NCBI GenBank assembly: GCA_963760365.1
Contig: CAVXDC010000030.1
Coordinates: 12,663-76,662, forward strand
Reading direction: 5' to 3'
Source: an uncultured Phycisphaerae bacterium
Lineage (GTDB): Bacteria; Planctomycetota; Phycisphaerae; SM23-33
Length of the DNA stretch: 64,000 nt
The notes under the pieces were generated by a model. It saw only the letters and a list, made by a program, of their open reading frames with translations. It was not told the DNA's origin and did no database searches. Below are positions 1 to 64,000 of this stretch, one piece after another (position 1 is the stretch's first letter; every line of letters begins with the position of its first letter). Made by a program: the position numbers and the translations under genes.

Positions 1-6
1 GAGCGG

Positions 7-36
7 TTGACAATCGTGCGATCTTTCTGATACCTT
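7..36 (+). promoter_or_regulatory. candidate sigma70-type promoter of the str operon
   Basis: TTGACA at 7-12, then TG at 28-29 and TACCTT at 31-36 (extended -10 form, 18-nt spacer). It lies about 140 nt upstream of the rpsL start. Motif match only. Confidence 0.3.
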
Positions 37-178
37 TCCTATTTGGCGTCTAACGTCCCTACGTATAGACGCGATACGTACAGGTCGAAAGACCCTAAAG
101 TGACGACGGTTCGCCTCCGGGCGGACTGGCTCAGAAATAAGGCTTTCGACCGTTTTCGTTGTGTGCGAGGGGGAGGAT

Positions 179-601
179 TTGCCCACCATAAACCAGTTGG
201 TGCGGAAGGGCGCAAGAAGCTGGTGCGGAAGACCAAGGCGCCAGCCCTGCGCTTTCCTCTACAACGCCCTGAGGAACAGGATGACCCGCGGCGAGGGCGC
301 CCCGCAGAAGCGGGGTGTCTGCGTCCAGGTGCGGACGGTCACCCCCAAGAAGCCCAACTCCGCCCTGCGCAAGGTGGCGCGGGTGCGCCTGACCAACGGG
401 ATGGAGGTCACCGCCTACATCCCCGGCGAGGGGCACACCCTCCAGGAGCACTCGGTGGTGCTCATCCGCGGCGGGCCGCGTGAAGGACCTGCCGGGGGTG
501 CGCTATCACATCATCCGCGGGGCGCTGGACTCGCAGGGGGTGTGGGGCGGAAGCGGGGCCGCAGCAAGTACGGCACGCGGCGCAGCGAGGAACTCAGGTA
601 G
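179..601 (+). CDS. rpsL: 30S ribosomal protein S12 (frameshifted as assembled)
   Basis: S12 signature strings are [102 protein letters not shown] and [12 protein letters not shown]. They are spread over three frames, with at least 4 frame changes (for example an extra G in GCGGGCCGC at 471-479). TTG start at 179 follows GGGGGAGGA. Confidence 0.9.
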
Positions 602-611
602 GGGGCAGGCG

Positions 612-1083
612 ATGCCCAGACGAGGCAAGGTCATCCGCAGGCGAGCGACTGCCCGACGCCAAGTACAACAGCATCTGGCTGCAGATGTTCACCCATAAGC
701 TGATGACAGCGGCAAGAAGAGCACCGCCGAGCGGGTCATGTACGGCACCCTGGCCATCATCGAGCAGCGGACGCGCCGTAACCCTATGGAGACGTTCGAG
801 CAGGCGGTGCGCAACGCCATGCCTGTGCTGGAGGTGCGGCCTCGCCGCGTAGGCGGTGCCACCTATCAGATCCCCCTGGAGGTGCGGCCCGAGCGGCAGC
901 TCTCGTTGGCCATGCGCTGGCTCCTGGCGGCGGCGCGTGCTCGCAAGGGGCGGCCCATGGCCGAGAGGCTAGCCGCGGAGCTGATGGATGCCGCCAGCGG
1001 CCAGGGCGTCACTATCAAGAAGTCGGGACGACACTCACCGCATGGCCGAGGCCAACCGGGCCTTCGCCCACTACCGCTGGTAG
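612..1083 (+). CDS. rpsG: 30S ribosomal protein S7 (frameshifted as assembled)
   Basis: [81 protein letters not shown] and C-terminal [16 protein letters not shown] (stop 1081-1083) are recovered only by switching frames at least 3 times. Confidence 0.9.
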
Positions 1084-1154
1084 CCTCTGTGTAGCCGGCC
1101 GCCCATGATCGCCTAACGCTTGCCCACTCGCCCTTCGGGATCGATGATAGAACC

Positions 1155-3350
1155 ATGACTAGACCTGTGCCCATCGAAAAGGTGCGCAACATCGGGATCA
1201 TCGCCCACATCGATGCGGGCAAGACCACCGTTACCGAGCGCATCCTCTTCTACAGCGGCCGCACCTACAAGATCGGCGAGGTGGATGAGGGTACGGCCGT
1301 GATGGACTGGATGGCCCAGGAGCGCGAGCGGGGCATCACCATCACCGCCGCCGCCACCACCTGCGAGTGGGCAGAGCACATGATCAACATCGTCGATACG
1401 CCCGGCCACGTGGACTTCACGGTGGAGGTGGAGCGCAGCCTGCGGGTGCTGGACGGCGGCGTCGTCGTCTTCGACGCCGTGGCCGGCGTCCAGCCGCAGT
1501 CGGAGACGGTGTGGCGCCAGGCCGACCGCTATCACATCCCCCGCATCTGCTTCGTCAACAAGATGGACCGCGTGGGCGCCGACTTCTGGCGCACGGTGCG
1601 GATGATCCACGACCGGCTGGGCGCCCGGCCGCTGCCCATCCAGATCCCCCTGGGCGTGGAGGACAAGTACCTGGGGCTCATCGACCTGGTGGGCGAGGTG
1701 GCCTGGGTCTTCTCCGGCGAGAAGGACGAGCCGCCCGTTAAGCGTGCCCCTGCCCAAGGTGCGGCCGCAGGAGCCTGACGCGCTGGCTGAAGGAGGCCGT
1801 GACGGCGCTGTGAGCTGGCGGTCAAGCTCGATGGCGAGGGCGAGGCGCTCAAGACCTGGAGGCCGCCCTGGGGGAGGTCGCCAGCGGCGGGAGGAGCTCA
1901 TCGAGGCGGTGGCCGAGCTGGACGACCAGCTCCTCATCAGCTACGTGGAGGGCCACCCCATCTCGGCCGGCGAGCTGAAGAAGGCCATCCGCCGCGTCAC
2001 CCTGGCCAACGTGGTCACGCCCGTTCTCTGCGGCAGCGCTCTGCGCAACCGCGGCGTCCGGCCCCTGCTGGATGCGGTGGTCGACTATCTGCCCTCGCCG
2101 GTGGACGTGCCGCCGGTGCAAGGGCACCCACCCCAAGACCGGCGAGGCGCTCACCCGCCGCGCCTCCGACGAGGAGCCCTTCGCCGCCCTGGCCTTCAAG
2201 ATCGTCGCCGACCCCTACGTGGGTCGGCTGGCTTATTTCCGGGTCTACTCGGGCAAGGTCAGCCAGGGGACCATGGTCTACAACAGCACCCGCGGCGAGC
2301 GCGAGCGCATCGGCCGCCTGCTGCGGATGCACGCCCAGCACCGCGAGGACATCGAGGAGGCCTACGCCGGCTCCATCGTCGCCGCGGTCGGCCTGAAGAA
2401 CACCTTCACCGGCGACACCCTCTGCGACCAGAGCCACCCCATCGCTCCTGGAGGCGATCAAGTTCCCCGAGCCGGTCATCTCCGTAGCCATCGAGCCCCG
2501 AACCAAGGAAGACCAGGACCGCATGAGCGAGACGCTGGGCCGCCTGTCGGAGGAGGACCCCACCTTCCGCACCCGCTACGACTCGGAGACGGGCCAGACC
2601 ATCATCTCCGGCATGGGCGAGCTCCACCTGGAGATCATCGTCGACCGGATGCTGCGGGAGTACCGGGTGGAGGCGCACGTGGGCAAGCCCGAGGTGGCCT
2701 ACAAGGAGACCATCACCCGCGCGGCCAAGGTCGAGGGGCGGTTCATCCGCCAGACGGGCGGCCACGGCCAGTACGGCGTGGTGGACGCTGGAGGTGGCTC
2801 CCCGCGAGCGGGGCGCCGGCTTCCGGTTCGTGGACAAGATCGTGGGCGGGGCCATCCCCCGCGAGTACATCTGGCCGGTGGAGCAGGGGGTGAAGGAGGC
2901 GCTGGAGACGGGCGTGCTGGCCAGCTACCCGGTGGTCGACGTGGAGGTGACGCTGCTGGACGGCAGCTACCACCCGGTGGACTCCTCCGAGCTGGCCTTC
3001 CGCATGGCCGGCTCGCATGGCCATGCGCGAAGGCCCTGACGCAGGCCAAGCCGATGCTGCTGGAGCCGATCATGGAGATCGAGGTGGCCACGCCGGAGCA
3101 GTTCTTCGGCGACGTGCTGGCGGACATCAACTCCCGTCGCGGCCACGTGACCATGGTCGATCAGCGGGGCCACATGCGGATGGTGCGCGCCCTGGTTCCC
3201 TTAGCGGAGACTTTCGGGTATGCTACGGACTTGCGCTCCCTGACGCAGGGGCGAGCCACCTACACTATGGAGTTCGACCACTACCAGGAGGTGCCGGCCT
3301 CGGTGGCCGGAGGCTATCTGGGCAAGGTTAGCGGGTTTGTAAGGAGATAG
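1155..3350 (+). CDS. fusA: translation elongation factor G (heavily frameshifted as assembled)
   Basis: N-terminal GTPase motifs are [24 protein letters not shown] and NKMDR. Later segments ([99 protein letters not shown]) lie in ORFs 1155-, 1744-, 2072-, 2523- and 2794-, so there are at least 6 frame changes. Confidence 0.92.
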
Positions 3351-3360
3351 GCGGAAGGGC

Positions 3361-3669
3361 ATGCCCAGACAGAGGATACGCATTCGGCTGAAGGCCTACG
3401 ACCATCGCATCCTCGACCAGTCCGCCGCCCTCATCTGCGAGGCGGCGGAGCGGACGGGGGCGGCGGTGGCCGGCCCGGTGCCTCTGCCCACCGAGATCAA
3501 GAAGTTCTGCGTCATCCGCTCGCCCCACATCGACAAGGACTCGCGGGAGCAGTTCGAGATCCGCACTCATAAGCGACTGATCGACATCCTGGACCCCACA
3601 TCCAAGACGGTGGACGCCCTGATGCGTCTGCAGCTGCCTTCGGGCGTGGACATCGAGATCAAGCTGTAG
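3361..3669 (+). CDS. rpsJ: 30S ribosomal protein S10
   Basis: Intact 102-aa ORF: [16 protein letters not shown]...[36 protein letters not shown]. It sits in the expected position after fusA, with no tuf gene between them. Confidence 0.95.
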
Positions 3670-3671
3670 TC

Positions 3672-4309
3672 ATGATCGAAGGGATTCTGGGCCGCAAGCT
3701 GGGCATGCTCCAGGTCTTCGACCGCGACGGCACGGTGGTGCCGGTGACGGTCATCGAGGCTGGCCCCTGCACCGTCCTCCAGGTGAAGACCCAGGACAGC
3801 GATGGCTATGAGGCCGTCCAGCTCGGCTTCGGGGTGCGCAAGCGGGTCAACCAGCCCCTGAAGGGGCACTTCAAGGGGCTGGGCGCCTTCCGCTACCTGC
3901 GGGAGTTCCGGTGGACGACATCAGCCAGTGGCAGGTGGGCCAGAAGGTGGGGGCGGAGATCTTCGAGCCCGGCGACCTGGTGCACGTGAGCGGCGTGTCC
4001 AAGGGCCGCGGTTTCGCTGGCGTGGTGAAGCGCCACGGCTTCCGCGGCGGCCCCAAGACCCACGGCCAGTCGGACCGCCATCGCGCCCCCGGCTCCATCG
4101 GCGCCAGCGCCAGCCCGGGGCGGGTGCTCAAGGGCATGCGCATGGCCGGCCACATGGGCGACCGACAGGTCACGGTGCGCAACCTGGAGGTGGTGGAGTC
4201 CAACCCGGCGCGAGGCGTGATCATGGTCAAGGGCTCCGTGCCCGGCGCCAAGAACGGCCTCTTGCGCATTCGCCTGGCCCGCAAGCACGCCGTGAAGCGG
4301 CAGGGCTAG
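3672..4309 (+). CDS. rplC: 50S ribosomal protein L3 (one frameshift near 3910)
   Basis: [29 protein letters not shown] in frame 3672, then [50 protein letters not shown] in frame 3911. The join at TTCCGGTGGAC (3906-3916) looks like a GGG shortened to GG. Confidence 0.92.
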
Positions 4310-4362
4310 GTGGAGAGGGAAGAAAGCGGCGAGGCCGCCGGCCGAGGAGGCCGAGAGAAGGA

Positions 4363-5448
4363 ATGAAGCTTCCGGTACGCAACGCCAAGGGCGGGAAGCT
4401 GAAGGCCATCGAGGTGGATGACCAGGTGTTCGGCATCAAGCCGAACATGGCGGTGATCCACCAGGCCTTCCTGGCCCAGATGGCCAATCGGCGGGCGGGC
4501 AGCGCCAGCACCAAGAGCCGGGGCGAGGTGCGTGGCAGCACCGCCAAGGTTCGCGCCCAGAAGGGGAGCGGCCGCGCCCGCCAGGGCAGCGCTCGCGCCC
4601 CTCACCGACGGGGCGGCGGCGTCGCCTTCGGGCCAAAGCCGCGCAGCTATCGCCAGGCCTTGCCCAAGCGTATGAAGCGCCTGGCCATCCGCTCGGTGCT
4701 ATCGGGCAAGGTGGCCGACGGTCAGCTGTCGGTGGTGAACGAGCTGTCGCTGGAGAAGCCGCGCACCAAGGAGATCGCGGGCTTGCTGGACGAGCCTGGG
4801 CATCGAGCGCTCGGCCCTCATCGTCACCGGCGACGCCGACCGGAGCGTGCATGCCAGCGCCCGCAACCTGGCGCGGACCAAGGTCCTGCCCGCCGCCTAC
4901 CTGAACGTCGTGGACATGCTCACCCATCGCGACCTGGTGATGACGGTGGCGGCGGTGCGCCGCTGCGAGGAGCTGTGGGGCGGCGACCATGCGCCCGGCG
5001 GCGGCGGCCGCTGCCCGCTGGCCGCCGTGGCGCCACCGGCGGCGCGCCGCAGAAGGAAAGCGAAGACCGTCGAAGAGGTCGTCCCGGAGGAGGCGGTGCC
5101 GGAGGCGAAGGCCCCGCGCCGCACAAGGAAGGCGAAGGCCGTCGAAGACGCCGCCCCGAAGGCGGAGGCGGTGCCGGAGGCGGAGAGGGCGCCGGAGGCG
5201 AAGGCCCCGCGCCGCACAAGGAAAGCGAAGGCCGTCGAAGACGCCGCCGAAGGCGGAGGCGGTGCCGGAGGCGAGAGGGCGCCGGAGGCGAAGGCGGTGC
5301 CGGAGGCGGAGCGGGCGCCGGCGGCGGAAGGGCGCCGGCGGCGAAGGCCCCGCGCCGCGTCCGGAAGGCGAAGGTCGTCGAAGACATCGCCGCCGGAGGC
5401 AGAGGCGGCGCCGAGCGAGCACCGCCGCTGAAGCAGGAGGCGAGCTAG
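4363..5448 (+). CDS. rplD: 50S ribosomal protein L4 with a long K/A/E/P-rich repetitive C-terminal extension (frameshifted)
   Basis: The L4 core is [75 protein letters not shown], continuing after a frameshift near 4795 as [25 protein letters not shown]. About 180 codons of [16 protein letters not shown]-type repeats follow. The exact end is uncertain (5431 or 5448, depending on frame). Confidence 0.8.
5040..5410 (+). repeat. tandem coding repeat (93-bp period between the two best copies) inside the rplD 3' extension
   Basis: GAAGGCCCCGCGCCGCACAAGGAA(G/A)GCGAAGGCCGTCGAAGACGCCGCC occurs at 5107 and again at 5200. Degenerate copies start near 5044 and 5343. Copy 2 differs from copy 1 by small indels (-2 and -1 nt) that locally scramble the frame. 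Confidence 0.8.
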
Positions 5449-5449
5449 G

Positions 5450-5748
5450 ATGCCCAAGGCCATTCACCCCTTCGACGGTGATCCGGCAGCCGCTGGTGAC
5501 GGAGAAGGGCACCTATCTGGCGGCTGAGAACAAGTACGCCTTTCGGGTGGACCAGCTGGCCAACAAGACACAGATCAAGCAGGCGGTGGAGAAGACCTTC
5601 AACGTGCAGGTGGTGGCGGTCAACGTGATGAACGTGCGGGGCAAGCAGCGCCGCTGGGGCCGACGCACGACCGCTGCGGCCGGCCTGGAAGAAGGCCATC
5701 GTGACCCTGGCCCCAGGCGACAAGATCGAGCTGTTCGAGGGCGTGTAG
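5450..5748 (+). CDS. rplW: 50S ribosomal protein L23 (two frameshifts)
   Basis: ATG at 5450 follows [65 protein letters not shown] is in a second frame, and [21 protein letters not shown] (stop 5746-5748) is in a third. Confidence 0.88.
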
Positions 5749-5750
5749 AG

Positions 5751-6583
5751 ATGGGTATCAAGCAGTACAAGCCCACCTCTCCCGGCCGGCGCGGCGCGAC
5801 CGGCCAGACCTTCGAGGAGATCACCAAGCACAAGCCGGAGAAGGCGCTGACGGTGCCCCTGAAGAGGAAGGCGGGTCGCAACGCCCAGGGGCGCGTCACC
5901 GTGCGCCATCGCGGCGGCGGCGCCAAGCGGCAGCTCCGCATCATCGACTTCAAGCGGGACAAGTTCGGTGTGCCGGGCAAGGTGGCGGCCATCGAGTATG
6001 ACCCCAACCGCTCGGCGCGCATCGCCCTCATCCACTACGCCGACGGCGACAAGCGCTACATCCTCTGGCCGGTGGGCCTGAAGGTGGGCGATACGGTCAT
6101 GTCGGGCCCGGAGGCGGAGATCCGGCCGGGCAACGCCCTGCCCCTGAAGAACATCCCGCTGGGCACGGCGGTGCACAACGTGGAGCTGTACTTGAAGCGC
6201 GGCGGCCAGATGGTGCGCAGCGCCGGCTCTTCGGCCCAGCTGATGGCCAAGGAGGGGGACTACGTGCTGCTGCGCCTGCCCTCGGGGGAGGTGCGCAAGG
6301 TGCTGGCCGACTGCATGGCCACCATCGGCCAGGTGGGCAACGTAGAGCACAGCCAGATCAAGCTCGGCCGCGCCGGCCGGTCGCGCCTGCATGGGGCGGC
6401 GGCCCGCAGGTGCGCGGCTCGGCCATGAACCCGCGCGATCACCCCCACGGCGGCGGCGAGGGCAAGGCGGCCATCGGTATGCCCGGGCCCAAGACACCCT
6501 GGGGCAAGCCGGCCTTGGGGTATCGCACCCGCCGCCGCAAGGACACGGACAAGTACATTGTGCGACGGCGCGGACAGAAGTAG
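5751..6583 (+). CDS. rplB: 50S ribosomal protein L2 (two frameshifts near 6390-6406)
   Basis: [80 protein letters not shown], then MGRRP, then [37 protein letters not shown] (stop 6581-6583), in three frames. Confidence 0.92.
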
Positions 6584-6593
6584 GGGGTAGGTC

Positions 6594-6890
6594 TTGTCCA
6601 GATCGACAAAGAAGGGGCCGTTCGTGGACGCCAAGCTGATGAAGAGGGTGGAGGCGGTCCAGCGCTCCGGCCAGAAGGCGATCATCCGCACTTGGTCGCG
6701 GGCCTCCACCATCATGCCCCAGATGGTGGGCATGACCATCGCCGTCTACGACGGCCGGCGCCACGTGCCCATCTTCATCACCGAGAACATGGTCGGCCAC
6801 CGCCTGGGCGAGTTCGCCCTGACGCGCACCTTCCGCGGCCACGCCGGTCGCTCGGAGCGAGCCACCCAGGTGCGCCGCCGACGTAGGTAT
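6594..6890 (+). CDS. rpsS: 30S ribosomal protein S19 (stop codon not in frame as assembled; reads through into rplV)
   Basis: [76 protein letters not shown]. The nearest stops (TAG 6884, TGA 6890) are in another frame, so the 3' end is approximate. Confidence 0.85.
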
Positions 6891-6896
6891 GAACGA

Positions 6897-7238
6897 ATGC
6901 AGGTGAAAGCCGTCGCCAGGAACGTAGCGCGTATCGCCCAGGAAGGTACGCCTCATCCTCGAGCACCTGCCCGGCCGGCGGGTGGACGAGGTGCTGGCCC
7001 GCCTGCGCTTCCTCCCTTCGCCTCACGCGCGAGTGGTGGCCAAGGCGGTGCAGTCGGCGGCGGCCAACGCCGAGAACAACTACCAGATGGACCCGCGCTT
7101 CCTGAAAGTGGTGGCCGCCTACGCCGGCGACGCGCTGCGCCTGAAGCGCTGGCGCGCGCGCGCCCGCGGCCGCGCTTCTCGCCGTCGTGCGACGGCGCAG
7201 CCCACATCACGGTCGTGGTGGAGGAGATGGAGGGCTAG
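6897..7238 (+). CDS. rplV: 50S ribosomal protein L22 (frameshifted)
   Basis: [10 protein letters not shown].., then [65 protein letters not shown] in frame 6982, then [11 protein letters not shown] in frame 6594. There are at least 2 frame changes. Confidence 0.88.
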
Positions 7239-7239
7239 C

Positions 7240-7365
7240 ATGGGCCAGAAGGTTCATCCGCATGGCTTCCGCATCGGCTATCTCTACGGCTGGGAGAGCC
7301 ACTGGTACGCCGAGCAAGCACTACACCACTCTCCTGCACGAGGACCTGGCGGTGCGCCGCACCAT
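7240..7365 (+). pseudogene. rpsC: 30S ribosomal protein S3, 5' fragment only (about 40 codons)
   Basis: MGQKVHPHGFRIGYLYGWESHWYAE plus (after a frameshift) HYTTLLHEDLAVRRTM matches the S3 N-terminus. The KH and C-terminal domains are absent, and the reading frame runs directly into unrelated sialidase-like sequence. Confidence 0.8.
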
Positions 7366-8894
7366 GACCCGTCCAAGCCTCACTTCCGCGTCCGACATGC
7401 TGCCCGTGCCGCCGGAGAACCAACCCGTCGGCGCCGCCGCGATGGTGGGCATGCACCCGGGCATCCTGGGGCACAACCACAGCCCCGGCCTGGCCGTCTG
7501 CCCCAACGGCGACGTGCTGGCGGTGCACTTCACCGCCTGCGCCACCAGCGCCGAGTACCTGCCCAACATGGCCTTCATCGCGACGCGCCTGCGCTGCGGG
7601 GCGGACCGCTGGGACCCACCCGACTTCTTCCTGGACTTCCCCGACGTGACCGAGGAAAGCGCCCTGCTGTGGAACGACAGCGGCACGCTGCACCTGTTCA
7701 CCGGCGGCGTGGGGCTGAACGGCACGCCGTTCAAGTGGTGCTCGTCGCGCGACAGCGGGGCGACGCTGGGACGAGGTGAAGTTCCCCGTCTTCGCCGGGG
7801 TCATCGGGCCGTATTCCGCCCAGCCCATCAGCAGCGCCTTCCGCGATGCCAGCGGCACGATCTACGTCGCCAGCGACGGGGAGGGCGGCAACTCGGTCCT
7901 GTGGGCCAGCCGCGACGACGGCCGGACGTGGTTCGACACCGGCGGCCGATCGGCCGGGCGGCACACGGTCTACGCGATGCTCTCCGACGGCAGCATCCTG
8001 GGCATCGGCGGCAAGAAGACGCATCTGGAAGGCTGGATGCCCCAGGCCATCAGCCGCGACGGCGGAAAGACCTGGCAGACCGGCAAGACGCCCTTCCCCG
8101 CGATGGGCGGCAACCAAAGGCCCGCGCTGGTGCGACTGGCCAGCGGGCGGCTGTTCTTCGCGGGCGACTTCCAGAGCAAGAACGACGTTCAGCCGGCCGG
8201 CGTCACCCAGCGCGGGGTCGTTCGTGGCGCTCAGCGAGGACGAGGGCAAGACCTGGCGGATCAAGCCGCTGCCGGGAGCCCGCCCGCACGAGGGCAACGT
8301 CCTGCCCCCTCGGCCCGGCTGGGGCAAGGCCGACCACGACGACGCCACGCTGGGCTACTGCCGTCGCCGCCCAGGGTCCCAACGGCCTGATCCACCTGAT
8401 CACCACGATGAACCATCCGTGCCTGCACTTTGAGCTCAACGAGGCCTGGATCCTCGATGAGGCGGCGGGGATGGCGCCCGACGATGCACCCGTCTGCGGT
8501 GCCCCAAGGCCCAGAGCGTTGCGAGGAGAAGCACCCCAACGGCCGGACGCGCTGCACCTACGGCGGCGGCGCTGGCCACCGACGGGCGGTGGCTGCTGGA
8601 GGGACCCGAGACGCTGGTTCTACCCCGACGGCCGCAAACAGTACGAAGTGTTCTGGCGAGCAGGCCGGAAGATCGGCAAGGAGACCTACTGGGACCCCCA
8701 GGGCGCGGTTGGGCTGGCAGTGGGAGCATCGCGACGACGGCGGCAGCGTCTGGACGCAATTCTGGCCCAGCGGACAGATGAAGTCGCAGTCCACCTGGCG
8801 CGGCCACCTGGCCCACGGCCCGGCCAGGCTGTGGGATTACACCGGCGCCCTCGTCAGCCAGCGGGAATTCAAAGAGGGAGAGCTTGTTGACTGA
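7366..8894 (+). pseudogene. BNR/Asp-box (sialidase-like beta-propeller) protein with C-terminal MORN-variant (YwqK-like) repeats; 5'-truncated and frameshifted
   Basis: Four Asp-boxes are present (SRDSGATW, SRDDGRTW, SRDGGKTW, SEDEGKTW), spread over ORFs 7187-, 7776- and 7846-. The C-terminus is WFYPDGRKQYEVFWRAGRKIGKETYWDPQG and WQWEHRDDGGSVWTQFWPSGQMKSQSTWRGHLAHGPARLWDYTGALVSQREFKEGELVD* (8430-8894). No start codon or signal peptide. There are at least 4 frame changes. Confidence 0.65.
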
Positions 8895-8949
8895 GGGGTC
8901 AGCCCTCGGACATTCGATATGGAGCCCCACCACCGGCCGGCAACGGTGC

Positions 8950-8978
8950 TTGACGGAATCGGCCGTCAGGCGTAGGCT
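8950..8978 (+). promoter_or_regulatory. candidate promoter for tRNA-Tyr
   Basis: TTGACG (8950-8955), 17-nt spacer, TAGGCT (8973-8978), about 14 nt upstream of the mature tRNA 5' end. Confidence 0.4.
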
Positions 8979-8991
8979 CTAATCCGGTTCC

Positions 8992-9073
<82 letters not shown>

Positions 9074-9159
9074 TGCTCCTACGCTCGCCGGAGGCGAGCT
9101 ACGGAGCATGCCCTCCGTAGCTTTAGCGAAGGAGGGCTTCTGTGTCTTTTGACCCCGTG

Positions 9160-9182
9160 GCCCGCGTCAGCGGGCTCTTTTC
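9160..9182 (+). terminator. intrinsic terminator after the tRNA-Tyr transcript
   Basis: GCCCGC-GTCA-GCGGGC stem-loop followed by TCTTTTC. Confidence 0.6.
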
Positions 9183-9243
9183 ATAAGACCTTGCCCCCAG
9201 CCGCAAAGGGGGTTATGGGTAATGGGCAAGAGGTGAAGCGTCC

Positions 9244-9903
9244 ATGGCCGATGACGTGTGCCTGTTCGGTGGGACGTTCGATCCGGTGCATCACGGGCAT
9301 CTAATCGTCGCCCGCGCCGTGGCGGAGAGGATGGGCTTTGACCGCGTGATGCTCATCCCGACCCACAGCCCCCCGCACAAGCCGCCCACCCGCGCGTCGG
9401 CCGCCGACCGGTTAGCCATGCTGAAGCTGGCCATCGAGTCCGACGCGCTGTTCGATCTCTGCGAGCTGGAGCTGCACCGCCGCGGCCCCAGCTACACGCT
9501 GGACACGCTCCAGGCCCTGCGGCCTCGGGCGGGCGAGGGGACGCTGTATTGGTTGATCGGGGCGGACATGCTCACCGATCTGCCGCACTGGCACCGCGTC
9601 GAGGAGGTGCTGGAGCTGGCCCACCTCCTCGTGGCGGCCCGCGCGACCGACGCCGGCAGCGCGGAGGACGCCCTGGCGGCCCTGGCCGGCAAGCTGGCCG
9701 ACCGGCACCTCTGCCGCCTGCGCGAAAACCTCCTGCCGACCCCACAGATCGACATCTCCTCCACCGACATCCGCCGCCGCGTCCATGCGGGGAAGTCCAT
9801 CCGCTACCTGGTTCCTGACGCCGTCGCACGCTACATCGCCGAGCACGGGTTGTACCAGGACGCCGATCCCGCGAGTCACGACCCGCCGCACCCCCAAACC
9901 TGA
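9244..9903 (+). CDS. nadD: nicotinate-nucleotide adenylyltransferase
   Basis: Intact 219-aa ORF with GGTFDPVHHGHL (HxGH nucleotidyltransferase motif) and ISSTDIRRRV near the C-terminus. Confidence 0.85.
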   Translation: MADDVCLFGGTFDPVHHGHLIVARAVAERMGFDRVMLIPTHSPPHKPPTRASAADRLAMLKLAIESDALFDLCELELHRRGPSYTLDTLQALRPRAGEGTLYWLIGADMLTDLPHWHRVEEVLELAHLLVAARATDAGSAEDALAALAGKLADRHLCRLRENLLPTPQIDISSTDIRRRVHAGKSIRYLVPDAVARYIAEHGLYQDADPASHDPPHPQT

Positions 9904-9905
9904 GT

Positions 9906-11186
9906 TTGATGGAGTATGGAGAAAAGAACATGGCCTTTATCTTAAATGACCTGGGCGCCGTCGAGTCCGCCGTCCGCCAGGCCGTCGCCTCCACGACCGC
10001 CTCGGACATCCACACCCACCTGTTCCCCACCGCCCACGGCAAGCTGCTGCTGTGGGGCATCGACGAGCTGCTAACCTACCACTACCTGGTGGCCGAGCTG
10101 TTCACCGTCGCCCCGCGCGAGCTGACGTACCCGAAGTTCTGGGCCCTGCCCAAGACCGCCCAGGCGGACCTGGTGTGGGAACACGTGTTCCTGCGTCATG
10201 GGCCCATCGGGGAGTCCGCCCGCGGCTTGCTGACGGCGCTGTGGATGCTGGGGCTGGACACCACCACGCGGAATATAGCCGGCATCCGCCGCTGGTTCGC
10301 CGGCCAGAAGCTCCAGGACTACCTGGACAAAGTCTTTGAGCTGGCCAACATCGACTACGCGGTGATGACCAACAATCCCTTCGTGGCTGAGGAGGCCGGG
10401 CACTGGAAGGCCGGGCGGCCCAAAGGCAACTGCTTCAAGACCGCCCTGCGGATCGACACGCTGATTGTGGATTGGGCTTCAGCCTCCAAGGCCATGCGGG
10501 CCGGGGGATACAAGACAGCCGCGGCCGGCGGGGCGGCGGCGTTCACCCAGGCCCGGCGGTTCCTGGCCGATTGGGTCGGCATCCTCAAGCCCGTGTACCT
10601 GGCGGCCTCACTGCCACCGGACTTCGCGTACCCCTCGGCGGCGATGAGCTCCAAGGTGATGGACCAGGTGGTCCTGCCGACGGCGCGGGAGTTCGGCCTG
10701 CCGGTGGCGATGATGATGGGCGTCCGCAAGCGGGTCAACCCGGCCTTGGGCGATGGCGGGGACGGGATCGGCGAGAGCGACATGTCGGCCCTGCTGCACC
10801 TGCTGCAACGGCACGAGGACGTGAAGTTCATCGCCACGTTGCTATCGCGGGTCAATCAGCACGAGCTGTGCGTGCTGGCCCGCAAGTTCAACCACCTCCA
10901 CGTCGAGGGCTGCTGGTGGTTCTGCAACAATCCCAGCATCATCGAGGAGATCACGCGGATGCGGATCGAGATGCTGGGGACGGCCTTCACCGTCCAGCAC
11001 AGCGATGCCCGCGTGCTGGACCAGCTCATCTACAAGTGGGCGCACGTGCGGACGATCCTGGCCGACGTCCTGGCCGAGAAGTACCGCGACATCTTCCTTG
11101 CCGGCTGGCGGCCGAGCGAGGAGGAGATCCAACGCGACGTGCGCAGCCTGCTGGGCGGGACGTTCGAGGAGTTCTGCAAGAAGTAA
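9906..11186 (+). CDS. glucuronate isomerase (UxaC)-like amidohydrolase-fold protein
   Basis: Intact 426-aa ORF. DIHTHLFP, LLTYHYL and the C-terminal CWWFCNN...HSDARVLDQLIYKWAHVRTIL pattern parallel the UxaC DYHCHL / GWWFND / TDSRSFLSY blocks, recalled from memory. The start could instead be the ATG at 9930. Confidence 0.55.
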   Translation: MMEYGEKNMAFILNDLGAVESAVRQAVASTTASDIHTHLFPTAHGKLLLWGIDELLTYHYLVAELFTVAPRELTYPKFWALPKTAQADLVWEHVFLRHGPIGESARGLLTALWMLGLDTTTRNIAGIRRWFAGQKLQDYLDKVFELANIDYAVMTNNPFVAEEAGHWKAGRPKGNCFKTALRIDTLIVDWASASKAMRAGGYKTAAAGGAAAFTQARRFLADWVGILKPVYLAASLPPDFAYPSAAMSSKVMDQVVLPTAREFGLPVAMMMGVRKRVNPALGDGGDGIGESDMSALLHLLQRHEDVKFIATLLSRVNQHELCVLARKFNHLHVEGCWWFCNNPSIIEEITRMRIEMLGTAFTVQHSDARVLDQLIYKWAHVRTILADVLAEKYRDIFLAGWRPSEEEIQRDVRSLLGGTFEEFCKK

Positions 11187-11196
11187 TCGCCAGCCG

Positions 11197-11999
11197 CTAT
11201 CTCCCCAGTTCCCGGCTTTTTGCCGCGGCGGCGCGAATGGCGGCGATGAGGGCGTCTTTGACTCCTGCGCGCTGGAGCGTCTCGATGGCCCGTTGGGTCG
11301 TGCCGCCGGGGCTGGTGACCTTGGCCCGCAGCACTTCAGGCCTTTCGCCCGTCTCGGTGAGCATCTTTCCAGCTCCGGCGCAGGTGGCGGCTGCCAGGCT
11401 CGCGGCCACGTCGGCGGGCAATCCCTCGGCCGCACCCGCGGCAATCATGGCCTCGACGAGATAGAAAAAGTACGCCGGCCCGGAGCCTGACACGGCCGTG
11501 ACGGCATCCATCAGGCCTTCGTCCACGCGACACGTCATCCCACCGGCGGCGAACAGCCGCTCGGTCCATCGCAGGTCGTCTTCCGTTGCTCGGGGCCCGG
11601 CGGCGATGGCCGAGGCCCCGCAGCCGACGAGCATCGGCGTGTTGGGCATCACGCGGACGATCCGGCCGCGCCGCCCAGGCCGCGGTCGATCGTGGCCGTC
11701 TTGACGCCCGCGGCGATGGAGATGACCGTCGCGTCCGCCCGCACGGCCTCGGAAATCTCCGCCAGCACCGCCAGCAGCACCTGAGGCTTGACGGATAGCA
11801 ACACGTGCGGGCAGGCCGCCGCGGCGGCATTTTCGGCCTTGCACGCCACGCCCACCGCCGCAAGGGCCTTCAATCGCTCAGTCGATGGGTCGGTGGCCAG
11901 GATGGCCTTGGCTTTCAGCACGCCGGCCCGTAAGACGCCCAGGACGATAGCCTCGGCCATGTTCCCGGCCCCGATAATGCCCAGTTCATATCTGCCCAT
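11197..11999 (-). CDS. proC: pyrroline-5-carboxylate reductase (one frameshift near 11650-11700)
   Basis: N-terminus MGRYELGIIGAGNMAEAIVLGVL (Rossmann GxGxxA) is in ORF 11649-12206. The C-terminus VMPNTPMLVG..SGSGPAYFFYLVEAMI..VTSPGGTTQRAIETL is in ORF 11197-11844. Confidence 0.88.
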
Positions 12000-12241
12000 A
12001 GGGGACGTTACTCCTTCCCCCGCTAGCGTAACCTGACCCGGGGTGGTTGGAAAGAGACGCATCGGCGTTTCGTCAATCCCCCGCTCACCGCAGCGAGTCG
12101 CCGTGGCGACCTGACGGCGGGGGCTGCCCCGTGGAGATCGCCATTCCCATAAGACCACCCCACAAGACCGGTGCCTCCGCGGCCCAGAAATGCTATTGAA
12201 GCCCACGCTCGAAAAAGAGACGATAGAGAATCGAGTTCGAC

Positions 12242-14063
12242 ATGGAACTGCCTTCTCGAAACATCGGTGACAGGCTGCTCAAGCCGGGCGAATGCCTGGA
12301 CATCCGCCGTCGCCTGCGGCGGATGACGCCCCAACACAATCTGACGGCCGTCGTGGTCTGCGCGTTTGACCCGCGGACGCGCATGCTGCCGTTCTACTAC
12401 TCCAGCACCCACATGGCCCCCGGGGCGCACGGGCCATCGGGGCGGCCCTGGCCGACGCGGGCATCCACAGAACCCGCATCGTGCTCCAGCAGTGGAACCC
12501 CCACGTCCGGCCTTGCCGGATGGTCCTGGACGGGCGTGTGCCCGACCTGCTGCTCATCTCCAGCATGCAGATCCATGCCGCAGCGTGCGAAGCGATTATC
12601 CGCGATGCCTGCCGAATGTCCCCGGCGTCGCGTCCGCTGATCATCGCCGGGGGCCCCAGGGCCATCTATGAGCCTTGGAGCCTGTTCAGCGCCGAACCGG
12701 CCGATCCCTGGGCGGCCGACGTGGCCGTCACCGGGGAGGAATACGTGCTGCTGAATCTCCTGGAGGTGCTGCTCAACGAGCGGACCCGCAGTGAGACGCT
12801 ACGATCCGCCTTCCTCCGCGCGAGGGACGACGGCAGCCTGGACCAGGTGCCGGGTCTGGTGTACGCACGAGGCGGCCCCAGCGCCACCGCTGAGGACCTT
12901 GTGGATACGGGAATTCAGCGCCTCGTGGGGGACCTCGACGAACTGCCGCACCCGGTGCTGGGCTACGGGTTACTGGAGCCGCCTTCACGCCGAGCGACGC
13001 TGGCTCCCGGGCCGCTGGAGGCCGGTCGGGTTCTCAGGCATAGCCCCATCGGGTCGCTGGTATTCACTTTGGGATGCAAGTTCTCCTGCCCGTATTGCCC
13101 CATCCCCGCGTACAACCAGCGCCAGTACCGCGCAAGAGCGCCGAACGCATCGCCGACGAGATGTCGCAACTGAACGAGCGATACGGCCTGCGGTTCTTCT
13201 TCGGCACGGATGACAACTTCTTCAACGAACGGGATCGAACGGTCTCCATTGTCGAAACCCTTTCCCGTGCGGAGACGGGCGGCCGGCCGCTGCGCCATCG
13301 GGTCCGCTGGGGCACGGAAGTCACCGTGCATGACACGCTGGGTATGAGGGATCACCTGTCCGCGGTGCGAAAAGCCGGTGCGCTGGCCCTGTGGCTGGGC
13401 GTGGAGGACATGACCGCCACGTTCGTCAGGAAAGGCCAGAGCGTCGATAAGACCCTCGAGGCGTTCGGGCTGCTTCGCCGGCACAATATCCTGCCCGTGC
13501 CGATGCTGATGCACCACGACGGCCAACCGCTCTACACGCGAACCTCCCCGTACGGACTGATCAACCAAATCAGGCTGCTCCGCCAAGCCGGGGCGATCGA
13601 CATGCAGGTGCTCACGATGACACCCGCCGTCGGCTCCCGGGTCTACGAGGAACCCTTCCACGCCGGCCAGATGATCCAGAGTGCCGCCGGCAAGTCCGTC
13701 GAGCCGTACATGCTGGATGGGAACTATGTGGTCGCCTCGAGCGAGGCCCAGCCCTGGCGGATGCAGCTTCGCGTCACCGCGGCGCTGGCGTACTTCTACA
13801 ATCCTCTTCGGCTGCTGGGATCGTTAATCCGTCCCAAAAGCAGCCGATACCTGATCGACGCCAGCGTCCAAGGGATCGGCTTGTGGGGCTTGATTCACAC
13901 GCTGCCCCGCACGCTCGGCTGGGCGATGCGGCTCATGACGGGCAAAATCAAGCGGTGGTCGCAACCCCCGGAGACTCACCTGCGATTGACCGGCATCGAC
14001 GGAGTCCCCGCCAGTCACGGACACCGCTTTGCCCCCGCAGCCGCGGTGGGATCCTCCGCCTGA
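12242..14063 (+). CDS. B12-binding-domain radical SAM protein (two frameshifts, near 12425 and 13130)
   Basis: The N-terminal part is PDLLLISSMQIHAAACEAIIRDAC..PLIIAGGPRAI (B12-binding-like fold). The radical SAM cysteine triad is GCKFSCPYCPIP (CxxxCxxC). This is followed by RFFFGTDDNFF, LWLGVEDM and a hydrophobic C-terminus. The substrate is unknown. Confidence 0.7.
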
Positions 14064-14290
14064 TGGCCTCCTGAAGCAGGCGAACAGGCCAGCTCTCCCT
14101 GTCCGCATCAAAAAGAGGCTCGTTCTGTCTCCATAGTACGGCGATGGAGCATCGGCGAAGTCCCACCTGCCGTCTCTCGACATGCCCAGGCACCCGTAGG
14201 GACGCCCCCGGCAAAAACTGGCAGAACAAGGCGGGGGACAAGATACAATAAAGCAACGGTTGGCCCCAAAAAACTCACAGGGAGATCACC

Positions 14291-14959
14291 ATGATGATTG
14301 CCATTCGCTACATCGTCCCCATGGCCCTGGCCGCCGCGGCGGCGGTGGTGTGCCTGGCGGCGGGAACCCCCAAACCTTCCAACGCCTTGCCTCCTCCGGA
14401 GACCAAGGGGAGCAAGTCGCTGGAGGAAGTTTTGGCCGCCCGGCGGTCCGTGCGGCGATTCAAGCCCGACCCGCTGACCGTCGAGCAGATCGGCCAGCTC
14501 TGCTGGGCCGCCCAAGGCATCACCGACCCAAAGCGCGGCCTGCGCACGGCCCCCTCGGCCGGGGCGCTGTACCCGCTGGAACTCTACGTCGCGACGGCCG
14601 AGGGCGTGGACCGCTACGTCCCCGCCACGCACAGCCTCCAGCGCCACCTGGACGGCGACGCCCGACCGGCCCTTCAGGACGCCGCCCTTCGTCAGCCTTG
14701 GGTTGGCCAGGCACCGGCGGTGTTCGTCATCGCGGCCGACATGCATCACCTGGAGCGAAAGTACGGGGAGCGATCCGCTCGCTTCGTACACTTAGAGGCC
14801 GGCCACGCCGGGCAGAACTTCCTGCTCCAGGCCGTGGCGCTGGACTTAGGCGCGGTGCCCGTCGGGGCGTATGACGACGCCCAGGTCGTCAAGGCGCTGC
14901 AACTGCCGGCCGAGCAGACGCCGCTGTACCTGATCCCCGTGGGCCAGCCTGGCCGGTGA
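14291..14959 (+). CDS. SagB-type/nitroreductase-family dehydrogenase with N-terminal signal/anchor (paralog 1)
   Basis: Intact 222 aa. The hydrophobic N-terminus has a conserved Cys (AAAAVVCLAAG). Other motifs are RRSVRRF, PSAGALYPLELYV and EAGHAGQNFLLQAVALDLGAVPVG. Confidence 0.75.
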   Translation: MMIAIRYIVPMALAAAAAVVCLAAGTPKPSNALPPPETKGSKSLEEVLAARRSVRRFKPDPLTVEQIGQLCWAAQGITDPKRGLRTAPSAGALYPLELYVATAEGVDRYVPATHSLQRHLDGDARPALQDAALRQPWVGQAPAVFVIAADMHHLERKYGERSARFVHLEAGHAGQNFLLQAVALDLGAVPVGAYDDAQVVKALQLPAEQTPLYLIPVGQPGR

Positions 14960-15058
14960 GGCGCTTCCGCCGTCTCCCCGTGGCAGTATTCGTGGCCCGG
15001 TGTGGGTACAATAGGACAGGCCTATGGTTCCCCATCGAACGTTTACAGGAGATCACCT

Positions 15059-15748
15059 ATGACCATCCGAACTCGCTCCATGATTCCCCTGGCTCTGGCC
15101 CTTGCCGCGACGATGGTATGCCTGGCTGAAGTGGCGACCAAACCGGCTGAAGTAGCTACCAAACCGGCGGTGTCCTTGCCTCCGCCCGTGACGAAAGGGA
15201 CCAAGTCGCTGGAGGAAGTCCTGGCCACCCGGCGGTCCGTGCGGCAGTTCAAGCCCGACCCGCTGACCGTCGAGCAGATCGGCCAGCTTTGCTGGGCCGC
15301 CCAGGGCGTCACCGAACCCAAACGCGGCCTCCGCACGGCCCCTTCAGCCATGGCCAGGTACCCGCTGGAACTCTACGTGGTGACGGCCGAGGGCGCCCGC
15401 CACTATGTCCCCGCCCACCACGCGCTGGAGACCCACGTCGAAGGTGACGCGCTGGCCACGCTGCGGGCCTCCGCCGGCCGACAACGCTCCGTCGCCCAGG
15501 CGCCGGCGGTATTCGTCTTTGCTGCCGTGCCGAGCCGGCTGGGCGGTCGATTCCCCGAGCGCGCGCAGCGATGGGTGGACCTGGAGGTCGGGCACGCCGC
15601 TCAGAACCTACTCCTGGAGGCTGTGGCGCTGGGACTGGGCGCGGTGCCGGTGGGTGGCTACGACGAAGCGGCCGTGGCCAAGGCCCTCCAGCTCCCCGAA
15701 GGGCAGCAGGTCTGTTACCTGATCCCCGTCGGCGAACCGGCGAAGTGA
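15059..15748 (+). CDS. SagB-type/nitroreductase-family dehydrogenase with N-terminal signal/anchor (paralog 2)
   Basis: Intact. The same architecture as 14291-14959, and the DNA is nearly identical over the first ~300 nt of the mature part. It has the same GGAGATCACC-ATG ribosome-binding context and a TACAAT-like box upstream. It contains a 21-bp internal duplication (AEVATKP x2, 15127-15168). Confidence 0.75.
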   Translation: MTIRTRSMIPLALALAATMVCLAEVATKPAEVATKPAVSLPPPVTKGTKSLEEVLATRRSVRQFKPDPLTVEQIGQLCWAAQGVTEPKRGLRTAPSAMARYPLELYVVTAEGARHYVPAHHALETHVEGDALATLRASAGRQRSVAQAPAVFVFAAVPSRLGGRFPERAQRWVDLEVGHAAQNLLLEAVALGLGAVPVGGYDEAAVAKALQLPEGQQVCYLIPVGEPAK

Positions 15749-15794
15749 GCTGACGCGCCAGATGCGGGCGGGACGCCTGGGCTACCTTCCGAAG

Positions 15795-16340
15795 CTACTC
15801 CAGGTTGGCGTGGCGCTGGCGGAATTCGTCCATGTCCAGTCGCAGCCGATCTGACAGGACGTTGAAGACCGCATCCAGGCACAGGCTGGCGGCGTGCTCG
15901 AAGACCGCCGCCCGAAGCACGATGTCGTCTTCGCTGGCGGGGATAACGACGACCTTGTCGGCCTTGCAGGCCAGGGCACTTTGCGGCTCAGCCGTCAAGG
16001 CCACGACCTTGGCCCCCAACTGCCGGGCGCGCTGGGCGATGTAATCGGTGATGCCGGTGGCGCCCGTGCAACTGATGGCCACCAGCAGGTCGCCGTTCCC
16101 GGCCGCGGGGGTGATGGTCTCTCCGGGCACAAAGGCGGGCAGCCCGGCGTGCATCAGGCGCATGCCGAAGCTGCGGGCGACTAGGCCGCTGCGGCCTGCC
16201 CCGGTCACGAACGTCCGCCGCGCCCGCGGCAGCAGGTCGGCCAGCTCGAGCAACCCCTTCCAGTCGGCCTTGTCCATCACGGCCGCGATGCGGGTCAGCA
16301 GGTCCTGACCGGCCACTCGGACTGCATCCCTGTCAGACAT
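15795..16340 (-). CDS. hxlB: 6-phospho-3-hexuloisomerase (SIS domain)
   Basis: Intact 181 aa: RRTFVTGAGRSGLVARSFGMRLMHAG..DLLVAISCTGATGIT..ARQLGAKVVALT, the typical PHI/SIS pattern. It lies immediately downstream of the HPS gene. Confidence 0.8.
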   Translation of the reverse strand: MSDRDAVRVAGQDLLTRIAAVMDKADWKGLLELADLLPRARRTFVTGAGRSGLVARSFGMRLMHAGLPAFVPGETITPAAGNGDLLVAISCTGATGITDYIAQRARQLGAKVVALTAEPQSALACKADKVVVIPASEDDIVLRAAVFEHAASLCLDAVFNVLSDRLRLDMDEFRQRHANLE

Positions 16341-16347
16341 GGAACAC

Positions 16348-16447
16348 CATTGCCAATTGCCAATTGCCAATTGCCGATTGCCGTAACACGGCTTCGCAAC
16401 GATTCTGCATCCATTGGAAATTGGCAATCGGCATTCGGCAATCATCC
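16348..16447. repeat. inverted arrays of the heptamer AATTGCC (imperfect long hairpin) between the HPS-RraA and PHI genes
   Basis: The left arm is CATTGCC AATTGCC AATTGCC AATTGCC GATTGCC G (16348-16383). The right arm GGAAATTGGCAATCGGCATTCGGCAATC (16417-16444) is its degenerate reverse complement. The loop is about 30 nt. Confidence 0.85.
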
Positions 16448-17749
16448 TATTTCCGGCCCGCCGCCTTTTTGGTCCCAGCGGGCCAGGTTGAGCACCGCTC
16501 CCAGCGTGCTGCCGCTGCGAATCTCGGTGCGGATGCGGTTCTCGGCCTCCAGCACGTCCGCGGCGCGGTTCGCCAGCTCGACGGCGCGCTCCTTGGGCAG
16601 CACGATCACGCCGTCGTCGTCGGCCGCGATCCAGTCCCCAGGAAAGACTCGCTGGCCGGCGATGGTGACGGGCACGTTGATCTGGCCCATCCCCTTGGGG
16701 TCCCCGGCGTGCGAACAGACCAGTCGCGCCAGACGGGGAACTCCAATCGGCGGATTTCGGCCGTGTCGCGGACCGCCCCGTGCACCACCAGGCCCGCAAG
16801 CTTTTTATTCTTGGCGCTCTCGGTGGCCAGTTCCCCCCAGACAGCCGGGGGCAGGCCGCCGGCGTCGATCACGATGATCTGGCCCTCCTCGGCCACGTCG
16901 ATGGCCTGGACGGGCTTGGACCAGTCGCCCGGCATCGTCCGCACCGTGACCGCCGGGCCGCAGGCGGATGATCCCGGGAAGATCGCACGCAGACCTTCCA
17001 GGCAAGGTTGGCGGTGGTTGCCATCGGAGATATTGCTGGTGCGGACAGCCGCCAGGACCGCCCGCAGGTTCTTGCCGTCGGTCCGCTTGAACAGCGCACT
17101 GGCGACGGGACGAGCGCTGTCCAAGGCCTTGCGGATGTCGGCGGTGGCGGCCTGGGGATCGACGGCCTTGGTGATCGCACCCCCGACGATGACCACGTCC
17201 GCTCCGGCTGCGGCGACCTCGGCGGCGGTTTGACTGTTGATCCCGCCCGCCACGGCCAGCGTCAGGTCGGTGGCGCTACGAAGCTGCCTTAGCAGCTCCA
17301 GCGGATCGGCGCCGGCCATCTGGGCGTCGATGGCGCAGTGCACGTCCAACCAGGCCGCGCCCAGTTGCTTGACTTTGGCTGCCAGGGCCAGTGGATCGGC
17401 GACGCCCAGGGTGTCCACGGCCACGAGCAGCCCGTAGTGCCGCCCAGCCTCGACGGCCTCGCGGATCGTGGACTCCGAGGCCGTTCCGCTGACGGTCATC
17501 ACGTTCGCCCCGGCCTTGGCGGCGGCCTCGGCCTCCAGGCGACCGGTGTCCATCGTCTTGGTGTCGGCGATGATGAGCTTGCCGGGAAACTCCGCGCAGG
17601 CGGCGGACGGCCTCCAGGCCCTCGCTCTTGATCAGCGGCGTGCCGGCCTCCAGGTAGTCCGCCCCACCCGCTGCGGCCGCCCGCGCCACGGCCAGCGCCC
17701 GCGGCAGCTCCAAAAAGTCCAACGCCACCTGCAACTTGATCCGGCTCAT
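16442..17749 (-). CDS. hxlA: 3-hexulose-6-phosphate synthase fused to an RraA-like domain (two frameshifts)
   Basis: The N-terminus is MSRIKLQVALDFLELPRALAVA..YLEAGTPLIKSEG, then IIADTKTMDTGRLEAE..VVIVGGAITKA (OMPdecase/HPS fold). Next come NISDGNHRQ..VIDAGG..AVWGELATESAKNKKLAGLVVHGAVRD and GQINVPVTIAGQRVFPGDWIAADDDGVIVLP (RraA/aldolase-like). These lie across ORFs 17276-17803, 16606-17553 and 16442-16690. Confidence 0.8.
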
Positions 17750-17878
17750 CGGTTCCTCGCCCCTTCTTGGACCCAGCATAGCCGCAAGGAGGGGAGGAGA
17801 CAAGAACGCGCCTCCTCCCGCCGGCGAAGCCGGCGCCCGCGACGCACTGGTGATGGGGCTAAGGCTCCAAATGCGCTT

Positions 17879-18742
17879 CTAACACGGGCAGGCTGCGGCA
17901 CGGTGGATTATGGGATGGGCGAACGCCAGCCGTCGTGCCATGATCCGCACGGCCTGCTCGCTTGAGTCGATGAGCACAGCGGATCGGCCGTTGCGGACGG
18001 CGGCCTCGCCGGTCGTGCCGCTGCCGGCAAAGCTATCCAGCACGCGGTCGCCGGGGTTGGAGTGGATGCGGATGATCCGGTTGAGGATGCCTAGCGGCTT
18101 TTGCGCGGGGTAGCCGTTCTTTTCCTTGCCCGTGGGGCTGACGATCGTGTGCCACCAGACGTCCGTAGGCGTCTTGCCCCTTGCGGCCTTTTCTGGTGTG
18201 ACCAGCCCCGGGGCCATGTAGGGAATCCGCTCCATGTCCTGGTAGCGGAAGGTGTAGTGCTCGGGGTCCTTGGCGTACCACAGGATGTTGTCGTGCTTGG
18301 CCGGCCAGCGGCGCTTGCTGCGGGCACCGTAGTCGTAGGCCCAGACGATTTCGTTCATGAACGATTCGCGCCCGAAGATGGTGTCCAGCAGCACCTTGAC
18401 GTAGTGCACCTCGCGATAGTCCAGGTGCAAAAAGAAGCTGCCGTGCGGCTTGAGCAGACGATAGGCCTCCTGGAACCGGGGCTCCAGAAAACTCAAATAG
18501 TCATCGAAGCGGTCCGCGAACGACTTGCTTCCGACCCGGACGGTCCTGTAGCGCTGGCCCTTAAAGCCGCGGCGGTCGCCGCCGTCGTCGCGGACCGTTT
18601 GGATGCTGGTCCGAGCCTGCGTCTTGCCTGTATTGAACGGGGGATCGACGTAGATGAGGTCAAACAAACCGTCCGGAAAGCCAGGGGTGATGGCTAGGTT
18701 GTCCCCCAGGTAGATGTCCACCGTCACGTCAGCCGCCGCCAC
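17879..18742 (-). CDS. DNA methyltransferase, N6-adenine/N4-cytosine type (beta class), orphan
   Basis: Motif IV DPPF (LIYVDPPFNTGK) precedes motif I FAGSGTTGEAA. The N6_N4_Mtase pattern NEIVWAY..WPAKHDNILWY..YPAQKPLGILNRII is present. The ORF is open to 18880, but GTG at 18742 follows AAGGAGAG. No restriction enzyme gene is nearby. Confidence 0.75.
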   Translation of the reverse strand: MAAADVTVDIYLGDNLAITPGFPDGLFDLIYVDPPFNTGKTQARTSIQTVRDDGGDRRGFKGQRYRTVRVGSKSFADRFDDYLSFLEPRFQEAYRLLKPHGSFFLHLDYREVHYVKVLLDTIFGRESFMNEIVWAYDYGARSKRRWPAKHDNILWYAKDPEHYTFRYQDMERIPYMAPGLVTPEKAARGKTPTDVWWHTIVSPTGKEKNGYPAQKPLGILNRIIRIHSNPGDRVLDSFAGSGTTGEAAVRNGRSAVLIDSSEQAVRIMARRLAFAHPIIHRAAACPC

Positions 18743-18772
18743 GTTCCGCCTCTCCTTGACTTCACTGCCATT

Positions 18773-19501
18773 ATGGCCACCGCGCCGATGTCCGCAAGGT
18801 CCCGCTTTGCCTTGACCGCCCGGTGGAGGGGATTCTATCCTCATTCCATGAGGCCGCTGTCGTCCAGTCATCTCCGCCATCGCAAGGGCAAGCCCTGGGA
18901 CACTTCCGGCGTGCTGCTGGAAGGTCTGCCGGCCTCGGTTCCGCTGGACCTACCGGCCATCTTCGGCAATGGTCGGCCTGTGGAGCTGGAGATCGGCAGC
19001 GGTAAGGGCACTTTCCTGCTGGCCCGGGCCACCGCCCAACCGGAGTTGAACTTTCTGGGGATCGAGCGGGCCAAGGCCTACTGCGCCTACGCCGCCGACC
19101 GGGCCCACCGGGCAGGTCTGACCAACGTCCATCTGCTCTGCGCCGATGCCGGCGACCTGGTGCGAAGCCGCCTGGCCGAGCGGTCGGTGTGGCGGATGCA
19201 CATCTACTTCCCCGACCCCTGGCCCAAGCGCCGCCACCATCGCCGCCGGCTCATCCAGCCGACCTTCCTTGCCGCCGCCCGACGCTGCCTGGCCATCGGC
19301 GGCCAGCTCATCATCGTCACGGACCACCTGGACTACTACCGGCGCATCCAGGCCGTCCTTGCCGGCACCGAGGGACTCGCGGCCGTGCCGTTGCCGAGGA
19401 TGAGCGACAAGGACGGGGAACTGGTGGGGAGCAACTTCGAGCGGAAGTACATCGCCCAAGGCCGACCGTTTTACGGGGCAGCGAGAATGCGTTACGCCTG
19501 A
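18773..19501 (+). CDS. trmB: tRNA (guanine46-N7)-methyltransferase
   Basis: VELEIGSGKGTFLLARA..NFLGIE.., HIYFPDPWPKRRHHRRRL and SNFERKY are TrmB hallmarks. The start may instead be the ATG at 18848. Confidence 0.85.
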   Translation: MATAPMSARSRFALTARWRGFYPHSMRPLSSSHLRHRKGKPWDTSGVLLEGLPASVPLDLPAIFGNGRPVELEIGSGKGTFLLARATAQPELNFLGIERAKAYCAYAADRAHRAGLTNVHLLCADAGDLVRSRLAERSVWRMHIYFPDPWPKRRHHRRRLIQPTFLAAARRCLAIGGQLIIVTDHLDYYRRIQAVLAGTEGLAAVPLPRMSDKDGELVGSNFERKYIAQGRPFYGAARMRYA

Positions 19502-19530
19502 GCTCCGGGGGGGGCCGAGGCACCGGGCCT

Positions 19531-20595
19531 TTAGCCTTCCGTCTGGGCCTGCATCTCCTGGATGGCCGCGGCCGCCCCGCGCTTGCCGACCAGCACCAGC
19601 GTGTCGCCACCGGCGAGCTTCAGGTCGGGGGTGGGTTGGTAAATCGCCTCCCCGTCCGCCCGCCGCACGGCCACCACCTGCACGCCCGCCCGGCGGGGTA
19701 AGGCAAGTTCGCGAAGCGTCTTGCCGCACAGGCTGCACTGCTCGGTCAGGACGAGTTGGTCCATCTCCAGGTCGATGCCCCGGTGGGCCATCTCCACGAA
19801 GTCCACCACCGCCGGTCGGAGCACCATGTCGCTGACCTGCATGGCTCCCAGCGTCTCGGGGCAGACCACGCGCGAGGCCCCGGCGGCCGCGAGCTTATCC
19901 TGTGTGGTCGGCTGCTCTGCGCGGGCGACGATGCGGACCCGGCCATTAGCCTGGCGGGCAGTGAGCGTCACGAAGACGTTCTCCGCGTCCGTCGGCAGCA
20001 TGGCCACCAGAACCTTGGCCCGCGTGACCCCGGCCGCTTGGAGCGTGCCTTCGTCCTGGGCGTCGCCGAGGACGTACAGAAGGCCCTTTTCCTGGGCCGC
20101 CGTGGTGCGGGAGGCATCGCTATCCACCACGACCACATCGCGCCGGGCGGCCTGGAGTTCCCGAGCGACCAAGGCACCCATGTTCCCGTACCCGCAGAGG
20201 ATGACGTGCCCTTCGAGTCCCGCAATCTTGCGTTCCAATTGTCGTCTCCCAAATATTGCTCTTACCTCGCCTTCCACGACCGCGCCCACGGCCATGGTGA
20301 GCACGACCGTGCCAATGACCAGTCCTGTCAGCACAACGAACATTGTCCAGACCCGGCCAATGTCATTCAGGGGCTTAACCTCGTGGAACCCCACGGTCGT
20401 CACGGTGATGATGGTCATGTACAGAGAATCCAGCCAGCCATAACCCTCGGCCAGTAGACGGTAACCCAGAGAGGAGATGAAGATAAATACCACTAAGATA
20501 GCAAGGGCCGCTGCCAGCCGACGTCGCCAACGGTATCTGCCTCCGGCCCGTTGCCTTGAAGATTTCCAGGGCGTGTCCGACCCACCAGGGTTCAT
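19531..20595 (-). CDS. two-TM potassium channel with cytoplasmic RCK (TrkA-N/TrkA-C) domains, MthK-like
   Basis: Intact 354 aa. The pore region is YMTIITVTTVGFHEV. The Rossmann-type motif is HVILCGYGNMGALVAREL. The C-terminal TrkA-C-like segment is GKTLRELALPRRAGVQVVAVRR. Confidence 0.8.
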   Translation of the reverse strand: MNPGGSDTPWKSSRQRAGGRYRWRRRLAAALAILVVFIFISSLGYRLLAEGYGWLDSLYMTIITVTTVGFHEVKPLNDIGRVWTMFVVLTGLVIGTVVLTMAVGAVVEGEVRAIFGRRQLERKIAGLEGHVILCGYGNMGALVARELQAARRDVVVVDSDASRTTAAQEKGLLYVLGDAQDEGTLQAAGVTRAKVLVAMLPTDAENVFVTLTARQANGRVRIVARAEQPTTQDKLAAAGASRVVCPETLGAMQVSDMVLRPAVVDFVEMAHRGIDLEMDQLVLTEQCSLCGKTLRELALPRRAGVQVVAVRRADGEAIYQPTPDLKLAGGDTLVLVGKRGAAAAIQEMQAQTEG

Positions 20596-21001
20596 GAGCG
20601 CTGGTAATTATACCTACTGCGTTGCGCAGGTAAAATGATTCGGTTATGCACCTCAACAGGCCACTTGGCGGCTTGTGTTTAACCTCTCGCATAGAGGTTA
20701 AGTAATCATAGTAGTATGGATAGACCCCGTGGGTAACGTGAGTAGGGGGGAGCCCAAGTAGCACAACAAGATTTCGTAGGCGGAATTGCGGCGTAGCAGA
20801 CTTTTATCCAAGGGCGTGGATGGGTTGTTGCTGGTTTTCTGGAGCTTCGCAAAATAGCAAGGGCAGAGCGACCACACCGAACGACTCATCGGAAAAGACG
20901 CTAACGGGGGAGTCGGCTAATAAGGTTTTACCTGACAGGGAAAGACAACTTTCTTACGGGTTATCCACGGGGAGCTGTCGGTTTTTGTTTAGGGGTGCAG
21001 G
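20596..21001. other. candidate replication origin region (low-GC, DnaA-box-like motifs) immediately 3' of dnaA
   Basis: This is visibly the most AT-rich stretch of the window. It contains TTATCCACG (20961-20969), TTATCCAAG (20804-20812) facing CGTGGATGG (20815-20823), and TATGGATAG (20715-20723). There is also a perfect 9-bp palindrome, TTAACCTCT-cgcat-AGAGGTTAA (20679-20701). Confidence 0.45.
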
Positions 21002-22345
21002 TCAGGTGTTGTTGGCCAGTTCCCGGGCGATAAGGTCTAGAGTGGCTTGGAGATGGGGATCCTTCTGTCTTAGCAGGTTGATCGCGCCTTGGCGTGCATC
21101 ACCGTCGTGTGGTCCCTTCCGCCGAAGTACCCTCCGATCTCCTCTAGGCTGTGGCGGGTCAGTTCACGGGCCAGGTACATGCAGACTTGGCGGGGCAGGG
21201 CGATGGACCGGGTGCGCTTCCTGGACTGAAGGTCAGCCAGGCGGACGTTGAACCGCGCCGTGACGGCTTTGAGGATGTCCTCGATCGTGGTGCCCCGCCG
21301 GTCTGAGCCGAGCTTGGTGCCCAAGGCCTCTTCGGCCAGGGGGATGTCGAAGCTCCGGCTGGTGACCTGCGCCAGCATGGCCACCTTGGCGATGGCGCCC
21401 TCCAGCTCGCGGGAATTGGAGTCGATCACGCCGGCGATGAAGCAGATAACCTCCTCGGGCAGGTCGATGTTGCGCATGCGGGCCTTCTTGCGGACGATGG
21501 CCACGCGCGTCTCGTAGCAGGGGCGGTCGATCTGGGCGACCAGGCCCCAGTTGAACCGGCTGACGAGGCGCTCCTCCAGGTCGGGGATCTGTCCGGGGCC
21601 CCGGTCGCTGGAGAGGATGATCTGCCTTTGCGACTGGTAGAGCGTGTTGAAGGTGTGGAAGAATTCCTCCTGCGTCTGCTCGTGGGCGCTGAGGAACTGG
21701 ATGTCGTCGATGGCCAGCACGTCGGCGTGGCGGTAGCGGTAGCGGAACTCATGCAACTGCCCGCGCTCGACGGCCTCGATGAAGTGGTTGACGAACGTCT
21801 CGCAGCTCAGCACGCAGATGCGGGCCTGCGGGTCAGTGGCGGCGATCTTGCGGCAGGTGGCCTGGAGCAGGTGCGTCTTGCCCAGCCCCACGCTGCCGTG
21901 GATGATACAGGGGGTTGTACGTCTTGCCGGGCGTCTCGCTGACGGCCAGGCAGGCGGCGTGGGCCAGGCGGTTGCACGGGCCGGTGACGAAGGCCTCGAA
22001 GGTGTAGTCCTCTCCCAGCGGCAGGCCCTCGGCCGTCAGGGAGGATGGGGCCGAAGGCAAGGCCCCTTCTGGGGCGGGGGGTTCCTCCTGGACCTTGTCG
22101 GATGCGGTGAGAAAGCACACGCCGACCAGCCGCCCCGTGGCGGCCTGGGCGGCCTCGGTGAACAGGCGCGTGGCGTGGCGGCGGCAGTAGTCCCGCTCGC
22201 GGGGCCCCCCCACGTGGATCTCCAGCAGCCCATGCTCCAGAGAAATGGGCTCCAGCTCCGTGAACCAGGGACGAATGATGTTTCCGCCCGCGGCGATGAC
22301 CTGCTGCACAATCTTTTGCCACAAGGCCGGATCGACGGGAGGCAT
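21002..22345 (-). CDS. dnaA: chromosomal replication initiator DnaA (two frameshifts, near 21085 and 21905)
   Basis: The N-terminal domain is in ORF 21833-22345. The AAA+ core is [45 protein letters not shown]. The DNA-binding domain is [38 protein letters not shown]. The last ~27 codons continue in another frame to TGA at 21002. Confidence 0.9.
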
Positions 22346-22727
22346 CGACGTAGCCTTTCGACAAGCGCCGCAGGCGCGATGGGTTTACACGGTAACGGCC
22401 GTACTTCCCTTGGCGCAACTTTTAACCTTTAACCTCTTAACAAAGAAGACGACCAACGACGAATCGCAAAAACATTTGGCCATCCCTGGCGAAGTGAGCC
22501 ATCCCTCAGGCAGCCGCGCCTCCGACAACGACACCCGGGGAATCTAATGCCGTTTCCCCTGCATGTCAAAACAAAATCGCGCGATGCACCGTGGGCATGA
22601 TGGAATGCGCACGGCGGGAAGCTCTTGCGCACCTCGAAACACGCCGGTCAGTTCGTCCGCCGAGCCGCCGGGGCCAGCGGGCTGCCGTTTCCGCGACTGA
22701 ACTGCGCCGGCGACGTTGGCCCCCGCG

Positions 22728-25700
22728 TCATGCCGTAGCCGTTGGTCCCGCCGGAGGCGGGCTGACGGGGCGCAGCACAATGTTTTCCTCTCCCAGCAGA
22801 CCGACCAGTTCGTCGATCAGCCGCCGGTTAGGCCGGACGCACCACGGGCGGTCCAGCCGGACGATCGTGCGGACGTCGCCGCGGGTGGCGGGACGAATCT
22901 CCAAAAAAACCGGGCAGTCGCCGCGGCCTTCGCCGAGCGCGCCTCGGCTGAGTTCGGTGTCGAAGCCAGGCCGCCCGGAGCCCCTCGAGGGGCGGTGGCG
23001 GACCAGCACGTCGTGGAGGCGCTTCAGCAGCTCCGCAACGGCGGCGCCGGACGGCAGGCGGAGCAGTAGCGAGCCGGTCCGTTCCTCCACCGCGCGGTCC
23101 AGGGGAATGACCTCCTGGACGATCAGGCTGACCCGATCGCGCCGGCGGTCCACCGTGCCGACCAGGAAAACCATCTGATCCGCCCGCAGCAGCTCGGTGA
23201 CTTTCTCGTACACCTCAGCGAACACCACCGCCTCGCAGGAGCCGGTCAGGTCCTCGACGGTAAGCATGGCCATCTTCTTGCCGGCCGATCTTCCGTTTTT
23301 GGTGATCGTCGCGCGGACCGAGGCGAGCATGCAGCCCACGGCCACCTGGCCGGAGAACTCACCTAAACGCGTGAGGTTCGCTCCGGAGGGGCTGGCCAGG
23401 CTCTCCAGCTCCCTCCCATAGCGGACGAGCGGGTGGCTGGAAATGTAGAACCCCAGGGTCTCTTTTTCCGCGGCCAACAATTGCGCCTCCGACCAGGGCT
23501 CGGTTTGAGGGAAGCGCACGGGCGGGCGGGCGGAAGCATCGGAGACGTTGAGGTTGAAGAAGCTCATCTGGCCGCTGCGCCGGTCGGCGGCGGCGGTCTG
23601 GCCCAGCTCGATGGCCTGGTCCAGGGCGGCCATCATGGCGGCCCGGTGGGCGCCCAGGCTGTCGAACGCCCCGCATTTGATCAGCGCCTCGATGGTGGCG
23701 CGGTTGACGCAGCGCAGGTCCATGTGCTGGCAGAAGTGGAACAGGTCGGTGAATCGCCCGGCCTCCTTGCGGGCCGCGACGATGGCCTCCACCGCTCGGG
23801 GTCCGACGCCCTTGACAGCCGCCAGGCCGAAGCGGACGCGCTCACCGTCCACCGTGAAGTCGCTGTCGCAGGTGTTGATGTCCGGCGGGGCGACCTGGAT
23901 GCCCAGGCGCTGGGCCTCGGTCAGGTACTGCACCACCTTGTCGGTGTCGGAGCTTTCATAGGTCAGCGTGGCGGCGATGAATTCCCGCGGGTAGTGCACC
24001 TTAAAGTACTGCGCTCTGGTAGGCGATGATCGCGTAGCGGGTGGAGTGGGCCTTGTTGAAGCCGTAGCCAGCGAATTTCAGGATCAGCTCGAACAGCCGG
24101 TTGGCGTCCTCCAGGCGGATGCCGTTGGCCCGCGCGCCCTGGACGAACTTCGCCCGCTCGGCCGCGATGGTCGATTCCTTCTTCTTGCTGATGGCCTTGA
24201 TCAGCGTCAGCGCGGTGTTCAGCGGAAGCTGCCCCAGGCGGTTGAGCACGAGCATCACCTGCTCCTGGTAGACCATGATGCCGTAGGTCTCTCCCAGGAT
24301 GTCGTCCACGAGGGGGTGGAGCGACGGCACGGGGTCGGCGCTATTCTTGCGGGTGCAGTAGGCGGAGATCAGCTCCATGGGCCCGGGGCGGTACATGGCG
24401 TTGGCGGCGATCAGGTCTTCGATCCGCGTCGGCTGCATCTGGAGCAGGACGTTCCTCATCCCGTCGGACTCAAACTGGAACACCCCCTCGGTCTGCCCGC
24501 GGCGGAACAGCTCCAGCACAGCCTGGTCGTCCAGGGGCAGGGAATCGGGCTCCAGGTCCTTGCCCGTTCGGCTGCGCACCAGCTCCCGCGCCCGCTGGAG
24601 GATGGTCAGCGTCCGCAGGCCCAGGAAGTCCGTCTTCATCAGCCCGATCTTGTAGGCGCAGGTGTCGCCGTCCCACTGGGTGATGACCTCCTCGCTGTCG
24701 GCCTGGCGGCACAGCGGCACGATGTTCTCCAACGGCTCGTCGGCCACCACCACCCCCGCGGCGTGCACGCCGGCGTGACGGGCCAGGCCTTCCAGCTTCC
24801 GCCCGGCGTCCAGCAGTTCCCGCACGCGCGCGTCGCGGTCGTACATCGTCCGCAGGTCCGGCTCGGCCGCCAGGGCGCTATCCAGCGTGACGCCCAGGCC
24901 CTCCGGTACCTTCTTGGCGATGACGTCCACCTCGGACAGCGGCAGGCCCATCACGCGCCCCACGTCGCGGACCACCGCGCGGGCCTTGAGCGTGCCGAAC
25001 GTGATGATCTGGGCCACGTGGCCGTATTTCTCACGGACGTACTGGAGAACCTTGGCCCGGCCTTCCTGGCAGATGTCGATGTCGAAGTCGGGGTCCTCGT
25101 CCCGTTGCGGGTCGGTCCACCGCTCAAACAGCAGCCCGTAGCGGATGGGATCGACGTTGGAGATGTCCAGGCAGTAGCCCAGCAGCGTCGCGCAGCCGCT
25201 GCCGCGGGCCCCGATGGGAATGCCGTTGCCCCGGGCGAACTGCACGAAGTCGTGCACGATGAGCAGGTAGCTGCTGTAGCCCTTGGCCTCGATGACCTCC
25301 AGCTCCCGCTGCATCCGCTGCACGTATTCTTCCGGCGGTTTTTGGTCAAACTTGCGGTTCAAGGCCTCGAAGGCGATCTGGGCCAGGTAGTCCTTGGCCG
25401 CGACGCCGCCGGGCGTGTGGAAGACCGGCAGGTGCTTTCGGCCGAAGGTCATCTTGGTCTGGCACATCTCGGCGATTTTCAGCGTGTTGTCCGCCGCCCC
25501 CGGCCAGGCCGCCAGCGCGCGGCGCATCTCGGCGGGGCTCTTGAGATAAAGCTCCGGCGGATAGCTCAGCGCCCCGCCCTCAGCCAGCGTCTTGCCGGTG
25601 GAGATGCAGGTGAGGATCTCGTGGGCGGGCTTGTCCTGGCGGCGGAGGAAGTGCACGTCGTTGGTGCCCACCAGGCCGACGCCCAGCTCCCCGGCCAACT

Positions 25701-26283
25701 CGGCTAGCAAGGGGTTCACCTGGTCCTGCTCGGCCAGGCCCTGGTTCTGGACCTCGATGAAGAAGCGATCGGGCCCGAAGATGTCTTTATATTCCCCCCC
25801 GATCCGCCGGGCCGCGTTCTTCTGACCCGAAAGCAGCGCCGAGGGGATTTCCCCGCCCAGGCAGGCGGTCGTGCAGATCAGCCCCTCGTTCAGCTCCGAA
25901 AGCAACTGCCGGTCCACGCGCGGGCGGTAGTAGAAGCCCTCCAGGTAGGCCCGCGAGGATAGCTTCATCAGGTTCCGCCAGCCCGTGTCGCTGGCGGCCA
26001 GGAGCAGCAGGTGATACGCGGCCGTCTGGATGTTGCCCATCGAGCGGTCGCCCCGCGTGGTGGGCGAGATGTACGCCTCCATGCCCAGGATGGGCTTGAC
26101 GCCGCCGGCCTTGGCCGCCAGGTAGAAATCCACCGCCCCGAAGAGGTTCCCGTGGTCAGTCAGGGCCAGGCTGTCCATGCCCATCGCCCCGGCCGCGGCC
26201 ACCAGGTCCTCGATGCGGTTGCCCCCGTCCAACAGGGAGTAGTGCGAGTGCACGTGCAGGTGAGCGAATCCGTCCATGGCCAT
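22728..26283 (-). CDS. dnaE: DNA polymerase III alpha subunit (one frameshift at about 24005-24015)
   Basis: The PHP domain is FAHLHVHSHYSLLDG. The polymerase core is GRGSGCATLLGYCLDI, DIDIDICQ and FNKAHSTRYAIIAYQ, then KVHYPREFIAATLT and the OB-fold C-terminus in ORF 22728-23999. Together these give about 1180 aa. Confidence 0.92.
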
Positions 26284-26452
26284 CCGTCCGCGCGGGGTGA
26301 GCCTCGAAGCCGCGCGGCGACCACTATACCACGCGGCATCAGATCCGCAACGTCCCTTGTCCGGTCGGTTGGCTTGACATCCTTTTTGCAGCGTGTATGT
26401 TGGTGGGGTTGGTTTTCGGGCGGGGTTTCTCCCAGAGGAAGCGGAGCTCAAA

Positions 26453-27757
26453 ATGGCCAAGCGGAACGTGACGGTCGTGGGCCTTCAGTGGGGCGATGAG
26501 GGCAAGGGCAAGGTGGTGGATGCCCTGGCGGCCTTGTGCCGGTACGTCGTCCGCTTTTGCGGGGGCGCCAACGCCGGGCACACCGTCACCATCGGCGACG
26601 AAACGTACGCCATGCATCTGATCCCCTGCGGGGTCTTTAACCGCGGCGTGATGAACGTCATCGGCAACGGCGTGGTGTTCGAGCCGGCCGTGGCCATTCA
26701 GGAGATGGACGAGCTGGCCAAGCGAGGCGTCCAGGTCGGCCCGGACAACCTTCGCATCAGCGCCGCCGCCCACGTCGTGATGCCCTACCACCGCCGCCAG
26801 GATGCCCTCAGCGAGGCCGTGCTGGCCGGGGCCAAGATCGGCACGACCGCCCGGGGCATCGGACCCTGCTACGCCGACAAGGCCCTGCGTTCCACGGCCA
26901 TCCGCGTGGGCGATCTGACCGACGAAAAGCTCCTGCGCGAGAAGGTCGCGCGGATCGTGGAGATCAAGAACAAGCTCCTGGCCGCCTTGTACGGCGAGAA
27001 GCCGATGGACGCCGCGTCGATCGCCGACGAGCACGTCGCCTTCGGCCGGCGGCTCGCGCCGATGATCGGCAACACCGGCGCGATGCTTCGGCGGGCGGTC
27101 GCGGCCGGGGAGCGCATCCTGTTTGAGGGCGGGCAGGGCACGATGCTCGACGTCGATCACGGCACCTACCCGTTCGTCACCAGCTCCTCCGTCAGCGCCT
27201 GCGGCGTGTCGGCGGGGGCCGGTGTGCCGCCCTCGGCCGTCGGGCAGGTGGTGGGCGTGATCAAGGCCTACACCTCGCGCGTCGGCGCCGGGCCATTCCC
27301 CACCGAGCAGGACAACGACATCGGCAACACGATCCGCCAGCGCGGGAATGAGTATGGCACCACCACCGGTCGGCCCAGGCGGTGCGGCTGGTTCGACGCC
27401 TTTGCCGTCGGCTACGCCGCGGCCCTGTCGGGCGTGGGGGCCTTGGCGCTGTCGCTGCTGGACGTGCTCGGCGGGCTGGAGGAGCTGAAGATCTGCACCG
27501 GTTACCGCGTCAACGGGAAGCTGTTGGAGGAGTTCGACCCGATGGGTTTGGGCCGCGCCGAATGCATCTACGAGACGCTGCCCGGCTGGAAGGAAGACAT
27601 CAGCGGCTGCCGCACGGTGCGCGACCTGCCGCCGCAGGCGAGGGAGTACGTGCGGCGGATCGAGGAGCTGCTCGGCCGGCCGGTGGGATTCATCAGCGTC
27701 GGGTCGGAGCGGACCGCCTCCATCGTCCCCATCGACGCCATCGAGGGCCTGAGCTGA
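26453..27757 (+). CDS. purA: adenylosuccinate synthetase
   Basis: Intact. [57 protein letters not shown] and [12 protein letters not shown] are all present. Confidence 0.95.
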
Positions 27758-28529
27758 TGGCCGACATCTCCCCCCAGGCCGTCGCCGCCGCGCGGAAGGC
27801 GCTGGGCGTACCCCAGGAGCGCCTCCCGCGTTCGGTGGCCATCATCATGGACGGCAACGGGCGATGGGCCCGCGCCCGGGGCCTGCCGCGCGTGGCCGGG
27901 CACGAACAGGGCGCAAAGTCGTCCGCCGCATTGTCACCGAGGCCGCCCAGTTGGGGCTGGAGGCGCTGACGCTGTTCAGCTTCTCCATCGAGAACTGGCG
28001 AAGGCCCCCCCAGGAGATTAACGCGCTGATGGGCCTTTACGCCAAGTATCTGGAGAGTGAGCGGCCGGTCGTGATGGAACACAACATCCGCCTACGCCAC
28101 CTGGGCCGCCGCGAGGGCCTGCCGGCGGAGGTGCTGACGGAACTGGATGCCTCGACCTCCGCCTCCGCCCGCAACACGGGCATGTACTTGTGCCTGGCGT
28201 TGAACTACGGCGCCTGCGCGGAGATTACCGACGCGGTGAAGCGCATCACCCACCAGGTGGCCGAAGGCAAGCTCTCCGCCGAGGCGATTGACGAGGCCGT
28301 CATCTGCTCCGCCCTGGACACCGCCGGCGTGCCCGACCCCGACCTGATCATCCGCACCAGCGGCGAGAAACGGCTGAGCAACTTCCTGCTGTGGCAACTG
28401 TCCTATGCGGAGTTCTATATCACCGACGTCCTCTGGCCGGACTTCGACGAGCAGGAGTTCCGCAAGGCCATCCTCGACTACGCCGGCCGACACCGGCGCT
28501 TCGGGGGACTAAACGAAGCGACCGCCTGA
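27757..28529 (+). CDS. uppS: undecaprenyl-diphosphate synthase (one frameshift near 27915)
   Basis: [19 protein letters not shown], then (other frame) [14 protein letters not shown].., [23 protein letters not shown] and RRFGG. The ATG overlaps the purA stop (TGATG). Confidence 0.9.
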
Positions 28530-28591
28530 TATCGGGTTGTGGATTTGCGGTCTTCCCGATTGACCGATGGATCGGTCACCCCTGTGACCCC

Positions 28592-29896
28592 TCAACGCTT
28601 CCTCAGCATCGTGTAGGGGCCGTCGGGGATGATGGCGATTCGCGCATCGGGCCGGGTGACCAGAAATGAGTCGATGGCCTTTTGCGCCCGCTGCTGGGCG
28701 TTGCCGGGTCCGAGGATGGGCGTCACGGCGATATGCTTTTGCCTCTGGGCCTCCAGGCCGTCGCTGACGAACCACAAGCGCTCCTGCCCGATCCGCGCCA
28801 GGACCTTGGCCTGCATCTGGAACTCCCATTGGTCGAGCTGGGTCTGGTCGCTGGCGGCGATGTCAGAAAGAAACGTCCGCCAATCGTTGTCGTATTGCCG
28901 CATCAGCTCCGTGTACGCGGATGAGCCGAGCTGCTCGCCGCAGTGGGAGGCGATCAGGAGCGTGGAGTCCTCCGCCAGCGCCGGCAAGGCCGTGCACAGG
29001 CCCTTGACGGTCTGATAGAAGGTCTGGTCCAGCGGGAAGCCCCCGCCGTTGGTGATGACCAAATCGAACGGCCCGTCGATGGCGGCCGAGGTCCACTCTC
29101 CCACGTCGCGGCAACCGGCCAGGTGCGCCTGCTCCAGGTCGCCGCAGTAGACCCCGGCGATCCGTCGGTCGCGCGTGATGGCCACGTTGAGCAGAAAGTC
29201 CACCCCCACAGCCTTGGCGACCTTCAGGGCAATCTCGTGGCAGGGGTTGCCTTCCAGGATGCCGTTGTCGGCCTTGGGGTGCGAGAGCGTCGCATAGCCG
29301 TGGAACCGCTGCACGGTGGCCAGGTCCACCAGCGCCGGACAGACGCCCTTGCGCCCCCCGGAGTACCCGGCCATGAAATGCGGCTCGATGTACCCGGTCA
29401 CGATCCGCAGGTCCGCGGTGGCGAAGCGCCGGCAGACGCTGACGGGCGGGGAGTCGCTGACCTTCACCAGCGTGGAGGAATCGTCGCCCCGATGGTCGAT
29501 CACCTCCAGCCGCCGCAGCAAGTCGCCGCCCAGCATCAGCTCGCGCTCTCCGGCCGTGCTGGGCCGGTGCAGCCCCGTGCCGATGATGACGACGATCTGC
29601 CGATCGGCCACGCCGGCGGCGTTCAGCACCTCAAGTAAGGGTGGGAGAAAAACCCTGTTGGGCACCGGCCGGGTGATGTCGGAGATGGTGATGGCCACGG
29701 TCGAAGGATTTTTGGCGGCGACGATCTGTGAGAGGGGCTTGCTGCCGATGGGCGCCGCAAGGGCCGCCTTCACCTCGGCCTGCGGGTTGGGCAGGGCGGG
29801 GACAGTCTTGCCCTCCAGCACGGCCGCCGAATCCGGCACGGCCAGCGCCATCCCTTCCCTGCCGTAGAGCATCTTGATCGTCTTGGTCTTGCCCAT
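28592..29896 (-). CDS. larA: LarA-like nickel-pincer-dependent 2-hydroxyacid racemase/epimerase (DUF2088 family)
   Basis: Intact 434 aa. The central block is GYIEPHFMAGYSGGRKGVCPAL, which parallels the LarA cofactor-tethering GG(R)K lysine region as I recall it. GNPCHE follows downstream. It is divergent from the BMC-associated pduS-like gene. Confidence 0.7.
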   Translation of the reverse strand: MGKTKTIKMLYGREGMALAVPDSAAVLEGKTVPALPNPQAEVKAALAAPIGSKPLSQIVAAKNPSTVAITISDITRPVPNRVFLPPLLEVLNAAGVADRQIVVIIGTGLHRPSTAGERELMLGGDLLRRLEVIDHRGDDSSTLVKVSDSPPVSVCRRFATADLRIVTGYIEPHFMAGYSGGRKGVCPALVDLATVQRFHGYATLSHPKADNGILEGNPCHEIALKVAKAVGVDFLLNVAITRDRRIAGVYCGDLEQAHLAGCRDVGEWTSAAIDGPFDLVITNGGGFPLDQTFYQTVKGLCTALPALAEDSTLLIASHCGEQLGSSAYTELMRQYDNDWRTFLSDIAASDQTQLDQWEFQMQAKVLARIGQERLWFVSDGLEAQRQKHIAVTPILGPGNAQQRAQKAIDSFLVTRPDARIAIIPDGPYTMLRKR

Positions 29897-30074
29897 AGCC
29901 TCACCCGGATTGGGTTCCTAAGATTAGTCTATCCGATTCCCCCCCTGCCGCCCAAGGCCGGCGGCGGGCGTGCCGAATGTCCCGACAACCTCTCAGCGCC
30001 TTGTTTGGGTGGAGGCGATTCGCTATACACGAATTGGAAGAGCGGCCGGAGGATTCCGGCCCGGATAACAACCG

Positions 30075-31406
30075 ATGTCAACCGTTACCGTCGATACGAT
30101 CTGCTCTGCGGGCGTGGTGGGGGCCGGCGGGGCGGGCTTTCCCACGCACGTCAAGCTCTCGAGCCAGGTCGACACGGTCCTGATTAACGCCGCCGAGTGC
30201 GAACCCCTGCTCCACAAGGACAAGGAGGTCCTCAAGGAGCACGCCGACGCGGTGCTGGCCGGCCTGGCGGCGGCCATGGAACTGACCGGGGCCAAGCGCG
30301 GCGTCATAGGCATCAAGGAAAAATACGGGGACGTCATCGAGCTGCTCCGCCCCAAGCTCGGCCGCGGCATGGACATCGCCCCGCTGGCCGACGTCTACCC
30401 GGCCGGGGATGAGTTCATCTTAGTCTATGACGTGCTGGGAAGAGTCGTGCCGCCGGGGGGCATCCCGCTGAACGTCTCTGCGGTGGTGATCAACGTCGAG
30501 ACGGCCTTGAACGTCGCCCTTTCTTCTTCTCGTCCGGTGACCGAGAAATATCTCTCCATCGCCGGGGCGGTGGCCGAGCCGGTCACGCTTCGCGTGCCGG
30601 TGGGCATCTCGCTGGCGGAGTGCGTCGTCGCCGCCGGCGGGCCGACGGTGAGCGACGCCAACTACCTCGTCGGCGGCGTGATGATGGGCTTTCTGGAGGA
30701 AAACCACCAAGCCATGGTGGACAAGACCACCGGGGGCGTGATCGTGCTGCCCAGCCGGAACATCGTCGTGCGGCGGCGGCGACAGGATTGGAGGCAGGTC
30801 CAGCGGATCGGGCGAAGCGCCTGCGACCAGTGCGTCTTCTGCACCGAGCTGTGCCCGCGCTACCTGCTGGGCCATCCCATCGAGCCGCACCGGGCGATGC
30901 GCAGCCTGCAATTCACGCTGATCGGCGAGCCGAACGTCCAGGGCACGGCCTTCTGCTGCGAGTGCAACCTGTGCAGCCTGTATGCGTGCCCGGAGGACCT
31001 GGACCCCAAGAACGTCTGCGCAGAAAACAAGCACCGCCGGGCGAAAGAAAAGAAGCGATGGGATCATCCCCCCTTCAACCCAGACCGCCCCGCCTTGCTC
31101 CTGGCCGGCCGCAAGGCGCCCATGCAGCGGCTGATGCAGAAGCTGGGTCTGGCGGGCTACCGCAACGTCGGGCCGATGAAGCCCGGCCTGCTCGCGACGC
31201 GCAAGGTGGGCATCAAGCTCAAGCAGCACGCAGGCGCGCCCTGCGAGCCGACGGTCCAGGTCGGCCAGGCGGTCAAGATTGGTCAGGAGGTCGGCCGGCT
31301 GCCGAACACCAACGGCAGACCCGCCCTGGGGGCGCCCGTGCACGCCTCCATCGACGGGGTCGTCTCGGCTATTACCGATGGCGCCGTGTGGATCGAAAAG
31401 AAATGA
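30075..31406 (+). CDS. PduS/RnfC-like NAD(P)H-binding Fe-S flavoprotein
   Basis: Intact 443 aa. The N-terminus is GVVGAGGAGFPTHVKL (RnfC/PduS nucleotide-binding motif). Two ferredoxin-type clusters are present: CDQCVFCTELCP and CCECNLCSLYACP. A barrel-like C-terminal domain follows. It lies directly upstream of a PduT-like shell gene. Confidence 0.75.
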   Translation: MSTVTVDTICSAGVVGAGGAGFPTHVKLSSQVDTVLINAAECEPLLHKDKEVLKEHADAVLAGLAAAMELTGAKRGVIGIKEKYGDVIELLRPKLGRGMDIAPLADVYPAGDEFILVYDVLGRVVPPGGIPLNVSAVVINVETALNVALSSSRPVTEKYLSIAGAVAEPVTLRVPVGISLAECVVAAGGPTVSDANYLVGGVMMGFLEENHQAMVDKTTGGVIVLPSRNIVVRRRRQDWRQVQRIGRSACDQCVFCTELCPRYLLGHPIEPHRAMRSLQFTLIGEPNVQGTAFCCECNLCSLYACPEDLDPKNVCAENKHRRAKEKKRWDHPPFNPDRPALLLAGRKAPMQRLMQKLGLAGYRNVGPMKPGLLATRKVGIKLKQHAGAPCEPTVQVGQAVKIGQEVGRLPNTNGRPALGAPVHASIDGVVSAITDGAVWIEKK

Positions 31407-31422
31407 ACCAGGACCCAGACCC

Positions 31423-32001
31423 ATGACTTCCAACGCACAGTCCCTTTCCCAAAGAGCGATCGGCGCGGTGGAGCTTTCCAGCATCGGCGTCGGCTACCAG
31501 GTGCAGGATGAGATGCTCAAGGCCGCCACCGTGCGGCTGCTGGTGGCCCGGACGATCTGCTCGGGAAAGTACTTCATCGTCGTCGGGGGTACAGTCAGCG
31601 ACGTGCAGTCGTCCGTCGAGGCCGCTCTGCGGTCGGCCGAGGAGGCGATCATCGATCAGGTGGTGATCCCCAACGTGCACGAGTCGGTCTTCGCCGCCTT
31701 GGGCCAATCGGTCGTCCTGGTTCCAGGACAGGCGGCGGCCCTGGGGGTGGTGGAGAGCTTCAGCGGCGTGAGCATCATCGCCGCCGCCGATGCCGCCGCC
31801 AAGGCAGCCAATGTGACGCTGTTCCGCATCCACGTGGCCATGGCGCTGGGGGGTAAGGGGTTCTGCCTGCTGACCGGCACGGTGGCCGATGTGCGGGCCG
31901 CCGTCCAGGCCGCCGCCGAAGAGGTCCGCCGCCGAGGGTTGCTTGTCAGCCAGATCGTCATCCCCCAGCCCAGTCCGGAACTGTTCAGCGAATATATCTG
32001 A
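31423..32001 (+). CDS. BMC-T shell protein, tandem BMC domains, PduT-like
   Basis: 192 aa with two BMC-fold halves: AIGAVELSSIGVGYQVQDEMLKAATVRLLVARTICSGKYFIVVGGTVSDV, and ALGVVESFSGVSIIAAADAAAKAANVTLFRIHVAMALGGKGFCLLTGTVADV. The Cys in TICSGK aligns with the PduT [4Fe-4S]-ligand Cys in TICPGK, recalled from memory. Confidence 0.75.
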   Translation: MTSNAQSLSQRAIGAVELSSIGVGYQVQDEMLKAATVRLLVARTICSGKYFIVVGGTVSDVQSSVEAALRSAEEAIIDQVVIPNVHESVFAALGQSVVLVPGQAAALGVVESFSGVSIIAAADAAAKAANVTLFRIHVAMALGGKGFCLLTGTVADVRAAVQAAAEEVRRRGLLVSQIVIPQPSPELFSEYI

Positions 32002-32094
32002 CCCAGGTCTAACTCAGGGGGCTTCGATAGACCGCTTCTTGACTGAGTTCGTTCACCAGGTGGTAAATATCTATCAAAATCTTTCATAATTTTG

Positions 32095-32123
32095 TTGTTG
32101 ACAATATCGAAATAAGTTATAAT
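32095..32123 (+). promoter_or_regulatory. candidate promoter of the DeoR-BMC operon in an AT-rich gap
   Basis: TTGTTG/TTGACA (32095-32103) and TATAAT (32118-32123). The spacing is 17 nt from TTGTTG but only 14 nt from TTGACA. TTCGATA (about 32024) and TATCGAA (about 32105) form a distant inverted pair that could be operator half-sites. Confidence 0.35.
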
Positions 32124-32161
32124 TCTGGCATAAATACACCTCAGTATGGCGGTGTTCGGCC

Positions 32162-32932
32162 ATGGCAATGGATTTACCCATAGACGATCGCCGTATAAAA
32201 GAAGCGGAATTAGTTTCTCAAAAAGGCTTTATGTCTTTGACTGAACTCGTTCAACATCTGGACGTTTCCGAGAGCACGATCCGGCGAGACTTGGAAGTTC
32301 TGGAAGAACAGGGGGTGGTCCGTCGCACGCACGGGGGCGCGGTGTATGTCAAAGACTCAAGCGCCCACCACCTGGCCTTTGCGGATCGGGAGACCTCGGC
32401 AGCGGTGGAGAAGCAGGCCATCGCCAAGGCGGTGGCGGAGCTGATCCCGGCGGGCAGGACGATCCTCATCAACGGGGGGACAACCTGCTACCAGGTCGCC
32501 CGCCAGATCGCCGGCAGGCGGCTGAACGTGGTGACCAACTCGCTGCCCATCGCCGCGCTGCTGTCGGGCGACGTGGCCACGGAGGTCACGCTGATCGGTG
32601 GCTACGTGTATCCGCGGACGGGCGTGGCCTTGGGCCGCATGGCCGAGCAGCAGTTGGAGGACCTGCGGGCCAGCCAGTTGATCCTGAGCTGTGCGGCGCT
32701 GAATCCCGAAGGGGCCTTCAATCCCAACCAGATGATGGTGGACGTGGAGCGGCGGATGATGCAGGTGGCGGATGAGGTCATCCTGGCCGTGGACCACACC
32801 AAGCTGGACAGCCGCTCCGTCGTCAAGCTGTGCGACCTGGACGAGGTGGACGTGATCGTGACCGACGCCGGCCTGGACGAAAGCGCCCGCCGCTGGCTGG
32901 AGGCGCTCAAGGCCAAGGTGATCATCGCATGA
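32162..32932 (+). CDS. DeoR/GlpR-family transcriptional regulator
   Basis: Intact 256 aa. The N-terminal wHTH is LTELVQHLDVSESTIRRDLEVLEEQGVVRRTHGGA. The C-terminal sugar-phosphate sensor domain is ILINGGTTCYQVA..VVTNSL. Confidence 0.85.
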   Translation: MAMDLPIDDRRIKEAELVSQKGFMSLTELVQHLDVSESTIRRDLEVLEEQGVVRRTHGGAVYVKDSSAHHLAFADRETSAAVEKQAIAKAVAELIPAGRTILINGGTTCYQVARQIAGRRLNVVTNSLPIAALLSGDVATEVTLIGGYVYPRTGVALGRMAEQQLEDLRASQLILSCAALNPEGAFNPNQMMVDVERRMMQVADEVILAVDHTKLDSRSVVKLCDLDEVDVIVTDAGLDESARRWLEALKAKVIIA

Positions 32933-33624
32933 CCACGGTGCTGAACATTCCGATGCCGCGGGAGCAGTTGGAGCGGATCGTCCGCCAGGTGGTGCGCCAG
33001 CAGTTCGCCGAGCGATTGGCGGCCGGGGAGATGCAGCTTTCGGCCGCCTACACGCCCAATCTGGTGGTGAACATCTCCGCCCGACACATGCACATCACGC
33101 GCGAGGACTTCCAGAAGCTCTTTGGCCCCGGGGCGGAGCTGACGGTATATCGCTGGTTGTACCAGCCGGGGGAGTTCGCCAGCGAGCAGCAGGTGACGGT
33201 CATCGGCCCGCGCCGCAGGGTCATCGAGAACGTCCGCATCCTGGGCCCGCTGCGCGATCACACGCAACTGGAGATCAGCGCCACCGACGCCGTCGCGCTG
33301 GGCGTGGAGGCCCCCTGCCGGCCCTCGGGCAAGATCGAAGGCTCCCCCGGGTGCCTGGTCCTTGGCCCCAAGGGCACCTTGGAGCTCAAGCAGGGCGTCA
33401 TCCGGGCCGAGCGGCACGTGCACATGAGCCCGGCCGACGCGGCCGCGTACGGCTTTGCCGACCGCCAGTACGTCAAGCTGCGCGTCGAGAGCGACTGCGC
33501 CATGACGTTCGAGCGTGTCCTGTGCCGCGTGAACGAGAAATTTCTGCTGGAGGTGCACCTGGACACCGACGAGGGCAACGCGTGCAACCTGGTGAACGCC
33601 ACCGGCGTGGAGCTGTTGGCCTAA
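32929..33624 (+). CDS. pduL: phosphate acyltransferase PduL (PTAC) with N-terminal encapsulation-peptide-like helix
   Basis: The ATG overlaps the DeoR stop (ATGA). NISARHMHITREDFQKLFG and AERHVHMSPADAAAYG are the duplicated PduL repeats. The N-terminal REQLERIVRQVVRQQF is an amphipathic helix. Confidence 0.85.
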   Translation: MTTVLNIPMPREQLERIVRQVVRQQFAERLAAGEMQLSAAYTPNLVVNISARHMHITREDFQKLFGPGAELTVYRWLYQPGEFASEQQVTVIGPRRRVIENVRILGPLRDHTQLEISATDAVALGVEAPCRPSGKIEGSPGCLVLGPKGTLELKQGVIRAERHVHMSPADAAAYGFADRQYVKLRVESDCAMTFERVLCRVNEKFLLEVHLDTDEGNACNLVNATGVELLA

Positions 33625-33683
33625 ACGAAGGCAAACAATGACAAGCTATTCCGTTCAAAAGGTTTCGTGAAGGAGAAACAGGC

Positions 33684-33986
33684 ATGGCAATGCAAGCATT
33701 GGGCATGGTCGAGACGCGCGGCCTAGTCGCGCTGATCGAGGCGGCGGATGCGATGTGCAAGGCCGCCAACGTGGAGCTGGTCGGCTGGGACCGCGTCGGG
33801 GCGGGGATGGTCACTGCCTTCGTCCGCGGGGAAGTGGCCGCGTGCAAGGCGTCGGTGGACGCCGGGGCCGCCGCGGCCTCCAAGTTGGGCGAGGTGATCG
33901 CCTCCCACGTGATCCCCCGGCCACATGAGGACCTGGACCACGCGGTCCCCCACAAGGGCGAGGGCAAGAAGGCCTCCCCCAAGTGA
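33684..33986 (+). CDS. BMC-H shell protein (PduA/CcmK-type hexamer) with short basic C-terminal tail
   Basis: [66 protein letters not shown], the canonical Pfam00936 pattern. Confidence 0.92.
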
Positions 33987-34045
33987 CGTCTCGGCCAGGG
34001 CACGAAAGACGAAGGAAGCATCCCCGCCTCGGCGGGACAGGAGAA

Positions 34046-34315
34046 ATGACCATGGAAGCATTGGGCATGATTGAGACCAAGGGCTACGTAGGCCTGGTGG
34101 AGGCCAGCGACGCCATGTGCAAGGCGGCCAACGTGGAGCTGGTCAAACGGATCGAGATCGGCGGCGGCTACGTGACCACGCTGGTCCGAGGCGACGTCGG
34201 TTCGGTCAAGGCCGCCGTCGAGGCGGGCGCCGCCGCGGCGGGTAAGGTTGGCGAGCTGGTTGCCTCCCACGTGATTCCCGCCCCCCATGAAGGCCTAACG
34301 GGCGTGTTCCTTTAA
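34046..34315 (+). CDS. BMC-H shell protein
   Basis: [66 protein letters not shown]. Confidence 0.92.
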
Positions 34316-34368
34316 CCGCAGGGACTAGGGATCAGGAACCAGGCAGCGGCGAAGGTCGTGGCGCTGAG

Positions 34369-35556
34369 ATGAAGATTCTGGTAGCCAACATCGGCTCGAC
34401 AAGCTTCAAGTTCCGCCTGTTCGAGATCGCAGGCGGCCGGGAGTGCGAGCTGGCCTCGGGCTCGGCGGACCGCATCGGCGGCCGGGGCGGAGAGCTTTCG
34501 CTTACCCTCACCGGACAGGCCGCCCGCATCGCCCCGACTGACTTTGCCGACCACGGCGAGGCCATCCTGGCCGTGCTGGACCGTCTGAGCGAGGTTAACA
34601 TTCTCGACCGTAGCGGCCTGGATGCCGTGGCCTTCAAGACCGTCGTGGGCGGTGACCTGCCGGCCGTGACGAAGGTGGACGACCACGTGCTGGCGGAGAT
34701 GGAGAGCCTCTCGCCCGTCGGGCCGGCCCATAACCCGCCCTACGTGGCCGCGATGCGGTTGTTCCGCAAGGTGCTGGCCGGCGTGCCGCTGGTGGCCTGC
34801 TTTGAGAGCGGCTTCCATCGGACTAATCCGCCACGCCGTCGGCTTTACGCCGTACCGGCGGACTGGGCCGACCAGTACGGAGTGCGGCGCTACGGCTACC
34901 ACGGGGCCAGCCACCGCTACATCGCATGGCGGGTCGGCCAGCTCCAGCCGCAGGCGCGGCGGATCATCAGTTGCCACCTGGGGGGCAGCAGCAGCCTGTG
35001 TGCCATCCGCGACGGCCAATCGGTGGCGACGAGCATGGGCCTGTCGCCCCAGTCGGGCCTGCCGCAGGGCAACCGCGTGGGCGACTTCGACGTCTTTGGC
35101 GTGAAGCTGATGATGGTCCGAACCGGCCGGAAGTTTGACGGCCTGCTGGAGGAGCTGGGCGAACGCAGCGGCCTGGCGGGGTTGAGCAATACCTCCGGCG
35201 ACATGCGCGACATCCAAAAGGACGCGGCTGCGGGCCACGAGCGGGCCAAGCGGGCGCTGGAGGTTTTTGTTACGTCCGTGAGGGACTATCTGGGCGCGTA
35301 CCTGGTGGAACTGGGCGGCTGCGACGCCGTCGTCTTTACCGGCGGCATTGGTGAGAACCATCCGTCCCTCCGCGCGGCCATCTGTGAAGGCTTGGACTTT
35401 GCGGGCATCGCCCTGGATGCAACCAAGAACGCTGCGGCCAAGGGCGAATCCCGCATCGACGCCGACGGCTCCAAGGCGGCCATCTGGGTCATGCCCACCA
35501 ACGAGGAGCTTATCGTCGCCCGCCAAGCGGCGGAGATTCTTAACGACAGATCGTAG
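34369..35556 (+). CDS. ackA: acetate/propionate-family kinase
   Basis: Intact 395 aa: [51 protein letters not shown] and VFTGGIGEN. There is no encapsulation-peptide-like extension. Confidence 0.9.
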
Positions 35557-35623
35557 TTCGGAGTTGGAAGTTCGAAAGGCGACGACAAGGGAACCGGCGC
35601 GAAGAAAGGTTTGGAGAACGGCG

Positions 35624-35896
35624 ATGGAAGAAGCATTGGGAATGATTGAGACCAAGGGTCTGGTGGCCGTGATCGAGGCCACCGACGCGATGCTCAAGGC
35701 CGCCAAGGTCAGCTACGTGGGCATGACCAAGGTCGGCAGCGGGTACGTCTCGGTGCTGGTGGCCGGCGACGTGGCCGCGTGCAAGGCGTCGGTGGACGCC
35801 GGGGCCGCCGCGGCGGGGAGGATCGGCGAGGTGGTGTCGGTCCACGTGATTCCCCGGCCGCACGGTGACGTGTCCAAGATCCTGCCCAAGACTTAA
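35624..35896 (+). CDS. BMC-H shell protein
   Basis: [67 protein letters not shown]. It shares a 44-bp identical DNA block with the first BMC-H gene. Confidence 0.92.
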
Positions 35897-35971
35897 CGGC
35901 GCCGCCGGACCGGTCGATGGGCGGTCGTGCGCGAAGGCCGGTCCGGGCGGACGCGCCTGGAAGGAGTTGCC

Positions 35972-36286
35972 ATGTTCATTGCCAGGGTGCGAGGCAACGT
36001 GGTCACCACGCAGAAGGTCATGAAGATGACCGGCCGGAAATTGCTGATCATCGAGCCGCTGCGGGTGGACGAGGCCGGTGGCCAGATCAAACCCACCGGC
36101 AAGTGCTTCGTGGCGGTGGACTCCATCGACGCCGGCACGGACGACCTGGTGCTGGTGACGCAAGGGTCCAGCGCGAGGATGACCGAGACCACCGCTGAGG
36201 CTCCGGTGGACGCGGTGGTGGTCGGCATCATCGACACGATGACCGTGCTGGGCAAGATGATCTACAGGAAAGGCCAGAACGATTGA
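35972..36286 (+). CDS. BMC-P vertex protein (EutN/CcmL family)
   Basis: MFIARVRGNVVTTQKVMKMTGRKLLIIEPL...LVLVTQGSSAR...PVDAVVVGIID, the typical pentamer pattern. The ORF is open from 35927. Confidence 0.85.
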   Translation: MFIARVRGNVVTTQKVMKMTGRKLLIIEPLRVDEAGGQIKPTGKCFVAVDSIDAGTDDLVLVTQGSSARMTETTAEAPVDAVVVGIIDTMTVLGKMIYRKGQND

Positions 36287-36352
36287 CGCAGGGTTAGGCC
36301 ACCGGCCGGCCCCGCCGCTTGAGGGGCGCTTGACCGCGGCGGCGCCCCGTCG

Positions 36353-37852
36353 GTGGCGATGCATCGGGAGCTTGCCATGACTCAGACAGCGATTGACGAA
36401 ACACTGGTCCGGCAGATGGTCGAGCAGGTGCTGGGGCACATCCAGACCGGTTGGGGCGGCCGGTCGGCCCCGGCGGCCGGGAAGGGCGCTGCGGCGCCGA
36501 TCACGACCTCGGCCGCGGCGGTGAGAAATAAGTTCGGCCAGTTCACGGACGTCAACGAGGCCGTCGAGGCCGCCAAGGCAGCCCAGAGGGCGCTGGCCCG
36601 CCGGTCGCTCGCCCAGCGGGAACAGGCCTGCCAGCTCATCCGCAAGATCATCTCCGAGCAGGCCCAGGAATTGGGCCGGATGGAGTATGAAGAGACGCGG
36701 ATCGGCCATCCGCCGCACAAGCCCATCAAGCTCCAGCTCGTGGCGCGCCTGGCTGCCGGCGTCGAAGGCCTGGCCACCGAGTGCTTCAGCGGCGACCACG
36801 GCATCACGCTGGACGAGCACGGGCCATGGGGCGTGATCGGCGTGGCCACGCCCGTCACGCACTCCCTGCCCACGCTGGCCAACAACGCCGTGAACATGAT
36901 TGCCGCGGGCAACAGCCTGGTGTGCAATCCGCATCCGGGCGGCAAGAAGATCGCCGCGTACGGCGCCAAGCTGTTCAACCAGGCCATCTACGAGCTTCTA
37001 GGCATCGACAATCTCATCTGCGTCATTACCGCCCCGACGCTGGAGACGGCCAACGCCATCTTCCAGCATCCCGACATCCGCCTGCTGACCGTCACGGGCG
37101 GCATGGGCGTGGTGGCGGCGGCGCTGCGGTCGGGCAAGCGGGCCATCTGCGCCGGTCCGGGCAACCCGCCGGTCGTGGTGGATGCCTCGGCCGAGCTGGC
37201 CAACGCCGCCCGGTGCATCCTGGAGGGCGCCAGCTTTGACAACAACCTGCTGTGTTTGTCCGAAAAGGAGGCCTTCGTCGAGGCGGCGGTCTTCGAGCCG
37301 ATGATGGAGGCGATGACCAAGGTCGGCGCCTGCCGCCTCAGCCCCCCGCAGATGGACGCCTTGGCCAAGGTCTGCATCGAGCCGGCCAAGGACCACGACC
37401 ACCCCCTGGCCAGCCGAAAGTTCGTCGGGGCCGAGCCGCAGACCCTTGCCCGTCAGATCGGGCTGAACGTCCCGGCCGACTGCCGGCTGCTTTTCGGCCA
37501 GACCGACCTGATGCACCCGTTCGTTCAGGCCGAGCAGATGATGCCGGTGCTGCCGTTCGTGAAGTGCGAGAGCTTCGAGCAGGCCGTGGAGTACGCCCTT
37601 CAGGCTGAGCACGGCTTCGGCCACACGGCCGTCATCCACAGCCGGCTGGTGGACCACATGACGTACATGGGCAAGGCGATGGACACCACCATCTACGTCA
37701 AGAACGGGCCTTCGCTGGCGGGCGACTCGGCCGGCGGGGAGGGCCACGGCAACTTCTCCGTCGCCTGCTCCACCGGCGAGGGCATTGTGACCCCGCTGAC
37801 CTTCACGCGGTTTAGGCGCTGCTGCATGGTGGACAATTTGCGGATCGTCTAA
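36353..37852 (+). CDS. CoA-acylating aldehyde dehydrogenase (PduP/EutE-like) with N-terminal encapsulation-peptide-like helix
   Basis: Intact about 490-499 aa: GPWGVIGVATPVTHSLPT, VCNPHPGG, AICAGPGNPPVVVD, FDNNLLCLSEKE (catalytic Cys) and HGFGHTAVIHS. The N-terminus is IDETLVRQMVEQVLGHI. The start is 36353 or 36377. Confidence 0.88.
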   Translation: MAMHRELAMTQTAIDETLVRQMVEQVLGHIQTGWGGRSAPAAGKGAAAPITTSAAAVRNKFGQFTDVNEAVEAAKAAQRALARRSLAQREQACQLIRKIISEQAQELGRMEYEETRIGHPPHKPIKLQLVARLAAGVEGLATECFSGDHGITLDEHGPWGVIGVATPVTHSLPTLANNAVNMIAAGNSLVCNPHPGGKKIAAYGAKLFNQAIYELLGIDNLICVITAPTLETANAIFQHPDIRLLTVTGGMGVVAAALRSGKRAICAGPGNPPVVVDASAELANAARCILEGASFDNNLLCLSEKEAFVEAAVFEPMMEAMTKVGACRLSPPQMDALAKVCIEPAKDHDHPLASRKFVGAEPQTLARQIGLNVPADCRLLFGQTDLMHPFVQAEQMMPVLPFVKCESFEQAVEYALQAEHGFGHTAVIHSRLVDHMTYMGKAMDTTIYVKNGPSLAGDSAGGEGHGNFSVACSTGEGIVTPLTFTRFRRCCMVDNLRIV

Positions 37853-37876
37853 GGTCCGCCAGGGCGCAAGTGAGTC

Positions 37877-38131
37877 ATGCTGCTGGCCATGGTCGAAGGA
37901 AGCGCGATAACGACGATCAAGCATCCCTCCCTGAAGGGCTGGAAGTTGTTGGTCGTCCAGCCGCTGGACATCGAAGGCCGGCCTGACGGGGACATAATCA
38001 TGGCGATCGACATGTTGGGCGCGGGCGTGGGCACCAAGGTGGTGATAAGCAATGACGGCCGAAGCGCCCAGGAAATGGTCGGTGACGAGCGCAGCCCGCT
38101 CCGCTGGACGGTGATAGGGATCGTGGACTGA
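37877..38131 (+). CDS. BMC-P vertex protein (EutN/CcmL family)
   Basis: MLLAMVEGSAITTIKHPSLKGWKLLVVQPLD...MAIDMLGAGVGTKVVISNDG...RWTVIGIVD. Confidence 0.88.
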   Translation: MLLAMVEGSAITTIKHPSLKGWKLLVVQPLDIEGRPDGDIIMAIDMLGAGVGTKVVISNDGRSAQEMVGDERSPLRWTVIGIVD

Positions 38132-38136
38132 GGAAG

Positions 38137-38982
38137 GTGTGCCGGACCTTGGATAAGGAACTAGTCAACCAGGTGACCGAACAGGTGATCCAGATGCTCC
38201 GCCGACAGGGCGTGACGATCCCTGCTGCCGCTGTGGTTCCACCGGAGGTCTTGCCCTCGTCGGTCGGCGTTGCGCCGTCGGCTACTGGGCCCGTCAAGAG
38301 GGCCACCGCTCCGCCTGCCGGGCGGGTCTTTGTGACGGCGGAGGTGCTTCGCCAACGGATCGCTGCCGCGGGGGGCGGCGGCGGTATCGAGTTAGGCTGC
38401 AATGAGTTTCTCACGCCCAACGCCGTCGATTTGGCCGAGCAGAGACGGCTGACCATCCGCCGGACGACCTGCCCGGGGTTACCGGCCCAGGCTGCCCCGA
38501 TGGGCGCGGGAACTAGCGTTGCAGCGGCGCCTGTCCGTCAGGCCGAGCCGAAAGGTGCGTGCGGGATGATCGGCCTGGTCGTCTATCGGGCCGACGAGAA
38601 GGTCCGCAACGTGCTGGCGGGTCTGCCCCACGACGGCGTGGCCGTGACAGACTTCACCCAAGGAGATTGCTGGATGGCGGACCTGCGGCGGTTGTGCCAG
38701 GCCGTCGTCACCGGCCAGGTGGCCTCCGGGGCGGCCATCCTGCCGTATGGAGCCAACGCGATGGTCCTGGCAGGCAAGATCAAGGGCATCCGTCCCGTGC
38801 AGGGCACTCGGCCCGAGAGCGTGGCGGCGGCGCTGCGGCACTTCGGCGCCAACCTGCTGGTGTTGGAACACGCCTTCAGCACTTACCACCCGATGCGTTC
38901 GATGCTCCGCATCCTGGCGGCCGGGGGGCCGGGGGCGAATGCGGCGCTGAAGGCGGCGCTAGAGGAACTAGAAAGGTCCTGA
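38137..38982 (+). CDS. BMC-associated protein: encapsulation-peptide-like N-terminus plus degenerate RpiB/LacAB-like C-terminal domain
   Basis: Intact 281 aa. The N-terminus is LDKELVNQVTEQVIQMLRRQG. The C-terminal half is IGLVVYRAD..AAILPYGANAMVLAGKIKGIRPVQGTRPESVAAALRHFGANLLVLEHAF. This parallels RpiB GILICGTGIGMSIAANKxxGIRAA..NDxNVLxxG, but the CGTG Cys and the N-terminal DH pair are not conserved (alignment from memory). The start is GTG 38137 or TTG 38149. Confidence 0.55.
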   Translation: MCRTLDKELVNQVTEQVIQMLRRQGVTIPAAAVVPPEVLPSSVGVAPSATGPVKRATAPPAGRVFVTAEVLRQRIAAAGGGGGIELGCNEFLTPNAVDLAEQRRLTIRRTTCPGLPAQAAPMGAGTSVAAAPVRQAEPKGACGMIGLVVYRADEKVRNVLAGLPHDGVAVTDFTQGDCWMADLRRLCQAVVTGQVASGAAILPYGANAMVLAGKIKGIRPVQGTRPESVAAALRHFGANLLVLEHAFSTYHPMRSMLRILAAGGPGANAALKAALEELERS

Positions 38983-38987
38983 GCGAT

Positions 38988-39296
38988 ATGCGTGTTTCGC
39001 GTGTCATAGGAAAGGTCACGCTCAACCGCAGGATGGCCGAGCTCCAGCCGGGCAGCTACCTGATCGTTCGGCCTTACGACCGCGGGGCGCTGGTGGGCAA
39101 GAACCCCGGCAGCATGGAGGAGTCCATCGTGGTCTACGACATCCTGGCCGCCCGGGAGGGCGACCTGGTGGGGATGGTCGAAGGCCGCGAGGCGTCCATG
39201 CCGTTCCGCCCCGCCAGGGTTCCCTTTGACGCCTATAACGCCTGCATTCTGGACGCCATCGACTTCCAGCCCGTGCTGGAATTGCCGCGGACCTAG
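38988..39296 (+). CDS. BMC-P vertex protein (EutN/CcmL family)
   Basis: MRVSRVIGKVTLNRRMAELQPGSYLIVRPYD...VVYDILAAREGDLVGMVEGREA...DAYNACILDAID. Confidence 0.8.
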   Translation: MRVSRVIGKVTLNRRMAELQPGSYLIVRPYDRGALVGKNPGSMEESIVVYDILAAREGDLVGMVEGREASMPFRPARVPFDAYNACILDAIDFQPVLELPRT

Positions 39297-39318
39297 CTTC
39301 GGCCCCGGGGCATGGGAG

Positions 39319-40311
39319 ATGCACAATATGGCCAGCGAGTTTGAACTCAAAAAGCTGATCTGCGACATCGGCCGGCGGATGTACGACAAGGGTTTCGTGG
39401 CCGCCAACGACGGGAACATCTCTTGCCGCGTCGGCAAGGGCCGGTTCCTGTGCACGCCGACGTTGATGTCCAAGGGGTTCCTGCGGCCGGCCGACATCGC
39501 CGTGGTGGACGACAAGGGCAGGCAGCTGGAAGGCCCGCTGGCCCGCACCAGCGAGATCCTGCTGCACCTGGAGATCTACCACGAGCTGAGCGAGATCAAC
39601 GCCGTCTGCCACGCCCACCCGCCCTACGCGACGGCGTTCGCCGTGGCCGGCATCGACGTGCCCTCCAACATCCTGCCGGAGGTGGAAATCTTCATCGGCC
39701 AGGTGCCCATCGCCGAGTACGAGACCCCCGGCGGGGAGGGCGTCGCCAAGACGCTCCTGCCGCACCTCCGCCGCAAGGCCAACACCATCCTGCTGGCCAA
39801 CCACGGGGCGGTCGCCTGCGACAAGACGCTGGAGCAGGCCTTCTTCCACTTAGATACGCTGGATATGTACTGCCGCATCCTGCTGCTGAGCAAGGAGGTG
39901 GGCAACATTCGCCAGCTCCCCCCGGAAAAGGTGCGGGAATTGCTGGCCATCAAGAAGAGCCTGGGCATCGCCGATCCGCGCATGGACGGCCAGGAGGTGG
40001 CCGCCCTGGCTGGCAGCGATGAGTTCCTGCGGGGCTTTTCGACGCGAGCGATCCCCCAGCACACCGCCGACGCCAACGGCCACGGCCGAGGGCAGGGCAT
40101 CGCCGGCCAGCCTTCCCAGGCCGGCCAGGCCCAACCGCTGCCGGCGGGGCGACAGCTCTTTCCTGCGATGGTGGATGGTCGGGTCCTGCCCGGCCCTGAC
40201 GGCATGGGTGCCAGCAGCGAGACCGCCCGCCGCCGCAGCCTGGAAGACCAGACCGAGCGACTAGTCCAGATCATCACCGACCGCATCGTCCAGATCGGTA
40301 GCGGTAGCTAG
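39319..40311 (+). CDS. class II aldolase (fuculose/rhamnulose-1-phosphate aldolase-like) with C-terminal encapsulation-peptide-like helix
   Basis: ANDGNISCRV, SEILLHLEIYHE, AVCHAHPPYATAF and LLANHGAVACD are the metal-binding His pattern of class II aldolase/adducin. A ~100-aa low-complexity linker follows, ending LEDQTERLVQIITDRIVQIGSGS*. Confidence 0.88.
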   Translation: MHNMASEFELKKLICDIGRRMYDKGFVAANDGNISCRVGKGRFLCTPTLMSKGFLRPADIAVVDDKGRQLEGPLARTSEILLHLEIYHELSEINAVCHAHPPYATAFAVAGIDVPSNILPEVEIFIGQVPIAEYETPGGEGVAKTLLPHLRRKANTILLANHGAVACDKTLEQAFFHLDTLDMYCRILLLSKEVGNIRQLPPEKVRELLAIKKSLGIADPRMDGQEVAALAGSDEFLRGFSTRAIPQHTADANGHGRGQGIAGQPSQAGQAQPLPAGRQLFPAMVDGRVLPGPDGMGASSETARRRSLEDQTERLVQIITDRIVQIGSGS

Positions 40312-41395
40312 GACGGTTCTTGGGGCGGGGGCGGGATTGACGGCGGGGGTTCCAGGCCCCGGGCGGTGCGGAGCGTCTCGATCTTGTCCAGCGGCTTTTG
40401 CAGGGCATTGCTCCGCAGGCCGCGGAGGGTCTCGAACTGCTTGGCGGTGGAGTCAATCCGCTGGCCGAGCTTGTCCAGCTCCTCGTTGTACCTTTGCCAC
40501 TGTCGGTAGAACTCGCCCAGCAGCGTGGCCACCTCATCGGCGGTCTTTAGGACGTTGGCGTTCTCGGCCGCCTGGCGGATGACCGACAGCATCGCATACA
40601 GCGTCAGGGGGCTGGCCAGCACTACCTGCTTGGATAAGGCTTCATCGATCAGGTCGGCCTGGGCCTCCAGGACCAGCGAGAAGATCTGCTCACTGGGCAG
40701 AAAGACGATGACGTAGTTGACCGTCGGCACGGCCGGGTCGATGTAGCCCCGCTTGGCGACGGCCTGGACGTGCCCGCGGACGGCAGCGACCAACTGCTCC
40801 AGATGCTCGGCCCGCTGGGCGTCGCTGTCGGCATCCAGGTAGGCCTTGTATCGCTCCAGGGGGAACTTGACGTCCATGTTCAATTTCAGCTCGTTGGGCA
40901 GCAGGAAGGTGAAGTCGGGCCGGCCGGCCTCGGCGTCGTCGGACGACTGCCGTACGTAGTTGACACCCTCCTGCATGCCGACCAGGCGCAGCACGTCCTG
41001 GGCCATTCGCTCGCCCCAGGCCCCGCGGCGCTGCGTGCTGGCCAGCATCCGATGGAGTTCCCCCGTCGTCGCCGCCAGCGACGACACCGAGCTGCTGAGC
41101 TGGCCGAAGTCCTGGCGGCGGGTGGACTCGACCTGCTGGAGGAAGCTGCGGACCTGCTCCAGGCGCCCGGAGACGTCCTGGAGGGTCTGGTCGATCAGCG
41201 CCTTGCGCCCGTCCAGGAGGGCGGCAGCCGATTCGCTTAGCCGGCGGCTGTTGGCGTCCAGCGCCTCGGCCGCGATCAAGGCGAACATCTGGCGCATCTG
41301 CGCCTCGGCCGCCCGGCGCGGAGGTGCGCCACCACCAGGGCGATCGCCGCTCCCAACACGGCGCCCAGGGCAAACCCCACGACGAAGTAAATCAT
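40308..41395 (-). CDS. rmuC: DNA recombination protein RmuC (one frameshift near 41310)
   Basis: The N-terminal TM helix MIYFVVGFALGAVLGAAIALVV follows GGGAGGTGGAGC. Then comes a coiled-coil and the RmuC nuclease-like core, RPDFTFLLPNELKLNMDVKFPLERY..VIVFLPSEQIF. Its TAG stop shares the palindromic CTAG with the convergent aldolase stop. Confidence 0.8.
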
Positions 41396-41529
41396 GCTCC
41401 ACCTCCCTTACCAGGGGCATTGTACGCCCGCGTCCGCCGGGAGGAAAAGTCGGAACCTCCGCGGGTAAGCATCTCCCTGCGGACGCGGGAAAGATTTCCT
41501 TCGATACGAGAGGAGCCGCCGAAAGAGTC

Positions 41530-43207
<1,678 letters not shown>

Positions 43208-43246
43208 GTAGGCACTCCGGAAGCTCTCTGTGGGCGAAAACGAGTT

Positions 43247-43274
43247 ATTATAGGCGCCCAAAAACGCAAGTCAA
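43247..43274 (-). promoter_or_regulatory. near-consensus sigma70 promoter for rpoD inside the dnaG-rpoD spacer
   Basis: On the minus strand: TTGACT (43274-43269), 16-nt spacer, TATAAT (43252-43247), about 40 nt upstream of the rpoD ATG. Confidence 0.5.
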
Positions 43275-43323
43275 CCTCGCACCTTGACCTATCTCTTTTG
43301 TCCTTCCTTTCTCGCGGTGGGCG

Positions 43324-45129
43324 TTAGCGGATCTTGGGATGCCTCCGGACGTCGGGCCGGCGGAGATGGTCGCTGAGGGCCTGGAGCGACTCGTCGCTAA
43401 GTCCCTCTGTTTTCAGTTGTTGTAGCTGCCGGCGGCCGCGGCGGTAAATCAAGTCTTCCACCGCACCCTCCAGGGTCTTTTCGTAGTTGCCCCGCCGTTC
43501 TCCCAGGCCTGCCAACGCCACCAGCAGCGGAGCGTGGGGGGACAGCTCCGGCTGGGTGAGCAATTCGTCGATCCTCACAGCGCCCCGCTGGGCCGCCGCC
43601 CAGACGGCCTGGGCGATCTGCCGCAGCACCGGGTCGAAAAAGTCCTCGGGTGTAATCTTCTCAGACGCCTGGCTGAACAGGTCGGGACGGTTCAATAGCA
43701 CCTCCAGGACTTCGCGCTGGGCGTCGCTGCCGATGCCTTTCTCCATGCTGTTCGGCTCCATGCCCGCCGGCTCCATGGCCGGCGATCGCGGGGCGCGTGG
43801 GATGGTGCGGGCTAGGCGGCGCATCTGCTGCTGGAGGTCGGTGGCGGGGACGTTGAGCAGGTGGGCGATGTGCTGGGCTAGTTGGCCGCGGCGGACTTCG
43901 TCGATCGCCCCATACGCGGCCGAGGTAGCCACCAGGCGCAGAAAATCCTCCACGGCCCGGCGGCGGCTGGCCAGGTTGTCCCCGGCCGAGCGGGCCTGTT
44001 CGGAGCGACGCAGCCAGACGTAGTGCAGGGCGTCGGGGGCGTTTTTGATCAGGTCGGCGAAGGCCTCCCCGCCGGCGCTGAGGCAGTAATCGCAGGGGTC
44101 CTTGCCCTGGGGGATGGCGGCCACGCGGACGTGCACCTGCTGGGCGAGGAAGATCTCCAGCGCCCGCTCCGCCGCGGCCACCCCGGCCGTGTCGGCGTCG
44201 AAGACCAGCACCACGTCCGTCGCGTAGCGCGACAGCAGCCGGACGTGCCGGTCGGTCAAGGCCGTGCCCAGCGTGGCCACGACGTTGCCCACCCCGCATT
44301 GCAGCGGCATCAGCGCGTCCAGGTATCCCTCGACGACCGCGGCCGTGCCACCGGCGACGATGGCCTCGCGCGACCAGTTCAACGCGTAGAGCTGGCCGGA
44401 CTTGTCGAATAGCGCCGTGTCGGGGCTATTGAGGTACTTGGCCGGCTCCTCGGCCGACAGCGTTCGGCCGCCGAAGGCGATCACCTCTCCGGCCGGGTTG
44501 AAGATGGGGAACATCAGGCGGTTTCGGAACCGGTCATAACAACCGGGTCGATCCTCCGGGCGGACGGCCAGTCCGGCGGCGACGAGCTGGGCCTCCTGGT
44601 AACCGTCGGCCATCGTGGCCCGCAGCAGGGCGTCCCAACTGTCGGGGGCAAAGCCCAACCCGAAGCGCTCGATGGACCGCTCGCTCAGCCCGCGCTGAAG
44701 GGCATAGTTCAGGGCCCCACCGCCCGTGGGGGAGCGGAGCTGGGAGCGGTAGAACCGCGCGGCGTAGGTCATCAGACCGACCAGGTCCTCCTTGCTCAGC
44801 CCCGCGCCGGTCTCGGCGACGGTTTTTTGCAAAAAGTCCTGCGGCACGGGGATCCGCGCCCGCTCGGCCAGCGTCCGGACGGCCTGGGGGAAGGTGAGCT
44901 TGTCGTAGAGCATCAGGAACTGGAACACTCCGCCGCCGGCGCCACAGGCGAAGCATTTGAAGATCTGTTTGGACGGTGAGACGTTCAGCGAGGGCCTTTT
45001 GTCGTCGTGGAAGGGGCACAGGCCGACGAACTCCTTGCCGCGCTTCTTGAGGGCGATGTATTGGCCGATGAGGTCCACGATGTCCGTGGCCTGGGCGACC
45101 TGATTGACGAAGTGTTCCGGGAACCTCAA
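43324..45129 (-). CDS. dnaG: DNA primase
   Basis: Intact 601 aa. The zinc finger is CPFHDDKRPSLNVSPSKQIFKCFACGAGG. The TOPRIM region is VVEGYLDAL.. and LVFDADTAG. Confidence 0.93.
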   Translation of the reverse strand: MRFPEHFVNQVAQATDIVDLIGQYIALKKRGKEFVGLCPFHDDKRPSLNVSPSKQIFKCFACGAGGGVFQFLMLYDKLTFPQAVRTLAERARIPVPQDFLQKTVAETGAGLSKEDLVGLMTYAARFYRSQLRSPTGGGALNYALQRGLSERSIERFGLGFAPDSWDALLRATMADGYQEAQLVAAGLAVRPEDRPGCYDRFRNRLMFPIFNPAGEVIAFGGRTLSAEEPAKYLNSPDTALFDKSGQLYALNWSREAIVAGGTAAVVEGYLDALMPLQCGVGNVVATLGTALTDRHVRLLSRYATDVVLVFDADTAGVAAAERALEIFLAQQVHVRVAAIPQGKDPCDYCLSAGGEAFADLIKNAPDALHYVWLRRSEQARSAGDNLASRRRAVEDFLRLVATSAAYGAIDEVRRGQLAQHIAHLLNVPATDLQQQMRRLARTIPRAPRSPAMEPAGMEPNSMEKGIGSDAQREVLEVLLNRPDLFSQASEKITPEDFFDPVLRQIAQAVWAAAQRGAVRIDELLTQPELSPHAPLLVALAGLGERRGNYEKTLEGAVEDLIYRRGRRQLQQLKTEGLSDESLQALSDHLRRPDVRRHPKIR

Positions 45130-45194
45130 GGAAGCTCTCCACGGGAATTGTAACAGCCGGCGACACCCTCGCCCAGCGAATCAGCGGGGCCGGG

Positions 45195-45653
45195 TCAGTG
45201 CGTTCCTTTGACGTGGCCGCCCCGGTCCATGGCCCGGTTGACCAGTTCATCCGCCCGCTGGTTTTCCTCCCGCCGGACATGGCGGAACGTGCAGGCGGCG
45301 AACCGTGCGGCCAGGCGGCAGGCCCGCTCGTGCAAGGGCTTTAGGCCGGGGTTCCTGACGCGATAATCACCATTCATCTGGCGGACCAAAAGCTCGCTGT
45401 CGCTGAGGACTTCTACCTCCGCCGCCCCCAGCGCCGCCGCTCGCTCCAATCCAGCCAGCAGTCCGCGGTACTCGGCCACGTTATTGGTCGCTCGCCCGAC
45501 GTACAGGCCCGCCTCGTGCAGCACCGTTCCGTCGGGCGCGAGGATGACCACCCCTGCGGCGGCCGGGCCAGGGTTGCCGCGGCTGCCACCGTCAATCTGG
45601 ACGATGACGCGGAGCGGCGCCTGGGCGGGTTGTCGGGCCGGGCGTGGCGTCAC
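45195..45653 (-). CDS. rnhA: ribonuclease HI-family protein
   Basis: Intact 152 aa: IDGGSRGNPGPAAAGVVI, TNNVAEYRGLLAGL, SDSELLVRQMNG and ENQRADELVN (DEDD catalytic pattern). Confidence 0.8.
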   Translation of the reverse strand: MTPRPARQPAQAPLRVIVQIDGGSRGNPGPAAAGVVILAPDGTVLHEAGLYVGRATNNVAEYRGLLAGLERAAALGAAEVEVLSDSELLVRQMNGDYRVRNPGLKPLHERACRLAARFAACTFRHVRREENQRADELVNRAMDRGGHVKGTH

Positions 45654-46402
45654 GGGGTAGCGGACCCTTCGGTCTGGGGTTCCAGGTACAGGATCCGCCC
45701 GCAGTTGTCGCAGGTGCGGATCTCGTCCCGCGTGCGGAGCGCGTTGACGTGCTCGGTCGTCAGGCTCATGTTACAGCCGCCGCAGATGTACTCCAGGGGC
45801 GGCTTGCTTCCCTGGATCTCGATGGCGGCCATCGCGTGGCCGTCGTAGTTGTGGGCGATCCGGTCGAAGATCGCCAAGGCCGGGGACGGCACCTGCCCGG
45901 CCGCCTCGGAGCGCTTCGCGCGAAGCTCCTCCAACATGGCCGTCAGGCGGGTGACCTCCTCGGCATTGGTCCGCTGGATCTCGACCAAGCGGGCCTTCGC
46001 GGCCTCGACCTGCTTGGCCGCTTCGTCGGCCTGGGCCTTGACGACGTCGGCGTCCTGGAGGACCCTCAGCGCCTCTTCCTCCATCTTAGCGTTGTCGGCC
46101 TTGAGGGTGTTAATCTGCGTCAGGACGGCGGCGTATTCCTTGTTGGTCTTGGCGGAGTTGAGAGCCGTGCGGAACTTGGCGACCTGCTCTTCCCGGGCTT
46201 TAAGGTCCAACGCCAGGCGGTCTCCATCCTTGCGGCGGGTGAGGTACTTTTCATGGAGGGCTGCATGGGCGGCGATGAGCTGGTCGAGCTTAGCCTGCTG
46301 AGCGAGGACCGCGTTCTTCCGGCTGCGGAGGCGACCCCGGACGGTGGATAACTCCCTTTCGACGGCTTGCAGATGAAGCAAAGCCTCGAGCATCTTTGCC
46401 AT
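45650..46402 (-). CDS. coiled-coil protein with C-terminal C4 zinc ribbon (COG1579-like)
   Basis: A long heptad-rich region (LQAVERELSTVRGRLRS..), then CGGCNMSL...CDNCGRILY. There is a 4-bp overlap with rnhA. The start is taken at ATG 46402 (MAKMLEAL); the ORF is open to 46471. Confidence 0.65.
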   Translation of the reverse strand: MAKMLEALLHLQAVERELSTVRGRLRSRKNAVLAQQAKLDQLIAAHAALHEKYLTRRKDGDRLALDLKAREEQVAKFRTALNSAKTNKEYAAVLTQINTLKADNAKMEEEALRVLQDADVVKAQADEAAKQVEAAKARLVEIQRTNAEEVTRLTAMLEELRAKRSEAAGQVPSPALAIFDRIAHNYDGHAMAAIEIQGSKPPLEYICGGCNMSLTTEHVNALRTRDEIRTCDNCGRILYLEPQTEGSATP

Positions 46403-46557
46403 GCGATTGCCCTCTTCACTTTTGAAAGTACCCAGGGGGAGCATTATCCAGCCCACAGGTGCGTGCTTCAAGGCTTTTTGAACCTTGAATTATTGGTGCA
46501 TCCGGTGACGGCCTTGCGAGCCGAGCCGGAGCGGCGATATCATGCCATTTTGGTTGC

Positions 46558-47811
46558 TTGCGGAGACGGTGCGTGGACACAGTGCGTCTAGCGATGGTGG
46601 GGTTCACAGGCTACGGCTGGTCCTTGGCGCAGCAGATCGCCAAGGCCTCCGCGGCCTGCGGCTGCCGCCTGGTGGCCGCGGCGGATAACCGCATGGATCG
46701 GGCGCCCGACCGCGTCGAAAAGCTGCGGGCCGCGGGCGTCGAGCTGTACGACGACGCCCTGGCGATGTATCGAGCCTTGGCCGGCCGGTGCGAGGCGGTC
46801 TACGTCGCTACGGGCATTTCCTCCCACGAGCCGCTCACCTGCGCCGCATTTGAGGCGGGCTTTCCGGTGCACCTGGAAAAGCCCCCCGCGGCCACGGTCC
46901 AGGAAGTCGATCGCATGGTGGAGGCGATGCGCCGAGCGGGGCAGTATTGCCTGGTGGGGTTCCAGGCCGTGCACGGTGAGGACATCCGCCTCGTCAAGCA
47001 GCGCGTGGTCGAGGGTCGGCTGGGCAAAGTGCAGACGTTGGTCTGCCGGGCGAGCTGGCCGCGGGGGCAGGCCTATTACGACCGCTCGGACTGGTCGGGC
47101 AGGCTTCGGCTGGGCGATCGCTGGGTGCTGGATGGCCCGGCCACCAACGCCTTGGCCCATCAAGTCACGAACATGCTGCTGCTGGCCTGCGACCGGCCCC
47201 ATCGCCTGGCCCGCCCGTCGGCTGTGCGGGCGGAACTGTACGCCGCCGCCCCCATCACCGGCCACGACACCGCCGCTATCGAGATGGTCACTGCCGAAAA
47301 TCAAACCGCCATCCTGCTGGTCAGCCACTGCGGCCTGGCCCAGGCCGGGCCGTTCATAGAGCTTCAGGCCGAGCGGGGCAAGGTGTTCTGGGATCAGAAG
47401 AAGGGCGCGGAGATTACCTACGCTGACGGCCAAAAGGAGTTTTGCCCCGCCCCGGCCGACAGCGGGCGGGGAGAGATGATCGCCAACTTCGTCCAGGCCG
47501 TGCACCGCAAAGACGGCAGTGACCTACGCTGCCCGCTGGAAGAGTCGTGGGCAGAGACGGTGGCGATGGACGGCGCACACGAGAGCAGCCAGGTCATCCA
47601 TCACATCGCCCCCGCCTATTGTCGTACCGTTCGGGAAGACAAGGGTGGGCCGCGGGTCGTGGTCGAGGGACTGGATGAGCTGCTGGTCCAAGCCGCCCGC
47701 CGGCGGTGCCTGCTCAGCGACCTGCCCGACGCCCCCCCCTGGGCCGTGGCCACCAAGCCTTTCGACCTGAGCGGGTACAAGAGTTTCCCCCAGCAATTCC
47801 GCGGCCGGTAG
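46558..47811 (+). CDS. Gfo/Idh/MocA-family oxidoreductase
   Basis: Intact. The N-terminal Rossmann region is RLAMVGFTGYGWSLAQ..LVAAAD, then HLEKPPA (family EKP motif) and a C-terminal alpha/beta domain. The substrate is unknown. Confidence 0.6.
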   Translation: MRRRCVDTVRLAMVGFTGYGWSLAQQIAKASAACGCRLVAAADNRMDRAPDRVEKLRAAGVELYDDALAMYRALAGRCEAVYVATGISSHEPLTCAAFEAGFPVHLEKPPAATVQEVDRMVEAMRRAGQYCLVGFQAVHGEDIRLVKQRVVEGRLGKVQTLVCRASWPRGQAYYDRSDWSGRLRLGDRWVLDGPATNALAHQVTNMLLLACDRPHRLARPSAVRAELYAAAPITGHDTAAIEMVTAENQTAILLVSHCGLAQAGPFIELQAERGKVFWDQKKGAEITYADGQKEFCPAPADSGRGEMIANFVQAVHRKDGSDLRCPLEESWAETVAMDGAHESSQVIHHIAPAYCRTVREDKGGPRVVVEGLDELLVQAARRRCLLSDLPDAPPWAVATKPFDLSGYKSFPQQFRGR

Positions 47812-47824
47812 GTTCTTTCCAACC

Positions 47825-49241
47825 ATGTTCGCGTTGGATGACACCATCGTGGCCATTTCTTCAGCGGCCGGTTCCGCCGCCCGGGCTATCGTCCGCCTGA
47901 GCGGGCCGGCGGCGATGGAGCTGGCCGCAGCGGTCTTTGCCCCCGCCGACCGCCTGAAACAATCTCTTCCCTTCCGCCGCCTGGAGGGATTGGTCACCGT
48001 CGAGGGCCCCGGCCTCTGTGTGCCGGCGGTGGCGTATGTCTTTCGCCCCCCGAAGCTTCACAAGGCAGGACGTGGTGGAGCTGCACGTTCCCGGCAGCGC
48101 GCACGTCGCGTCGGTCGTGCTTGCGGCGCTGACGGCGGCCGGGGCCCGCCAGGCCGGGGCGGGTGAGTTCACGGCCCGGGCCTTCTTCTCCGGCCGGATC
48201 GACTTGTCCGCGGCCCAGGCCGTGGCCGACGTGGTCAACGCCGCCGACGACGCGCAACGGCGCGCCGCCGTCACCGCCTTGGGCGGGCGCGTGCACCGCC
48301 TGTGCCAACAGGCCGCCGGCAGGCTGACCGAGGCGCTGGCCGAGGTCGAGGCGTCCGTCAACTTTGCGGATGAGGAAATCACGCTCCAAAGGCCTGCCGA
48401 GCTGGCCGGCCAATTGCGAGAACTGGCCAGCCACCTGCGCGGGGTGGCGGAGCAGGCGGGGGAGATGAGCGAATCCGCCGAGTTGCCGCGCGTGACCCTG
48501 GTTGGCAGATACAACGTGGGCAAAAGTTCTTTGCTGAACGCCCTGGGCGGCGCCGACCGGGCGATCGTCTCCGCCTTGGCGGGCACGACGCGGGACGTAC
48601 TGAGCGCAGCGATGTCCCTGACCGGCGGCGGGACGGTCCTGCTCCAGGATGCCGCGGGCTTCGGGCGGAGCGAAGACCGCTTGGCGGAGGCAGCCGGTGG
48701 GGCGGCCCGGTCGGCTATTGCAGCCTCGGACGCGATCGTGTTCGTCGTGGACGTCTCCTCGGAAAACTTTACGGAGGACGCGCGGTTGCTGGAGGAGGTG
48801 CGCTCCCTCAACCGTTGCGGCCCGCTGATCTTTGCAGCCAATAAGGCCGACTTGCCGGATTCCTCCACCCTGGCGGCCAGGTTGAAGGACTTCGAGGCTT
48901 TCTGCGGGGCCGAGCAGGTGTTTCTAGCCGTCTCGGCCCTGGTGGGCATCAACCTGGAGGCGCTCCGCCGGGCGATCGCCGATCACGTGCACCTGGAGGC
49001 CACGCGAAGCGGAGGGGCCTTGGGTCTGCACCGCCGCCAAAAGCAGAGCCTGCTGGCGGCGGCGGATTCGGCCCAAGCTGCCGCGGTGTTGCTGGCCGAG
49101 GCCGGCGATTTGGCTGACCGGGCGGAACTGGTGGCTGTGGAGCTTCGGGGGGCGCTGGAGGCCGTCGGGCAAGTCAGCGGGCAGGTGGTCAGCGAGAACG
49201 TCTTGGCCAACATCTTCGCCCGTTTCTGCGTGGGCAAATAG
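47825..49241 (+). CDS. mnmE: tRNA modification GTPase MnmE (one frameshift near 48050)
   Basis: DTIVAISSAAGSAARAIVRLSG, then SFTRQDVVELHVPGS, GEFTARAFFSGRIDLSAAQAVADV, the G-domain GRYNVGKSSLLNAL..AGTTRD, and the C-terminal FCVGK*. Confidence 0.88.
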
Positions 49242-49360
49242 CCGAACCACGCTCGGCCGCGGCCGGAGCCTATCTTCTCTTTGCTTGCCCTAAGGAGAGG
49301 CGAGATGAGAAAGGTGCTATACTCCCGTCCTTGCAGCAGGGACATATCTGGAGCGGACCG

Positions 49361-50104
49361 ATGAGTCAGCAGCGGTGGGTGATGTTGGTTGCCGTCGTCC
49401 TGGCTGTGGTGGGTGCGGTGAGTGTGGTCCTGCGTGCGTTGGGAGTGATTGGCCCCTACAGCGATGGGAGCCACCTGCCGGCCCAGGCGCAGCAGACGCT
49501 GGCGTATTTATTGATCCTGCCGGTCGGGGCGCTGCTGACGGCCGTCGTGCGGACGATGGTGGGCTTCCAGACCTTCGGCACGCTCACCCCCAGCTTGCTT
49601 GCGGCCAGTTACCTCTACTGCGACCGGACGACAGGAGCGGTGGTGTTCGTCCTGGTGATGGTGGTGGGGCTGGGCAGCAGGGCGCTGTTGGGTCGGATTC
49701 GACTCCAGATGGGCCCGCGGCTGGGCGTCATGCTGACCATCCTGGTGGCGTGCCTGGCCGCGGCGATGGTCGGGATGCATCGGCTGGGCCTTCAGCCCAC
49801 CCCGGCCGGGGCGATGATGCCCCTGGTTGTGCTGACCATGATCCTGGAACGCTTCTACGTGTCGATCGAGGAAAACGGACTGGCCGTCTCGCTGAGGTTG
49901 CTGCTAGCGACGCTGGTGGTGTCGGCGGCCTGCTGGATGCTGTTGGCCTGGCCGGCGTTGGGCCGATTGGCGCTGGCCTATCCGGAAGGCGAACTGATTG
50001 TCGCAGCCGGGTTGCTGGGGGTCGGGCGATACTCCGGCTATCGGTTGACGGAGCTGTGGCGGTTTCGCGACCTGGCCGCCGGCCGGCAGGAGCCGCGGCG
50101 ATGA
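49361..50104 (+). CDS. polytopic membrane protein, 7TM domain of the type usually fused to an inactive transglutaminase
   Basis: Intact about 247 aa with 6-7 hydrophobic spans. It is translationally coupled (ATGA overlap) to a RimK-related ATP-grasp gene, a gene pairing I recall for this family. The domain assignment is by context and composition, not alignment. Confidence 0.5.
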   Translation: MSQQRWVMLVAVVLAVVGAVSVVLRALGVIGPYSDGSHLPAQAQQTLAYLLILPVGALLTAVVRTMVGFQTFGTLTPSLLAASYLYCDRTTGAVVFVLVMVVGLGSRALLGRIRLQMGPRLGVMLTILVACLAAAMVGMHRLGLQPTPAGAMMPLVVLTMILERFYVSIEENGLAVSLRLLLATLVVSAACWMLLAWPALGRLALAYPEGELIVAAGLLGVGRYSGYRLTELWRFRDLAAGRQEPRR

Positions 50105-51009
50105 GGCTTTTTTCCACATGCCAACGTTTTCTGCCCGCCTGGCCGGGGCGATTGCGGCGGGCGGGCGTGCTGGGGTTGAACGGTCGGAACCTGAACGTCC
50201 TGACGGCCTGGAACCCCAAGCCGCTCTATCGCCTGGCCGATGACAAGCTGGCCACCAAGGAGCTGTGCGCCCAGTACGGCATCGCGGTGCCGCAAACATT
50301 TGCCGTGGTGGACCATCCCGTCCAGGTCCGCCGGCTGGACCGCCTGGTGGGGTCGCATTCGGAGTTCATCGTTAAGCCCGTTCGCGGCGCCGGCGGTCGC
50401 GGCGTGGTGCTCATTACCGGGCGGAGCGACAGAAGTTTTATGACGGTGGGGGGGACGATGTCATCCGCCGACCTTCGATACCACCTGCTGGAGATCCTGG
50501 GTGGGACGTACTCTCTGGGCGGCAGGGCCGACCGGGCGATGATTGAGCAGCGGATTGCCAGCCACCCGGCCCTGGCGGCCTGGTCGGCCGGCGGGACGCC
50601 GGATGTGCGGATCGTCCTGTTCCGCGGGGCGCCGATCATGGCCATGCTCCGCCTGCCGACGTCGCGCTCCGCCGGCAGGGCCAACCTCCACCAGGGCGCC
50701 CTGGGCGTGGGGTTGGACCTGCGGACCGGCTCGGCCATCGCGGCTGTGTGCGAGGGAAAGACCGTGGACCGCCACGTGGATAGCGGTTTGTCCATCGGCG
50801 ACATCGCCGTGCCCGCCTGGCCGGAGATCCTGGCCGTTGCGAGGAGGCTGGCGGCCGTCATCGGCTTGGGATACCTTGGCGTGGATATCGTCCTGGACGA
50901 CCGCGCCAGGCCCGTGGTGCTGGAGGCCAATGGCCGGCCTGGCCTGACCATCCAAATCGCCAACCGCTGCGGGCTGCTGAAAAAGATCGACGAAATGGAT
51001 ACTCGTTGA
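50101..51009 (+). CDS. alpha-L-glutamate ligase-related ATP-grasp protein (RimK-related, TIGR02291-like)
   Basis: Intact 302 aa. The N-terminus GVLGLNGRNLNVLTAWNPKPLYRLADDKLATKELC matches the family signature (GxLGMNxRN..YPLVDDKLxTK). The ATP-grasp core is FIVKPVRGAGGRGV and GVDIVLDDRARPVVLEANGRPGL. Confidence 0.7.
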   Translation: MRLFSTCQRFLPAWPGRLRRAGVLGLNGRNLNVLTAWNPKPLYRLADDKLATKELCAQYGIAVPQTFAVVDHPVQVRRLDRLVGSHSEFIVKPVRGAGGRGVVLITGRSDRSFMTVGGTMSSADLRYHLLEILGGTYSLGGRADRAMIEQRIASHPALAAWSAGGTPDVRIVLFRGAPIMAMLRLPTSRSAGRANLHQGALGVGLDLRTGSAIAAVCEGKTVDRHVDSGLSIGDIAVPAWPEILAVARRLAAVIGLGYLGVDIVLDDRARPVVLEANGRPGLTIQIANRCGLLKKIDEMDTR

Positions 51010-51080
51010 CGGGTTGACCAAGTAACGGATCGACATCCGGAATAGATTACAAAGCAAACGCAAGCACGAAGGCTCTCTCG

Positions 51081-51929
51081 ATGTCTCTTCTAGCGTGGTC
51101 ACTGATTCCTCCGGACGTGCAGCACGTCGCGGTGTTTTTGCTGCTGGGGGGCGTCTCGGCCATGCTGGTCAGTGCCGCCAAGGCGGGTTTCGGTGGGACG
51201 ATCGGCGTGCTGAGCTTTCCCATCATGGTGTACGCCTACAGCGGCAACGCGATGCTGGCCACGGGCACCACGCTGCCGCTGCTGATCGCCACCGACGTGG
51301 TGGCCCTGGTGAGTTGGTGGGGCAGGTGGAACCGCCGGACGGTGTGGATGATACTGCCGGGGGCGATCGCGGGCATCGCCGTCGGAGCCTTGGTGCTGTG
51401 GGGGTTGCGACGGATGGGCGACCCGGTGCAATCCGCCAAGGCCGGCAGCAGCGCCAACGCCGCGCTGATGCTGATGGTGGGCGTAATCTCCGTGGGCTTC
51501 GTGGTTCTCCAGACCGTCAACGCCCTTTTCTACCGGCCTGGGGCGTTCCGGCCCGTGCCCTGGCAGGGGACGGCCGTGGGGGCGGCCGCGGGCGTCACCA
51601 GCACCCTGGCCCACGCCGCAGGCCCCGTGGCCACCATGTACCTGCTGCCCCAGCAGATGCCCAAGGGCACCTACGTGGCCACCACGGTGCTGTTCTTTGC
51701 CGTCGTCAACTTGGTCAAGCTCATCCCCTACGTGGCGCTGGGGCTGATCAACACCACCACGCTGGGGGCGGGGGTCGTGCTGCTGCCGGCCGTCGTCCTG
51801 GGGGCGGTCCTGGGACTGAAGCTGCACGGCCGGGTCCCGCAGCGCCAGTTCACGGCCGTGGTCTACGTCCTGCTGGCCTTGACGGGGGCGCACATGATTT
51901 ATCAGGGACTGGGTGGGTTGCTGAGATAG
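51081..51929 (+). CDS. TauE/SafE (TSUP) family anion exporter
   Basis: Intact 282 aa with about 8 TM segments and the duplicated GxGGG-like motif (KAGFGGTIGVL, AAGVTSTLAHAAGP). Confidence 0.65.
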   Translation: MSLLAWSLIPPDVQHVAVFLLLGGVSAMLVSAAKAGFGGTIGVLSFPIMVYAYSGNAMLATGTTLPLLIATDVVALVSWWGRWNRRTVWMILPGAIAGIAVGALVLWGLRRMGDPVQSAKAGSSANAALMLMVGVISVGFVVLQTVNALFYRPGAFRPVPWQGTAVGAAAGVTSTLAHAAGPVATMYLLPQQMPKGTYVATTVLFFAVVNLVKLIPYVALGLINTTTLGAGVVLLPAVVLGAVLGLKLHGRVPQRQFTAVVYVLLALTGAHMIYQGLGGLLR

Positions 51930-51944
51930 CGGGATAGGAAAGAC

Positions 51945-52022
51945 AGGTTAGAGATGAGAGGTTAGAGGTTAAGAAAGGGGCTCTCTACGATAAAGGCCTT
52001 GCCAGACTCTAATCTCTAACCT
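51945..52022. repeat. AGGTTAG-type heptamer inverted repeat between convergent genes (TauE / ppdK)
   Basis: AGGTTAGAGATGAGAGGTTAGAGGTTAAG (51945-51973) faces ACTCTAATCTCTAACCT (52006-52022), whose reverse complement is AGGTTAGAGATTAGAGT. Confidence 0.8.
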
Positions 52023-52041
52023 TCCGCAGGAACCCTGGCGG

Positions 52042-54744
52042 TTACTTTCTGCGTTTCCTGGTGGGCTTGCGTGTGGTTTTTTTCGCGGCTCTCTTTGCCG
52101 CCTTTTTGGCCGGGTAGCGGATGGCGGCCTGGGCGGCGGCCAGGCGCGCGACCGGCACGCGGTAGGGGGAGCAGCTCACGTAGTCCAGGCCCACCTGATG
52201 GCAGAATTCCACGCTGGCGGGGTCCCCGCCGTGCTCGCCGCAGATGCCTAGCACAAGGTTCGGCCGGGTCTTTCGGCCCTTTTCCACGGCGATGCGGATC
52301 ATCTGTCCCACGCCGACGCGGTCCAGCGTCTGGAACGGGTCGTAATCGTAGATGCCCATCTCCACGTAATTCTTGAGGAACCGGCCGGCGTCGTCGCGGC
52401 TGAAGCCGCAGCCCATCTGCGTCAGGTCGTTGGTGCCGAAGCTGAAGAACTCCGCCTCGGTGGCGATCTCGTCGGCCGTCAGCGCGCCGCGCGGCACCTC
52501 GATCATCGTGCCGATCTGGTAGTGGAACGGCAGCTTCCGGACGCCTTTTTCGGCCTTGAGCTGCTCCAGAACCTCCAGGACCACCTTCTTCTGGTGGGCC
52601 AGCTCCTTCACGTTGCCCACCAGCGGGATCATGATCTTCGGGCTGGCAGCCCTTGACCGCCAGGGCGGCCTCGAAGACCGCGCGGGCCTGCATGGCGGTG
52701 ATCTCCGGATACGTGATGCCCAGCCGGCAGCCGCGCAGGCCCAGCATCGGGTTGAACTCGTGCAGCGACTCCACCTTGGCCTTGATCTTCTCCACCGGCA
52801 CGCCCATGGCCGTGGCCATCTCCTGCTGGCCCGGCGTCGTCGTGCGGTAGGAACTCGTGCAGCGGCGGGTCGAGGAAGCGGATGATGGCCGGCCGCCCGG
52901 CCAGGGCCTGGAAGATGCCGATGAAGTCCTGTCGCTGGAGCGGCAGCAGCTTTTCCAGCGCCTTGCGGCGGCCCTCGGCGTCCTCGGCCAGGATCATCTC
53001 GCGCATCGGGACGATGCGGTCGCCTTCGAAGAACATGTGCTCCGTGCGGCACAGGCCGATGCCCTCGGCCCCGAACCGCACCGCCACCTTGGCGTCGTGC
53101 GGCGTGTCGGCGTTGGCGCGGACGCCCAGGCGGCGGTACTTGTCGGCCAGCTTCATGATCACCCCGAACGGCCCAGTGAGCGCCGGTTCGACGGTGGGGA
53201 TTTTCCCGGCGTACACGGCCCCGATCGAGCCGTTGAGGCTGATCCAGTCGCCTTCTTTCAGCGTGGTGCCGCCGGCGGTGAGGGTCTTGGCTTTGTAGTC
53301 GATGACCGCGTCGCCCGCCCCGGCCACGCAGCACTTGCCCATGCCGCGGGCGACGACGGCCGCGTGGCTGGTCATGCCGCCCCGGCTGGTGAGGATGCCC
53401 TTGGCCACGTTCATGCCGCCGATGTCCTCGGGGCTGGTCTCGATGCGAACGAGGATGACGGCCCGGTTCATCTCCCCCCACCGCTCGGCGTCCTCGGCGC
53501 AGAAGACAATCTGACCCGTCGCCGCCCCGGGACTGGCGGGCAGGCCGGAGCAGATTTTCGGCGCCGCCTCTTCGGCCTTGGGATCGAAGGTGGGGTGCAG
53601 GAGTTGGTCGATCGCCTTGGGTTCCACGCGCATCACGGCCTGCTGCTCGCTGATGAGGCCTTCCTTGACCATGTCCACGGCGACCTTGACTGCCGCGGCG
53701 GCGGTCCGCTTGCCGTTGCGGGTCTGGAGCATGTAGAGCTTCCGCCGCTCGATGGTGAACTCGACGTCCTGCATGTCGCGGTAGTGCGTCTCGAGGATCC
53801 GGCGGATCTCCAGGAGCTGCCTGTAGGAGGTCCGGTCGCGCTGGGCCAGCTCGTCGATGGGCAGCGGTGTGCGGATGCCGGCTACGACGTCCTCGCCCTG
53901 GGCGTTCATCAGGAACTCTCCGTAGAACTTGTTCTCGCCGGTGGAAGGGTTGCGGGTGAAGGCCACGCCCGTGCCGCTGTCGTCGCCCAGATTGCCGAAA
54001 ACCATCGTCTGGACGTTGACGGCCGTGCCCAAAAGACCGCGGATGTCGTTGAGCTGGCGGTACTTGATCGCGCGGGGGTTGTTCCAGCTTCCGAGGACCG
54101 CGTCGATCGAGGCGTCCAGCTGCGCCCGGGCGTCCTGGGGAAAACTCTTGCCGGCGTGCTGGTATGACCTTCTCGTACGCGGCCACTACGTCCTTGAGGC
54201 CCTCGACGTCCAGTTCGGTGTCCAGCCTGGCCCCGCGGCGATCCTTGACGGTCTGGAGGGCGTGCTCGAAGTCGTCGTGCTCGATGCCCAGCACCACGTC
54301 GCCGAACATTTGCATGAAGCGGCGGTAGGCGTCCCAGGCGAACCGCTCGTTGCCGGTCAGGCGGGTGAGGGCTTGGAGGGTCTGATTGTTCAGCCCCAGG
54401 TTCAGCACGGTGTCCATCATGCCGGGCATGGAGGCGGCCGCCCCGCTGCGGACCGAGACCAGCAAAGGATTGGACCCGTGGCCGAAGGTCTTGCCGGTGA
54501 GCTTCTCCAGCCTCTGGATGTTGGCGGTGACTTCCTCCGCCAGGCCCCGCGGCCACTGGCGATTGAGCTTGTAGAACAGATCGCACGCCACGGTGGTGAT
54601 GGTGAAGCCTGGGGGGACGGGCAGGCCCAGGGAGCTCATCTCCGCGAGGTTAGCGCCCTTGCCTCCCAGCAAGGCCTTCATGGCAGCCTTGCCCTCGGCC
54701 TTGCCGCCGCCGAAGAAATACACGTACTTAGTCTTCTTGGCCAT
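52042..54744 (-). CDS. ppdK: pyruvate, phosphate dikinase with a basic C-terminal tail (heavily frameshifted as assembled)
   Basis: The N-terminus is [22 protein letters not shown]. The middle is [30 protein letters not shown] (phospho-His loop) and GLCRTEHMF. The C-terminus is [12 protein letters not shown] and [10 protein letters not shown]. These lie in ORFs 52042-54744, 52629-54032 and 52016-52819, with at least 4 frame changes. It ends [22 protein letters not shown]. Confidence 0.9.
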
Positions 54745-54984
54745 CGAATCTCTCTCCGTTAAGGCTGGTCGTAATCCTTTTCCGCGGAAAGCGCCGCCCC
54801 TGGGCGCTTGCGGGGTTGCTGCGGTGGGGTTGGTTCTGCGGAGATACGCTCATCCTTGGCCCCGCCAGGGGCAAAACGAGCCAGCAGTTTAGGTTTGCCC
54901 CCAAACCATGTCAACGTTTTTCGGCTCCACGGCGGGCGACGCGCTTGTTTTGGGCGTGGCGCAGGAGTTAGAATGGGCGTCAAG

Positions 54985-55090
54985 TTCGCTAGGGGCGCCC
55001 GTACGGGCTGAGAGTGACCCTTGGAACCTGATCAATGGAGCCTACCCCCCGGTTGGGGCGGGCGAGTTGCGTAGGGAAGCGGACGGCCGG
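54985..55090 (+). promoter_or_regulatory. TPP (THI-box) riboswitch
   Basis: AGGGGCGCCCGTACGGGCTGAGAGTGACCCTTGGAACCTGATC...GCGTAGGGAAG contains the conserved CTGAGA, ACCCTT-GAACCTGATC and GTAGGGA elements. It is upstream of thiC. Confidence 0.85.
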
Positions 55091-55111
55091 TGAAGGCAGA
55101 TTTCCTCGTTC

Positions 55112-55140
55112 AGGCCGCTCCCGCGCGGCCTTCTTTATTA
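55112..55140 (+). terminator. intrinsic terminator forming the riboswitch expression platform
   Basis: AGGCCGC-TCCCGC-GCGGCCT stem-loop followed by TCTTTATT, lying between the aptamer and the thiC start. Confidence 0.6.
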
Positions 55141-55198
55141 GCCGGTTACGGCAGGTTGAGCAGTTTTGCTGCCCACGGGATGCTAGCCAGGAGATGGG

Positions 55199-56497
<1,299 letters not shown>

Positions 56498-56616
56498 AGT
56501 TTCCGGGGCGAGGGGTAGACAGGTGACCGGTCGGTGGGGAAAATCCCGGCTTGTCGAATGGGGCAAGGTCAGTTAGTCCTCCGGCCCCGGCAGGCGTGGT
56601 TCGGCAAAGGCATAGC

Positions 56617-57321
56617 ATGACGAAACACAAGGAATCCTTCTGGGTCGGGGTGAAGAATGACGTGCGCAGCCGCCTGATCTCCGGGACGGTGGTGTTGGTG
56701 CCCCTGTTCATTACCCTCGCTATCCTGCGGTGGCTGTTCTTGTGGCTGTCGGGTTTCCTGTCTCCGGCAGTTGCCAAGCTGTTCACCGAGGGGAATCTGA
56801 AGGCCCGGTTGGGCCAGGCCGGTGCCGACTTCGTGCTCCGCTACGCCAACGTCATCGCACCGGTCGTCGCCTTGGTGCTGCTGGTGGTGCTTCTCTATGT
56901 CACGGGGGCGCTGACTCGGCGGGTGGTGGGCAAGAAGATCCTGGCCTTGGGCGAGGCCATCCTGCTTCGCATCCCGGTCGTCAAGCCCATCTATTCGGCG
57001 GCCAAACAGGTGGTGGAGGCTGTGTCCTTGCCGAACCGAGGCGCCTTCAAGGCGGTCGTCCTGGTGCACTTTCCGCATCCACGGATGTGGGCGGTGGGAT
57101 TCCTGACGGGGACGATCGTCGATCAGAACGGCAGGCGACTGTACAAGGTCTTCATCCCCACCACGCCCAACCCCACCACGGGGTTCTATGAGTTCGCCGA
57201 GCCGGAAGAACTGATGGTGACGGACATCCCTGTGGACATGGCCTTCAAGATGATCATTTCCGGCGGCATCATTGCCCCGGAGAAGTACAACGCTCGCCCC
57301 ATCGGCTTGGAGTATATGTAG
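56617..57321 (+). CDS. DUF502-family membrane protein
   Basis: Intact. There are two N-terminal TM helices, then IPVVKPIYSAAKQVVEAV, AVVLVHFPHP and FIPTTPNPTTGFYEF, typical of DUF502. The ORF is open from 56551. Confidence 0.6.
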   Translation: MTKHKESFWVGVKNDVRSRLISGTVVLVPLFITLAILRWLFLWLSGFLSPAVAKLFTEGNLKARLGQAGADFVLRYANVIAPVVALVLLVVLLYVTGALTRRVVGKKILALGEAILLRIPVVKPIYSAAKQVVEAVSLPNRGAFKAVVLVHFPHPRMWAVGFLTGTIVDQNGRRLYKVFIPTTPNPTTGFYEFAEPEELMVTDIPVDMAFKMIISGGIIAPEKYNARPIGLEYM

Positions 57322-57377
57322 CTCAACCGATGGTCGGTGGCTGAGGTGTTGGCGCTTTCGCAATCAGGAGCGAGACC

Positions 57378-58289
57378 ATGCGAAGGATGACACTGCTAGG
57401 TATGGTGTTTGGGTTGGCCGTTGCAGCGGGGAATTGCCTGGCCGGGCAGGAGGATAACTGGCTGGAAGCGGGGGTGCAGCTCGCCCAGGTTAGCGGTGAA
57501 CCAAACGCCGCCGCAGGCGCCGCGGCGACCGCCCCGCCGGGCGCGAGGTACGTGCCCTGGCAGGAGCGTCGCGGGCCGGCCTATCCGGGCGACTTCTGGC
57601 GCAGCTTCGGGCGTTATGGCAAGGAACTGCCTGAGACCTTGTGGGACGACACCAAGGTCACCTTCACCAGCCCAGTCAGTTGGGTCTGCTTCGGCCTGGC
57701 GGGGGCGGCGGGGATCGCCCTCAACGGTGGCAACGGCGACGAGCAGGTGGCCCACCACTTCACCAAGCACGGTTCGCAGCTCAACACCTTCTGGGACTCC
57801 GTCGGCGACGCCGGCGGCAACCCCTACACGCACTTTGCCGTCGCCGGTGCGGCCTACCTAGTGAGCCTGGCCAGGCAGGACACGCGGAACTACGAAGTCT
57901 CCGCGACGATGATGAATGCCCTGATCATCAACAGCCTGTTCACCGAGGTTCTCAAGGTGGCCGCTCGCACCGACAGTCCCAACGGGGAACACCTCGCCTG
58001 GCCCAGCGGGCACGCCTCCAGCAGCTTCTGCTTTGCGACGGTCGCCTACGAGGCCTACGGGCCGTGGGTGGGCGTGCCGCTGTTCGGGTTTGCCAGCTAC
58101 GTCGGCTACGAGCGGCTCGACGCCCGCAACCACGACTTTTCCGACGTCATCTCCGGTGCGCTGATCGGCGTCGCCATCGGCCACGCCGTCTCTAAAAACC
58201 ACCAGCCCAAGTTCCTGAGCATGGACGTCGTACCCTATGTCAACCCCGCCAACGGCGCCATGGGCATCGCCTTGAGCAAGACGTGGTGA
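57378..58289 (+). CDS. PAP2-family phosphatase with signal peptide
   Basis: Intact 303 aa. The signal-like N-terminus is MRRMTLLGMVFGLAVAAGNCLAG. The PAP2 motifs are KVAARTDSP, PSGHASS and ERLDARNHDFSDV. Confidence 0.65.
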   Translation: MRRMTLLGMVFGLAVAAGNCLAGQEDNWLEAGVQLAQVSGEPNAAAGAAATAPPGARYVPWQERRGPAYPGDFWRSFGRYGKELPETLWDDTKVTFTSPVSWVCFGLAGAAGIALNGGNGDEQVAHHFTKHGSQLNTFWDSVGDAGGNPYTHFAVAGAAYLVSLARQDTRNYEVSATMMNALIINSLFTEVLKVAARTDSPNGEHLAWPSGHASSSFCFATVAYEAYGPWVGVPLFGFASYVGYERLDARNHDFSDVISGALIGVAIGHAVSKNHQPKFLSMDVVPYVNPANGAMGIALSKTW

Positions 58290-58520
58290 CGACGGCGGCC
58301 CAAAAGTCAAGCCGCAGGCGGATGTTAGGGAAGAACTGGGCAGGGTAGGCCCGAAGCGTCTGGGAATTCCACAAGATCTCGATACGTTCATTCCGCTCAG
58401 AAACTGCAAGGAAATTAGATGTAACCACTCCTCGTTGTGGGTCACCTAGTCATAAGGCCCAGCGGAGGGCATAAAATTAACAGATGGGGGCAACCCCATC
58501 CACGATGAGGAGAATCGACC

Positions 58521-59642
58521 ATGAAGCGATTAGGCCTACGAGCCATAGCCCTTGCGGGCGTCTTGGTCGTCTTTGTGGCGGTGCAGGATTGTCGCGCGGC
58601 GGGTGGGTTTGTGACGGCCCAGCCGGCGGAGAAGCCCGCCGCGATCGCGGCCATCGAGCAGGCAGCCGGCCCCTCCGAGGTGATCTCGGCCTTCACCAAG
58701 GCCTTGGCGGGTGGAGAAGATAAAGCGGCGGTTTACTCGGCGTTCGTCCATCGCATGGTTCAGCTCGGCCTGCCCCAGGCCACCTACGATCAGGCCCAGA
58801 CGGCCGTCGGACTCGACCCGTCCGACAAAGTCTCCTGGGCCGTGATCGCCTTCACCCAGGCCAGTACCGGCAAGATGGAAGAGGCTCTGTCCTCCCTGGC
58901 CAAGGCATCGCCGCAGGCCGATGACGACCCCTTCGTCGTCAAGACGGCCGGGCAATTGCTGGCCTGGTATGACAGCACTCCAGACCAGGCTGTCACGGAC
59001 GAGACCCGCAAGGCCGTCGAAGATGTCCGCAAGCGTTTGGCAGATAACGGACTGTTCATGGAGACCTACCAGACGACGATGGAGGCCTTCCAGCTCTATC
59101 GCCTGACCGGTGCCGAAAAGCCCACGGCCCCGTCCGGTCAGGCACCAACTCCGGCGGAGCCCAATGCCCAATCTGTGGCCGTTGAAAACCGGACCATCAT
59201 CATCTACCCACAGCCGAACGTGGTGTACGGATATTCCTATCCGTTGTTCTTCCCATCCCCTCGGTATTACAGACCCTTCATCAGGTGGCCACGGTTCCCA
59301 CCGGTATCTTTCCCGGGGGATCATCGACACCGCGGGTCTGACCGGGATGACCATCGCGACCGCGACGCGGATCGCCCTCGCGACGGCGGCAAGGGTACGG
59401 ATCGTCCATCGCCGGGTGGCCGACGTGTTGGCCGGAGCGCGTCCGTCCCCGGCGTTAAGGTGGATTCTCTGCTTGCGTCCGACCGGCAGGATAGAACGAC
59501 CGTCGAGGATTCTTCAGACCGCCGGGTTCCAGTTCCGTTTGCGCCTGCCAGAGTGTTGATGCGCGACGGGGATGGCAGGGACTTCCGCTCCATCCCGTGG
59601 GTCCACGTGGATCGAGCCCCTGACGGCCGCAGGTCCCGGTAA
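58521..59642 (+). CDS. secreted hypothetical protein with helical N-domain and R/D/P-rich low-complexity tail
   Basis: Intact 373-aa ORF. The signal-like N-terminus is MKRLGLRAIALAGVLVVFVAV. The C-terminus is a DRDDHRDRDADRPRD-type low-complexity region. I recognise no homolog. Coding status is inferred from ORF length and start context. Confidence 0.4.
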   Translation: MKRLGLRAIALAGVLVVFVAVQDCRAAGGFVTAQPAEKPAAIAAIEQAAGPSEVISAFTKALAGGEDKAAVYSAFVHRMVQLGLPQATYDQAQTAVGLDPSDKVSWAVIAFTQASTGKMEEALSSLAKASPQADDDPFVVKTAGQLLAWYDSTPDQAVTDETRKAVEDVRKRLADNGLFMETYQTTMEAFQLYRLTGAEKPTAPSGQAPTPAEPNAQSVAVENRTIIIYPQPNVVYGYSYPLFFPSPRYYRPFIRWPRFPPVSFPGDHRHRGSDRDDHRDRDADRPRDGGKGTDRPSPGGRRVGRSASVPGVKVDSLLASDRQDRTTVEDSSDRRVPVPFAPARVLMRDGDGRDFRSIPWVHVDRAPDGRRSR

Positions 59643-59865
59643 CACGCGGTCCCTGACGTTAAGGTAGGGTGTGCAGTTTCGCTGCACACGCAGCTTCCAT
59701 GTCGTCTCCTAACCCGTGCGCAGCAGAGCAGCGCACCCCATCAGCGACCTGACCGTGAGGGGAACTTGCCTTCCTCGGGGAGGAAGATTTTATGAATCCT
59801 CGGTATTGTTTAAACCCAACCGGACACCGTTGGCACTTTATGGCAGAGGCCGATCGGACCTGACA

Positions 59866-61287
59866 ATGCAAGGGCTTGGACTGCTGGTGAGGGCTGCGCA
59901 GGCGGGCGACCTGGACGCCTACAGTCAAATCGTCATGAGGTTCCAGGACATGGGCTATGCGTGTGCCTACGCCGTCCTGGGCGACTTTCACCTGGCTCAG
60001 GACGTCACGCAGGAGGCCTTCATTGAGGCCTACCAGAACTTGGCGAAGCTGCGGGACGTCGAGGCCTTCCCAGGCTGGTTTAGGAAGGTCGTTCGCTACA
60101 GGTGCAGCCGAGTCAGGCGGGCAAGGCGTCTGCCGTGGGTGCCGCTGGAGTCGGGCTTGGGCGTGGCATCGAGCGGCCCGGGGCCGAGCCAGGTGGCCGA
60201 GGAGCGCGAAATAAAAGACAAGGTGATCGAGGCGATCCGCTCCCTGCCGCAACCGCAGCGTGAGGTCACCGCCTTGTTCTACATCGATGGGTACTCACAA
60301 CAAGAGATCGCCGCGTTCCTGGATGTCCCGGTGAATACCGTCAAGAGCCGCCTGCGTGCTTCCAGGAATCGGCTGAAGGAAAGGATGATTCGAATGCTTG
60401 GGCAGGTCTTCAACGAACACAAGCTTCCCGATGATTTTGCGGGACGCGTGATCCAAGGTGTCCCTGTGCTGGCGTGGGGCAAGAGCGGGAACACCACGTA
60501 CATCGCGGCCGTCTCAGCGGCCTTGGCTGTCACAGACCGGCCTTTCGACTACGACTCCCTGATGGTCTACAGCGGCTTGGCGTTTCGCCTTCGCTATGTC
60601 CGCCGCCTGGACGGGCGTGAGTGGAGCGGCGTCGGACCGGTGGGGCAGTTCCCCGAAGAAGCCGAGGCCGTCAGAAAGGCGACGGGGTGTGAGGGTCTCT
60701 GGACCAAGGACATGCAGGAGAAGAAGCGGCGCACGGTGGCCGCCCTGGATGCCGGCCTCTGCCCCACGGCCTACATCGAGGGCGACACGGGCGTCATCTA
60801 CGGCTACGACGAGGGGGGGGATACCGTCCTGGTTCGCTGCTATGACCTGGGCGAGGGGTTTCACAAGATGCCCTTCGAGAAGGTCACCAGCGGGGGCGGC
60901 CCGTTCTTCCTGGAGCCCAAGGGCGATCCCCTGCCGCCGCGCGACGCGTTGATGCAGGGACTCAAGTTGGGCGTCATGAACTGGCACCGCGGACGTATGC
61001 CTGGCGAACAGTGGCAACCGTGGCGAGGCAAGGGGGCGTGGGAGTACTGCTTTGGCGATTCGGCCTACCAGGCCTGGGTCGAGGACCTCAGGACCATCGC
61101 CAAGCTGAACGCCGACGAGCGGGCTGGCCTTTATTCGAACCATCGTTGGACGGCTTATCACCTGTATGACGCTCGCCAGGCCGCGGCGCGGTTCCTGACC
61201 GGTCATGCCGACGTGCTCGGCAAGGGAGCGAGGGTGAATCTGGAGACGGCAGCCGGCCTGTACGACAAGGCCGGGAGAACGATTTAG
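59866..61287 (+). CDS. ECF-type sigma-70 factor fused to a ~300-aa C-terminal domain of unknown function
   Basis: Sigma region 2 is DLDAYSQIVMRFQDMGYACAYAVLGDFHLAQDVTQEAFIEAYQNL..FPGWFRKVV. Region 4 is LPQPQREVTALFYIDGYSQQEIAAFLDVPVNTVKSRLRASRNRL. A soluble-looking extension with no TM helix follows. Coding-like sequence continues in frame past the TAG at 61285 to TAA at 61456-61458. Confidence 0.75.
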   Translation: MQGLGLLVRAAQAGDLDAYSQIVMRFQDMGYACAYAVLGDFHLAQDVTQEAFIEAYQNLAKLRDVEAFPGWFRKVVRYRCSRVRRARRLPWVPLESGLGVASSGPGPSQVAEEREIKDKVIEAIRSLPQPQREVTALFYIDGYSQQEIAAFLDVPVNTVKSRLRASRNRLKERMIRMLGQVFNEHKLPDDFAGRVIQGVPVLAWGKSGNTTYIAAVSAALAVTDRPFDYDSLMVYSGLAFRLRYVRRLDGREWSGVGPVGQFPEEAEAVRKATGCEGLWTKDMQEKKRRTVAALDAGLCPTAYIEGDTGVIYGYDEGGDTVLVRCYDLGEGFHKMPFEKVTSGGGPFFLEPKGDPLPPRDALMQGLKLGVMNWHRGRMPGEQWQPWRGKGAWEYCFGDSAYQAWVEDLRTIAKLNADERAGLYSNHRWTAYHLYDARQAAARFLTGHADVLGKGARVNLETAAGLYDKAGRTI

Positions 61288-61487
61288 GAGCTGCGGGATA
61301 GCCGACGGGCGTTCTATGATCCCAAACCCGTCGGTGTCGATGTGCCCGAATGGAGCGACCAGATCCGCCAGCTCGAAATCCGCACGCTGGTTGAAGTCCA
61401 CAAGATGGACGGCGCCGCCGTCGCCGAGATTGAAAAGGCCTTGTCCGTTGCCGAATAACCCACGGCTTGCAAGCCGAGGTCCGTTTG

Positions 61488-62423
61488 TCAGGCGATGCCG
61501 TCCGGGTCGGGCGACTCACCATTGGGCCGGTGTTTCCAGCGGCGGTGGACCCACAGGTACTGCTGGGGGGCGTCGCGGACGATCTGCTCCAAGACGGAGG
61601 TGTATTCCTGCGTGATCCAGACCAGCGGGTCGGGCTTATCGGCCCATTCGTGCGGGTGGATGATCCGCTGCACGCCCATCTCGAAGTGGAACGCCTCGTC
61701 CAGCCGCCGCCCGTAGCCCACGACGATCGGGGCGCCGAACTGCATGGCCATCAGGGCGATGGACTTGTAGGTGCTGGCCGGCCGGCCGAAGAAGTCCACG
61801 AACAGCCCCTTGCGCCCCGCGTCCTGGTCGGCGATGAAGCTCAGCGTCCCGCATCCGGCCAGCACGTCTTCCATCGTGGCCGTCGCGCCCCGCTTGTACA
61901 GGATGCTCTGGCCGGTCCGCTCGCGGAAACCCATGACGTACTCGTTGATGAACGGATTGTCCAGCGGCCGGGCGACCGTCACCGACGGAAACCCCAGCGT
62001 GGCCATCGTGTAGCCCACCAGCTCAAAGCTCCCGTAGTGCCCGGTCACCAGGATCACGCCGCTGCGCTGCTCCAGCAGCAGCCGCAAGGCCTCGGAAAGA
62101 TTGGCCAACTGTACGTGCCGCCTCCAGAGCAGTGGTGTGATCAGCCGCGGGGTCAGCAGCACCTCCAGCCCCAGGAACACCAGGTGCTTCAGCGACTCCC
62201 GCGCGACGTGATGAATCGTTTCCTCGCTCCAGGCGGGGAAGCTGCGGCGGAGGTGCTCGACGGCGAAGCGACGGTGGCGGCGGTCCAGGCGGTAGATGAG
62301 CCAGCCGATCAGGTCCGCCGTGCGGTAGTTGGCCGCGGGGGAAAACATGTGCACGAACATCGCAAACAGCCGCAGCGCGACGTACGTCAGGTAGTCCAAC
62401 AACTTGTTTCTTGGTCGAGCCAT
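61488..62423 (-). CDS. lysophospholipid/lipid A lauroyl-type acyltransferase (LpxL/HtrB family)
   Basis: Intact 311 aa. It has an N-terminal membrane anchor, the acyltransferase HX4-type motif TGHYGSFE, then FIADQDAG and FFGRPA. Confidence 0.7.
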   Translation of the reverse strand: MARPRNKLLDYLTYVALRLFAMFVHMFSPAANYRTADLIGWLIYRLDRRHRRFAVEHLRRSFPAWSEETIHHVARESLKHLVFLGLEVLLTPRLITPLLWRRHVQLANLSEALRLLLEQRSGVILVTGHYGSFELVGYTMATLGFPSVTVARPLDNPFINEYVMGFRERTGQSILYKRGATATMEDVLAGCGTLSFIADQDAGRKGLFVDFFGRPASTYKSIALMAMQFGAPIVVGYGRRLDEAFHFEMGVQRIIHPHEWADKPDPLVWITQEYTSVLEQIVRDAPQQYLWVHRRWKHRPNGESPDPDGIA

Positions 62424-62430
62424 TGGAGAA

Positions 62431-62570
62431 AGGTTAGAGGTGAGAGGTGAGAGTTAACGGCCGCGCAGGCGGCATCGTGGCATCGGTGTCGGTTCTGTGC
62501 GTGCCAGGAATTCCTACTTTTCGCCAACGACGTTGCCGCACTCTAACCACTAACCTCTAACCTCTAACCT
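62431..62570. repeat. AGGTTAG-type heptamer inverted repeat between proS and the acyltransferase gene
   Basis: AGGTTAGAGGTGAGAGGTGAGAGTTAAC (62431-62458) faces CTCTAACCACTAACCTCTAACCTCTAACCT (62541-62570). The spacer is about 80 nt. The right arm supplies the last 7 codons and the TAG stop of proS. Confidence 0.85.
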
Positions 62571-64000
62571 GGTTTTCATTTCGTCCACGATCCGTTTCGC
62601 TTCGGTGACGGCTTGGGCGGCAGGGACAATGGTGGGCCGCTCGTCCGTGCGGCGCTTCAGCTCCACCTGGCCGTCCTTCAGCCCGCGCTCCCCGACCACC
62701 ACGCGCAGCGGGATGCCGATCAGGTCGGCGTCCTTGAGCTTTACCCCTGGCCGGGCGTCGCGGTCGTCCAGCAGCACCTCCACGCCGCAGGCCGCCAATT
62801 CGTCGTGGATCCGCTGGGCCTCGGCGCACACGGCGGGCTTGTCGCTGTTCAGCGGCACGACCTGGACCTCGAACGGCGCGATGCTGATGGGCAGGATGCA
62901 GCCATTCTCGTCGTGGCCCGTCTCGATGGCTGAGGCCAGGATGCGATTGATGCCGATGCCGTAACAGCCCATGAGGCACGGGCAGCTTTTGCCGTTGGCG
63001 TCGAGGAAGTTGGCGCCCAGCTTTTCACTGTACTTGGTGCCGAGCTTGAACACGTGGCCCACCTCGATGCCGCAGGAAAAGACCAGCTTCTTGCCCTGCC
63101 ATGTGTCGCCCTCGACGGCGTTCCGCACATCGGCGACGGTGACGTTCCCGCCGCTAATGGGGAAATCCCGGCCCGGCACGACGTTCTTGACGTGATAGTC
63201 GGTCTTATTCGCCCCCGTCACGCCCACGCCCATGGCGGCCACGGCGTGGTCGACGATGAACTTGGCGACCTTGCCCGAAAGGTTCATCGGCCCGGCGAAT
63301 CCCACCGCCGCCGCGGTCACATCCCGGATAACGGTTTCGCTAGCCAGCTCCAGTTCTTCCCCGGCCTGGGCGGTGAGCTTGGCCTCGTTGATCTCGTGGT
63401 CGCCCCGAACCAGCACGGCCAATACCTTTTTGCCATGATCGGTTTTGGTGATGTAGATCAGCGTCTTGATCATCTCCACCGGCTTTGTGCCCAGGAACTT
63501 GCAGACGGCCTCGATGCTGCCGATGTGGGGCGTGTGGACTTCCTGTATCGCCGGGGCAGTCTTGCGAAGGGCGGCGGCCTGGGCCGTCAACGACAGCGGA
63601 TCGACGTGGGCTTTGTCGATGTTAGCGGCGTAGCTGACGTCCTGGCTGGTGACCAATACGTCTCCGACGGCGGCGGGGACCATGAACTCCTCGGTATCGG
63701 TGCCGCCGATCCCGCCGGATTCCGCCTCGACGACCTTGTAAACAAGCCCGCAGCGGTCGAAGATGCGGCAGTAGGCCTGGTACATTTTGCGGTAGGAAAC
63801 GTTCAGCCCCTCGGCCGTCGCGTCGAAGCTGTAGGCGTCCTTCATCAGGAACTCGCGGCTGCGGATAACGCCGTACTGCGGGCGGAACTCGTCGCGGAAC
63901 TTGGTGTGAATCTGGTAGAGGTTGATGGGGAGCTGGCGGTAGCTGCTGATCTCCCCGGCCACCAGGACGGTCACGGCCTCCTCCGCCGTCGGCGCCAGGA
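62550..64000 (-). CDS. proS: prolyl-tRNA synthetase, 3' portion (5' end beyond the window)
   Basis: LPINLYQIHTKFRDEFRPQYGVIRSREFLMKDAYSF (class II motif 2), an INS editing-domain-like region, GCYGIGINRILAS (motif 3), and an anticodon-binding C-terminus. The frame stays open to the window edge. Confidence 0.9.
   Translation of the reverse strand, partial: LAPTAEEAVTVLVAGEISSYRQLPINLYQIHTKFRDEFRPQYGVIRSREFLMKDAYSFDATAEGLNVSYRKMYQAYCRIFDRCGLVYKVVEAESGGIGGTDTEEFMVPAAVGDVLVTSQDVSYAANIDKAHVDPLSLTAQAAALRKTAPAIQEVHTPHIGSIEAVCKFLGTKPVEMIKTLIYITKTDHGKKVLAVLVRGDHEINEAKLTAQAGEELELASETVIRDVTAAAVGFAGPMNLSGKVAKFIVDHAVAAMGVGVTGANKTDYHVKNVVPGRDFPISGGNVTVADVRNAVEGDTWQGKKLVFSCGIEVGHVFKLGTKYSEKLGANFLDANGKSCPCLMGCYGIGINRILASAIETGHDENGCILPISIAPFEVQVVPLNSDKPAVCAEAQRIHDELAACGVEVLLDDRDARPGVKLKDADLIGIPLRVVVGERGLKDGQVELKRRTDERPTIVPAAQAVTEAKRIVDEMKTRLEVRG

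Follow-up and report, generated by a model that had tools for sequence, protein, structure and literature searches.

A transglutaminase-less RloB-type 7TM protein coupled to an RloC-like ATP-grasp ligase in an uncultured Phycisphaerae bacterium

The locus described here raises the question of what a 7TM membrane protein and a peptide-ligase-like enzyme can do together when the periplasmic domain and the protease that accompany them elsewhere are missing, and whether such a pair is still a functional unit. The pair lies in a 64,000-nucleotide stretch of DNA (the window) from an uncultured bacterium of the Phycisphaerae. The family is that of RloB and RloC of the Pseudomonas aeruginosa rloABC operon, encoded by PA14_41710 and PA14_41730 (Lormand et al., mBio 2025, PMC12239564). 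In that organism, RloA is a secreted retropepsin that cleaves poly-Glu of at least eight residues, and deletion of rloB or rloC suppresses the defects of a triple rloA mutant (PMC12239564). The sequence-only reading had called the family uncharacterised and its function unknown, which is outdated, as rloABC was named and genetically, though not chemically, characterised in 2025 (PMC12239564). Since 96% of RloB hits are proteobacterial (PMC12239564), the window pair, which belongs to the Planctomycetota, differs from most of the family in its origin. The features of the locus are as follows.

49361 to 50104, + strand: gene A (P0001), mini-RloB, ATG to TGA, 247 aa
50101 to 51009, + strand: gene B (P0002), RloC-like ATP-grasp ligase of the alpha-L-glutamate-ligase-like family, ATG to TGA, 302 aa
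50101 to 50104, + strand: ATGA, overlap of the gene A stop and the gene B start, read from the sequence
49350 to 49353, + strand: GGAG, Shine-Dalgarno-like by consensus match only, 7 nt 5' of the gene A ATG
50089 to 50092, + strand: GGAG, Shine-Dalgarno-like by consensus match only, within gene A, 8 nt 5' of the gene B ATG
51081 to 51929, + strand: TauE/SafE-family membrane protein (PF01925, 83.3 bits)

The two open reading frames, overlapping by ATGA on the + strand, were found where the sequence-only reading had placed them. A TTG at 49331, which would lengthen gene A by 10 residues, was rejected as its start because the congener proteins begin at the ATG position (P0270: MSQPRW...), and the long ORFs that overlap the pair in other frames (e.g., 49375-51009, 544 aa) were discarded as artefacts of the 67% G+C content. 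The scan for promoters and terminators around the gene pair gave no signal exceeding the shuffled expectation. The 7TM gene precedes the ligase gene in every genome examined, and a 4-nt overlap of the ATGA type is also found in L023, L025 and G030; this order and tight coupling are those of P. aeruginosa RloB-RloC.

The family of each protein was determined with the profiles available for the Rlo proteins, namely NF052267 and TIGR02291 of NCBIfam and PF14400, PF14402 and PF14397 of Pfam. Gene B matches PF14397 with 237.3 bits (E = 2.5e-70, cut-off 31.4) and TIGR02291 with 312.8 bits (E = 2.1e-93), the latter being 1.4 bits short of the cut-off of 314.2, and it is thus homologous to the P. aeruginosa ligase, as the proposed membership in the alpha-L-glutamate-ligase-like family had it. 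The scores against RimK (TIGR00768, 53.5 bits, cut-off 143.4), CphA (30.6 bits, cut-off 850), MptN (36.8 bits, cut-off 350) and LysX (25.6 bits, cut-off 275.6) are all far under the thresholds, so that gene B is none of these enzymes proper; the separation from RimK, CphA and MptN that the sequence-only reading had implied was borne out by these profiles. A search of the genome contigs with the ligase returned a single match, a distant Haliangium locus.

The motifs for binding of nucleotide, Mg and substrate were judged against 22 natural 7TM-ligase fusions and by alignment to the RimK motifs. Among the columns that are invariant in the 22 fusions and fall within P0002, 37 of 40 are identical in P0002, the exceptions being P to V226, T to S228 and R to K295. 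The residues kept include K92, E149, D168, R170, R184, N195, D262, N277 and R279, and the ATP-grasp motifs comprise K92, the G98-G99-x-G101 loop, E149, D168/R170, R184, N195-x-H197-x-G199, D262 and N277-x-R279-P-G. RimK shares the Lys, Gly-loop, NLHxG and ExN motifs and is also the nearest solved structure (5zct, 7qyr), with E = 1.4e-7 for 5zct against the ATP-grasp portion of a modelled fusion; the search by sequence for a solved RloC homologue found none nearer than CphA or RimK (E of about 1e-5). On the strength of the retained residues and this nearest fold, gene B is predicted to encode an active enzyme.

RimK, a poly-alpha-L-glutamate synthetase and ribosomal protein S6 glutamate ligase, works with RimB, and the full Rlo systems resemble RimK/RimB in that a PF05618 retropepsin accompanies the ligase. 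RimK differs from gene B in that it is a soluble tetramer with no membrane partner and carries an acceptor-binding domain at its N-terminus. The RimK N-terminal domain PF18030 gave no match in gene B, residues 38-46 of P0002 align with positions 77-97 of the RimK model (residue 38 with TIGR00768 position 77), and only about 40 residues stand in place of the acceptor-binding N-domain of about 90 residues.

The missing N-domain would fit an acceptor that is supplied by a membrane partner, and one explanation of this kind is that the ligase forms an amide between an amino acid and a non-peptide acceptor held in the membrane, for example a cell-wall precursor or a sugar acid on a lipid carrier, and that the 7TM protein presents or flips this acceptor. 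The Pfam name of PF14397, "sugar-transfer associated ATP-grasp", is in line with this explanation, as are the cell-shape and beta-lactam phenotypes of Rlo mutants, for which a link to peptidoglycan was considered by the authors (PMC12239564), and the over-production of membrane vesicles by a Shewanella RloB mutant (PMC12096838). However, the window, L023, L024 and L025 have no gene for a glycosyltransferase or an envelope glycan linked to the pair, the partner protease of the full systems is specific for poly-Glu, and the natural fusions of protease and ligase (PF05618 + PF14397) point to a peptide product. A non-peptide acceptor is therefore considered improbable.

Gene A matches PF14402 (7TM_transglut) with 150.7 bits (E = 6.6e-44, cut-off 25) and no other family; the match spans residues 38-238 and profile positions 47-247 of 248, and the 7TM core is homologous to that of P. 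aeruginosa RloB. The RloB model NF052267 gives 135.9 bits (cut-off 900) and is matched at positions 305-505 of 508 only, which indicates that gene A lacks the transglutaminase part, and neither PF14400 nor PF01841 gave a match in gene A. The protein consists of an anchor helix at about residues 3-26 (hydropathy 3.0), a linker of about 15 residues and the 7TM core, and the alignment with the full-length relatives G019 and G011 places the gap of about 280 residues between the anchor helix and the core. Gene A is thus a clean loss of the transglutaminase-like domain of RloB, which in P. aeruginosa is periplasmic and inactive (cysteine-less), with the N-terminal anchor helix retained. The missing domain had been noticed in the sequence-only reading, and the profiles agree with it.

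The AF2 model of the gene A protein is all-helical (pLDDT 92, pTM 0.83), and no PDB relative of the 7TM fold was found (best Foldseek E = 0.38). Conservation in the core falls on arginines, glycines and prolines, which lie within the helices or at their ends; seven arginines are conserved in at least 86% of 152 7TM domains, and the conserved stretch GxxTFGTFxP is unwound. R64, R107, R120, R164, R223, R228, R234, E163, E171, E209 and E231 are retained in gene A. The arginine-rich tail, together with fusions that continue from the 7TM core into the ligase, suggests an N-terminal anchor and a cytoplasmic C-terminus, next to which the ligase would lie, and this is probably the topology of P. aeruginosa RloB-RloC as well.

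A 7TM protein with essentially no extracytoplasmic domain might also be a membrane anchor, a sensor or a regulator, responding, for example, to the envelope or osmotic state, rather than a conduit. In such a case, the ligase product would remain in the cytoplasm, where it would either be free, as an acidic peptide or a store of osmolyte, or be attached as a glutamyl tail to a protein of that compartment, as in the case of RimK and S6. The osmotic nature of the Rlo phenotypes (PMC12239564) is compatible with this alternative, and so are the failure to find a periplasmic partner in the genome and the fact that the nearest characterised enzymes, RimK and LysX/ArgX, modify the C-termini of cytoplasmic proteins. 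On the other hand, the genetically linked protease of Pseudomonas is secreted, and therefore a substrate or effect that depends on RloBC reaches the periplasm. Moreover, the conserved Arg, Gly and Pro residues and the unwound stretch resemble a substrate path more than a passive anchor, and the ligase has no counterpart of the N-domain with which RimK binds the protein that it modifies. We regard this alternative as rather unlikely.

The upstream neighbour of the pair is mnmE, and a TauE-family gene and then ppdK follow downstream, so that no protease gene is adjacent, as had been stated from the sequence. The TauE gene lies 3' of the pair in G001, G002 and L023 and does not in G027, G030 and L024; because its conservation is limited to the genus, it was rejected as a third component of the module. 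The protease was also not found genome-wide, as far as the MAG shows: PF05618, PF13650 and PF13975 are absent from the MAG (G000, 71% complete) and from the congener G002 (93% complete), and PF05618 is absent from G001, G027 and G030. The absence rests mainly on the congener, because the MAG is only 71% complete. The pair therefore differs from P. aeruginosa rloABC in that RloA was found neither in the locus nor in the genome.

Within the GTDB family of the window organism, G011 carries an RloB of 524 aa and RloC next to a convergently encoded RloA (PF05618) that has a signal peptide, and G019 carries an RloB of 525 aa together with RloC. Since a full rloABC and a full-length RloB-RloC occur in the same family, the window pair looks like a reduced form. 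The short proteins of the window, G001, G002, G027 and G030 and three metagenome proteins constitute one starred clade (98) that contains short forms only and spans two GTDB families.

The loss of a domain and of a partner gene could mean that the pair is a decaying, functionless remnant of rloABC. The neighbouring mnmE and ppdK are frameshifted in this assembly, perhaps through assembly errors, and the ligase of G030 looks frameshifted close to its C-terminus, both of which would be in keeping with decay. However, both reading frames of the pair are intact, in contrast to mnmE and ppdK, which may point to selection on the pair, and the listed residues of the 7TM core are kept along with those of the ligase. 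Several congeners and metagenome contigs share the short architecture, with 71-76% identity, the short-form clade is as broad as described above, and independent lineages, fusions included, have converged on the same two-part core. Decay is thus a very improbable explanation.

The transglutaminase-less short form arose at least four times and is not unique to the window organism, and 7TM partners without the domain recur across many lineages. A two-gene RloB-RloC locus without the retropepsin is, moreover, the usual state among planctomycete-type loci. The idea that the reduced pair is a rarity of one distant phylum, and an unusual one in having two genes and no retropepsin, was thus not upheld. 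A coupling between the loss of the transglutaminase domain and the loss of RloA was also refuted, because the loci with a full-length planctomycete-type RloB in G019, G046, G151, G202 and G342 are without PF05618 too.

In many lineages, including Euryarchaeota and cyanobacteria, the 7TM core is fused directly to the ligase. These fusions have 520-760 aa, as exemplified by P0210 (Euryarchaeota MAG, 564 aa), P0088 (Oscillatoria sp., 680 aa) and P0087, and fusions that include the transglutaminase domain have about 800-880 aa; we know of no description of the 7TM-ATP-grasp fusions in print. Like the window pair, they consist of two parts without a transglutaminase domain. The compact fusions have no linker, and the ligase begins where the 7TM core ends, as the end of the 7TM protein abuts the start of the ligase at the ATGA in the window. 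Unlike the window pair, they are single polypeptides, and their 7TM part is 20-38% identical. The AF2 model of a 7TM-ligase fusion has a pLDDT of 84 and a pTM of 0.79. The physical complex that the sequence-only reading had proposed is supported by the conserved adjacency and the many natural fusions; hence its account of the families, the missing domain, the missing protease and the complex stands, whereas its statements on function and on rarity do not.

The fusions also bear on the proposal that the ligase extends the cytoplasmic C-terminal tail of the 7TM protein itself, by analogy with RimK, which extends a C-terminal Glu-Glu. In many relatives, the C-terminus of the 7TM protein is fused directly to the ligase and is therefore not free. 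Furthermore, P0001 ends in ...GRQEPRR and the congener proteins in ...AQEPPR and ...AEGPRR, none of which is an acidic tail. Self-tail glutamylation is hardly credible on these grounds, and it was rejected.

The explanation that we favour, with a confidence that is about evenly balanced, is that the pair is a reduced RloB-RloC module in which the ligase builds an anionic peptide and the 7TM protein receives it or lets it pass on its way to the envelope. The cytoplasmic ligase would dock onto the 7TM protein on the arginine-rich side that faces the cytoplasm and, using ATP, would build an anionic peptide, most likely of alpha-linked glutamate. The 7TM protein would take this peptide over or let it thread through toward the envelope, and in the window lineage no retropepsin would trim it. 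The mode of docking and the positions of the arginines are suggested by the pTM, the hydropathy and the positive-inside rule. Glutamate is the probable substrate by comparison with the distant RimK (about 20% identity) and with the specificity of RloA in another phylum, and the envelope as the destination is suggested by the genetics and biochemistry of P. aeruginosa (PMC12239564).

The favoured explanation may be extended to the more tentative and rather doubtful proposal that the 7TM core and an RloC-type ligase are a self-sufficient synthase-translocase of a kind not recognised before, in which a ligase lacking an acceptor domain would rely on the 7TM protein, with its unsolved fold, as both acceptor site and conduit, and would deliver non-ribosomal alpha-poly-glutamate or a similar polyanion to the envelope. 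If this is true, the retropepsin and the transglutaminase-like domain found in Pseudomonas would be optional periplasmic accessories that hold and trim the polymer, and natural minimal systems for its proof would be available in the fusions of archaea and cyanobacteria as well as in the Phycisphaerae pair. PgsBCA/CapBCA of Bacillus, the poly-gamma-glutamate synthetase complex in which PgsB has a Mur-ligase-like fold, offers an analogy of function only, with an ATP-dependent amide ligase and small membrane proteins that make and export an anionic poly-amino acid. Its proteins are unrelated to those of the window, no homology is claimed, and its linkage is gamma.

The pair has neither the protease nor the periplasmic domain, yet the invariant residues are kept, which suggests that the 7TM core and the ligase are the parts on which the Rlo system essentially depends. 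The pair extends this system well beyond the Proteobacteria. In Pseudomonas, the rloABC genes influence cell shape, biofilm formation, osmotic tolerance and sensitivity to antibiotics, and in Vibrio the VxrAB envelope-stress system induces them strongly. A role in hypo-osmotic tolerance and envelope integrity is indicated by genetics in P. aeruginosa alone (PMC12239564). The one-chain fusions are ready-made constructs for biochemistry and cryo-EM. The value of the pair lies in a tool and a constraint for the mechanism, not in a new kind of system: as a naturally minimal pair, it narrows the question of how RloB and RloC work.

The G+C content of the window is about 67%, so spurious long open reading frames are common in it; genes A and B are nevertheless real.

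49361-50104, ATG to TGA: gene A, 247 aa (P0001, the 7TM protein)
50101-51009, ATG to TGA: gene B, 302 aa (P0002, the ATP-grasp ligase)
50101-50104: ATGA overlap of the gene A stop and the gene B start

Each start codon is preceded by GGAG at 7-8 nt. The sole profile match of P0001 is PF14402 (7TM_transglut; 150.7 bits, E 6.6e-44), and along NF052267, the RloB model of NCBIfam, its coverage is limited to positions 305-505 of 508, which bears out the sequence-only reading of a PF14402-type 7TM partner of about 247 aa without a transglutaminase domain. P0002 scores 237 bits against PF14397 (ATPgrasp_ST) and 312.8 bits against TIGR02291 ('alpha-L-glutamate ligase-like protein'; cut-off 314.2). Its scores against the RimK, CphA, MptN, LysX and GshB models are all far under the thresholds, and the ligase falls, as had been proposed, outside RimK, CphA and MptN.

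The description of the family as one of unknown function needs revision, because the P. aeruginosa operon was named rloABC, with mutant phenotypes, by Lormand et al. (mBio 2025; PMC12239564). RloA, a secreted retropepsin-like protease, cuts runs of at least eight glutamates in vitro; RloB sits in the inner membrane and combines seven helices with an inactive transglutaminase domain in the periplasm; and RloC, an ATP-grasp protein of the cytoplasm, is 24% identical to RimK (PMC12239564). In hypo-osmotic medium the triple rloA mutant does not survive, and its biofilms, antibiotic sensitivity and shape are also abnormal; these defects are suppressed by deletion of rloB or rloC; the RloC product and the role of RloB were not known to those authors, and 96% of RloB matches were proteobacterial (PMC12239564). 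In Shewanella, an RloB mutant over-produced membrane vesicles (PMC12096838). Unlike rloABC, the window pair has neither the transglutaminase domain nor the protease, and it is a transglutaminase-less, protease-less variant of the system named in 2025. Stand-alone 7TM forms are already implied by the Pfam wording 'usually fused'.

The pair lies between two disrupted genes and is itself intact.

47825-49241 (+): mnmE, split by a frameshift
52042-54744 (-): ppdK (pyruvate phosphate dikinase), in three frames, with frameshifts near 54168, 52830 and 52640 (tblastn)

In mnmE, TrmE_N positions 1-38 are found in ORF 47825-48166, and positions 67-117 and the rest in ORF 48018-49241, in a different frame. 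The orthologues on a related 1.3-Mb contig (L023) are intact, with 477 aa for mnmE and 895 aa for ppdK. The mnmE split reflects either an indel introduced during assembly or a gene that recently became a pseudogene; taken together, the frameshifts in both genes suggest that the assembly contains indel errors here.

Apart from the window's MAG (G000; 2.43 Mb, 71% complete), PF14402 was present in 6 of 40 relatives, in all six of which the ligase gene directly follows. Within the same GTDB family, G011 encodes a 524-aa RloB with a Cys/His-less transglutaminase-like domain, an RloC, and a 178-aa PF05618 protein with a signal- or lipoprotein-like N-terminus, and its locus, judged by these domains, is a complete rloABC.

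L012 5405-8486: rloABC of G011

The RloA gene is convergent to RloB-RloC in G011, whereas it lies upstream in Pseudomonas. G019, also of this family, has a 525-aa RloB and an RloC, and PF05618 is absent. Short RloB proteins of 242-255 aa occur in the window's genus (G000, G001 and G002) and in genus g26 of a neighbouring family (G027 and G030); in these proteins the anchor helix at the N-terminus and the 7TM core are retained, and about 280 intervening residues are missing. The gap between mnmE and gene A is only 119 bp, so the domain was deleted outright rather than decayed in place. The RloC-like gene of G030 (L010 5584-6475) was recovered in two tblastn pieces, the ORF end looks out-of-frame, and the gene is probably frameshifted near codon 230.

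A 7TM tree of 152 domains places these short forms with three metagenome proteins in one starred clade (SH-aLRT 98), from which long forms are absent; this fits a single domain loss in this order. When the tree is taken as a whole, the short/long character requires 14 changes, of which at least four are forced by starred branches; therefore, loss of the transglutaminase domain is recurrent. Complete short forms with the anchor helix make up about 25 of the best 150 50%-identity cluster representatives. The view of the pair as a reduced two-gene form holds for the absence of the domain and of PF05618, but the short form is not unique. That the pair is a non-functional remnant is very improbable, since it is conserved and the same core evolved convergently.

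By profile search, PF05618 was not found in G000, G001, G002, G027 or G030, nor were PF13650 and PF13975 in G000 or G002; a tandem Asp_protease_2 protein encoded elsewhere in the G001 genome is unrelated. PF14402 occurs in 18 of 401 genomes of the phylum, and PF05618 in 7 of 17 of these when the window's genome is not counted. A link between protease loss and transglutaminase-domain loss was rejected: full-length planctomycete-type loci (G046, G151, G202, G342 and G019) were also without PF05618, and its absence is therefore usual in the lineage, independent of the domain loss. Six of the seven PF05618 genomes have proteobacteria-like rloABC operons with more than 300 bits on PF14402 (G159, G176, G268, G280, G322 and G389); four of these genomes, one of which is closed, belong to a single planctomycete genus, and the other two are planctomycetes as well. 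G280 has two copies. Planctomycete-type loci score 130-190 bits on the Pfam 7TM model, far below these operons, and the scores suggest that the latter were acquired from Proteobacteria. A secreted-looking M28 metallopeptidase with a PA domain is encoded directly upstream of full-length RloB-RloC at L009 4597-6363 (G019) and L017 2457-4079 (G151), in two planctomycete genomes that are from different families and are both without PF05618. It may be a non-homologous substitute for the RloA trimming protease, and it is absent beside the window's pair.

Adjacency or a 4-nt overlap of the 7TM and ligase genes is conserved among relatives; a metagenome contig (L025 3694-9871) carries a full-length pair with a 4-nt overlap. 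On that contig, a true RimK (Rimk_N + RimK) adjoins the pair convergently, and an AstE/AspA-family deacylase gene lies two genes upstream. Domain fusions of the RloC-type ligase are abundant.

7TM + ATP-grasp, 520-760 aa: Euryarchaeota, Halorubrum, Oscillatoria
Transglutaminase domain + 7TM + ATP-grasp, about 800-880 aa
PF05618 + ATP-grasp (PF14397), about 430-480 aa: mostly Patescibacteria
TPR + ATP-grasp, about 1000 aa: long TPR arrays

The retropepsin- and TPR-ligase fusion proteins are P0204, P0214-P0269 and P0203, P0228-P0259. Through such fusions, the ligase is joined in different lineages to the 7TM core, to the transglutaminase-7TM protein or to the protease domain. In a Pirellulales MAG (GCA_016935315.1), a 620-aa protein (L026 6001-7863) carries the transglutaminase domain and the 7TM core but no more than the beginning of the ATP-grasp domain; the gene after it encodes a CYTH domain. 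The 620-aa protein may represent a fusion that has been truncated, or else an error of gene calling.

In compact fusions such as P0210, a 564-aa Euryarchaeota protein, the equivalent of P0001 residue 244 is followed immediately by that of P0002 residue 9, a join that closely matches the ATGA junction when read through. The AF2 model of P0210 (22-sequence alignment; pLDDT 84, pTM 0.79) is in keeping with the two domains packing in a defined way. That the ligase extends the 7TM protein's own tail is extremely unlikely, as P0001 ends in ...QEPRR and the 7TM C-terminus is fused in relatives.

Among the 40 columns that are invariant in 22 fusions and fall within P0002, 37 are identical in it (K92, the glycine loop, E149, D168, R170, R184, N195, D262, N277, R279 and others); the deviations are P to V226, T to S228 and R to K295. 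In alignment, the conserved positions fall on the ATP, Mg and NLHxG motifs of RimK, and the structure nearest to the ATP-grasp part of the fusion model is RimK (5zct, E 1.4e-7), followed by ArgX/LysX, CphA, DcsG, PsnB and Ddl. Residues 38-46 of P0002 align to positions 77-97 of RimK-family models; therefore, only about 40 residues, including invariant R29, N30 and N38, stand where RimK has its acceptor-binding N-domain. What the sequences show is a membrane core tightly coupled to a RimK-like ligase that appears active and has no acceptor domain; the pair is conserved and intact. Amidation of a membrane-bound non-peptide acceptor by the ligase seems unlikely.

The AF2 model of P0001 is confident (pLDDT 92, pTM 0.83), and a comparison with the PDB gave no structural neighbour for it (best E 0.38, TM at most 0.36). 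Across 152 diverse 7TM domains, seven arginines (R64, R107, R120, R164, R223, R228 and R234) and four glutamates (E163, E171, E209 and E231) are conserved, all present in P0001; the helix boundaries of the model, taken with the positive-inside rule, would put most of the arginines at the cytoplasmic face. The ligase would dock on this arginine-rich face and build an anionic peptide, most likely alpha-glutamyl in view of RimK as the nearest enzyme, the specificity of RloA and the suppression genetics in Pseudomonas, and the 7TM protein would provide the acceptor site and pass the product into or across the membrane. We give this scheme about an even chance; a 7TM protein acting as an anchor or sensor, with a cytoplasmic product, is possible though rather doubtful.

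The analysis adds the within-family series from rloABC through RloB-RloC to the mini pair, a tree that places one loss in this order and repeated losses in other lineages, grounds for treating domain loss and protease loss as unlinked, and the breadth of fusions, the two confident models and the conserved arginine set.
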